Source of the DNA: Styela clava
Lineage: Eukaryota
NCBI RefSeq assembly: GCF_964204865.1
Contig: NC_135255.1
Span: forward strand, 15,500,001-15,564,000
DNA: 64,000 bases
Reading direction: 5' to 3'
Under the pieces are notes generated by a model. It had not been told where the DNA came from. It made no database searches and worked only from the letters and a program-made list of their open reading frames with translations. Below, one piece after another: positions 1 through 64,000 of the stretch. Every line of letters begins with the position of its first letter. The first letter of the stretch is position 1. The position numbers and the translations under genes were made by a program.

Positions 1-431
1 TGGATATACCCTTTGCCCATAGGCGAACAAAAGTAGTTACCTCCATATTGGTACACATACTTCTGGAGCGCCTAATTATGATTATAGTTTAGAAGTAATT
101 ATTTATACTGACCCCATCTATCTAGTCTTACATGCACTGTTTTAAAATGTTCTAATAAACATCCATATCTGGGCCACTAGTCAGCGTCGAATTTTGAGCT
201 TCTTAATTTGTTTCAATTATTAATATCAAAGGTATATATTTTCTCAACTGCAATCCTGTACTTTACACAGATGTAAAAATTTCTTTTATGAATCATATTA
301 CATTAGGATATAGAAAATCTATTATGACATCAAAACACATTTTCAAAAAATTGAATTTTTCCATTGTGCAATATACAAAATATGACATCACAAATTTTTA
401 ACATTTAATTATAAACACGTTTACCTATTAA

Positions 432-2323
432 CTCTTTGAACTCTGACGGCTCTGAGCGAAGTTACTCGCTCACCCTGAAGGTTCGCAGCGCCGTATTGGT
501 AGAACAATAAAATAAGTCTAAATACTGGCTATTTGGCACGCTTGTAACTTTTTACCAATTATAGGTAGCACGTTGTGAGACATTTCAATCGAAAGGAAAT
601 TTTATCGTGCATTCAGAATGTATTTTTCATTTTAAAATACATTTTGTCAAAATTAATAAAATTGACCTCAATCTAACAGTCATTTTTCTGCATGTATGTG
701 AGTTTTGGCTTGAAATTTTGTTAGTTTGGTACAAAATATACTGCCAATATTTGATGTTCATAAAGAGTTTTTTATAAGCTTTTTGTTGATATTCGAATTA
801 CTATTGTGGCTGCCATATAACCAATTTTATATTTAAATATTTAATTGTGTAACATTGTATCGGGTGAACAACATCGATAAGCGGCCATGACGCACTGATT
901 ACGCAGCTACGCAAAAGCCGATCACGTGACTACCGTCATGAAGATGTTGATAAGTACGTTCGGAACGTATTGCGTGGCAAAATGCGCAAGATAACTTTCA
1001 CGACGACGTTCTCAGCGGGACATCGGTCGCCGAGTTTCGATATGATATTAACCCTGTTTGGATTGAAGTACCGACGTCGAGTAATGCGTGCAGTAATAGC
1101 GAAGTGAAGTTAATATCGTCATATAAAATTTCACGTGGAAAATCTTTTATTCGCCCATGAGTATTTGTTCAAATATCAACCAAAATAAGTACTTGCCTGC
1201 TCTGCAGATCAAAATATCTGATTTTACGAATGTTAGGCGAAGCAAGTGGATGGAATAATATCTGAGAGCACTAATAATGCAGAAAGAGCAACTCTTATTC
1301 CAACAAGATCATATGCGTCGCCAGAACTAGATACCCCACCGCAAAACGCCAGTTCTAATAATAGATGCGTCGTATGCAGCAAAATTTACATTATTGCCAA
1401 AAAAACAATCCAGCTGCTAAAGACAAAGCGTTGCTGAAACGATGCGAGACAGTATATAAGTACAAATACTGTAATGAGTACCTATGTATAGGTAACGAAA
1501 CCAACAACTATTGGTATAACTGGCACAACAAAGTGCAATATTGGATTTAGTCTGCCTAATATTTTCATGTTCTTCATTGTTCCGGGCACAACAAAGTGCA
1601 ATATTCAATTTAAAATTTTTAGCAAGCAGTCTTGTTCATATTGCGTATACGTAACCACAACTTCATGGGGCTTGAGCGGGCAGTCAAAGTCAAAGCGTAG
1701 TGTGAATTTTGAATGCGTAGCATCGGGTTAATTAATTACTTCCTGCGGACATTTAAATAATAACATCTCGACGTAACGTTATTGCGGATATCGTCACGTT
1801 TAGGTGCATTTGCGTAATATGCGTAAAGTTGTGCGTGACGAGACGTTGCCTCTCTTCAATGAGAACATCAATTTGACGCAGCGTCGCTGTTAAATCTACA
1901 GATAATCTAATATATTTGGTCATAAAATTTGAATGGCTCATCGTAAAATCGTTTTGGATACGTATATAAAAAGCTATTCAAATTCTCCACATATATTGCC
2001 GATTGAATATGTGGCTATTTAGGCAAGAAGTCGAAATTCTTTATAATAAATATTTGTTATCATACAATAATTTCATACGCACTTTCAAATTGCCAATTTT
2101 ACTGAAACATCGTATATTAGAGCACCGATCATCACAATATAATTAGTCCCAATAACAAGCTTTCATGCAATATAAAATTTATTTAAATACTCATTGTGGT
2201 TCTTGAGATACGAGATCATAAAGTTGATTCCCTCCGACACGAAAAACAAGCCGGTAAACCGGCTTGCCGGGGCACAGAGCGTACTCAAACAAGCCGGTAA
2301 ACCGGCTTGCCGGGTTCAAGCGG
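432..2323 (+). mobile_element. Internally deleted piggyBac-like DNA transposon in a RhoGAP intron
   Basis: Flanked by TTAA (428-431, 2324-2327) with imperfect TIRs (TTAActctttgaactc / gggttcaagcggTTAA). Subterminal palindromes tgagcgaagttactcgctca and two copies of caagccggtaaaccggcttg. Frameshifted Cys-rich C-terminal domain remnant RCVVC...ETVYKYKYCNEYLCIG..WYNWH at ~1360-1550. Confidence 0.7.
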
Positions 2324-2369
2324 TTAACACCTATGATCATGAGAAAAGATTTTATTTTATTTGTTTCAG

Positions 2370-4404
2370 ATAATACCATTGAGCTCTTTTCTATGTCAGT
2401 CACTGTGCAAACAATAGCTGGATGTCTGACCTGGTTTTTCAGCCACAAAAATCTTCCAGAACCTCTCATTCCGCACAACCTTCATGAAGAATTTGAAGAA
2501 GCCATAAGTAAGCTGAGGATAATGGCGTAGAAACAAATCGATTTGCAAATTATTCGGTTCGTATTAGGCTAATTTGCAAATAATTGAATCATGTTGTAAT
2601 GTAAAGCAGTGCTTTCCAACAAATACTAAATCGATCAAATATACATTTTTTATATTGATCATTTGCATATTGTTATATTTTCACATATTTATTTGTAATG
2701 TTTCCATTTTGGTGCAGCAAAACTTCCATCAGATGGACGATTCGAAGAGGGTTTTCACTTAAATTCTGATGAAAGTTGATTACTTCAGATCAATAATAAT
2801 TATATTTTGGGTATATTATGTGTGAATTTCTGAAAAGTTTTATGTAATTTCGATTTTTTTGATATTATTCGTAAAAAAATGATTAATTTTATGGATGTAA
2901 GCTATAACTGAAAATGTTCAAAAATTGATCTCAATTATTTACATTTTAGGATAATCAATTTAGGTCTGATTATCATATGTAGACAGAATGTCTCAAAGTA
3001 ATTCCTATTTGCATAAAACATGCAATACATGTTTTTGGTCCTTTTTTATGTTTTGTTGAATGTGTTTTTTTAGTCTGGCTATTTCATTGCGGTAAACAAA
3101 ATAATCAATCGATAAATTTGGAGCTTCATTCTCGTATACATTTAGCCTCACGCAAAGGATAGAAACGTGCAAATTTTCTTGGAATTACTATTCTTTTGAT
3201 AGAATTGTACATAGGTATTTGCAAATAGTAAATTTCAGTGTTACCCTTGCAAATAATTTATTGTAGCAATCAAATAAAAATGTGTAGGATTGAAACAAAA
3301 TATTCTGCATTAACCATTTAAAAATGCAAAATGTTCTATTACGCTTCTTCGTTAATTAGACTTCTTCGTAATTTTAATCACACTAATCTAACATTTCTCC
3401 TTTCACAGATATGCCTGATCCATCACTCCGAAATTTATCTGTTCGAGGAGTCATAAGAAAATTACCTAAATCTCACTATGCTACTTTTAAATATATCTGC
3501 AAATATTTGAACACGTAAGTCTGATTTTTTATGACATCTTGCTCTACTAAGAAGCTGTGTTTATGACATCTTGCTCTACTAACAAGGAAAAGTATTTTCT
3601 AGTCGAAAATAGCAGCTGAGCCTAAGAATATGGATGTTTCTGACCATTGGCATTCTATTTGTGATTTGAGTAAGCAATTGCCAAGTCTCGCTTTCTAACT
3701 TCTATAATTGTAAACAATACCATTCGCCAATAAAAACCGCCAAGAAATAAAGACGTTCAGGTTTACTGACTGAGCTGGTGGAAATAAGCTATTGCACTCT
3801 TGACTGGATATTATTTTATGTGCTTTTAACAAAGCTCAATAAAACCAGTCGCTGCTGGGTGGGGGGTTACTATATTTTCGAACGACTGGAAATTTGCGAC
3901 TCAATTTATTAAATCCAAGGTTGGGTGACAGGTGTGGGATTTGAATCAGGAATTTTTGTCCCACGATGCCGACATGTGTTAACACAGTGTTGTTAATTGT
4001 AATTTAGTTGTACATCTGGCAACTAGTTTTTTCCAAGATGACTGAGTCAGTGATGTCATCAGTTGACTGATCATGATATCACCACATGTGGGAGTGACGT
4101 GACCGCCTGCTCCCTAGAGTTGTTGCTCAGTTCTGTTGGTTTTTTCACTAAAGTAACTTTTGGCTATTTATATATTTATACTAAGTTATTAACAAATATT
4201 CTAATTTGTTTCAGTGTCTGTCAGCATGAGAGTGAGAATAATATGAACAGTGAAAACATCTCAATCTGTTGGTGGCCGACATTATTTAGACCAGATTTAG
4301 ACGATATGAAATCGGTTTTGTTCGGACGACCTTGTTTGAAGGACGTTTTACTTGCTTGCATTGTCCAATGTGGTTTTATTTTTTACAACAAACCCGAAGT
4401 TTGA
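2370..4404 (+). CDS. ARHGAP35: p190 RhoGAP (ARHGAP35/ARHGAP5-like), last three coding exons; the 5' part lies upstream of the window
   Basis: Phase-consistent AG/GT exons 2370-2507, 3409-3514 and 4215-4404 give DNTIELFSMSVTVQTIAGCLTWFFSHKNLPEPLIP...KLPKSHYATFKYICKYLNTVCQHESENNMNSENISICWWPTLFRPD...QCGFIFYNKPEV*. This matches the RhoGAP C-terminus of the p190 family (N.M.SENLSICFWPTL.RPD...QC.FFFYN). Orthology to ARHGAP35 versus ARHGAP5 is not resolvable. Confidence 0.85.
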
Positions 4405-6371
4405 ATTCGAGAACTTTAATTCAAGTAACAATGATAACTGTTGCTTTTTTGTTGACTTGAACGTCAACCTTGTATTGTCGAACGCAAGAGGTCATCTTCA
4501 GAGATGATTGTCTCTCGATGATGTCTAACGCTAACCCATTATCCGAATTATAACGTTTCGAGATTCGGAAGTAAATTCGATTTTGAACTAAGATCGAGCG
4601 TTGAGAAGAGCAAAATAGAAAAACTATTTGTTCTTCGTAGTTTCAAGCGTTGTATTTCCATATTATGATGTCATAAAGCTGCTTCGCAAACATAATTCTT
4701 TCGACTGCTTTATTTTGTTTTAATTATCGTCAAGTAGCAACAGCATATTTGTTATTGCTGTGCTGTAGGTTGATAGCGAAACACTGTCTAATTAATATTC
4801 TTATTTTGTTCCTGGTTTTGTTCAAATCATCCAATTATTGATATATTGTATTTGTTTGGATCATTTATAAAGTATGATTTGAGGAATTAATCAGAACATC
4901 AAGCAGGGATGTCCACAACTCAATTTTTTTTATTCCCTTACAGTTTTAAAAAAAAAAAATTATCACATTTCTGATTCCCAATAAACTTTGATTTTCAAGT
5001 AATGTTAAGTATTGTGGCATTCCAAATAAAGTATGGTATGATAAAAATTCAGTACATTCTACAAAATCCCTCACTTTGTTGAGTGCAATTTATGATACAA
5101 CGATTTTTGTTTCAAATTCGCACATATATATCATATTTTTTTGCTCGAAATTGCTGAAATAGGTACACAAATCATAATATGTGTCTTACTATGATAAACA
5201 TTATTACTATTCGTTAATATAAGTATTGACAAGTCAATTTCGTTGTTTGTTCAAATTGTCTCGCATCCCTGCTTGCAACATGCTCGAATCGGCGCTTAAA
5301 GTTTTCCAATAATTATGCCGTGTGGACTATTGTCGTTAAAAATCAATTGACAATAATCTTATTTCTTTCTTCACACCATTTTTTTCTGCTTGTTGAGAAA
5401 AACTTTCTTATTACCGGATTTCAAAGTTTTTAAAAGCTATTGATTTTATTTTTCCAAAGTTTTTCTTTGTCATATTAGGATCGATAATTCAAGTACAATT
5501 TTTCAGCGAATATTACGCCGCCACGTGACCTCATGTCAGATTAGTCCGCCATCTTTTCGACAACCCAGACACTCAACCGATGTGATGCTACGAAGGGTCT
5601 TGACTTGCAATTATAACAGATTTTCAGTGTAAGTCCAATGGGCTACCGGTACGACGGTTACAGTAGGACATAACATTTCAAGAATTCAATGCTAACGTTA
5701 GATACAATCAGGTTACTTCAATATAACCAATGCAATGCAATACTGGACATCGTTGATTCGCGAAAGAGTAATAAGTGGTTAACGAGAAAGCCTGTGGCAA
5801 GTATACTCCTCCATTTCATTTTAACAGATTAGGATTGGCACATTTCGTGAACAGTATTTGAAGCTGGATTCCCAACAAAGCAACACCCGGTTCTAGTTGT
5901 TTGTAAAAGAATACTATTCCGACCAACATAGCACATTGGACTGGCAAACATGGAAAGTCAATATATATAGTCAAATAGTCAATTTTTTTTTTATTTATTA
6001 AAAGGAGAAATAAAAATCACTTCGCAAAATAGCATTTCGTGCTATTTCAATTTAAATCATGACCACTTACCAGTCTTATTTTCCTGTTGCCCTCAACAAT
6101 TGCTGCAAGATTGGTTCTTTCTTCAGAAGACATCGCGACGTAGTAATAGATTAGAAAATGCTGGCATACTACAGTCCGTGAAGCAAATACATATTAGTCG
6201 ATGCGATAGGTTTGTTTGACTTTCTAGAATATGTCAGAGTTATAGCAAACACCGTGAAAGAGCTGACGAGGAATGGCGAACTTTAGTCGAATCACCAACA
6301 GACTTGTATGCTTTGCAAGTCATTTTATCACATCAGCTAATAAAAACCAAAACCTTTTAAACACTTTATTA

Positions 6372-7439
6372 CAGGGGTGTGCAACATTTAATACATGGGG
6401 GACAGATACAAATAACAGAGTGAAACCGCGGACCGCACCTCTATTTAACGTAGGCTTTCGAGTAGTTTCAGCGTAGATATATACTACTACGTTTCAGGCA
6501 TACAAATTTTGGCTACTGTATTGATATCATGACATGCGTTGTTCGCCTCGCACAAGCTAGCTGTTAGGGCATTGTGACGTCATAGACCTAGATAATGAAT
6601 TTGACTCTAGCACAGTACTCTTCAACATATGTTCCGCGGAACCCTAGGGTTCCGCAATACATGCAGTGGGGTTCCGTCAGTTTATAGGGGTTCCGCGTTT
6701 TTTTTTCGTGGGGAAATCATTTCTTGCTTCAGCATGTTGATGCGTCATTATAAATATTCTTAGACCACCGTATCTCATTCAAACTCCAAGTAGGCCAGTT
6801 CGTTAAACAGGAGGTTTTGGCACAGTGCAGTTAAGATAAAAAAAGGAAATATTTTCGGTTGTTGCGTCACTTTAGTTATTGTTATGCAACTAACAAGAAC
6901 GCTATTGTTGCACCATAGTTACATTATCTTCAAAGTTTGTAGATATTGCTCGAGACTAGAGAGAGTGTATACTACAAACTAGAGTTGTTGTTCAGCTTTT
7001 GTTGGAATATAGTAAAAAAAGTGTGAAACCCAACTTTTTAATATTTAGTCAATACAGATGAAGCAAAATAGTATATTTTCTTATGTGAGGCGAAATAATA
7101 ACAATGGTGAAGGTCTGGACGGCAATGAGCAAAGTAGTTCAAATGGAAAAAAGGGGCATCTGCTCCTCCTCCGAAGCGAACCAAATGTAATTCAATTGCC
7201 AAAGTTAGAACTTTTTTTTAAATTTTGTTAATTGGGGTTCCATAAAAAACGAAAAATTATATCAGGGGTTCCACAATAACAAAAAGGTTGAAGAGCACTG
7301 CTCTAGTATATATAATAGACTGAAACGGGATTAGAATAACTAGCACGTACCAGATTTAAAACAAAAACTCGTTTTGCGGGTCGCGTAATTTTATCTTGTT
7401 GACGGCATTTGGACCACGAGCGCAGGTTGCACACCCTTG
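6372..7439. mobile_element. Non-autonomous hAT element carrying a nested younger hAT
   Basis: TIRs caggggtgtgcaac / gttgcacacccttg; degraded 8-bp TSD (ctttatta / cttcactc). Confidence 0.65.
6613..7300. mobile_element. Non-autonomous hAT (Buster/Charlie-like) element
   Basis: TIRs cagtactcttcaac / gttgaagagcactg; TSD ctctagca / ctctagta; repeated subterminal ggggttccg motifs. Confidence 0.85.
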
Positions 7440-8145
7440 CTTCACTCCATACACGACCACTGGTTTTAAAAATGGGAGGTAAAATAACCCCTTACAAAAC
7501 CATAAAGCTACTGGCATTTCAGTGACAGTAAATTGGTGATTAGGCCTGCCTCAATTCAATCTAATAACAATCTAAAAATTGTCATGATCGTACCCAACTG
7601 CGTCTACATGTTGGTATCTGTTTACTCTGGTTTCTGGAATAAATCATCTGAAATAAAAGTGGGACTGAGCGGAATATAGTTTATTTAGAGGGGAATTACC
7701 CCTCAAACTTTTTGAAACCATGAACATATTTACCCAAGCTTTTTAGGTTCGACATATTTATGCTACTGCATGTTTTTCACAAAAGAATTTAATAATATCG
7801 AGTTGGCCCACCAGAAATCGCCACTGGCCTGGCCTGCGAATTCTCAGGGCTTGGATACCGTCCTGATTTTTACGAAATATTCTTTGTATTTGAGGTGTAT
7901 CCTTGCTTTGGCTTATTTTATCCAGAGGATAAACATAATAATAAAAAACTAAGTATACAATTAACGGTGGCTCTTTAGTTGGGCTTTCCTATCTCCTTAC
8001 TTTATTATTTATTTAGCTATAATCACTCTTGTCTCTTGCAAACAAAAGTAAATCTGGATTTTGAGTAGCATCAAAATAATATATCGTACGATGAAAAATT
8101 TATTCAGTGAATAGTTGGCGTTGGCGGCAGTGAATATACTTGAAA

Positions 8146-8373
8146 GGGTGCTACCGAAGTATGTGAACCAAGATGGCGGACACCGGAACGTAGTATGTTC
8201 ACCAGTTTAGGGTTGGGCCATAATTTTATTCCATTTTAGTGCTATTGCAGGTTTGGGGACTAGCCAAGAGCCTCCCCTAGTAATTGTCCCTGTAATTATG
8301 GCCTAACGTAAACCTTGTACACATACTACGTTCCGGTGCCCGCCATCTTGGTTCACATACTTCGGGAGTACCC
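8146..8373. mobile_element. Palindromic MITE, family A
   Basis: ~90-bp inverted arms (..gaagtatgtgaaccaagatggcggacaccggaacgtagtatgt..); related copies at 36636-36876, 57371-57480 and 57709-57808. Confidence 0.8.
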
Positions 8374-8602
8374 CTAAAAGTACTTGGAACAATTAAGTTT
8401 TCGCTATATTTATTCTGATTACCGACTTATATAAGCCCTGCCTAAGATACGCGTGTAATGCTCGAAAAATACAAAGTCAACCCAATTTACTGGACAAACG
8501 AGCTTAGTGCAATTATGAAGGTACATTTTCGGCCGAGGGGAATCCAAGACTTCTGTTTCCCACGTTTTTATAAATGAAAAATTTAAATTGGTGATTCTGA
8601 AT

Positions 8603-8829
8603 GGCACTTAGGATACAGCGCTTGTATGTGTAAGTATGTGTACCAATATGGAGGTAACTAATTTTTGTTCGCCTATTTTCATCAAGTTGTGCAAAGGGAC
8701 CGAAACCTATTGGCAGGGGGTATATTAACTTGGCTAACACAGACAGTCTCCAAACTCGTAATTGAACTAAAATACGGAAAATAGGAATAAAATTATGTTT
8801 TAACCTGGTACGCATTCTACGGGAGTACC
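8603..8829. mobile_element. MITE family B (related to family A)
   Basis: gtgtaccaatatggaggtaactaattt..gttcgccta..ggagtacc; further copies at 1-72, 35992-36196, 39434-39632 and 57864-58064. Confidence 0.75.
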
Positions 8830-9349
8830 TAGGATGCAGTATTTCAGTCAGACGCTCAATGCTCACGATACCGTGCTGTAAAAACTAGAGCTCAGAACTC
8901 GAAAAAAAGTCCAGTGCATTTTATTCATTCTTGATTATATGAGGTAGGCCTAATATATACTAAAAGTTTGTAGCTTTATATTTATCAGTTGAGGTTTCAC
9001 AAATCAAATTTTACCAAGAAAAATCATGTGGAGCAAAAATAAAAAAAAATTCGAAATTTAATTTTGACGAAATCGAAAAAATGGGGTTCTTGAGAATAGC
9101 AAAATACACGAAATTCGGTTTGTTTCTTTAACATTTCAAAGCAAAGTGGGATATTTCTAATTTTATCTACCCGATACTCATTTTAGTAATTCCACTATTT
9201 CTTTTTGTAACAGATCATAAAGAAATAAATTATGTACAACAAGTGGAAAAATATGTTTACTTTCGGACCCAAATTTGGTGGATATGAAGCTTTTGCTTTT
9301 TACAAAGAACTCCGGTGATTATTTATCGGGAATTTAGGATTGTTTCAAA

Positions 9350-12300
9350 TTATAGAATCATTACAAAAGCACCAACTAAGACAAGCAAAAGTATCGAAAC
9401 AACCAATACAACCACACCAATCGAAATACTGGCTCTATTTCCTGTTATTTGTGACGTCACTGTTGGTAGAATTTGTTCTTCATTCTCGCATATATCATCC
9501 CAATTGCACGTATCGTCACCGTCAAAATATTGAACCAATTCCTCTAAGTCCCAAAGGCCGTCAGGGTCATTAGTTGGATGATCAAGAGGCATCCGTATGA
9601 GTTTTTCGTTGAGAAAGATTTGAATTTTCCTTTCGTTCTCTGTAAGAAGAATTCAAGACAAATCGGTTGAAATTGTGAAATATTTTACATGAAACTAATT
9701 TCAATAATTTATTTGTACTAGTGAACAATTAACGGTAAAATTCGAGTTTCGAAAGTGAGAAAATGCTAGCCTACTGCAGTTCATAAAACAAATACAAAAA
9801 GCTATTCATAAAACAAATACTCGATGCGATAGGTTTGTTTCCAGAATATGTCAAATTTAGGCTATTGCGAACACCATCTAAAACAGGGGCGGGCAAGGTT
9901 TTTTACCCAAGGGCCAAAGAATTCGCCCATTTAGTTAGGCGGGCCATGTAATTGAGACGTAAAAAGTACATTTTAGGAACAATATTTACAGTATTATAAA
10001 GCAAAGGTGGAAAACAATATGCCTCGTGCAAAAACTAAATTTAACCGCAATTTCAACAAATTCCTTGAGCTATTTTAGCCAAAACATCAAAATTTGGTTG
10101 AGACAGCATCAGGCGGGCCAAATTGAATTAACCTACGGGCCAGATTTGTCCCGCGGGCCGTACTTTGCCCATGTCTGGTCTAAAAGCTGACGAATGACGG
10201 CAAACTTAGACCGTAACACAACAGACCTTCTGCGTAATTCCACCACATTAGCTAGTGAAAACTAAAACATTTTACATGGCTTTACTCCACACGTGACCGC
10301 TGGCTTCAGATATGCAATATAAAATAACCACTAACTAAGCCAAAAACGCATACTAACAATATTCTACATTTAGAGTTGAGAAACTCAAAAGTGAGAACTT
10401 GATCTATAAAAAGATGGGATCAAGGCTCCCGCTAAAAAAAAAAACACTCCGCAAACGCTTAAAATAAGAAAATTAATAATTGCCCAATTAGGGTTAGAAA
10501 TGCAAATTGCGCTGGCCTAACCTCAACTGGATAATAACTAATTTGTGATTTTTTCTCAAATCACACATTTTTGCATTAGTGGCGTTTTTTGTTTTGTAAA
10601 AAGATCCTAATTGTGTTGTTCTGCGACACAAACAGAATCGCAAGATGACTCACCACGGATCACTGCTCAAGAATGCGAAGCATATCGGTCTTCATTAAAT
10701 CATTCATATTTAACTTACAAACAAATTTGAATCACACGACCTACCAGCACATTTATATACTACGAAAGCTATGTTAGCTGCTCCAGGAGTGTAAATAGAC
10801 GCTCGGAAAGTTCGGGTTCGTTTCTCCGGATATTCATCACTACCAAGTCGACCTTCGTCCTGTAATCACAATTGCTAGTTCTTACTCAGTATTATTTTGA
10901 AAACATTGTCATCAAGTACAATATTATTACTTTGAGGGCGATCGGATACAACTATGATAATAGGAAAATAGTGTATTACCGTACTTAATATATCATGCAG
11001 CCTTTTTACGCTGTGACATTGAGATCAAAATTACAAATATTTATTCAGAATTTTAAAAGCTTTTACTGCCTTTCAGATTTGAAGTGTCTTAAGAATGAAG
11101 ATTGTTGTGTTTCCGAATTCATTGTGATACGGTAGGAAAATTACAACTTCTCTTCTTGGCACTTGGCATTTGTAAAAAACAATCACAATGATTAGTGTGT
11201 GCTTCAGGACAGTCATACTTAAAACAAACAAATTTTACTTACCCGTATAAGTCGCATTTCTGTAAGTAACGACATCATCGTGGTTGAGTGCCCAAATCCG
11301 AACAGCCCAATATTATCTTTATTATTTTCGTCAGGTAATGATTCCTTTAAGAATGATACAATCAGATCTTTCAATTTGCAACTCTGTCTATGATTGATTT
11401 TGTGTCCAAAACTTTTTTCCAAATAATCGTCCATATCTTCGCCGTATTCAAATGCTGGAGAAAAGGATTGAAAAAGTCAATAATTTTACAATGAGATACA
11501 CACTTAGCCTAACTTCACCAGTAATGTTTGTGACATTTCCACTTAGTTTGAAAACTGTATCTTTTGATTGTTAATAGTTTGAACTATGTAATATTATATA
11601 AAGTGATTGAATTCGATTAAATATTAATGTTAATAATGTCGCCTATTCGCGCTTGACTGCAGAGTGCGAATATATTCTTGTATCAAGAACCATAATTTGG
11701 ACGCAATCTAACATTGTTTCTCAAATTTGTTATATAGGCTACACATATTATTCAATTGTATTGGTGTCTCGTTTTTTATGTTTTATAAATAATAATTAGA
11801 AGCATTTGCGTTAACTAAATTTATTCATTAAGGGGAACCAGCGTCGTAGGTGTCGCGACTCCCTTGCGACTCCTGTCACACATATAAAGTTCGTCTTTTA
11901 TTTACTTTATATCTTACCATATTTCCGTGATATATTTATATTGCTCGTGTTGACGAAAAAATGATGATTGATTGATATATATAGACATCTAAGAATAACA
12001 AACATCTAACGGTATATTTCCATATAAAATTGTACCCTGGAGATCTTCTTTGGTAAATGCTTTGCACCAGACACTGTCTTGACCCGTCGCCCATTCTTCT
12101 TCCGCGCACCCTTCTTTTCTGATTTCATCTACCAACTCATTTGTGATATCGTTCCGCGGAATTCCAAGTCTTCGTGCAACCATATCAGCAATACGAGTTA
12201 TGATTGGACCTAGGCAAAGAGATGAAACATTAGTGTCATAAAACACAGTGTGGCACCACAGGAGTTGCGAGTTGACTCGTAGATTGTCTTGGCGGGCCGC

Positions 12301-15010
12301 ACATATTTTTAGAAAGGTAAAAACCGAACGGATGGCCGATGAATCCTAATTATTTCACACAGATCAAAAGTGGAAATTTTGATTTATAAGCAGCGCCCGG
12401 CGACAACTCTGGAATTCAACTTAGCCGTCTTACTTGAATAAAAATAATCTAAAATGGGACTAATAGGGACACTGGATGAAGCCAAGTTTAAACATTTTAT
12501 AAATGGTAATCAATATCCTCATTGCATTGCATCTCGGAGATTCCATTTGAATATATATTTCTGCCCCGTTAAACCTTTTTCTCTCAGCATCAAGTAAAAA
12601 ATAATTGAAAACCTTCCATAAATGTATCGACGTCTTCCGTCACGGTGTCATTGTTGTCTATTTCTCTGAGATACTTTTTGCAATAATCATAAAATTTGAT
12701 CAACTCGTCATTGATTTCGACTGTGGGTCGAGTTTTTGTCGAATTTAAGTAAAGTCTATTGATGAAAGCATCAGCCGATTGTGTTGTTCTTCTTGTATTT
12801 GACGAAATGAATCTGAAATTAAATAAAATTAAATAAGAAGAATTTCTAGATGCAATAGCAAAGCTTGAACATCACTTAAAACATGTTCTCTTTTTTGTTC
12901 ACAGTGCGAGTTCATTTCTGATGATTTGAGCAAACGCATCAATGATTGTTCAGATAATTGTGCATCAAATAAAAAATATGATTAAAATTGAATTATTGTT
13001 ATCTATATAATGAATATTAGTTGTTCAATTTTTTACAATTCTCAGAATACATATCATATTCTCATACTAATTAATGCCGCTTTGAAATGTAGGCTGCAGT
13101 CAGTTACGCGATTAGTCCCATTATCCCATTTTCGATCATTTCGACAAATTTAGGTCGAGTTATTCGTGATATATTCTTAGACTGTACCTATGTTTTGTTG
13201 AGTCAAGGTTTTCTCCGGAAAAAATTTCTGGAAAAGTCTTAGAAAACCTTTGAGCCAATCCTTGTAGTTCCTGTACTCCTGTTACGGCAAGGTCTTTATG
13301 AAGACTCGGTACATGCCAATTCTTCCACTTCTGGATTTTCTAAATGTTACATATAAATATTTTCGAGATAATATTTGTTACTATAATGGAAAGACTGTTC
13401 GGCCGGATACTTATGTTACATGCTGGTTGATAAACTTGACCCGGTTGTGATTAATGCGCAATTAAAAAATGATTATTGTAGGGATTAGGCCAATGGTTCT
13501 CAACGTTTTTTTTTCAAGCAACCCAAATTTAAAAAAAATAATTTTGTAAAATCTCGCGACCAAAGAATATGCTCAGATGCTGAACAGCGTGTATTGCTCT
13601 TATGGCGTCAAAATTAAATGATCACCATGAAACAATCATTTTTACAGATTTAATTTCTCAAAAATTACTGAATGCGTACTTTGAATCCTCTTTTTTCTCG
13701 AAAATCTATTGCACGCCTTATAAGCTGGCTCGTCTAATGTATGAATGAGGTCGTGCTTTATTGCCTACCAGTACCGGTTGCGCCTGAAAGTCGCCTTATG
13801 TAAGAACAAAAATCCAATCTATAGCAATTTTTTGACAGACAGGGTGAAATGAAGACGTATGTTGTTGCGTTGAATTAAATTTTCAAAAGTTTATTCATAG
13901 CATTGCAACTATTGACTGAAAACACGCTTTACTTTCGGATTTATATAAAGCGGTAATAAATAAAGTTATGCCAAACTTTTCTCGATTCTGCATTGCATGC
14001 CCAGCTTATTACACCCTGGATTAGACAGATCAAGTCCATCATTTTAACCACTACGCCCTCACATCATCATGAACCATCACGTCACGTCCATGAAACATTC
14101 TGATTGTATAATATGACAAGTTCGCGAGACGGTTAAAATACCAATTTATTGACATGAAGCTTAGTAATTATTTCTCCACCTGTAAATCTTTTTGGCACAT
14201 TTCAGCATTTCCAGTAATGTTAACTTTCTTTGCAAGTTCTACAAATGACTCAAAAATATCCGTTTCATCTTCTCCCGGGTGCCTTGATCCATGTCGAATC
14301 AAAATTACAATACGCTCAGGGGTGCAATCTGAAATAAGAGCAGTGAGTGTTGAATGGGAGCATTACGACTCATTGCTTTGAAACGTGGTACTCTGAGGTA
14401 AATAGAATTCTGGTACATGTTTTGGTAATCATGCTGTATGTAACATATTAGGGGATCTTTTGTACAAAGCCACGGCCTACGCTCAAATTGAGAAATTTAG
14501 TAATTATCCAATTAGAAATGCAGATTGCGATGGAAATCTGAATTTTTAAATCAGTCCTAACCCCAACTTGTTAATTATATACTAATTTGTTATTTTAAAA
14601 AGTGGCGGTGGTGTTTTTTCTCAAATCTCACATTTCTGCATTAGTGGCGGGAGTTTGTACAAAAGATTCCATATCATACGTTTACAGAGAACTTGCAATG
14701 GGATACATCGCAAACAGCACAATATATATATATATATATATGTGTACAAGTTACTCGCGATGGTAAATAACATACGCTACATAAATAACATTTGGAAATT
14801 ATGATATATAAACTTACTCTTAGGCCTATCTTTATGAGATATATCTCCTCTCGTTGTTGTGTACAAAGTCTTTGTTTGATAATATTTGTAAGGATATTCA
14901 TCGTCGTTGTCAAAATCACTAGAGCAAAATCCATTGGCATGATTGCTGAAGTAACACATAGCAAGTACAACAAAAATTGAACATTCTACTACACGCGCTT
15001 TACAAACCAT
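9350..15010 (-). CDS. MINPP1: Multiple inositol polyphosphate phosphatase-like histidine acid phosphatase, 8 exons, ~494 aa
   Basis: Minus-strand exons 15010-14818, 14328-14180, 13339-13188, 12812-12613, 12209-12036, 11454-11243, 10859-10745 and 9639-9350 are all GT-AG and phase-consistent (1485 nt). Features: signal-peptide-like N-terminus, YQTKTLY, catalytic RHGSRHP, RTTQSADAF, IKFYDYC, WCKAFTKEDL, FEYGEDMDDY, FGHSTT, PGAANIAFVVYKC, IFLNEK. Confidence 0.88.
9884..10177. mobile_element. Non-autonomous hAT MITE in MINPP1 intron 7
   Basis: TIRs caggggcgggcaa / ttgcccatgtctg; TSD atctaaaa / gtctaaaa; gcgggcc subterminal repeats. Confidence 0.85.
13491..14018. mobile_element. Degenerate hAT element in MINPP1 intron 2
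   Basis: Ends caatggttctcaac / ttattacaccctg; TSD gattaggc / gattagac. Confidence 0.65.
14452..14670. mobile_element. MITE family C (GGATC termini)
   Basis: ggatcttttgtacaaa / tttgtacaaaagattcc; related copies at 10416-10607 and ~62874-63070. Confidence 0.7.
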
Positions 15011-16521
15011 TTCTATGGCTGGAAGATAAGGAACTACAGTTTATCGTGCCCACGGTAAAATATAGGCTAACTAAACTCAATCGAACATCATCGCTGAATC
15101 TACTTAGTGGCGTATCTAGGCCGATGTATACCAGTCATGGCTCGTGCCATGTGTGCCGTTTGGACAGGGATGCCAAAAAAACAGAAATTTGAATGGTAAA
15201 ATAATTTCGAATTGGAATTAATAAATATTCGTATTTTTACTTAAATAGTGTCGACAAGTATCTTAATTCAACAAAAGTCGTTAAAATTATCAGCTAGCGA
15301 TGAAGAGGGCGCATTTAAAGGATTCAATAGGGCGCAACTTTGCCATTTTATGTAGATGAGCCACTGAATCTACTTATAAAATTAATTTCATATCCTAACG
15401 ACATAAAGCGGTGTCGGCCGTTGGCTGAGACAGCACGAAGATTATTAATTTCTGAAGCTAGTATATATCCATTAGTATTTGACCACTTTTTTCACCTCCA
15501 CCCACTTTATTCAAGAAAGAAAATGAATTCTCACATATCGTATGACCAGTCGTGTATGTCAGCGACCCTCTTCAAATTCCTAAGTAGGTCAAGAAACTAT
15601 TGTCCGGTATATCGCTGAAACTGACTAGTTACGTATTCTATCCACCTCGCATTATCAAAAAAATGGATGAATTCTACGGTTCTCTTGTCCAGAAACACAT
15701 ACAAAATGTGCGATATACGTCAATGGCTTGCTTGGCTAAGCTTGCTTGCATCTGCTATCAAGTGGCGTTTTTGAGAATGTTGTCTAATTGTGCAATATGA
15801 TACAGTAATTGGGTTGTAATGACCAACCATTTTCGATTATTTTGTGAATAGACAGACCTACATCATGCCGGTTCATGACTTCACCAAATAATTTAATATT
15901 TGTTAAAAACGTATATCATATCATAATAATTATAATCGTGGAATATGATACAGTAATTGGGTTGTTATGACCATCCATTTTCTATTACTTTGTGAATAGA
16001 ACAACATCATTCCGGACTCTATATGGTGTTGTTGGATACGGTCAGCGGGCCGGTCAAAATCTCGTTGCGGGCAGGATCCGGCCCGCGGGCCGTATGTTGC
16101 CCACCCCTGGGTTAGCACGATGCACCACGCCGCCGAACCGTTGTGCGTTGTATCTTTTTCCATCTAATAATGTGGTCCGACGCATCATTCCTGAAAGTTG
16201 CCGATCGCCCTACTCTCAACGCACTGTTAGTGCGAGCTGGTAAAATAAACAATTGTCTTAGTGAACAACAATTGCGTTAGCACACTTGTTAAACAAACAA
16301 TATAAGGTCAAAGCAGAAAGCGTTGTAAACATTCCATAAACATAATCCATATCCACATAAACAGATTTATTATTTTGTCAACCAAAAACAAACAGTCATC
16401 AATACGAAAAAAATACATAACACAAATAAAATTGCTTTGGTATTGACTCAGAAAACTATTGGGGAAGAACATGTTTTATTGAGAACTCATTTACACAATA
16501 AAAGCTCTGTATGCTTTAGAT

Positions 16522-17271
16522 CAGTGGTTCCCAACAGTCGGTCCGTGGACCGGTGCCGGTCCGCGAGGCTTTTTTGCCGGTCCGCGGAAAATTTCATTCT
16601 GTTGTTTTTCTACCGTCTCAATCGCTTTACCGAAGCCGTAAAGATGAAGTTACGTTGGTTTATTACGCCATTTCTCTTCCGCCGTCATATTGCTGTTTGA
16701 TACGTGCGGGATTGCCCGGCGACGTCTTGGCGCCGAGTAATCATACTTTTCGGTTCATCGCGAATGCGCTCCGTCAAATCTCGCAAGATTCAGAAGCCTG
16801 GAAATCAGCATGCGTGCTTTTACCGTTCTGCATGATTTTCTTGATTAATAGGTCGAAGTTAAGTTGGTTTATTTATTACGCAATTTCTCTTCCACCGTCA
16901 TATTGGTGTTTGATAAGTGCGGTATTAATGGCCCGGCGACGTCTTGGCGCTGAGTAATCACACTTTTTGCTTTTTCGGTTCCGATTCATCGCGAAAGCGC
17001 TCCGTCAAATCTCGCACGATTCAGAGAATTGGAAATCAGCATGCGTGCTTTTCCCGCTCTGCATGCTTTCCTTGATTAATCCGAATAAAAGATTATGAAT
17101 ACTTCTTTGTTTAAACCAGAATCTATCAAGATAGACAGTATAATATTCCAGAGCGTCACCATGTGCATTTAATAAAGATTGGATGTCGAAGTATTTTTTG
17201 TAACCATCCGGCCCGCCGAGTACTTCATTTTCCCACATTTGGCCCGCCGACTAGAGAAGTTGCCCACCCCT
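16522..17271. mobile_element. hAT-derived sequence (probably chimeric) with an internal ~205-bp tandem duplication
   Basis: Left end cagtggttcccaac, right end gttgcccacccctg, no matching TSD; 16646-16849 repeated at 16856-17080. A further orphan hAT right end lies at ~16047-16109. Confidence 0.6.
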
Positions 17272-18943
17272 GTGCTAACCGCTAGGAATGCCATCGCCGC
17301 CGCACCTCTGATTACTCTGCATGGGTTCGCAGGTTCGAATCCAATTGCTGGACTCGCCGCCATAGGTTGGTTTACGTAACGGCTGATCCGTCACGACTTC
17401 CTCCAACATCAAGTTCATGCATCGGAAAACAATTAACTAACTAATCCCCATAACGGACATGGACTGGTAAACAAACGAGGCCGTGGAACTAGGGTTGGGA
17501 TTCCGGGAAATCGCGATCCCGAAATCCCGGGATTTAGACTGTTTTTTTCTATCCCGATCCCGCAATTATTTCCTAAAAATCCCGGGATTTTAGGGCTTTG
17601 TTATCAAGATTAGAAATCAAGATTAGATATTCTAACAAATTATAGGTTTGAGTGGAAGTGGAATTATTGTGCGAAATTTTTCTCAAATTGTACCAAGGAA
17701 TTATTACTTGACTAGTAGAATTGCCATTATTGACGACTTATTTAATCATAATTCGAGCTTTGCAGGGTTTTTATTCAATATTTAATACGGAAATAAAACA
17801 GCCACACTTTTGAAAAGTAAAATCAAGAAGATCAACTATCGTCTTCATAAATATCCGCATTCCGGCGTCAGAAATGATTGTATTTTGTAGCTCAAAATTG
17901 GGACAGTTAATTTACAAACGGTGACAAGAAAGATCAAAGCCGACCCAAAAGTTAAAAATCGGAATAAAATCCCGAATTTAACCCGATATTCGACAATTCG
18001 TTAAAATCATTCGATTCGATGAAAATATACTATTTTGCCCACCCTTGCGATCAGTAAACACGCCAGTCATCTGGCGAAACACGTGGCAGTCCAAACACTG
18101 ATGCAATGAAACTTAATAAAACCTTCATGAATTTAGTAAATTGCACTAGCCTACTTCACGAAAGCGTGGGGAAATTGACGATCATTCCATATCTCGAACA
18201 CAAAAACGGTTATCTTTCTTATGTGGTCTGAAGAGTCGAATAAGCGTCTCGACTTAGTAAATGCTATGATCTTTGCCATCAAATTATGCTCGGGTCTTGC
18301 GCGAACTTCATAACGTGAAAAGATACGTCCAGCTGTGAAAATTGTTTATAACTACTTTGAACCTATTTAGAGTTTTTAGCGATAATAATTAATTGCTGTA
18401 ATGAAATACAGTTTGTTTGCCACTTTCATTTCTATCGCAACTGCCGACAGTAACACTATTGAATGATTTTGGCAATGGGAAAAACATATTGAATTGTAAC
18501 AAAAATGACTTAGGTTGTGAAAAAGTAAGAATACATGCGATAATAATGAGTGCGTAACGTGGAACGGGGAAGGGCGAGCAAAACCGAAGCACGTGATCAG
18601 CGGTTACTTTGAAGACCACGTATTATTCGTGCGGCCGCGCAACTTTTACAATAATGTGAGGTGTTCCGAAGACCTCTCGTTTACAATGTAAGAAAACTGT
18701 TCTAATATCGTTAACTATTAACCATTTGTTCGCGTTCGACTATCGCATTCTTTATGGGTGGAAAATGTTCCTTTTTGTGATGAATGTGCCGCGAATACTT
18801 AAATAGCTAAATAGTGTACCGCTATATTAAATAAAGGTTGGGGTTTAAAAACTGGTCCCGAAATCCCAACCCTACGTGGAACGTCATATGATTAAGCCGT
18901 CTTATCGACTTTCCTGTCTACGGGATAAATACGTAAATCCTAT
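17272..18943 (+). mobile_element. tRNA-derived SINE, 5'-truncated and split by a hAT insertion
   Basis: 17272-17489 plus 18883-18943 are collinear with the reverse complement of the SINE at 19939-20282; B-box GGTTCGAATCC at ~17331. Confidence 0.8.
17490..18874. mobile_element. Non-autonomous hAT element (TAGGG termini)
   Basis: TIRs tagggttgggatt / aatcccaacccta; perfect 8-bp TSD cgtggaac; subterminal atcccg repeats. Confidence 0.88.
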
Positions 18944-19596
18944 CTTACAAAGCATGTGCTCACTCAATAATAAGGGGGAGATTTGTAAACCTGTATCGGT
19001 TCATAATCCAAATGATTCGCCAAGATGTTCAACATATTTTTAAAGAACTGTTATAATAATGGTGTTCCATTTTTGTTCTCCAGATCAACGGTTATTTAGC
19101 AGAATTATCTTCTTTGTCAATATTTTGTATGTTTTTCATTTCAACAAGGCAGTGAGTCGAAATAAAAACGTGGCAATTTGAAATACCGGTACGTATGCAA
19201 TTAAATAATGCATTTTTCATTTCTTTCCATTGCCTTGATAAAAAGTTGAAAGGAAAACAGAATTTGAGATCTCTGGAAATATATTCTAAAATTAGTTAAG
19301 GTGGTAGAGTATCGACAAAGAATTCATCCACGTCACCACGTGCCTCTTGCAGATAGCTCATTTTAGTCTCGTCTATTGCAGCTTATTCGGGACTAATTTT
19401 TGATAATTGCAACTAATGATAATTTAAGTATTTGATGTACGACTAATTTTTTGAAACACAATTGAAAACTGACAAATTGCACACAAAATCGCGAACACGG
19501 GTCGATTGTTTGCAACCATGTTTATTTGGATATCTGTCTTAGTGAAAGAGGTGACTGAGCGACTGCGTCAATTTCCGTTGTTGCGTCATCGTAGAC

Positions 19597-20476
19597 TAGG
19601 GTTGCCATACGCCATATTTTTCCTTGACATGTCCGGGATTTTAGTGGTCAAACTTGCGTAAGGGAGCAATTTCAAAAAATTCTTAAGTGTCAAGGGGTTT
19701 ACAGTGAATCCCTGCTACAAATCCTCAAATTTTCAGATATTTCGTCGCATTCAGATAATTGTAATAATGTCACATATAACCTGAATTTCCATCTGTAATC
19801 GGTATTTTGGTTGAACCATTTTATAGCCTTTTTGCTGATTATGGAGTCGAAATAAACTTATTTATTTTATTTATTTATAACTACCTTCACCTGTAGGCCT
19901 ACTTTATTCCATGCTAGGGTTTAGTTTTAGTCACTAGTGGATAGGATAGGATAGGATTTACATATTTATCCCGGGGGAGAGGAAAGCCGATGAGACGGCT
20001 TATCCATATGGCGAACCACGGCCTCTCGTCCGGTTATCATTCCAAGTCGGGTATGGGATTAGTTTTACTGTATTGTTTGTTTTCGGAAGCATGGACTTGG
20101 TGGTGGAGGAAGCCGTAACCGACCAGCGGTTACGTGAACCACCCAACGACGGCGAGGAGTCCAGCAATCCTCTCGCACATAACCGTCCCTGCATGGGATT
20201 CGAACCTGCGAACCCACGCAGAGTAATTAGAGGTGCGGTGGCGAGCGTATTCCTAACGCTTAGCCCGTTGAGCCACACCGCTAAAAATAGCAACAATTAT
20301 GATCCTTTCGTTTTGTTCCGTATTTATTCTATTCTCACGAGAAAGCGGAGACAGCTTGTGCCTTTGGATACATCGTGAATTTATACCATAATATAAGTGT
20401 TTTGGTTGCAAAATCGGTCAATGTGGCTCATTAATATTTTGTCAGGGATTTTGTCTTTTCAGATATGGTAACCCTA
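19597..20476. mobile_element. Non-autonomous hAT element (TAGGG termini) containing a SINE
   Basis: TIRs tagggttgccata / tatggtaacccta; perfect 8-bp TSD tcgtagac. Confidence 0.88.
19939..20282 (-). mobile_element. Full-length tRNA-derived SINE
   Basis: Minus strand reads agcggtgTGGCTCAACGGG (A box) ... GGTTCGAATCC (B box), then body and (ATCCT)n tail; second copy at 17272-18943. Confidence 0.85.
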
Positions 20477-20509
20477 TCGTAGACTTATTGCTGATTGGAC
20501 ATTTTTGCA

Positions 20510-23293
20510 GGGACGGACTAAAAGTAGGCACTTGCAAATTAGACACTTTTTTAGGCACTTATTTAGGCACTTTGGAAAAAAAGTAAAAAGGGCGTAATAC
20601 CTTTTAAAAACATAATTAATTAGTTAAAAATGGTCAAATTAAATGTTGAAAACGCAAATTGCAACGGGCAAACTCAATAACAATATTTAAAACGTAGTAT
20701 TAAAGGCAGTCGCACGCGCTTGGTCACCACATAAGCTAGGCACATATTTAGGCACTTCGAAAAATAAAGAAAATGGCAGTTATCACTAATAAAAGACAGA
20801 GACATAAACATATTACCCACACTGATTAGCCTGGGTAAATATCCAATAGATGCACTTGAGTCTAGTACTGGAATTTAGAAATAATAAATTGTTACCGTTA
20901 GGCACTTATTTAGGCACTCGGAAAAAAGGTGAAATGGACGTAGTAACTCCTAAAAAGGTAATGAATTAGTTCAAAATATTTAAATTAAATGTTGAACGCG
21001 AAAATTGCAACAGTTAAATCCAATAACGATTTTAAAAACGTAGTATTAAAGGGAGACGCACGCGCTCTGTCACCACGTATGCTAGGCACATATTTGGGCA
21101 CTTCGAAAAAAGAAGAAAATGGCAATTATCACTAATAAAAGACAGAGAAATGGAAATATTACCCACACTGATTAGCCTGGGTAAATATCCAATAGATGCA
21201 CTTGAGTCTAGTACTGGAATTTAGAAATAATAAATTGTTACCGGTAGGCACTTATTTAGGCACATCGAAAAAAAGGTGAAATGGGCGTAATAACTTTTAA
21301 AATGATAATGAATTAGTTGAAAATTGTCAAATTAAATATTGAACACGCAAATTGCAATATGTGAACCGAATAACAATATTTAAAACGTAGTTTTAAAAGG
21401 AGTCACACGCGCTCGGTCACCACATATGCTAGGCACATATTTAGGCAATTCGAAAAAAGAAGAAAATCGGAATTATCACCAATAGAAGACAGAGAAATAA
21501 AAATATTACCCACACTGATTAGCCTGGACAAATATCCAATAGATGCACTTGAGTCTCGTACTGGAATTTAGGAATAATAAATTGTTACCGGTGGGCACTT
21601 CGAAAAAAGGGTGAAATGGACGTAGTAACTCCTAGAATGATAATGAATTAGTTCAAAATATTTAAATTAAATGTTGAACGCAAAAATTGCAACAGTTAAA
21701 CCCAATAATGATTTTTAAAACTTAGTACTAAAGGGAGACGCACGCGCTCTGTCACCACATATGCTAGGCACATATTTAGGCACATCGAAAAAAAAAATGG
21801 GAATAATCACCAATAAAAAAAAGAAAATAAAAATATTAGTCAAAATGATTAGCCTGGGACTGGGTGAATATCCAATAGATGCACTTGAGTCTAGTAGTGG
21901 TATTTGAGAATAATAAATTGTTACCGGTAGACACCTTTTACCGTGTTTCCGCGAAATTAAGACAGTGTCCTATTTCAAATTTCTTCCTAAAATTACCACT
22001 AGGGCTTTTTTTCGGGGGATGTCTTATATTTTAATTTATCAAAAACAAAATTACAAAGTAAAGAATTACGATATTTTCAAATATGCAAAATATAAAAACC
22101 GATATCATTGGGTTTACTTGTTGCAATTTGCATATTAATTTTTTAATTTAAATATTTTAAACCAATTCATTATCTATTTAAAAGTTATTACGCCCATTTT
22201 ACGCATTTTTAGAAGTGTCTAAATAAGTGACTAAAAAGTGCCTACCGGTAACAATTTATTATTCTCAAATATCACTACTAGACTCAAGTGCATTCATCGG
22301 ATATTCAAATAGGCTAATTATTTTGACTAATATTTTCATTTTCTGTATTTTTATTCATGATAATTACCATTTTCTTTATATATCGAAGTGTCTAAATATG
22401 TGCCTAGCATGTGTGGTGACAGAGCGCGTGCGTCTCCCTTCAATACTACGTTTTAAAAATCGTTATTGGGTTTAACTGTTGCAATTTTCGCGTTCAACAT
22501 TTAATTTAAATATTTTGAACTAATTCATTATCTTTCTAGGAGTTACTACGTCCATTTCACCTTTTTTTTTCGGAGTGCCTAAATAAGTGCCTACCGGTAT
22601 CAATTTATTATTTCTAAATTCCAGTACTAGACTCAAGTGCATCTATTGGATATTTACCCAGGCTAATCAGTGTGGGTAATATTTTTATTTCCCTGTCTTT
22701 TATTAGTGATAATTGCCATTTTCTTTATTTTTCGAAGTGCCTAAATATGTGCCTAGCATATGTGGTGACAGAGCGCGTGCGTCTCCCTTTAGTACTACGT
22801 TTTAAAATCATTACAGTATTGGGATTTAACTGTTGCAATTTTTGCGTTCAACATTTAATTTAAATATTTTGAACTAATTCATTATCTTTCTAGGAGTTAC
22901 TACGTCCATTTCACCTTTTTTTTCGGAGTGCCTAAATAAGTGCCTACCGGTATCAATTTATTATTTCTAAATTCCAGTACTAGACTCAAGTGCATCTCTT
23001 AGATATTTACTCAGGCTAATCAGTGTGGTTAATATGTTTATTTCTCCGTCTTTTATTAGTGAATATGCCATTTTATTTATTTTTCGAAGTGCCTGAATAT
23101 GTGCCTAGCATATGTGGTGACCAAGCGCGTGCGACTGCCTTTAATACTGCGTTTTAAATATTGCTATTGAGTTTGCCCGTTGCAATTTGCGTTTTCAACA
23201 TTTAATTTGACCATTTTTAACTAATTAATTATGTTTTTAAAAGGTATTAAGGCCTACTACTAAGGCCATAAAGGCCTACTTTTAGTCCGTCCC
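20510..23293. mobile_element. Foldback-type (Mutator/FB-like) element: long modular inverted arms
   Basis: Termini gggacggactaaaagtaggc / gcctacttttagtccgtccc; perfect 9-bp TSD atttttgca (20501-20509, 23294-23302). Left arm has about four ~350-bp tandem units (to ~21935); right arm has about three and a half of the same units inverted (from ~22115). Confidence 0.92.
21940..22110 (+). mobile_element. Truncated end of a Tc1/mariner-pogo-like element in the foldback spacer
   Basis: Begins TA-ccgtgtttccgcgaaattaagac with an internal inverted echo ttttcgggggatgtcttat; no partner end found. Confidence 0.45.
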
Positions 23294-23299
23294 ATTTTT

Positions 23300-23900
23300 G
23301 CAGAAATAAACGGGGAAATTGATGTTGCGGCAAACATTTTCGAGGCCTTTGAGAAAATTGAGGCCTTCTTCTGCCTGATGTAATTTAGTAGTTTGTGGAC
23401 GCGTAGGACTTCTTAACTTGCGCCTAACATTGTCAGAATGCCGGATCACATTCGCATGGTGCTAGCTCACAGCATCACACTCGTGTGACGCCACACTCGC
23501 CATCCAAGTGATCCAACACTGTTTTTGTTAGGCCATCGATAGTTGTTAGGCCATATTGAGGTGACTGAGCTTGCTGTTGCATTTGCGTGGGATTATCAGC
23601 TATTAGGGTATATATATTATCAGAGCAACCAAGTATTTTTATGGAATAACGTTTATGAAGTGAATATAATAGTTGGTTCACCGCAGCTTGAGTGCGGGCT
23701 TGCTGGCTTGGGTAACTCATTTAAAATCGATATTATTTTACGTTTCGCTTGTTGTAGGAGTTGATGTGGCACATTCAGTAGAGACATTCCTGTCGAAATT
23801 TTGGAATAATTTATTAGAATATTGTGCGTGCTTCTTACTCTTTATATTTGCGCCGATTTGTTTGTTTAATTCTTGTGTGTAATGCTGCAATCGGTGAAAG
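23300..23900 (+). promoter_or_regulatory. Putative promoter and non-coding first exon upstream of APEX2/YLPM1
   Basis: Relatively CpG-rich, non-repetitive stretch directly after the foldback element, ending in candidate donors AAG|GTAAAA (GT at 23901) and AG|GTACGG (GT at 23911). TSS not known. Confidence 0.4.
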
Positions 23901-24679
23901 GTAAAATTAGGTACGGTAAATTATACTTATACTTATAAAATTACCAGATTCTGAGATTACTGAATTGTTTATATGGTGTACCGGTACCGGTACTCTAATC
24001 CATCAATTTTATTTTAGTAGACTACCGGTACTGCTGTACTAAATTGCATTTCTACGGAAACAAGGTTCTTGAAAAGCAGCCATCGATGTATGTCAGTATG
24101 TAGAGACTAACGTCTGAACGTATGTTTTACTAGGACTGAATATTTTTTATTGTCATAACACAGACACTGATTGCATTCAGGTGAAAGACCTGAAGATGGA
24201 GTTTGAAACTCCGCCAAACCTTTTACTGTTTTAGTTTAACTACTACAGTACTAGGCTATTATATTAGTGTGCAGAGAAAAGAAGAAAAATATTGGATTTG
24301 TATCAACTCCTAGCATACGGCTTGCGGTTATGTAAAACTGCATATGCAGTGTCCGATGTCACACATAGGGTGAGAATATATGGCAGACATTACGATATTT
24401 CACTCTTCAGCTATTTGTTCTAATTTAAGCCAGTACTGCATTAATAACCTTGAAACTAATTGTTCTATTTTCGTGACTATTCATTGTCTAATTAACTGTT
24501 ACTCAACTATTTGGTTCCAAGGTAAATTGAAATTTATAGGTAAAATACTGAAAATGTGAAATTAACATAGTGCAGTAGTGTTTCTGTGATTGATGAACTT
24601 CATCGAACAAGTATAGACTGACAGATAATATCTTCTCCTGCCATTACATTTGTAAATGTTATTTTTTTAGTTTTAAAAT

Positions 24680-26374
24680 ATGAAGCTTGTAACTTGGAAT
24701 ATTAATGGCCTCAGATCAATGAAAGGACCAATTAAACCATTTCTTGATGGGCTTGACGCTGACATTATATGCTTTCAAGAAACTAAAATAACAAAAGATC
24801 AAATTGAGAGCGATTTAGCATTAGTTGATGGATATTCTTCATACTTCAGCTTTTCACAAACACGCCAAGGTTATTCTGGCGTGGCCACATATTGTAAAGC
24901 AAATACTACACCATTTCTAGCACAAGAAGGATTATTTGATTTTGCAGAAAAGTCTGCAGGAAATGGAGCCATTATGCATTATGGGGATTTAAGTTCAAAA
25001 TTCTCGCAGGAGAGATTGTATGAAGTTGATAAGGAAGGGAGAACAATAATTACTCAGCATGAATTTTATGATTCAGCGAAGAAAAGAAATGAAAAGTTAA
25101 CTGTTATAAATGTCTATTGTCCGAGGGCAGATCCAGAAAAACCAGAGCGACAAATTTTCAAAATGGATTTTTACAAAATGTTAGAAACTCGAGCAAACGC
25201 AATATTGAATTCGGGAAATCATGTTATTATTTGTGGGGATATCAATACATCACATAGAAGGATTGATCATTGTGATCCTAATGATCCAGAATTGTTTTAC
25301 GATAATCCATGCCGAGAATGGATGGATGGGATACTATATAACAAAGGTGACTACTCTGCTCTAATACATTTAAATTCAAACTCTATCCAGACAGAATTCT
25401 GCGAAGGATTTGAAAATATAAAAAATGTTTCATGCGAAAAAGATTCTAGTACTGATGGAACTGAATCAAATACGGAGGAATCTACACAACAAAATTTAAA
25501 ACAGGATTCGGAAAATATAGATATTTGTAACAACAATAGAGCAAAATTCATCGATACCTTCAGATACTTTTTCCCACATCGAAAAAATGCATTCACTTGT
25601 TGGAACACAATGAAATCTTGTCGAGAAACGAACTACGGCACGAGAATTGATTATATTTTAGCGAATTCTGAGTTTCATATAAATTATGTTAAAAATTGTG
25701 AGATTTTACCGGAGATTCATGGATCTGATCATTGTCCAGTCAAAGCAGATATCAATGTAACTATGATACCTGCATCCAAATGTCCGCCATGTTGTACTAA
25801 ATATATGACAGAATTTGGAGGCCGACAGCAGACTTTGTCATCCTTTTTTTCTCAAAAAGCAAAATCAAAATATGATGATGAGCAGCTTTGTCAAAGCCCT
25901 GTAAAGACAGTAGTATCTTCTTCACTAAAGACCTCTACGCAGAAACTTTCTAAATCATCTGTTTCAAATTCCAAAAAGCGGAAACATGAAAACAGCAGTA
26001 ATACTGTAAGCAAACAGACGAAACTACATTTTTTTACCAAAAATAAATCTTCAAAACCTAAAGTAAATATGGAAATAAACACTAAAAAATCAGCGAATAC
26101 TTTGTCTCTTTCTCAAGAAAAACTCGAATTCATGCCAAAAATTGATAAATCTTTCACGACAAAAAGCTCAAGTGAAGTTTCAAACTTTTGGAAATCAGTA
26201 CTGAAAGGCCCTGAACCTCCTCCATTATGTAAAGGTCACAACGAACCTTGTTTTCTTAGAACAGTTAAAAAAGAAGGTCCAAACTTAGGAAAGCAATTTT
26301 ATTGTTGTCGACGTCCTGATGGACATAAAACTAATCCTGAAGCAAGATGTTCATTCTTTCAATGGAAGACCTGA
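24680..26374 (+). CDS. APEX2: AP endonuclease 2 (APE2), single-exon CDS, 564 aa
   Basis: EEP-domain motifs TWNINGLR, DIICFQETK, GYSGVATYC, EGR, NVYCP, GDINTSH, GTRIDYIL and GSDHCPV; PIP-box-like QQTLSSFF; C-terminal GRF-type zinc finger (PLCKGHNEPC..VKKEGPNLGKQFYCC..RCSFFQW). Preceded by the acceptor tttttttAG (AG at 24669-24670); AATAAA at 26467, 26519 and 26635. Confidence 0.95.
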   Translation: MKLVTWNINGLRSMKGPIKPFLDGLDADIICFQETKITKDQIESDLALVDGYSSYFSFSQTRQGYSGVATYCKANTTPFLAQEGLFDFAEKSAGNGAIMHYGDLSSKFSQERLYEVDKEGRTIITQHEFYDSAKKRNEKLTVINVYCPRADPEKPERQIFKMDFYKMLETRANAILNSGNHVIICGDINTSHRRIDHCDPNDPELFYDNPCREWMDGILYNKGDYSALIHLNSNSIQTEFCEGFENIKNVSCEKDSSTDGTESNTEESTQQNLKQDSENIDICNNNRAKFIDTFRYFFPHRKNAFTCWNTMKSCRETNYGTRIDYILANSEFHINYVKNCEILPEIHGSDHCPVKADINVTMIPASKCPPCCTKYMTEFGGRQQTLSSFFSQKAKSKYDDEQLCQSPVKTVVSSSLKTSTQKLSKSSVSNSKKRKHENSSNTVSKQTKLHFFTKNKSSKPKVNMEINTKKSANTLSLSQEKLEFMPKIDKSFTTKSSSEVSNFWKSVLKGPEPPPLCKGHNEPCFLRTVKKEGPNLGKQFYCCRRPDGHKTNPEARCSFFQWKT

Positions 26375-27112
26375 CTGAAACTTTTCATTGATTATCTTGT
26401 ACCAACCTTGATAAATGTTCATTTTTCGGACATATCCATTTTCAAGTTGAATATTTCTTATTAAGGAATAAACTTTTTTAAGCCTTTTTAGATATCAGTA
26501 TTCTTTACTGAGAGAAAGAATAAATTTTAAATGCAAACTTGATTTATGGTAGTTATTGAGTAGGCTATTTAACCGCTGCTGCCCTCACAGTATTGGTTTC
26601 AAAGTCATGTTTATACCCAAATTTTTCAGCTCACAATAAATTTGATATTTCAAATTTCGATGGAATCACACTAACTACTTAAATTTTATGCAAATCTTAT
26701 CATGTTAACATCTTTTTCGGTATAATAGTTGTTTTTAAACAGCGCAATGACGTATTCTTGTAATAAACTATGCCATTCCTCCTTTAATAATAGTTGTGTT
26801 TAGCTGGTCATGATTATGGAAAATTTTCATTTTACTAGGCCTACTAAATTGCTGATTTATGCTTATGGATATAATTTGATGCAATTTAAAAGTAGTTCAG
26901 CTCTCGTATTTCTATTTCAGCCAATTTAATAATATATTTTCATACTTCAATTTGCAGTGGTTACTATATCCATAATCAATTTGTTGTATTGATTTTTGGA
27001 CTAACGGACGGACTATCATTATAAACTTTGAATGTGTTTGCTAAGGATGCTTTAAAACAAATCTATAAAACACTGGATAATATTGCAAGCGTATTAATAT
27101 AAATATAGCAAT

Positions 27113-30100
27113 ATGATGCCGATGGGGTGGAACCAAATACGACAAGCAAAAGTTGCTGATGTCCAAGGGCAAATGAGGCACAATCATATGGGTCAGAATC
27201 AGCAGCAACAGTATAGTCACCACCAACAAATGAATCCCCATACAATGATGATGCACAATCAACAAGCTCCATCCTTTGATTGGAATCAACAGCATATGAT
27301 GCATCAACAACAAATGTATTCTCATCCTATGATGGGACATTTTGGAATGCAAAACCCACAAGTGAGTTGCTTATGGTAGATGTTTCAAAGATTTGATTCG
27401 AATAAAAACAAAACTAATGATATTATAAATATTCTGTTTTTGTGCTAAATTTGTCTGTATTGTAGAGAGGGAGGTTCTTTATGTCAAAATTGCAATGTGA
27501 ATTTTGACATACCCGTATAGAGAAATTTTGATGCTCTGCTGATCAATTTATCGTCATGTTTTTGCATTTCTTGTTAATAAAAAGCTTGACCGTATTGGCA
27601 GCTCATCTCACCACTCATGGAAAATTCATTGTATACTTAAATCAGTGCCATTTTATGTATATTTTGTGCTTAACTATGTTTTTGTTTCACATTTTGAGAG
27701 AATTACCAGCTGTATTTTTTTTCTGTATTTTTGTATTCCATTGGCATACAAGTATTAATTAATACAATATGCCATTGTAATGACTAGTAATTAATCTAAT
27801 TACCTAATCAACTTGTATTTTTAGATGATGATGGGAATTGCAGACAAACCACCAGAGCCATCAGAACCTCCTCCTCCATCACCACCTGCTCCATTACCCA
27901 ATGACGAACCCCCTCCAGCTCCCCCTGCTGCTGAGCAGAAGGTAAGGCTTTCTTTATATCACCTAGAATAGTTTTAGTAATTTGGGAATTTAGTCACTCA
28001 CTCACTGCTAGTTGAATTACTAGTTAACTAGAAAATGGCCCATTCAAACACATTATGCTTTTTTCTTTGCAATATTTGCCTAATATATTGCTGGACAGGC
28101 AACGAGTTTAGACTAGAATTATGAACACAGAGAGAGTTATAGAGAAGAATTTTGAAACAAATAGGATAATTCGGGTTCTTCGACAATGTATAAAAAACTA
28201 ACACATTGGATGAAAATTCAGGAAAGTTGCCATAACAATCAAGTTCAAAACATGGGATGTAAAAGTACTCCATGGTCAATCTTACTGACATACAGAAGTA
28301 TTGTGCAACTTGCGTCCCACGGGCCAAGTGCGTCCCACAGAGGAAAATTATGTGGCTAACGAAACAAGTTTTCAATTTAGTTTAATTTGGTATGTGCAAG
28401 TAGTTCCATGCCTATGAGGCTATACCGTTCAATTTTTTTTATTCGTGCCTATTATAATGCCCTTACAGCTAGCTTGAGCGAAGCGAACAGCGCATATCAA
28501 GCAATAACCAAAATTTTTGTACCTGCAAGCTGCAACTACTAGAGAACCTATGTTAAATAAAAATGCGGCTCGTGGTTTTACCCAGATATTTTTATCTGGC
28601 CCTTCTGTATTATAGTTTGCACACCACTGACATGAAGTCTATGAAAAAGACAAGATGCTTAGACCTTAGAGCAGTGGTTCTTAAACTTTTTCGAGCGCGA
28701 CCCAAATCTGAGTTTTATGAATACTCGCGACCCAATCCTAAAAAACGCAAAATGTGTTTTTAATGTTAGTACAGTTTGACTCAAATACAGACAACTATTT
28801 ATTAGAAACAGTCCATTGACTCAGTGAGATTGATGAAACTGAAATTTCCTTTTTCATTATATCTTCAATACACAGCTCTATTTTACTTAACGCAATACGT
28901 AAGTTGTCACGGGTATCGAAGCGATTGCGAGCTTAGTTTTGATAACCGTCAGTGCCAAATATCCTCGCTCGCACAAGTTCCTTGTCGCTAATTGTAGCAG
29001 AAAAGGCGTCCGCTGTCCGTCGCAAACACGACATCCTAGCTGGCCTTCCGTATCTCTCGCAATATACAACTTTTTACTCGTCACATGTGCACGCACTGCT
29101 TCGTTCGCGGTAAATGGTGCCTCGAGATGAAGTCACATTTTCTCTAGATATTGAATAATCTAATGTCGAGAAGCGAGCTTTTTCATTGCGTCGTCTATTA
29201 CAATTTTCATTACCAAAAAGACACCCATTTTTGTTTATTTTAATCCACTAAGACGACATTCCATGCGGTCAACACATCGACAAGCGACGTGCATGGTTAC
29301 CGATACCATAAAAATAATACACGTGACTGGCATATCAGAATTGTGATGTAACAATGAGCTCAAGACTGTTCTTACCGTGAATAAAATTTTTTATTTCATT
29401 ATTTTTAAATACCAGAGTTTAGAAGCTAAATTGAAACATTGGGAAAGCTGAAAATTCGTCCTTCTCCTCTCAGATTGCCCTTGCATTGACGACCTTGTCG
29501 CGACCCATTTTTAAACCTTCCGCGACCCATGTTTGGGTCGCGACCCATACTTTAAGAACCACTGCCTTAGAGGATATTATTATAACAGTTTGATGATTTT
29601 AATTTCAGTGGTGGGAATCTGAAATGCGGAATTTGCAAAATATGCATCATAGAAATGAATTGGAACGATTATCTGGTGAAAAATGGTTTCAAAGTATGAA
29701 TACAAGTCAGCAGATTGAATGTTGGCAACACAAACTGCAACTTATTAATAAGGAGAAAAAAGGTGATTTATTTTATATCTATCCCATTTCTCAATAGTCC
29801 AAATCTGAGTTGAAGACTGGTTTAACATTTCACTTCAAATAAATGTTATATATGGACTGTCAGTTTTACGAGGGCTTGTTTGGAAAAGCTGAATTATTTA
29901 TAAAAAAGGTTACTAAACTTAATTTGCATTTCAACTTTTTCACAAGGCAAACAATGTTAATAATAGTTGTTAGAAGAAAAATTTCATTGTATGTTACCCC
30001 GAAAATTGACTTCTCTGTTAAATTAGAAGAAGCTGAGATACACTGGCTTAAATATAGCTATCAGTACTTTTGTGTGGCAAAGCTGTTTAACTATTTCAAA

Positions 30101-33100
30101 CAAAATTGGATTTTTGTAGATGCATACCCTCTTACATGATCTAACTAGCCTAACCACTCTCGAAATGAGAATGAAGATCATGCATCTTAAAAGAACAACT
30201 GGTTTACTTATCCCTGTACATAACTTGGACAGAAAACTGATCTTATTAATAGTTTTTCTCTCCCTAAGATATACTATTATTAGAAATCGACACCATCAAT
30301 TTTTTAAATTTTCATATCCAAGTGTGTATTACACCATACGTGTTTGTTTTAGTGCAAAACAATAATGCAATTCACAATGAACAAGTGATATCAACTTCAT
30401 CACAAAGCATTCTTCAATCATCTAGACCAGCTATTGTTCCTGCACCTTCAGTCTCCGCTCCTTCACCTATGAGACCCCAACCTCCTATGCAACAGGTAAC
30501 ACTAGTAGCCATCACTAACAGTAATTCATTCTGTATTTCCTATCTGTGAGAGAGAGATTATTTTTCGTCAACCAGGAAAAACAAGCATTGCAACAATAAA
30601 AATTCTTACAACAATGTACGCAAAGTGTTTCGATATAGGCAGGGGATCGATACGACCATACGGTCATCAGAGTCAGCTCCCTCCATATTCACTATTTTAA
30701 TTATGTATATAAGACTGACGGTTAGTGAATGGTGTAAAAAAGGGCTAACTGTTGTAGAGTTGTCTAGAATTCTTCGGAAAATTTTCAGGTTTGGCAATAT
30801 AATTGTTTAAGCTTTGTACCCAATTCGGTATAGTATCATAGGATATATTTCTGGGGTTCGAACCCCCACTAGGTATTAGGTAATTTCCATGATAATGATT
30901 AAATTTAATGTTTCTACGACACTGTTTCATATATATATATATATATTATATATACAAATATACTGTTTATTTCGTAGAAAGGCATCTCGTTTTTCTTATT
31001 GAGCCTTCTCTTTCAGTCTTGTTCAAGCATCCTTGTGGCTATTGCTCTGTATGCATCCAAACCAGAAAGCGCTTGCTCTCCAATAGGGCTACCTAATAAT
31101 TTAATATCCTAGTACCGTCTGAATGACTTGATTCTTGACCTCCTTATCCCTGAAGTCTACAACTCCAACTGGCTGCATATAGGAAGCACAACTTGTAGTA
31201 ATGTTGTCATTGCTTTAAATTTGAATCTATACTTTCACTTCTTGTTTTTGAGCAAAGGTCATTATTGTTCAAAATGTTCTGTGCATATTCATTATATTTA
31301 ACTGTTGTATTTTTGCATGATTTTTCTAGACTGGTGATGTTGAACAAGATCTGATGAAAGCTAAACAAGAAGAGGAAAATATTAAACAACAAGTTCTGGT
31401 AAAAAAAAAATGGTATTTTCTGTTGGCTTACCAGAAATAAGGCATACTGTAAGAAAATTTATTATACTACTTCGGAGTCATTGTTCTTGTTTCTAAGGTT
31501 ATCCGATTTTCCTTCACACTTAATCCTAATGAATGCTGGTATTAAATACTATCTTTTTTACTTTTGACTCATTCAGTGGCAATTTTATATTGTTTTTTGA
31601 GTACTGGCATCAAGTTATGTTGTCAGTTGGTTTGTGATGTATATTTCACATAGCCAATGGAATATAGGAATGGTCTGTTCCTGCTTACTACCAGTATTTT
31701 GCTCTTTGTATCACTGTGTTAAAATTTTTCTGCTTACGCTGGTGACATATTGCGCATTTACATTTACTATAAAACATAATGGTATTAGGCTACATAGGAG
31801 TTTAGAAGGAATTGAAATGCAGATCTGTGCACTAGGAGAATTTTAATCACTATACTGGGTCAAAGTGCTGTGCTTGTGATATTGAAATAGGGAATCTTCA
31901 ATAATTCTGAGTTTTTCTGACATTGAGTAGATCCTTCTGGAGCTCTAAAAAATATGCAATTTCGGAATAAGGCTGTTAATTATGACGACTTAACAAGTAT
32001 ATTGCCATTGCATGAATTTTCTTCGTAGAATCTCGTACTTTGCAATGTGCTGAAAAACCTACTGAAAAAATGCTATGAATGTAAAACTACTTGGAAATTA
32101 CTTTAAATAGGGCAATAAGGTATCTTGAACATGTATAATTTTATAGCATTTTAGTGTGTCAAATCAATACTGGAAATACAATTGATTATTGATAACACTA
32201 AACATAATGTCTACTTCATAGTTTCTGTATTAATGGTAGAAAAAAAACTCAATGCGAGCTTATGGTAAACTCAACATGGTTTCTCATCTTTACTTCCTAG
32301 CTTCGTAGGCCTGTTTTTTTTTGGCTGCTGCGGCACGATAGTATCTAAGAAATACCCTATAGATGCATCGTTTGCACAACCTAGTTACGCCGCGAATTGA
32401 CGCTCATTGTACCGCATAGCCTACCTATTATGGCTTCTTTATGAATTTGTATTTAGTCGTTACTGCTGTCATGGCACACTTTAATACGCTATTGCACTGC
32501 ACTGTTGAACATATATGTTGTGTATTTTCTGTATTCATATTTTTTTCAACATAAGTATTCCACCTCATAGCAAAAACTTCAATGGCTTGTCGGTTTTGTT
32601 AGTTAGTGTTTCTTTCCGAATAGTAGCGTTAGAAAGATGATAAAATTTTGTATCAAAACATGCCAATATGGTATGTGACTAATTAATGTAACCATGTTTG
32701 CGACATCCGTGAGAAATATTCTTTAGACATTTGAACGGCAATATGGAGAATGGAGAAAGCAGTTTGAGGATTGGAAGGATAAACATAAAGCTCATCCTAA
32801 TAAAGAACAATTCGCACAGTACGAAAACCAGGTAATTCTAAACTTTTTTGTCGCTGAATTGTTGTAATTTAAATAACCTATCTCGTTGTTTTTGTATTTC
32901 AGTGGATGACCTGGCAGAAGCAAATGTCTGATCAGAAAAAACAATTCGACGATAATTTAGCATCAATAAGAGCTCAAATTAATAGTTTGGAGCAGCAGAA
33001 AAACTTATCAGCACAACCGAAGTCTGCACCTAATATACCAGGACAACAAATTTCGGAACAAAATCCCAGATATCCATTTCAACAACAGCAAGTCCCAAGA

Positions 33101-36100
33101 CAATGGATGGATCAGAATCAACAAAAATTCAACCGATCTTTTGGTGCAATGGAGCAGAGACCACGACTTGACTTTAATCAAAGTGGAAATCAAGATTTTG
33201 GTTATGATAATAACCAACAATTTGGCAATAACCAGCGGTTTGAAGGACAACGCTTCGAAAATAATCAAACCAATATGGCCACTAAACAAGGGCCTCGGTT
33301 TTCAGCACCTGGTGCTATGGACAATAGTTCATTTCAAAATCCTACTCCCAGATTTGAAACTCCTGGGGCATATAATGAAAATCGTGGGCAAAGACCCCGG
33401 TTTGGAAGTGATATGGGTCGAAAAGGTCAATTCTCAGCTAATTCAGGTGCTCCACGATTTCGAAACCGCGCCCCTCCACCACCCCCATCTGAAGAAGAAT
33501 ATTTTGAAGAGGAAAATAATGAATTTGACACTCAAATGCATCAAAACCAGGTAAAATAGATGAAGGTAGTCAATAATCATCGCTTCATTTTCTGAACTGC
33601 TTACAAGCTTTTTACAAGCAATCTGGTTCAGTAGTTCTCAAACTTTTAGGCCATGCCCCCTTTTAGAATTTGCCAAGTTACGCACCCCGCCTCTAAAATA
33701 ACTAGTTAACAATAGGCTACAAATAACAAATAGTAAGGCGATAAGGTGATGTAAGCAATAAAGAAATGTAAATATTCAATAAGGCAGGCAAGATTATATC
33801 AAACAAAATTTTTAATTATCTCCATTCCTCCTCAAAAAATTGTCTACGATCCCATCTACCACTTATCTAGTTGGTACACCCTGATTGAAATGAAGAAATT
33901 CTGTATCTATATTCTAACTTACAATATTTAAGTTATACTAATCATTTTGTCTTAGCATTTGGATTTTCTCTTATTTTGAATGGAACAGCTTATTAATCAC
34001 ATGGCTGACCAAAGCCATATTTTATTCCAAAATTTATTTACCAAAGTTTATTCTTCAATTGGTCTTGGACTCCTGCTTGGTTATTACATGAACAACGCTC
34101 ACAACAGCGAGAGACGTCCAATGACTTTAACCTATCATTGTACTCTATAGCCACAGGTATTGATTGACCCTGTGGTGATAAGTGGTGTGATGGCAAGATG
34201 TTTAGTTTAGCGAGATATGCTGACTAGCGAGCTGATTTGTCAAATTATAGCATTATTTTTCCCGGTGTGTGGGGTTATGATGCGACACATATTTTTAGTA
34301 ATTAACTATCGGATATATTTTCTTTAGGGAATGAGAGGTCCTCGACCTGGTTTCAGGCCTGGGTTTGGTCAGAGAGGCCGTGGGATGGGAGGAAATCGAT
34401 TTGATGGACCAAGACAATTACGGCCTGGTTTTTCAAATGATGCAAGATTCAGAGGACCAAGACCCAGATTCTCAGGTATTTTATTTTGTTGAAGATTTGG
34501 TATTAGTAACAACTGTGTTTTGACAGTTGATGTGCATGTGATAACATTGAAGATTCACATTCACAGGAGTAGAAATTTTTTTCGTTGTTCTTAATTAATA
34601 AACAAAACAGAGGCGTAGACAAGAAATTTCACAGGGTGGTTCTGAAATTTCTAATTGCCAAGTTAGACTGTAACATCTTGCGTGTCTGGCCGAAGCTGGA
34701 AACATGGGTTTCCAAGAGTCTTACTCTTGAGTGTCTTAAAAGCGTTTCAAGCAACAAAAATTGCTATTTATAATACAGAGAAATGCTTTTTTTACATATT
34801 GAATGGTGGTCCCGACCCTCAACCCCCCCCTTCCATGGCTACGCTCCTGGTCCGATACCTTGTAAAACTATCATAATTTGAATGCAAAAAGTGCTCAAAC
34901 CATGAAAACCGACTTCGCTGGGATAGGAACCTGAACCTAAGGATTAGAAGTCCAAGGGCTATCCATTGTATTATGTTGACTCATAAAACTTCAGTCAAAT
35001 AAGTTTTTCAGCTATCTCAAATAAATTCTATTTCGATGTCCCAGCAAATGGGGGTATTATCAACTTGTATTGGCCAGGAATCGACTTCTCTCACATGGCA
35101 AATGAGACTCTAAAAATACAAACGAATAAAAGTCTTGGTATCTTATTATTTTACAAAAAAATTGATCAGACTTTTCAAATTTCGATTTAGGCTTCGAGTC
35201 TTTCGTTTAATAAGTTTCTTTACGTTTAGGTCACCAGGCACGTTTACCTGGACCAAGAGGACCGAGGCCGCCCAGATATGGTCGTCCAGACATGACATCA
35301 TATAATGAAGAAGATATTGGAAATGAAGAACAGTATTATGACAATGAGGGATTCAATAGTCAGAACAGAAATATTACAGCCAACTCTGGTTTCGATGAAG
35401 ACACTTTCGATTCAAATAACTTTTTTCAAGGCGATGAAAATTTTAATGAACAAGTAGAGGATGGAACGCCTGGACCTTCAAGATTGCAAAATAAAGATAA
35501 TAACAAGAGAGGCAGAGGTAAAGTAAGACCGCAGTTAAATCAAACTACTTTATGTCACACTTTTTACGAACAAATCTTCTTTGATTATGGACCAGGGGTC
35601 ATCTTATCGTCTAGTTTTCATAGCTATACTATTTTAGTTTAGATAGTGCCTTATGTCCATTTTTAAGTTCGACAGTTTTCATAGAGAATCTTTAAAATTC
35701 AACTTGTCAAATTTTGTTCCAACTTCAGGGAGAGGGCGTGGCACAGAGACAGCAGATTATAAAGTCACAAGAAATATGGTACCAATGAGCTTTGGAGCCA
35801 GCAAACGTAATAAGACAACGAATCGTTTAGATACATTTACAATGCATGATGCTAAAACCAATCAAGAAGATGCACTATCTTTCACAACTGACAATAATAC
35901 ATCAAAGGTAGTATTACAAAAAGTTTTTACAAGAAAGCTTGATTGTATTTATGTACTTAATCAATGAAAAGCTTAAGTAACTGGAAAATTCGATACTCAT
36001 GTAGTATGTGTACCAGGTTAGGGTTAAGCCATAATTTTATTCTGATTATTACGAGTTCTGGGACTGCTTGTGTTAGTCAAGTGAATATCCCCCTGCCTAT

Positions 36101-39100
36101 AGGTTTCTGTCCCTTCACACAACTTCACAACTTGATGTAAAGTAGGCAAACAAAATTAGTTACTTCTATATTGGTACACATACTCCTGAAGCGCCAAATT
36201 TCAAGGAAAATACGGCTTGTGTCTTTTTCTACCACCAATGACCATGCATTCAGCATTCTAAGCTATTTATGTTTTCATAGAATGGTGCAATTCCATGTAA
36301 TGTTTTTTTTTTTATTTAATACAGTGATCATTCATGTTTGTCACTTCGAACAAGGCTCTGTACAGCCACTGATATTTTTTTAAAGAATAAAAATTTTTTC
36401 AGTTTGGATTGCCATTCATTACACCCTGGAACGTGGAATCGTCCCTAGATATTGACTTTTCTGTCCTAATTATTTTATGAATTTATTTCAAAATCTTTGC
36501 TCATCTGTTCATTTTTTTTTTTATGTTTGTGAAGATTAATCCTGAAGATGATTATTCACATTATATGGAAGAATATGAAAGTTCTCCTGCTTCTGAAAAT
36601 CAAGCTAGATCTGGTAGAGGTTGGTGTTTTTTTGGGGTACTCCTGAAAAATGTAAACCAAGATGGCAGACACCGGAACGTAGTATGTGTACCAGGTTATG
36701 GTTAGGCCATAATTTATTCCAATTTTCCTTATTTTAGTTCTATTACGGCTTACGAGTCCGGGGACTAGCCAAGTGACTTTCGTAGTATTTGTACAGAAAT
36801 TATGGCCTGAACTTAACGTGGTACACATACTACGTTCAGGTGTCCGCCATCTTGGTTCACATACCTTGTGAGTACCTTTTTCACGATGATATGATAGGCA
36901 GAATAAAGTGTAAACAGTTGCTATGCGGAATTAATGAGTGTATATTTTTTGCGAAGTAAAAATATATTAAAATTCTGTGTTCAGGTTTGGCTCACTTGCT
37001 CAGAGGCAGGGGATCATTTTCGGGTAGAGGGTCTGCCCGTGGCAGGGGTCGTGGCGATTATGGACCGAATCGGGGCAGGGGTAGAGGTTTCGCTGGTCGA
37101 GGTAGGAGCATTGGGGAATCAATTGGTGATGAAATTACGCCAGCTAATAAGTTGATAAATGAAAAAGGACAATTTAATGAGGGATTGATGAAAAGATTAT
37201 CTGCAAGTAAGTTATCCAGATTTTAGTTCTAAAGTTGCGCAGAGTGCCCAAAAAAAAATCAGAACTCATCAATTTCTTGATTACTTCTACGAAAATGAAG
37301 AAAACGTTGTAACGCTTGAACTTCTGTATGTTTGTACCCGAAAGTTTCAGCAATCTAGAAGTCACGCTTTGCACAAAAGTTATGTTCTTTCTAGAATATG
37401 TTCCCAATGATTGAGGTCTTGTGTTGAGCCACCTTGTATCTATGTTTTCTATTTTTTTTTTATTTGAAGCTGCTGCTACAATATAACTGTTTCAAATTTG
37501 GTTAATTGAAATATTATATCAGAGTACAAATTATTAGGATTTAGGACAATCTCTCTTATTCTAATACATATAAAGTGTTCATAAAGTAATAGATTGGGTA
37601 AAAGAACTTTGATGTGCCTCATGCAACTACCGTAATTGTTGGCATAAAAAGACGTAATAAATGAAGTGAAAACTTAGAACAAAGTAAAACAAACCTGGTT
37701 AGAACTGATCCCATAATAGAAATTGTATCAAGTTCCATGAATTCTCTCTCTTTCTTCATTATTTGTATTTATAATTTGATATTTTCAGTGGCTGGTATTC
37801 CGAGTGCTAGCAATGACTCAATCAGCAGCAGAAATGAAATGCCCACCAAGCCACAGGATGGTACTGATAATGATGCACAACCAACTACTTCTACATCTGG
37901 ACCAATTAACTCTGAAACAATCATGCAAAAAGCGAAAGAATTGAGTACTTTAGATATAAAAAATTTATTGTCTGCTGTCAAGACTTTCAAGAATCCATCA
38001 GATACTGTCAAAACTGAGTAAGTGAAGATTATGATTTTCATGTGTAATACACGCAGCATAATATGTTGGGTGCTATGGATTTTTCAAGTAATATTTAGAT
38101 TAAAACAATACATGGTATATTCGCTTCGACCAGTAAGAAAATGAAATTTATCACTGTGTGGTAACATGTGAAAAAGATAATTTGATAATTTTGAAACCAT
38201 TTACAACTTTATGATGGAATGATTAACTTTGTCTTTATTCTTTAGGGCTACATAATTTTAAATTTTAAAAGGCCTAAAATACACATTTAGTACATTTTTC
38301 TTGTAAGTGTGCCGTGAGTTTTCATCCTGATAGTCTGGCAAAAGTTGGGAACCGCTGGTGTAACCAGTTCCTAGTGTAGAAATAATTAACATTGAAAACT
38401 AACATTTTTATTTCTTCCGTAGGTCTCCAGATAAAGAGGGTTCCAAGATACCAGAATTAGCTCCGACAGCCAGGAGGAACGAAGAATACAGCGACTCACA
38501 AATGAATTTTGACGAAGCTGCTTACACTGCCTATGAGGAACATTATAACAGACTTGCTAGAGGTTTGTATGTAAAATTATATTTTAGAAGTAAAGTATAA
38601 CAAGATGATAATAAAAGATTTTTTTGCACAACATTTTATGCGTCTTCACCTTAAAAGGCGCTGTATGCTAGTAACATTTAACAAAGTCTACATCTGTAGT
38701 TTTTTTTTCAGTTAGCTCAACATTCACTTAGCTTTGTGTATGTAAAGTTATTTTTATAGAATTTTACTATGTCCATAACAAAATAATATTTGATTATATG
38801 AAACTGAGGGAATCCTATATAGCTCTTATTAAAATACAATTGTCTATTACCTCGAAAAATCATTGTACCAACTCTACCAAGTGCTCAAGGCGTTATACAT
38901 ACTTAACTATAATGGCGTCCCATGGTAAAATTATGGGTTCTAATCCCATGCTCATCACCTCAACTTGGGCTTAAATTGATTGGGCCATGCTGAGTCAGTT
39001 CAAACAAACTATGGTAGCTCTTTACTTAGCAGTGACTTCACATGCAGAGCCTTATTCAGAATGTAAAGCATATAAATATGTTGTATAAAAAAATTAAATC

Positions 39101-42100
39101 TGCACTTTTTGTTCATTTCAAACATTCTTGTTTCAGAGATTGATTCTGCAGGTTCTTCTGCTGCTGCTAAATCACTATCCACTGATGCTCCTCTCACCGA
39201 AGCTGAATTGGTTGCTGCTGGCCTCGATCCTGTGTCCCTGGGTTTACGCGATGAGGACTTACTATTGCAAGAATATGTAGGTTTACTTAGTCTCTCAATT
39301 CTCTCAATGATCAATTGAATAATTTTTGTAAAAGCGGTTTCGCGCAAACTAGAGACTTGCTTTGTTGTAACAATTTCTGTGCGGCTATTTTTTCTAAAAA
39401 ACGACCTTGTCTGCTATGCTGATTTGGTACTATCGTACTCGTAGTGTATGTACCAGGTTAGGGTTATTTCAATTTTCTTTATTTTAGTTCTATTATAAGT
39501 TCGGGGACTGTATGTGTTAGCCAAGTGAATTTACCCCCTGCCCATAGGTTTCCGCCCCTTTACACAACTCGACGAGAAGTAGGCGAATAAAATTAGTTAC
39601 CTACATATTGTTACACATATTTCTGGAGCGCCGCTGATTTTGTGTACTGCCTAATATGTCGCATGAGTGAACAACTGAAGTTCATTATAATTAAGTCATT
39701 CATTTCAATTATTCATATTTTATATTTCAGTTATATGATCCGATGTTACAACGTGGAGGAATTAGAGATCCTTTGCTTGATCCGTACCTTGAGCAAGAAC
39801 TACTTCTACGTGAACTTCGAGATAGAGAAGCTCTTAGAAGAAAAGCTGAGTTAGCTCGACGGGAAGCTGAATTTCGTAAAAATATTGCTGTGAGTATTTT
39901 CCTCATTTGTTTCATGAATGCAACCTGTTTGTGTATTAACTTGTGTACTCGAAGCAGCGATGTGGGGTCTTAGATAATCACAACCAAAACTGCGGAAAAA
40001 AAGACATCAATATTTTAGATTTTAATCCTGTGAAAACCCAATAACTGTTTTTTGTCAGAAAGTTATATATAACAGCATAAATTTTCATTATAAGATAATC
40101 TTGTGTTTTAATGTTTTTCGTATTCCAAAGATGTATTCTTTGTATTCTATGAGAAATTAATACAAACATAATATGTTAAATAACTTTTTGACAACTTTTT
40201 GTCAATGTTCATCGAATGATACCACCCAATTTTATACTCTAACTGAAATATGTTCTTTGTTTACAGAGACCTATTTTACAAGCTCAGAAAATTGTAGAAA
40301 CAATTGATTATAGTCACGGTGAGTTTTTGTCACACAACTTTAAGATTTCGAGTTTCCAGTACTATAATAATGAAAGAGCAGAAATGCAGGAAAGTTAAAA
40401 TAAATAGGGATTTGGTCGATTTTCAGTTTTTTACTGTTTTAGGAAAGTGAGCCATGCTGCGTTTATTGTTTGGAATGATAATTTCTCAAATTGTCTAATT
40501 CTCACTTATTGCTCCAATCAAGAGTTTAAATTTCGATTCAATTAAAATTCCAATTCGTATTAGACATCCCTGAAACTTCATTATACACTTAGTATTTTCC
40601 ACAATTCTGCTACAAAACTGTATATGATCACAAGAATTGTTTGGTATTGTGCATGATTGTTTTACTTTTAAATTTTTCTTAGGTTTGAAGAACACCGATG
40701 GTAATAAGAAGGATGAATTTGACGGTGAAAGAAGATCATCTCCACATAGAGATAATTGGAGACGTTCTCCTACAAGAGACGAATTTAGAAATATCCCTTA
40801 CGATAGAAGACCACCCGATACATTTGACTACGAACGACGTCGTTTTCCACCAATTAGCATGGACGAACGAATGCGTATGAGAGAACGTGGGTTGCCACCC
40901 CCAGGAATGGATCCTGAAATGATGCGGGAGCGAGGATGGCCTCCTGGTCCCCCACCTTTTGAACGCCAGCGATCGCCCGTTGATCCTAACAGTTCGTTCG
41001 TGGTCGAAGAGGATGTTGTAAGAGAAAGAGAGTCAATGGAAAGACATAGGAAAATGTTGGATCGTGAAAAAGAGTCCATGGAACGAAGGCGTGACACAGC
41101 GAATAAAATTGCGGACTCAAGAGAGAGAGAAATTGAGAGAAGTAAAAGAGAAAGAAGTTTAGAGAGATTGCAAAAGATGGAAAGAGAACTCATGGAGAGA
41201 GAGAGAATTTTAAATGAAAGGGAACAACGCTTGAAGACTCCTCCAAGGAAGTCGAGGGACAGGGTAAGCTATTTTGGGTTTTATAACTTCATTCAAGACT
41301 CTTTTCAAATTGTACAATTCATGGTAACGGATGTTTCCCCAATCCTTGGACAAAAAAGAATTGTTCCAACACTTTGCCATTGCGAAATTTTCAAAGCTTA
41401 TTTTGAGAGTATTTTTGTGGGGAGGCACATGCAAACTGATTTATATCTTCAGATTTTGTCCCAAAGCTGCTTTCATCAAAAAAGACTGACAGTCGATTTT
41501 AAAAGATTAGTCTATCACGTTTCTCAGGACTTTTTGGCTACTGCAGCTGAACTAAAACACTATTGGCAGGGTTATCTGATTTACCTTTTTCACAATTATT
41601 CTTGAGTTGAAAATTAATTGTTTACGCTTGTGGAAACATCCAATATGATATTTTGAATGTAAATTAGTTAACATTTTATCCCACTGTTTGAGTGTTACGT
41701 CAAGTCTAGAAAGAAGGTCAAAGAATTTTCATATTTTCTCTGTTTATTGATTAACGATCCTTCGTTTGATCATTGCAGAGAGATCGAAAAGAATGGAGAG
41801 CTGAAGGTCGGCCGTCTTCTCGCAGTCCACCAAGACGACGTTTTGAAGAAGAGAGACCAAGAAGGTGCAGTTGTTTGTTTCTGTATGACTGTTTTTGATT
41901 TTTACATAATCCCGTTGACATAATTCCCGTTTGTATTCATAAAATGAAATATAAAATAAAAACTTTTTTAGGTTAAATTTTTTTTCATTTGATGTGTTTA
42001 TATGCTTTTTTACTCTGATCAACGCTCTGCACCAGCAGACATGGTTATGTAATTTGGTGCTTTATCTTGGAAGGACCAGTATATTCTAGAATCAGTATTA

Positions 42101-45100
42101 CCCCCTTATCCCTGGAGGCTGGGCAACATGAGATTATAACTTGGGACGCCATTTCATAAGCACAAATATAATTATTGTTGCTATTTATTCTGGCTCATTT
42201 ACTATTTTAGAATCTTTTGTAAATAAAAGTGATCGTTTTTAAACACAATAATCTCTTAAAGTAAAATCATTTGCATATTTTTCATCATTTAATTCTTCTA
42301 GTGACCGACGTTTTCGCAGTAGAAGCCGAAGTAGAAGTCCAAACACAAATCGCGGGAGAGATCGAGATCCGGGTAGACCAAGAGCACGTAGTCCTCCCAG
42401 AAATGATTCTCGACGAAGAGATCCGGATCGTGACCGAGGAGGAAGGAATGAAAGGAGGTCGAAATCGCCTGATCATCGTCCAACAGAATTCAGAGATCGC
42501 AGAAGATTTACGAGTCCTTCTGGAGATCCAGTTCGAACAATGTATGTTTATAATTAAGTTGAAAAATGGAGAAATATAGCATTTTGTTAATGATTAGAAA
42601 GCCTGATTAGTTGGATAAAAGTTTCAACTGGGTGGCATTATACATTGTGTTTTATTCTAGATTTCATTTGTTGGTTGAAAAAGGTTGAATTTTTGTGCCT
42701 CGATTTTCACTCTTTTAATCTGTCACACCTTGCACGTAACCTTTTTTGTTTTTTGAATAAAAAAGAACTCTACAATTTTCAGATTATCTACCACTTTTTG
42801 AATCTCTTAATTCTGAATAATGTATATTTTGGCGATATATTTTTGATTTCACATCAATGACCAACTTTTAAAAACTGGTTTTCATGGTTTTTATGATTAT
42901 CCAGATTTGTTGGTGCTTATATTGATGTGATGTCTAACATAAAATCAAATTTTTGCTAATGTTTATAAAACTATGCATTTCTATTCTGACTTTAATAATT
43001 TTCATATCAGTGCCTAATTTTTAAATTCCTTTTCTTACTATTTCGTGAAAGTTATACATTACCTTATCAATACTCAGGTCGCCTGCCAGGTTCAAACAAG
43101 CATTGCCGAAGCCAATGAAGATTGAACCTGTAATGATTCGTGTTGAAGATTTGTTAAATGATCCTGCGAGACAGCGACGTCCAAAACGAGTATTTTCATT
43201 AATCAAATCTGTATTAGTTAAAAATCGATCTAAGACTTTATTTTTTTCAAGTCGTGATTTTATTAAACTTTTCGAGTAGTCATGTTTTAATAGAACTTTC
43301 CTTTTAGATTGTCATCATTTTACGAGGCTTGCCTGGTAGTGGAAAGACACACATTGCAAAGTTAATCAGGGTAATCTGAATATACTTTTCTAGCTGATTG
43401 TACCTGCTTCATATGACGTTCATTCGTGCCTTTTGTTCCAAACAAACCCCGGTACAAATTTCCAGTGATAGATAAAATGCTAGTGCTTTTGGAAAGACTG
43501 GTCAAAAGCTTTCAATATATTGGCCAACTTTTTTAAAATGTCCCTACTAATGCAAAAAAAATAAAGAGACTTCAAATACTAGGATAGAATTACTAGGATA
43601 TGCTGTTATTTCATTCGAGAACACTCAAATTGTGGTGTTAAGAGAAAGAACTACATTAGTTCATAAATCAATCGTTTTTCTACTTCAGAATTGAAGTACG
43701 TACCTGATAGTATACCAACACAGTAGTTAATTCTAATTGCTGCAATATGTTAACTGCCTGAAATGTTTTGAATAGTTTGAAACTTTATGAAATATAGCTC
43801 AATTGAATTTACCTGAACGATGACAATAATATATTATGAATTCAGAAAAAGTTAAGCTACTACTCATTTGGTAATTAAGGTGTGTTATTGCTTTGCATTC
43901 TACATTATATTATTCACATTGTAATTAATATATTTCGTTGGACAGGATCTTGAAACTACCAAAGGTGTCACTCCAAGAGTGCTTGGTCTCGATGATTATT
44001 TCTTAGTCGAGAACGAAAAATTTGAGAAGGATTCTGAAACTGGGAGAATAGTGAAACGAAAGGTAACAGATAATGATATGTTAACGTTCCAAAATGAATG
44101 ATGACTTTTCCTTAATAATCAATTGTACAATTAAATGACTTGCTTCCTCAAGTGGTCAGATGTTGGTTCGTGCTTGGGATTGTGGCCGAATAACTTTGAA
44201 TTATATCTTGACAAAAAGTTTATTAGTTTATTTCCAAATTTGGTATCTCTTCTTGCTCATTAGTTTTCAACCTCCCCATTTGTTGTCTTTATTTTTATTT
44301 TCACATCAGAATATCATGAATTTTCATTTGCAGATATAGTCAGTTTTTTTTATTATTTTTGCTATCGTATATTAGTTTGTTTTTAATGGCCAACATTGGT
44401 GTTCAATAATATCTTTAGCCTATACTAAAAATTATATTGTTCCTGCCAGGTTCATGAATATGAATACGAAGCTGCCATGGAACCATCGTACAGAGATAGT
44501 TTGTTAAAATCTTTTAAAAAGACACTTGAAGATGGATATTTCAATTTTGTTATTGTTGATAGTATCAATGATAAAGTTTCACATTTTTCTGAATTCTGGA
44601 CAGCAGCAAAGAAAGCTGTTTTTGAGGTGATTCCTTCTGGAATTTTATTTCTTCATTCAATATTTGGACTCTGGAGTCTGAGGCTCTGAGCGGAAGTCAT
44701 ATTTTCGAACCCTCAAAGCCAAGCTCAGCTATTAAATCTCCTCAAGTGGGGGTCCGAATTGTAATTTATTTGTGATAATCGGACTCACAATTTCTGACAG
44801 AAACTGAAAAGGAATAAAGTTGTTTGGGGATTTCAAGGAGATATTTGACTTAAGGCTTGCATATTTCCGTTTTTGTTGTTGAAATTTTTTTTTCTCGCAA
44901 TCTTGAGTCAAACAAGTTTTCTATCGAAATTAGAGCCAGACTGTTTTTTAAATGGCTGGCGTTTAGAGTGGTAGTTTGGTGTAAATTTTACCGATTGCGT
45001 AGACCAGTGGTGCGTGGAGCTAATTAAAAATAAAAGTATTTGTTAGATTTGATCTTTCCAGCCTTATTTTAGATATTTACATTTTTCCATTCCGGTATTT

Positions 45101-48100
45101 ACGTTCTTTAAAGTCGTTTTTTTTTGTATAAAACATACTTTCGCTTAATATTTCTAATTTGTAGCTTATTGTTACTTTTGTTAGCTAGTTATTTTATAAT
45201 TGGGGCGTGAGACCTTACAAATTCTATAAAAGGGGGCACGGCTTAAAAAGTTTGAGAACCACTGCCATAGACTTTTTTGTGATATAGTACATTTACTGCA
45301 GAACTGAATAATTTGTTTTCTGAACTAACAAATACTCGTAGTTCTACTACAGAAGTTATACTAAGCTAATGTTTTATTCTAAGGTTTATGTTGCTGAACT
45401 GCTTGCTGATGTTCATGTTTGTGCAAAACGAAACATTCACAAACGTCGACTAGATGAAATACAAAAACTAGCGTTCGACTGGGAAGAAACTCCTTCACAT
45501 ATGATTCGACTCGATGTCAGACAGATGTTACAGGATTCCGAGATACAAGAGGTATAATATCTTAGGGTAAAATTGGATATTGCACTGTGAGATCTGTATA
45601 ATCTTGGCTGTTTACACTGACAGCAGGATCATAATAGTTAATAACATCTAGTGCCCATTTGAATCCTAACAATGTTGCAGTCTGCTATTTTGACAAATAT
45701 TCAATTCATTTTTTCGAAGTTTAAGTGGACCATTTTGCTGAGATTTTGTTGACTTTGGGCGAATTAAATAATCTCAAATATTCAGTACCCAAAGATGGTA
45801 GAGAGGAAGCTGTTAGAAAATCTACTGCGGTGTCTGATATTTCTCCCAAAATTTTGCTGTTTTATTTTAATTCATGGGAACACTTATTTATGAAATATGT
45901 GAATAAGTGCCATCAAACATGCCTGCCAACCTTTTTAGTAAACTCGGTGCTCCGGTAGACAGTTGAAGCCTTAAATGTAACAATGTATGACCTTAATGTC
46001 AATATTCGAGCATTGCTTTCTTGTTTTTATAATGAAGGTTGAGATGGGTGATGTATCTGATGAAGAAGAAAGTGGAGACTCGAAGAAAAACAAACTAACA
46101 CCGGAACAGCTGGCGGTAAGGTCTATGAGAATGGTTTGTAATTAAGGTTTCATGTGAGACCGTACTGATGGCTTTAGTAAATTTAATATGCTTAAATCAG
46201 AGGTTCTCAAACGGTGAGGGTGTGTAGCTGATTAAAAATGAAAATATTTGTTGGATTTGATCTTGCCCGCCTTATTTTGGATATTTACATTTCTTTATTT
46301 TGGATATTTACATTCCATCCATGTATTTTCAACAGTATTTTTGAGGTGGGCGTAAGACTTGACAAATTCTAAAAAGGCAGCTTAAAAAGTTTGAGAACCA
46401 CTGGTTTAAATAGTTGATATACTATGTCGTTTGGATGTTTAAATCTTAATATTGTGAAAAATGTTTGGTAAATTTCATTTTTGTAAATAATTAAGTGAAT
46501 CATAATTTGTATTTGGTTGGTAGTAAATGATAGAAAAATTATTTAGTATATTGCTGGACCAATGTTTAAGATATTTATTGATTCTTGCAAAAAATTTGAT
46601 AAGTTAGGGAGGAGAAGCTTGAACAACATAGCCTGAAATATAGAAGCTTTTAAAGCGAGTTCTCTGTAGATGTTTCTCTGAGCTTGCCTTGTTTACATCG
46701 GTAACACTGGCTTATCAGTAAAAGTTCAAACATTTTGTTATTTGTGGAGTTTTTATTTTGTTGCAATAAATTTAAGTCCTAAAAAAGCCAAGCTAAGCAA
46801 AAATTAGTTAACCGTACATTTAAAAGCCACGCAGTTAAATATTTGGACTCAAAATGTTATTTATAAACATTTAAACCAGTTTCAACCGTGTCCTAAAAAT
46901 TCGCTGTAGGAAATCTCGCCACATAAGAAAAATCGCAAGAACATTTTGCTGTAAAACAAGTATTTGTGATAAAAACAGTTAGGTTAATAGAGTTAGGGTA
47001 TGCTCCTAAATAACGAATCTTTTTTAAATAAGGCAATTTTTCATACAGTGATTTTTCCTATACGGAGAAATTTTCTGTGGCAAATTTTCCTAGAAGCAGT
47101 TTTTCACCAGCTTACAAAACACTCCCAAATTGAGCACCAAAAACTACACAATGGTGAGGAAGAGGAAGATAGTTTCTAGGGCCAAAGTCACATTAGGGAA
47201 TAGATTGTTGTTGTAAATATCAATTCAGATCGTCAGGCAGATAGGGAACTTAGAAGAAGTTTGTAACGGTTAATCCAAAATGATGGAGGTTTTTTATGTT
47301 TCACTGAAATCTATTCAAAATGGGGATAGGATTTTTATATATTCAGACAGGGAGAGAGCAAAATCAATGAGACGGCCTATTCGGTGCATATCAGATAATT
47401 GTTAAGCTAATTTCAATTAATGTCAATTTCTATATTTTATTATAGAAAGAAGTAATAGGTAAGGCTTTGATTCATCTTAAAATATTTATACCCAATGTTT
47501 AGATTTGACTAAATGAAAAAAATTAGTAAAAAGATATTACCTTGTATAATTGAAAAGAGAGTTTAAGGAAAGAATTAATAGTTTTCATATCCAGTGATGC
47601 ATCCAGCATCAGTCAATGTTATTTACTGGGTATTTACGTTTTCTGCTGACACAAAATCAGCACACACAGAATGAACATTGAGGTTTAGCATCTGAAATGT
47701 GTAATTTCTAACTCCAATAATGTTTTGAATGCACGTACTTTGCACTAGGCCAGTGGATCTCTACATTTTTGCTGCTTTTTTCACTCGAAACAACTCCCTG
47801 CCAGGAGACGCTACGCTAGGCTACATATTTAACATGTGAGGGGTGCAATATAGGTACCTATTTTTTTTTTATCTCTGGTAGATTTCGTTCAACAAACTGC
47901 TCAAACCAAAACTATTCTATTAGATTTATGTCTTCATCAAGATGTTACAACAAGAAAATTATGTTAAGCAATGTTTTAATGGGATTTGTGATATACCGTA
48001 AGTCACTATTTCAACTCACAAATTTCACAATATTTTTACTGCTACCATTGCAATAGGCTAGTTTTTTTCCTATTTACCCGAAGTTAGAATTATGATAACT

Positions 48101-51004
48101 CAGCAGTGATTAGAATATCAGGCTTTTAGTAAGAGCATGACAGTCTATTGTTCAGATAAAATCTCTGTAATTTAGATAACATTTACAGTTTGCCTCATTC
48201 AAAGGCAAAGTGGCGAGTTAAATTATAACTGAAATGATCTATTTGTATGTAGATATACAAGATAGGAAATTAATGTTTGGCGAGTTAAATTGTAACTGAT
48301 ATGATCTATTTGTATGTAGATATACAAGATAGGAAATTAATATTTTTATTTGGTAGAAACTTTTGGAAGTACGGTGTCTGTAACTGTTTGTCAAAATATC
48401 GTCACAGTCCAAGTGGCACTGAAATATTTTGCAAATTTTAGGCTAGTTCTCAGATTCCCTTTGTCTCAATTATTACTATAAGTATTTAATCCAAGTTTTA
48501 ATCATTGTTACTGTTCTAACATTGAGTGCTTATTTAGATCAATGATAAAGTATAATGTGCTTGATATTTGCCTGTAAGGGAGTGAGACCTTTGAGGCAGT
48601 TCAATGTTTAACAGCAATATTATTTACCTCCACTTGTATGCATTGAGACTACTTAGATGAGGTAATAAACAAACAGGACTCAAATAATTATTGTTTTGTA
48701 GCAATGTAATTACAAAATGTGTTTTTCTGTATTACAAGTAAATAAAAAAATAATTAAAAGCAGAAATAGACTACCAAACAACTATATAGGATGCAATAAA
48801 TAAATCCACATACTGTACAAATTCTGCCAATCTTCTGTTTTGCTCCTTGTTTGAAAAAGCAATTTGTGAAAGACTATAGAGAATTATAATTAAGTTGGTG
48901 TGAACAATACATTTTTTCATAGGTGAAAATGTAACGATAAATTTAAGGTTGTAACTTTATGATGCTTCTAATACTTGTACAGTAGATACAGTCATGACTA
49001 GAAGTTTTAGTGTCATTGCTGTACTTATTTCAAGACGCATATAACTTATAGAAAATAGGATTTGGCAGTTGTGAAGTGGATAATCCTTGCGAACTCATTT
49101 TATTCACTATCTACATAATTATAATGAAAATATCAGTACGAGTATTATAAAACTACTATCAATTAATGTCAATTTAATAAAAGAATAACTTCAGCAGAAG
49201 TCTTGCCATCTAAGAGTCTTAAAAAACTGAAATATGTGTGCGAGTGACTAGCAGGAATCATGTCGTCATAGGTGTTTGATAACATTGGGTGTTCGATTTC
49301 GTTATTCTATAAATTTGATGCGAGGGTGAGGGACTTACGTTGGAAATTCCAAGGATGAAAACCATTTTGACAACAAAATCAATATGGTGGGTGCAATCAT
49401 TAAAAACGCACAGGAGATATTCACTGGGCATAAACGGCTGCAGCTCAGCAAAGGGCGCTCCAACGATTGCTGATAGGAGCTTTTATCTTAAACTCTACTT
49501 AGGTAAAAAGTATATTTTGGGAGCAAGAACAATTTTATAATGACTTCATTGACCAAGGTCTCAGATCCATAATCTCAAACTATTCTTGTACTCTCTGTGT
49601 TTGGTATTCACAGATCTTAAACATTACCAACAAGGCAACAACGCTGAGTAGTAATGCTTTGTAAAGTTAAGAATTGACAGATCAAAGAGTTGAAACTGTC
49701 CTGAATTGATTTATATACCTTTAGAATAAATAAAACAGAATAAAATACTTAATTCCGTTTTTTTTTTAATTGTGCTTTTTAGGCATATGTATTCAGGAGA
49801 TAGAATTAATATTTTCGTTTTTAGCCAAAATTGTGCTTTGTTCTTATTGTACGAGTCCTTATTTTATATTTTGCATCTCGTCATAATTAATATTATTTTC
49901 TGAGCTAATTTCCAGTTGATGAAAAAAGAACATTAGTCCAAAGAAAATTAATTCTATTTGTGCTGTTCCTATTCACTGCAGGGAGTTCCTCAAAGCAAGT
50001 GGGAGCTCATGGAAACAAATGAACGCCTAGGTAGGTATTTTATCTAAAATATAAAAACACTTATTAAGCTTAAACTGAAATGATAGGATGCACGCTGCAG
50101 ATTGAATCAAACCGATGAGCATCATATGGTAAGTATTAAAAATATAGCCTTTGTCTTAAGAATCAATCTGATATAAAAATATATTTTGACATTTGTGAAT
50201 AAAAGTCTATAGATCTTACATCGTTTTGTTTGAGTATTTGTACAAGGGCAAGAATTCATATTTTGCGCTCCGTTTGCGTCTTGTAGATAAACTGGATGGT
50301 ATAAAGAAGAAAAAGCCGACTTCCAGCCAACAGCATATGGCAGACTTTCTCAGCGTTACAGACGATTATGTTCAACGAACTGCAGCTCCTGGGAAGAAAA
50401 GGGTAAATTGATTATCATGTGTACCAGTATTATGATAAAATAGGCTACCTATTCTTTTATAAAGGCATCTGTGTTGACGTGAGAATTGATGGAATACTTT
50501 TTCTGGACATGCTCCCAGGTTTTTGGACTGGTTTGTAAAACCTGTTTTTTGCTTTTTTTAGATTTTGTTTCATTTAAGCACTGTTTTTTGTTTTGGGCAT
50601 CTTGCTCTTTATTAAAGCTCGATTTGGAGCGTTTAACCGAATGGTCCCCTTGTTTATTAGTATTTTATTGCAAATCTGATTTTTCATAAACCAGTAACTA
50701 TGGTGAATGCCGCATTGTGATAGAATTGAATGGGGGTGTATTTGTTTCTGTGGATTTTTACTAATAACTGTCACTGTAGAGCTCACATGATAGGTGTGTT
50801 AGCTTTGAAACAATAATTTTTGAATTGCCTGTCAACTAATGTATTTAAATAATTTCTTAGGTTCGTTGGGCAGATATTGAAGAGAAAAGTGCCCAACGCA
50901 GGATGAGAGAAGTTGGATTTGTTGTAGGGAACACTGACTGGAGCCGTATGATGGATGGTGATTCCCATGCTAATCAAGCCTTGAATCGAACCAAATTTAT
51001 ATGA
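27113..51004 (+). CDS. YLPM1: YLP motif-containing protein 1 (ZAP3), 29 coding exons, ~1685 aa
   Basis: Phase-consistent exons: 27113-27361, 27825-27941, 29609-29762, 30353-30495, 31330-31398, 32727-32831, 32903-33550, 34328-34475, 35230-35517, 35729-35907, 36535-36619, 36985-37206, 37789-38017, 38423-38562, 39137-39276, 39731-39889, 40267-40318, 40683-41263, 41779-41864, 42302-42541, 43078-43189, 43308-43370, 43946-44062, 44450-44626, 45384-45551, 46038-46115, 49982-50030, 50287-50402, 50861-51004. Q/P-rich N-terminus, QYGEWRKQFEDWK..HPNKEQ, RG and RS/RD tracts, P-loop IILRGLPGSGKTHIAKLIR, LDDYF, EYEYE, and C-terminal PP1-docking KKRVRWAD...GFVVGNTDW...ALNRTKFI*. Low-complexity internal exons are less certain than the C-terminal ones. 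Confidence 0.9.
28672..29564 (-). mobile_element. hAT (Buster/Charlie-type) deletion derivative in YLPM1 intron
   Basis: TIRs cagtggttcttaaa / tttaagaaccactg; perfect TSD ccttagag; cgcgaccc subterminal repeats. Minus-strand remnant LATRNLCERGYLALTVIKTKL resembles the Buster-type dimerisation motif (TTYLCE.GFS.L..IKTK.R). Confidence 0.9.
34910..34980 (-). pseudogene. Degenerate tRNA-Arg(TCT)
   Basis: Minus strand gtcaacataatacaatggatagcccttggacTTCTAAtccttaggttcaggttcctatcccagcgaagtc: D-arm CAATGGATAGC and anticodon arm GGAC-TTCTAA-TCC are recognisable; acceptor stem and T-loop are damaged. Confidence 0.6.
35066..35112 (-). pseudogene. Degenerate 3' part of tRNA-Gly(GCC)
   Basis: Minus strand tagagtctcatttGCCatgtgagagaagtcgattcctggccaataca versus the canonical TAGAATTCTCGCCTGCCACGCGGGAG...TTCGATTCCCGGCCAATGCA. 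Confidence 0.55.
36636..36876. mobile_element. Palindromic MITE, family A
   Basis: ggtactcc...aaccaagatggcagacaccggaacgtagtatgtgtacc / inverse arm ending gagtacc; inserted ~16 bp from a YLPM1 donor site. Confidence 0.8.
45005..45264. mobile_element. hAT MITE, same family as 46198-46403
   Basis: cagtgg... / gtttgagaaccactg; TSD gcgtagac / ccatagac; shared internal sequence with the neighbouring copy. Confidence 0.75.
46198..46403. mobile_element. hAT MITE
   Basis: cagaggttctcaaac / gtttgagaaccactg; TSD gcttaaat / gtttaaat. Confidence 0.8.
48211..48341. repeat. ~67-bp tandem duplication
   Basis: tggcgagttaaatt.taactga.atgatctatttgtatgtagatatacaagataggaaattaat present twice. Confidence 0.9.
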
Positions 51005-53249
51005 AATCATGGTTATTAGTGTTCACATTGATTAGTTTTAAAGCAGTAATATGAGGAAAACAGTAACTTGGCGTTCTTATCAAGTAAACATTGTCATGAT
51101 GATCTGTAAATTTTTTTCATGTTTTTATTGTAGCTGTGCTTTAAATAAAGTTGAATAGCGTCAGTGTACATTCATTCCTAGATTTAGGATTTTCCACGTA
51201 TTCTTGACAATTCGTTCTTGAGGTGATATTTCAGAAGATCGATTTTTCTGCATCTCGTCGGATTTGTGATCGCCTTGCGCACGATTGCTTCGTGATTCGT
51301 CGCGTCGTGCCAAATTGTTAAATGTGAAAGAATGTTTTTGGTCAATAAAGATAACAATGTTAACACCCATGGTCGAACACGAGCTGTGCCGAAATTACAC
51401 GTGTTGTCCCACTTTTTAGAGAAGACGAAATTTCCTGAAAAGAGGAAATATAAAGATGCGGTTCCCGTCGTACTAGTAAATATTCAGCTGCGGAATGAGA
51501 TTGGCTTTCAAATAGAATAGCGACTTTCTTTTTATCCATTAAGGCCTCTTTTTTTTTCCCCCAGTAAAATGATTCTACTTTTTCAATGCGAATCGCGACA
51601 CGCCAGTATGGCATAAAAAGTCAATTCGTCAGATAGGCAACACAAAGCTGTTGACGCAAGTTCAATTTTATCCAACCATTTTTTTCTGTTACTGTATACG
51701 TCATCGTAGCGGACTTTTATATTACGCATCTGCACGAATCTGACCACAAATCTGTTTTTTCTCGACAACATGACAGAGTGAATCGGGGAAATAGGTGTTC
51801 AAATGAATCGTAATCTGCACTGTATAGAAATTTAGCGTAAACCTTTCCGCTTTACTTAGTGTCACGAACGTGCACGTCATCTATTGTGAGTACAAAATAA
51901 TTTTCTTTATATGCATCTCGTTGCGCAATCAGACCGCCGTCAATTGAATATTACCCAGTCAGCCAGAATGCCGACATTGCGAGGTTTAGATGTTTCGTGG
52001 AACACCGATGGTTTAGTAGGAACCGCAAGTGGTCAAATTCAGTGTTTACCAAGGAGCTAGAGTAGTCTTTTCTTTGACTTCTCACCGGAGAAAATGCCAA
52101 CATCGCAGTTGTCGCTTCTACAACTACGGATTTTATCAGATGTAGGCTACGTCAAAAGAGAAAAAGATGCAAACTATGCTTTGAACAACAGTCCGTTGTG
52201 ACAATAGCTGGCCTATTCGAAGTATTTCCAGTTGAAGCAGTCCTTAATAGGAGTGTATCAGGTATGATTGGTTATGCTGCGGCATCACCAGCTTCAGTAT
52301 CCTGGCGGAAATCGCGGTTTAGAACTCGGTAATTCGCGTGAGGTGCACCGTCATATGTCGTTCACCCAGGTGCAGTCTCCAGTATCTACTTGGCCTGACA
52401 TCGATTGATGCAATGCAAATTATTGCAGTAGACCTACCTGACATAACCCTAGTTGTGCTAGCTTGAGGTAGATCCCGCGGTAAAGTTGCACCTTTACCTT
52501 AATCCGGGAATATATATATTTTATTTTAGCAAAAGCCAACTTTCGGAACTGCTGTTTTGCAACGCTATTTTCGATTCCCTCGTAGGTAGGCGATATTGCG
52601 ACTAACGCACGGTTATCGTACAGATTCCGACATGGCTTATAGCCAGGATCTCTCATTTGCAACATCACGAACTGTAATTCTTAAAGGGTACGTATCTTGG
52701 AGTGTATGGTATGATCGCCGAGTTGCAAGTTTATTAAGGTTATCGTCACCTGATTACAACAATGCTTGTTTATGCTTTCACCAGTAAAATGCGTTCGACA
52801 TCGTATTCGAATAAACATAGAACTGTGTGGGTATTGTGCTGAATGATATGCGATGGTGTCGTAATTTTAACTTCGCTGCACTGCAGTTCACCCTTTATGA
52901 CAGTTATCAGAATTCTTGTAAGGTCATCCAGTCAAGCTCTTTGTTAATAAGTAACGATGTAACAGAGACTCATAATCCCATCAGTCACGCACGTCTCTCC
53001 GTTGTCAAAAAGATTGGGCAGGTATATTCGAAGTTCTAGGTTTGAATGAAAAAGTAAATCGGTAACCAAACTTTTGAGATCTTATTATTTGCTTTCAGTT
53101 ATTCTGGAAGTTATTCAACACGAAACGTCCTGGCCCAAGGTTGTTATCGTTCCTAATTAAAAAAAAATAGAATGTATATTTTTTTAAAAAGTGTGATGAT
53201 ATGCGGACGCCGCTTCAAGCAAGAACACATTTCAGGTCGCATATATATG

Positions 53250-55400
53250 CCAGCGCATAGAACTGTTTGACTGTTTATCGTCAATATTAATAACCTCGAG
53301 CGTACAATCGTTCAGGCGACTCAACGTTAACTCCGAGTTGGCGATTTGCATCGCAAAGATCGAAGCAACTCATTCCGCATCGTTGGCGTCACACTCCACT
53401 CTGTCACTGGAGTGCGAGCTTTGGCAGCAGTGGATATAAACCACCAAAGCTAATGTCGACAAGCCATTTCAATTAAGATCAGCTGAGCTACCCAAAACTC
53501 GTATTTGGAATTAAAAAAGTTGATACATGTTATTCTGGAAAATTAGCCGTAGTCATCGAATGAGGGAAAAAAATTTCTTCGTCATCCGATAGCGGTCTGC
53601 AATTATTGTTACCACATTGATGTCTAAATAAACGAACCAGTGAAAATGCCCAGGCGTTGTCATTGCGACCATTTCTGTGAAACCTTGAATGACCTCGGAT
53701 CTCTTCCTTTCGTCCTTAGATGATTATAGACTCCTGTGCGCTTATCAATGAAACATTCTTATTCTGAGCCAATGCCTTCGCAGCGGTTTTTCATTTTTTA
53801 TTAATTATAGTCATAGTATAGAGTTATAAATAAGGTTGGTTTGCAACAGTATCAAATCGACAAAATATGACTTCGACCAGGTGTGTAACGTATATGCTGT
53901 GCCGTAACTGTTCTCCTCTTTTTCTGAAACATATTTGTTTGTTCTGCTGGATCTGCCGTATTGTGCGGAGGCTATCGCTCCTGATTGCCATCTCCGGGGC
54001 TACATGAAGTTTGAGAATTGCGACCTTGCTTCGGACAAAGATGCATAAAAGAGTCCAAGTTTTTTTGCCTCTAGTATGTTCTACATGGTACAGAGTGCGT
54101 GCGATTTCTTTGGAAATTGGAAAGTGTCTCTGCTAGCAGGTCTTCATTTCGTTTTGGGAAAGAAATATATAAAGTTATATTCCACGATTTGATGACAAAT
54201 CCTATTATCGAGGATGTCAACGTGGTAGTCAAGCCAGCGAAGTTGTGTAGTAGACACCTTTTGTGTTGTCCTGATATAGCGTGAGTATGATGCAAGCGCT
54301 GGAAAGTTAATCAATATATATGTTTAGGATGAAGGTTATCCCAGGGCTGGACTAATCATTAAGCAAAGTAAGCACGTGCTTGGGGCACCAAAGGAAAGGG
54401 GATACCGCAGAAATTTCCATAGTCGAATTTTCAATGGCGCCTCGGTTTTAATGAAATAGTTCGTTTTGATCTGAAGACTCGGAAACTCAATATTGGCCCG
54501 GTTAAAATTAAATTCTGCTTGTTTTTCGTTGTTCTCATGTATCATCTTAATTAAATCTAAATGAATGTTTGTAGGCACGAGAAATCGTGCAATTTGATCA
54601 TAATTTGGCCTTCAGTCAGTTGTTGAATACTGTTAAAAAGCGTCAATCGTTGAACGTTTACGGCATTTCACCAAGTTTAATACTGTTATATGGCGTCAGT
54701 CGTTGAACGTTTAAATAGCATTTCACCGTAACTTCATTACTGTTAAAAAAAAACGTCAGTCCCAGTCTAATGGGCGGCTAAGTCGCAGATACCACTTAAA
54801 ATTAATGACGGGAAACGACTCGAAGGGATAGGGCAACGTACAAAAAAATGTAGGCTATATGTTAACGGAAAAAAAAAAATTGCAACAATCACGCAAACAC
54901 GAATGTAGCAGGACGATCCACAGTTCCATTTTGCCGGTGGCATTCAACTAGCTTTATATCGGTAAAAAATTCACATCCCCAGAGGTAAGGCCACATATTC
55001 GCTCATCGTGTCTTTCGCAGCGTGAGACATAGTCTTGTAGCATTTTAAAGTATCTGGCTTCCGAATTTCGTGACCCCAAAAACGTTATCGTCAAATCGAC
55101 GCAAGTACGATTTCCCACACATTTTTAACAAAATATTTATATGTATATATATAAATTTATTTCGGCTCCCAAAGCGATGAAATAGCATATAATAACTCAC
55201 CGAGTTGACCATTTTAGTTAGGCCACTTCTTTAATATCATAATATTCTTGTTTACGACCACCCGAGTTGTAGCTTGGTGAAACCATCTGCTTTCCTAAAG
55301 CTTCTGCTGAAAAGTTAGAATCCGTTGAAATACGAAGCTCGAGGTATGTGGCAATGTGCTTTGTCTCCCTTATTATTTAATTCCGATGGGTTCACTCTGC
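53250..55400 (-). pseudogene. Decayed hAT transposase
   Basis: Broken minus-strand fragments in the expected N-to-C order: GGRKQEYYDIKEV (~55250), FFTDIKLVEC (~54960), TQLRWL...RICHQ...IYF (~54240-54160), YPLLPKLAL...ANDAE*VASIF...SRLNDCTLE (~53440-53290, dimerisation domain). Many stops and frameshifts. Confidence 0.55.
54628..54760. repeat. ~55-bp minisatellite (2.5 units) inside an insertion that splits the decayed transposase
   Basis: tactgtta...gcgtca.tcgttgaacgttta..gcatttcacc repeated. Confidence 0.7.
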
Positions 55401-57024
55401 TTAAAAATAATCGATAAATTTATTTCTTTAGCGGTGAATATAATTTCATATTTACATTTCGACCTCACTTGTTGGACATATCCGGCGTTATTTGCGCACC
55501 GACACTTGCAATTATATTACAACTTTCTGACGTAGCCCTCCACTTACTACTTAGTCCTTTTTCATTTCCCGATTGGTTATTACAGAGCACTCCCAGACTG
55601 AATGGCGATATCGTGAATAAATTGCTATATTTTTCTATATTGCTCTATCTCTTTACAGATTTAATTATAGATTACTTTATATGCTAGCAATACTATATAT
55701 ATATATATATATAACCTGATAATCAGAATTGTGCTACCGAAGAAAACGTATGCATTGAGGCACCCCGCACCTCTCCTTTTTGAAGAAGAAGAAACTTCAC
55801 AAGCAATGTTCATCAAGACATCTTGGGGAAATTGTAACAAGTTGTATTATATTATTAAATTGTTATGTTGGTTCCGTTCTTTTTGTTTGTATATATACAT
55901 TTTATCCGCAAATCGATATAAATATTATTTTCTAATAAAAGCAAGCTGTTGGGTGTGCATATTCTTATTCCTATTGCGCTGCATAACTGAAGAATACTTT
56001 GCAAAATCAAATGCGAGTGAGAAAATTTTATTGAGAATATAATTCATTCCCTAGTCGTCCTGTAGATTAACAGTCAAGCGCGGTATGCGACAAGCTAACC
56101 ATTTAGTGTTTACATGTGCATGGGATTGGGTAGTGGAAAAGCGTAGCTAACCAGTGGTTTGGTACATCAAGCTACAAGGCGAGCCGCCGTATTGTAGCGA
56201 TCAGCAGTGACTGTCGGGGAGACAAAAATCATCGACTTATGGTTCAGAGACGCGGCGAGATCAGAATAAAATTTCTGAATCTCGCATTTCTTATTGGGGT
56301 TTTAGAAATTATCCCAGGCGAGCGGAAGCCTATAACATGCGTGGTCATATAATATGTAACCTTTTCATTTGTATTATGGTACAGCATTTCAATACGCAAG
56401 ACACAGACAGGCGTGAATTCAGAAAAGATGCCTAAACAGTAAACTTCAATTGAGGTTTAAAGCAGGATACCTAGATCTGCATGCACTATCTCACATTCTA
56501 TATTATATACCGCGTAAAGCGTAGCGTAGTCGTTCCAGATACATGTTTTTGACTAATCATGGAAATGGGTCCCCTTAGTGTATTAAGTAGCTGCAGCATT
56601 TTTATAACTTTTCTCTTTCCCGGGATAAAAATGATAATATATCCCCATGTAGGGAATGGATGTAAATTGTAACGCCAATGTTCGTATATAGTGAAGTTGC
56701 ACGATCGAATTGAATCCAGCCAGATATATTGATAAATACACTTAAATCTTAATACCAGTTACACGGTTGAAATCCAAATCAGTAATTATGCAAATCATAA
56801 AAACACTAAATTTTCAACTCTTGAATGTAGGCTGGAAATTACGTCACAGATCGGTCGATACAAAAAAAATCTCTGCATAAGAAGTAAAGCCTTTACTACA
56901 ATAAATCACCATCAGGGTAATTGCTAAAATGACCTATTTTCGCAGAATTCAACATGCTATTAATATAAATGTGTTAAATGACATTAAACCCATAGTCATA
57001 TTCCACATATGCTACACCTATAAC

Positions 57025-57112
57025 CAGTAGTGGGATTCAGCCTGGTTTATTTACTAAAAAATATGACTTTTATGATAGAACCGGCTGACAAAAAATTTGA
57101 ATTCCTCCACTG
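57025..57112. mobile_element. Minimal 88-bp hAT MITE
   Basis: cagtagtgggattc / gaattcctccactg with perfect TSD cctataac. Confidence 0.8.
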
Positions 57113-57370
57113 CCTATAACATACATAAACATAGTAGGTGAGATAGGATTTGCAAATTGTCTCGAAAAAACCTGCACCTTTGTAAGGAACTAACATCTGT
57201 AAGATTTCACTCCGTCAACTTTCTAACTAATCCAAGTGATCGTTATTACATGAAAAGCTTCATATAAACTTCAATCACAGCACTAAAAAATTTCCTAAAA
57301 CATAATATAAATATTAAGCTCAGATCACCCACATGCTTATACACTACCAACAATAATTCAAAGAAGAATA

Positions 57371-58064
57371 GGACCTTCGGAAGTATGCGCACCAAGATGG
57401 CGCACAACCTTAACTCAGGTTGTGTACCAGGTTAGGGTTTGGGTTGTGCGACATCTTGGTGCGCATACTTTAGGAGTACCGAAAAATATATAAATACTCT
57501 TGAAACCAAATGGGAAGAATTCAGGCAGAAAGAAATGTAATGGCGGGTGGTGACGAATCTTTACGCTACCCGCGAAAGCTTCAAGTAATTAATTGAAAAA
57601 AAAATAAAACTCGTTACTTTTTTCAGTTAAGTTAATTTCAACTTGTAAGCTTTCGTGAGAATCTCAGCGAGCAATATGACTTGAGGTTTTGAAAAAGAAT
57701 TGCATCTCCGGACCTCCAGAAGTATGCGCACAACCTGAACATAGTATGTGCGTAACGGTTGGGATTCAGCTTGTGCGACATCTTGGTACGCATACTTCTG
57801 GAGCACCGCATCTCCTCCATTTATATATTTTTGAATATGCTCGCAATCCAGGTTGAACAAAACGGCGCTCTAGAGGTACGTGTACCAATATGGAGCTTAC
57901 TAATTTTGTTTGCCTACTTCACGTCAAGTTGTGTAGAGGGACTGTAACCTACTATATTCACTTGTCTACACAGACAGTCCCCGAACTCGTAATAGAACTA
58001 AAATGGAAAGTCTGAATGAAATTATGGCGTAACCCTAACCTGACACATATACCACTGGAGTACC
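57371..58064. repeat. Cluster of three family A/B MITEs
   Basis: Hairpins 57371-57480 and 57709-57808, and a family B copy 57864-58064 (ggcgctc...ggagtacc). Confidence 0.75.
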
Positions 58065-58327
58065 AATTTCTGTACCCACTTCCGAAGTCGAAGCGAAGCG
58101 GTCAAATCTGGTTATTCTCAAACGTGTAATAAAAATCACAATTAAACAACGCTATTTATTGTATCAGAAACAGTTTTATTAATTATTGCACAAAATTGAA
58201 AGATGAATATTTGAACCCAGAAGTCGTACATGCACGGAAAAATATATATGCACGGAATATATATTCATCATGATTGCTGTTATTGTATGCTTTATATAGA
58301 AAATCAAGTAGCAATCCATTCATAGAC

Positions 58328-62019
<3,692 letters not shown>

Positions 62020-64000
62020 CTGTTTGAAAACAAAGTATTATATAAAAACATTGCAGAATACTGTTGTAGGTTAATGAATATGTTTAGAACCATTGGACAA
62101 ATTATTTTATTGTTCAACTATTTCGATATGAACATCGTACCGAAGTCATTCCAGAGTGTGCCTTCACTGATATATCATTGATGAGCGTACATGGGTTGAC
62201 CCATAACATTTAAAATCAAGATAGCATGATTGCAGAGATAAAAATCCACACAACATCAAATTTCTGGCCATTTTACCAGGCCGAATTGCTCCAGGTCGAT
62301 GGAGATTTTAATTGTTCGAATTTCAATAAAACTGATTAATGAAACCAACGAACCTCGACTTCATAGGCCTGGTTATAGGATACCTATGGCCAGAATATTA
62401 TAATTATATCCAACAAATCTCAATCCAAACCTTTTCCGTATTTATTTGAAAATATTAAAATGAGCAATGCTATGTCAAGCAGTGTTAACTCTAAGCAAAT
62501 TATGAGTGCGAAAGTGCTTCGCAGTCGAAAAAAAAAGTGCGAAAGTGCTTTTGCCGATTTTAACAAGTTAGGTGCCCTAGCCTTCCATATAACCCATTTA
62601 AAACGGCATAGATACTCGAAAAAGCGCTCCTCCGGTTAATATTATGAATTAAAGAGAAGCCTTTTCCAGTTCCCTTTAAGCGAATTTGTGTTTAATCAAA
62701 ACAAGCGAATTCATCGGCAACGAAATGACATCTGCTAACACCTGCCCTGACAAAACTTTCATGCAATGTATCACGGTGTCAGTTGCTTACTCGCGTAAAC
62801 AGCAAAGACTTCACATTTGTTACTCCTTCCATCTAACAGACACGAGGCAGGCTGGAAACCATATTAGTTACAGGGTGGATCGTTTGTACAAATCCCGTGC
62901 AAAATAAATCCCCCCCCCCCAAATATAATAGCAATCAACTAATTAGGGTTAGGTGCGCTGGAAATTCAACTTTTCGATTTACCCCTAAACCTAATCTGAT
63001 AAATATTAATTTGTGATTTTGAACCACTTTGAAAGTCGCCACCCACTGTTTTGAAAGATAGGTTAACCTACGTTCCCTCCGAAAATATTACTGCAAGATT
63101 ATTATATATTACCCTGTTTTAGGAGATAGGTTGACCTACTCTTTCAAACTTTTTTCTCCGAAATATTACACAAGATCACTTTGAAAATCCTCCGTTTCGT
63201 GAGCTAGCGTGACCTAATTTCTCATTTACATTTATATTATACTATTTCAGAGCTTACCCAAAGACAAGTAATTTTTATATGTCGACATGCCTTGGTTTGC
63301 ATGCGAGTTAGTTTAAATCGGGCAGAAAACATCATATATTGGCAAAATGTTTAGTAATGTCATGTACTTTCAGCATTCATAAATAGCACTCTTTGTAATG
63401 CTGCTGACCTAGTATCAAATATTCGCATCACAACGCCACTTGCGAGGTTTCCATATATTGCAATTACACTAATAGGAACGATGACACCAAAGAGTTTTCT
63501 TTTGCTAAGGTACACTAAATATAAAGGGTGATTCTTGAGAAAAACATGAATATAAAAAATAAACGAATGATATGATAGTGGATCCCAAATAATTTTGAGA
63601 GTGTCTCGAAATACCAATCCATTTGATAAATAATTTTTATTCGACCACATGACCGCTGATATCCTGAAAAATAATGTTGAAAAAGAATTACGCATTCTCA
63701 GATATCGGACATCCAGTCGCGATATTCAATCGTTTATATGCACAAATCTCACATTAATAGTAATTGCTACCCAAGTTTGTGAAGTTTAGAAACCAACAAA
63801 CAGAAAATAACTTATCCTAAAACACAATTAAAATTCAGTCGGCAATAAATTCGTCGCCAAGACGATGCCATACAAAACAAAAAGATTTGGTCGCGAGAGT
63901 TACGTGCGTTGTTTTTTAAGCAGAATGTAAAATTTTTTATAATAAACGGGAGTTACGACGCCCTTTACACATCGTGTTTATTAAACTTTCCTGGTAAGTA

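What the first reader, a model, noticed from the sequence alone, without database searches (positions are those of the whole stretch)
23740..27361. Intronless APEX2 wedged in front of YLPM1: shared first exon with competing acceptors, or a trans-spliced operon
Seen: a complete single-exon APEX2 CDS starts 9 nt after a clean acceptor (tttttttAG, 24670) and has its own AATAAA signals (26467-26640). Only 738 bp after its stop comes the YLPM1 ATG, itself preceded by acceptors (tctatttcAG 26920, tttgcAG 26957). The spacer is AT-rich with no promoter-like CpG-rich stretch by eye. The most plausible promoter and donor sites lie at 23300-23911, upstream of both genes. Known: vertebrate APEX2 is multi-exon and not paired with YLPM1; ascidians use SL trans-splicing and operons. 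Inference: a retroposed APEX2 landed in YLPM1 intron 1 and borrows its promoter. One pre-mRNA would then yield either a DNA-repair nuclease (proximal acceptor plus intronic polyA) or the PP1-regulatory RNA-processing factor YLPM1 (distal acceptor). Alternatively the pair is a polycistron resolved by trans-splicing. Either model couples two unrelated nuclear proteins through splice/polyA choice.
Basis: partly seen in the sequence, partly recalled or inferred. Interest (0 to 1): 0.8.

Follow-up and report, generated by a model that had tools for sequence, protein, structure and literature searches.

The report
Two tightly packed sea-squirt genes
A DNA-repair gene without introns (APEX2) sits just in front of the RNA-processing gene YLPM1 in a sea squirt, and RNA assemblies show two separate messages rather than one shared first exon, which is an ordinary arrangement for these compact genomes.

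Summary
The anatomy is real. The window is Styela clava or a very close relative. A 564-aa single-exon APEX2 ORF lies at 24680-26374. The YLPM1 ATG at 27113 follows 738 nt later on the same strand.

The main reading, a retroposed APEX2 in YLPM1 intron 1 sharing a first exon at 23740-23911, is not supported:
- In 3 of 3 RNA-like runs that stretch has no contig.
- No joint runs from it to any acceptor.
- The YLPM1 intron 27361>27825 is seen in 3 of 3 RNA-like runs and not in the DNA run.
- APEX2 is the genome's only copy and has no retroposition scars.

RNA contigs cover most of the "spacer", to 26901/26911. YLPM1 contigs start at 26954/26979. The two RNAs therefore end and begin within tens of bases of each other.

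I favour a YLPM1 start of its own (0.55). An operon resolved by leader trans-splicing stays open (0.3), because contigs cannot show caps or leaders. Both are known ascidian arrangements, and the scan holds many similar operon notes for this genome. Interest is low.

The parts
23740..23911 (+). It is not transcribed in the runs examined.
   Evidence: The depth bins spanning 23394-23984 are 0 in X1, X5 and X9, while the DNA run X10 covers them.
23934..23939 (+). TATAAA, a candidate TATA box for the APEX2 primary transcript (inferred).
   Evidence: Motif position is. The first RNA contig upstream of APEX2 begins at 23989, 55 nt downstream. Not tested.
23989..24483 (+). Patchily transcribed leader upstream of APEX2, possibly a discarded outron or a rare unspliced 5' leader.
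   Evidence: X1 has a contig at 23989-24214 and X5 one at 24281-24483. X9 has none.
24574..24575 (+). AG directly before the 5' end of the APEX2 RNA contig. It is a candidate acceptor for a leader or an upstream exon.
   Evidence: X1 record 2 fits from 24576 onward, with 7 letters before it that fit nothing here. The X1 bin 24379-24575 is empty. The pyrimidine fraction upstream is only 0.36.
24576..24679 (+). APEX2 5' untranslated region as assembled. It contains upstream ATGs at 24593 and 24656 and the unused tttttttAG acceptor (24670).
   Evidence: The X1 contig 24576-25050 is colinear.
24680..26374 (+). APEX2 coding sequence, 564 aa, in a single exon.
   Evidence: RNA contigs are colinear with no joint inside the coding sequence. 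It is the only copy in the genome.
26375..26911 (+). APEX2 3' untranslated region, with AATAAA at 26467, 26519, 26635 and 26762. The longest RNAs reach at least 26901 (X5) and 26911 (X9).
   Evidence: Contigs: X1 26429-26645; X5 26210-26615 and 26586-26901; X9 24902-26611 and 26726-26911.
26912..26953 (+). The stretch between the spacer contigs and the YLPM1 contigs. It holds the AG ending at 26920, CCAAT at 26921 and AATATATTTT from 26931. It is either a core promoter or an intercistronic piece.
   Evidence: By my arithmetic on the bins, X5 has nothing over 26902-26978 and X9 has nothing over 26940-26953. In X9 at most 108 letter-depths are unaccounted for somewhere in the bin 26743-26939, which includes 26912-26939.
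26954..27112 (+). YLPM1 5' untranslated region as assembled. The AG at 26956-26957 lies inside it.
   Evidence: X9 record 27 fits 26954-27245 with one further unfitting letter. X5 record 21 fits from 26979.
27113..27361 (+). YLPM1 coding exon 1.
   Evidence: ORF. Donor gtgagt at 27362. Joint 27361>27825 in 3 of 3 RNA-like runs.
27362..27824 (+). YLPM1 intron 1.
   Evidence: GT..AG joint in X1, X5 and X9 but not in X10. The bin 27531-27727 is empty in the three RNA-like runs.
27825..27941 (+). YLPM1 exon 2. Exon 3 begins at 29609.
   Evidence: pieces and the loose end at 27941. The loose-end letters were found once in the window, at 29609 after tttcag.
44429..44686 (+). Open stretch holding a C-terminal YLPM1 exon (P-loop kinase-like part).
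   Evidence: named YLPM1 relatives. (atlas clusters carrying the 6PF2K, AAA_33 or KTI12 families; scores 0.91 for the 6PF2K clusters, 0.76-0.81 for the others).

Best explanation
APEX2 and YLPM1 are two separately made messages from two tandem genes packed almost end to end. They are not one gene with a shared first exon.

APEX2 is the genome's only APEX2. It is a single-exon gene under selection. I infer that it is transcribed from a start a little upstream of 23989, perhaps using the TATAAA at 23934. Its mature RNA begins at 24576, right after an AG. The 5' part was probably replaced by a short sequence from elsewhere, most simply the spliced leader (inferred, about 0.55). It ends at several poly(A) sites, and the longest forms run to at least 26901-26911.

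The YLPM1 message begins at about 26954. It stays colinear with the genome for 4 nt upstream of the only nearby AG. It is then spliced 27361>27825 and 27941>29609.

I infer that YLPM1 starts at its own compact promoter, which lies in the last bases of the APEX2 3' region (CCAAT at 26921, AT-rich box at 26931). Any coupling between the two genes would then be read-through or transcriptional interference, not a splice choice.

Shown: the gene identities, the single copy, the contig positions, the intron, and the absence of the proposed exon. Inferred: both transcription starts, leader addition at 24576, and the promoter.
For: - Identities: for APEX2; for YLPM1.
- Single copy: one search gives 2 matches. 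One is the locus itself. The other covers residues 288-363 at 32% identity, E 2.3e-7, with a stop inside.
- Selection: 9 of the 19 coding differences listed are synonymous, against 20% expected for random changes.
- RNA contigs (X1, X5 and X9 are RNA-like runs from three studies, X10 is a DNA run):
  - The joint 27361>27825 is in 3 of 3 RNA-like runs and 0 of 1 DNA runs.
  - The three bins spanning 23394-23984 are empty in 3 of 3 RNA-like runs.
  - No joint is listed from 239xx to 24671, 26921 or 26958.
  - The X1 contig fits from 24576, with 7 unfitting letters before it, and the bin upstream is empty.
  - Spacer contigs end at 26901 (X5) and 26911 (X9).
  - YLPM1 contigs begin at 26979 (X5) and 26954 (X9). 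The latter is colinear across the AG at 26956-57, with only one unfitting letter.
- By my arithmetic on the bins, the listed contigs account for all depth in X5 around the gap, and for all depth in X9 over 26940-27136.
- The YLPM1 intron bin 27531-27727 is empty while the spacer is covered. The spacer RNA therefore behaves like a stable untranslated region, not like discarded precursor.
- CCAAT and the AT-rich box are located.
- Ciona has no CpG-island promoters. Many of its genes give both trans-spliced RNAs and unspliced RNAs that keep the outron. The mean outron there is 438 bp (PMC4691747, abstract and passages).
Against: - Contigs cannot show caps, true ends, strand or leaders (stated).
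- The 7 unfitting letters at 24576 and the one at 26953 were not printed, so no leader was seen or excluded.
- In X1 the contigs over 26646-27108 were not among those listed, so a bridging RNA cannot be excluded there.
- The spacer contigs run at least 139 nt beyond the last AATAAA (26762). That is what read-through into an operon would look like. In Ciona, 16 of 18 operons lack AATAAA within 40 nt of the upstream gene's poly(A) site (PMC1488885, section 17).
- A single-exon first gene followed by a multi-exon gene is the typical shape of a Ciona operon (PMC2760879, passages).
- The CCAAT and AT-rich motifs are weak in 70% A+T DNA.
- The AG before 24576 has a poor pyrimidine tract (0.36).
Confidence: 0.55

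Rival explanations
1. Operon of the sea-squirt type. One primary transcript from the APEX2 promoter runs through APEX2 and its poly(A) signals. A given molecule is either polyadenylated to give APEX2 mRNA, or trans-spliced with the leader at 26958 (or 26921) to give YLPM1 mRNA.
For: - Both genes are on the same strand, and the first is single-exon, as is frequent for 5'-most operon genes in Ciona (PMC2760879).
- RNA contigs cover the spacer to 26901/26911, at least 139 nt past the last AATAAA.
- The distance between the two sets of contigs, 42-77 nt, is under the 100-bp working cut-off used for Ciona operons.
- Most Ciona operons have no AATAAA near the upstream poly(A) site.
- This genome holds a repeated leader-like sequence.
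- The scan has many operon candidates in this genome (untested notes).
Against: - No bridging contig is listed in any of the 3 RNA-like runs. In X5 and X9 the bins leave no room for one over 26940-26953.
- The X9 contig is colinear for 4 nt upstream of the 26956-57 AG and has only one unfitting letter, where several leader letters would be expected.
- There is no high-depth contig from 26921.
- Ciona operon genes abut with no DNA between them, the upstream mRNA ending on the AG. That is not shown here.
- Four canonical AATAAA follow APEX2.
Confidence: 0.3
2. APEX2 is a retrocopy lying in YLPM1 intron 1. One promoter and first exon at about 23740-23911 is spliced either to 24671 (APEX2 plus an intronic poly(A) site) or to 26921/26958 (YLPM1).
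For: GT donors exist at 23901 and 23911, and acceptor-like AGs end at 24670, 26920 and 26957. APEX2 has no introns.
Against: - There is no RNA contig over 23394-23984 in 3 of 3 RNA-like runs, and no such joints, while the real intron joint is seen in all 3.
- The X1 contig is colinear through 24670.
- There is only one APEX2 in the genome.
- There is no poly(A) relic or flanking duplication.
- Acceptor-like sites occur 7.5 times per kb.
Confidence: 0.03
3. YLPM1 is trans-spliced at 26958 but from its own transcript, which starts inside the spacer. This would be a monocistronic outron, and the spacer RNA would be that outron rather than the APEX2 3' region.
For: About half of Ciona genes are trans-spliced, and outrons average 438 bp. 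The spacer is transcribed.
Against: - A discarded outron should be about as rare as the intron, whose bin is empty in 3 of 3 runs, yet the spacer has contigs in 3 of 3.
- There is a gap between the spacer contigs and the YLPM1 contigs.
- The spacer contigs overlap or follow on from APEX2 contigs (X5: 26210-26615 and 26586-26901).
Confidence: 0.1

Closest known systems
Ciona intestinalis SL-resolved operons (Satou et al. 2006, PMC1488885; Satou et al. 2008, PMC2760879)
   Same: A same-strand pair in an ascidian with a single-exon upstream gene. The transcribed units lie under 100 nt apart. The upstream RNA runs on without a nearby AATAAA.
   Different: No leader on the downstream RNA, no dicistronic RNA and no exact abutment on an AG was seen. 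The stop-to-ATG distance is 738 nt, and four canonical AATAAA follow APEX2.
Ordinary tandem genes of compact ascidian genomes, where the next promoter lies at the end of the upstream 3' untranslated region
   Same: There are two separate sets of RNA contigs, an uncovered stretch of tens of bases between them, and AT-rich promoter-like motifs there. No CpG island is expected.
   Different: The gap, at most 42-77 nt, is unusually tight, and a transcription start was not measured.
Vertebrate APEX2/APE2 (solved chains 6wcd and 5u6z; that these are frog APE2 is my recollection)
   Same: An ExoIII-type nuclease domain plus a C-terminal GRF zinc ribbon, with a full-length match.
   Different: The coding sequence here is a single exon.

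Membership tests
APEX2 / APE2 | ExoIII-type endonuclease/exonuclease/phosphatase domain | tested here: met
   PF03372, E 6.3e-20, profile 1-225 of 225. 6wcd_A at 2.3e-116.
APEX2 / APE2 | C-terminal GRF zinc ribbon | tested here: met
   PF06839, E 6.9e-12, residues 515-563. 5u6z_A at 3.2e-29.
APEX2 / APE2 | PCNA-binding motif and nuclease activity | not tested
   No call addressed them.
YLPM1 | C-terminal P-loop kinase-like region matching named YLPM1 proteins | tested here: met
   Stretch 44429-44686 found 509 hits at E<=0.001. Of 7 looked up, 5 are named YLPM1. Pfam on 7 YLPM1-region pieces gave nothing significant. The exons were searched one by one and never joined.
Ascidian SL-resolved operon | Same strand, under 100 bp between the upstream 3' end and the downstream 5' end | tested here: inconclusive
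   The contig ends lie 42-77 nt apart, but contigs do not give true RNA ends.
Ascidian SL-resolved operon | Spliced leader on the downstream mRNA at an AG | tested here: inconclusive
   The X9 contig is colinear to 26954 with one unfitting letter, and the X5 contig starts at 26979. Leader letters were not seen, and contigs can lose them.
Ascidian SL-resolved operon | RNA spanning both cistrons | tested here: not met
   No bridging contig is listed in 3 RNA-like runs. The bins exclude one over 26940-26953 in X5 and X9. In X1 the contigs there were not listed.
Ascidian SL-resolved operon | A spliced leader gene in the genome | tested here: inconclusive
   An array of 78 listed copies of ATTCTATTTGCATAAG lies on C3. 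It is never followed by GT directly (0 matches), and the Ciona Sm motif is not nearby (0 matches).
Retrogene nested in a host intron and using the host's first exon | Joints from one upstream exon to both genes | tested here: not met
   No such joints and no RNA over 23394-23984 in 3 of 3 runs.
Retrogene nested in a host intron and using the host's first exon | Parental intron-bearing copy, poly(A) relic, target-site duplication | tested here: not met
   One copy only. Only short chance-level repeats flank the gene.

The most novel reading that the evidence does not exclude
APEX2 and YLPM1 form a two-gene operon with an unusually long upstream 3' region. Each primary transcript is used once. 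It is either cut at one of four poly(A) signals to give the DNA-repair nuclease, or it reads through and receives the leader at 26958 to give YLPM1. The ratio of the two proteins would then be set by a contest between polyadenylation and trans-splicing.
Probability: 0.3. Interest if true: 0.35.

Novelty: new member of a known kind. Interest (0 to 1): 0.17.

Why it matters
It matters little beyond annotation. It shows that in this sea squirt the stop-to-ATG distance overstates the real gap between genes, because the upstream 3' region fills nearly all of it. It also shows that acceptor-like sites before start codons are too common to indicate shared exons.

If the pair proved to be an operon, it would be a handy case for studying how polyadenylation and leader trans-splicing compete on one transcript. 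Satou et al. raised that question for Ciona (PMC1488885, section 17). About a fifth of Ciona genes are already in operons, however, so one more pair would not surprise a specialist.

Tried and rejected
A scan of metagenome contigs gave 53 loci, the best only 39% identical and short. None was a tunicate locus I could use, so they were not studied.
- The YLPM1 exon-1 peptide found no relatives. Pfam on 7 YLPM1-region pieces gave nothing significant.
- Rfam found nothing in 20000-30000.
- No paper in the library names a Styela leader (listings only). PMC2860165 is not held.
- I tried to fix the leader's 3' end from the genome:
  - The Ciona leader occurs exactly only twice, which is chance level.
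  - Its one-mismatch form fills an array on C3.
  - No copy is followed directly by GT, and none has the Ciona Sm motif.
  - The boundary may therefore lie one base earlier (..CATAA|GTTGATG), or these copies may be interrupted. This is left open.
- I considered a 53-nt mini-intron (24523-24575) as the source of the 7 unfitting letters. I rejected it for X1 because the bin 24379-24575 is empty.
- Depth comparisons between genes were not used as evidence, because warns against them.
- Supplements are closed and I did not ask for them. The operon lists of PMC2760879 and the operon file of PMC7986045 might say whether Ciona pairs these genes.
Full report
**What is there.** The window is G000:C6:15500001-15564000. 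The 564-aa ORF at 24680-26374 is an APEX2:
- It has a complete ExoIII-type nuclease domain and a C-terminal GRF zinc ribbon.
- Its best solved-structure matches are 6wcd_A (2.3e-116) and the GRF chain 5u6z_A (3.2e-29).
- Of 1311 relatives at E<=0.001 among 7129 candidates, the best is 98% identical over the same 564 aa and is named APEX2-like of Styela clava. The next are 63%, 55% and 52% identical, from unnamed assemblies.

The organism is therefore S. clava or a very close relative. Earlier follow-up notes of this scan say the same.

The downstream gene is YLPM1. The open stretch 44429-44686 finds 509 proteins at E<=0.001. Of 7 long hits looked up, 5 are named YLP motif-containing protein 1, each matched near its C-terminus. 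One is unnamed and one is an "unnamed protein product". I searched the YLPM1 exons one by one and did not join them.

All are present:
- tttttttAG ends at 24670, 9 nt before the ATG.
- AATAAA lies at 26467, 26519 and 26635, plus one more at 26762.
- 738 nt separate the stop from the ATG at 27113.
- AGs end at 26920 and 26957.

Against chance, four AATAAA is a modest excess (0.94 expected from shuffles, 1.23 in other windows of the same size). Acceptor-like sites are common, however. There are 483 on this strand of the window (7.5 per kb), 10 of them in the spacer. The acceptors therefore carry no weight by themselves.

**RNA evidence.** The look-up of sequencing runs listed 13 runs. Nine hold about half of the sampled words, as RNA of a half-exonic stretch would. 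Four hold over 80%.

I laid 23000-28900 on X1, X5 and X9 (three studies) and on X10 as a DNA control. All are assembled contigs, so they show where RNA lies and how it is joined. They do not show caps, true ends, strand or level.

X1, X5 and X9 behave as RNA. The joint 27361>27825 (GT..AG) is in all three and not in X10. The intron bin 27531-27727 is empty in all three, while X10 covers all 30 bins. The loose end after 27941 is the same in all three and lies once in the window, at 29609 after tttcag. The YLPM1 exon chain is therefore 27113-27361, 27825-27941, 29609 onward.

**The shared first exon fails.**
- The three bins spanning 23394-23984, which hold the proposed exon and donors, are empty in 3 of 3 RNA-like runs.
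- No joint from there to 24671, 26921 or 26958 is listed.
- The X1 contig 24576-25050 is colinear through the 24670 acceptor.
- The genome has one APEX2. The only other match is a 76-residue piece at 32% identity with a stop inside.
- Nothing like a poly(A) relic or a target-site duplication flanks the gene.
- Of the 19 coding differences listed, 9 are synonymous, against 20% expected at random (49 further differences were not shown by the tool).

This is the working APEX2 of the species, not a spare retrocopy. Whether it lost its introns by retroposition long ago cannot be told.

**The 5' side of APEX2.** The X1 contig fits from 24576, directly after the AG at 24574-75. It has 7 letters before that which fit nothing in the stretch, and the bin 24379-24575 is empty in X1.

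A break exactly after an AG, with a short foreign head and no neighbouring exon, is what a spliced leader would leave. The letters were not printed, however, and the pyrimidine tract is poor (0.36).

Further upstream there are thin contigs at 23989-24214 (X1) and 24281-24483 (X5), and none in X9. This fits a primary transcript that starts shortly before 23989, with TATAAA at 23934, and whose roughly 600-nt head is mostly discarded. In Ciona the mean outron is 438 bp, and many genes give both trans-spliced and outron-retaining RNAs (PMC4691747, abstract and passages). This paragraph is inference.

**The spacer.** RNA contigs cover most of it:
- X1: 26429-26645, and non-zero depth in the bin 26743-26939.
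- X5: 26210-26615 and 26586-26901.
- X9: up to 26611, and 26726-26911.

They run at least 139 nt past the last AATAAA. YLPM1 contigs start at 26979 (X5) and 26954 (X9).

By my arithmetic on the bins, the listed contigs explain all depth in X5, leaving nothing over 26902-26978. They also explain all depth in X9 over 26940-27136, leaving nothing over 26940-26953. At most 108 letter-depths are unaccounted for in the X9 bin 26743-26939. For X1 the contigs in 26646-27108 were not among those listed, so I cannot say.

The 738-nt "spacer" is therefore mostly APEX2 3' region plus 159 nt of YLPM1 5' region. The two RNAs end and begin within tens of bases of each other.

**Own start or operon.**

For a start of YLPM1's own:
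- The X9 contig stays colinear for 4 nt upstream of the only nearby AG (26956-57) and has a single unfitting letter, where several leader letters would be expected.
- Nothing of that contig's kind starts at 26921.
- No bridging contig is seen.
- The spacer is covered although the intron is not, so the spacer RNA is stable, as a 3' region would be.
- CCAAT (26921) and an AT-rich box (26931) lie just upstream.
- The lack of a CpG-rich stretch means nothing here, since Ciona promoters have no CpG islands.

For an operon:
- The layout is the Ciona one, with a single-exon gene first, the same strand, and under 100 nt between the units (PMC2760879, passages).
- The upstream RNA runs on without a nearby AATAAA, as in 16 of 18 Ciona operons (PMC1488885, section 17).
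- Assemblers can clip short leader tips.

Against an operon, Ciona operon genes abut exactly, with the upstream mRNA ending on the AG, and that is not shown here.

I put a start of YLPM1's own at 0.55, an operon at 0.3, a private outron at 0.1 and the shared exon at 0.03.

**The leader itself.** The Ciona leader (Table 1 of PMC1488885) occurs exactly only twice in this genome. Its one-mismatch form, ATTCTATTTGCATAAG, stands in 78 listed copies in a tandem array at C3:24.85-24.96 Mb. Across the genome, matches within one mismatch number 105 on the reverse strand and 28 on the forward strand, against 27 and 17 for the controls.

In the 14 array copies read in the two sampled loci, the motif is followed by TTGATGAAAATAGAAT, which can pair with the leader's first nine bases, and then by tRNA genes. 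No copy has GT straight after the motif, and none has the Ciona Sm motif nearby. The exon end may lie one base earlier, or these copies may be interrupted, as earlier notes of this scan propose. I left this open.

**Limits.**
- The metagenome scan gave nothing usable.
- Read laying allows one call, so the clipped letters could not be read.
- Supplements were closed and not asked for. The Ciona operon lists are there.

**Verdict.** The main interpretation is not supported, and the fallback remains open. Either outcome is a known ascidian arrangement. The scan already holds many operon candidates for this genome: 224 notes fit those words. Interest is low.

Noticed in passing
G000:C3:24847565-24961794 (loci L013, L020): A tandem array with 78 listed copies of a one-mismatch form of the Ciona spliced leader. 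Units are about 495, 633, 1197 and 1800 nt. In the 14 copies read in the two sampled loci, the motif is followed by a stretch that pairs with its own first nine bases and then by tRNA genes. None is followed directly by GT.
   Followed up: partly
window 23000-23393 and 28516-28900: High-copy repeats. The DNA run's summed word depth there is 1,500-24,000, against about 50-75 in the unique DNA between them. The RNA-like runs also have contigs there. The first lies at the edge of the foldback element noted earlier for 20510-23293.
   Followed up: no
window 23475-23720 (-): An 81-aa ATG-started ORF in a locally G+C-richer patch (0.49), pointing away from APEX2. It has no Pfam match and no RNA contig in the three RNA-like runs, so it is probably not an expressed exon in those samples.
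   Followed up: partly
window 23963-24044: A cluster of overlapping palindromes and repeats built on TACCGGTAC, right where the first upstream RNA contig begins. It may be a binding site or a hairpin at the APEX2 start.
   Followed up: no
window 26609-26697: One X9 contig skips 87 nt here with TT..TC ends. This is not an intron. It is probably an insertion/deletion allele in the APEX2 3' region.
   Followed up: no
window 27734-27738: The DNA run's contig carries 19+3+4 extra letters in YLPM1 intron 1, which looks like an insertion polymorphism.
   Followed up: no
window 27106-27108: Small insertion and base differences just 5 nt before the YLPM1 ATG in X1 and X5, indicating allelic variation in the start context.
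   Followed up: no
window 60417-60797 (-): An exon of an AAA-type ATPase (PF00004, E 2.8e-10) on the opposite strand, beyond the end of YLPM1.
   Followed up: no
window 24593 and 24656; 27032: Short upstream ORFs lie in both assembled 5' regions: two before APEX2 (positions) and one before YLPM1 (read by eye).
   Followed up: no
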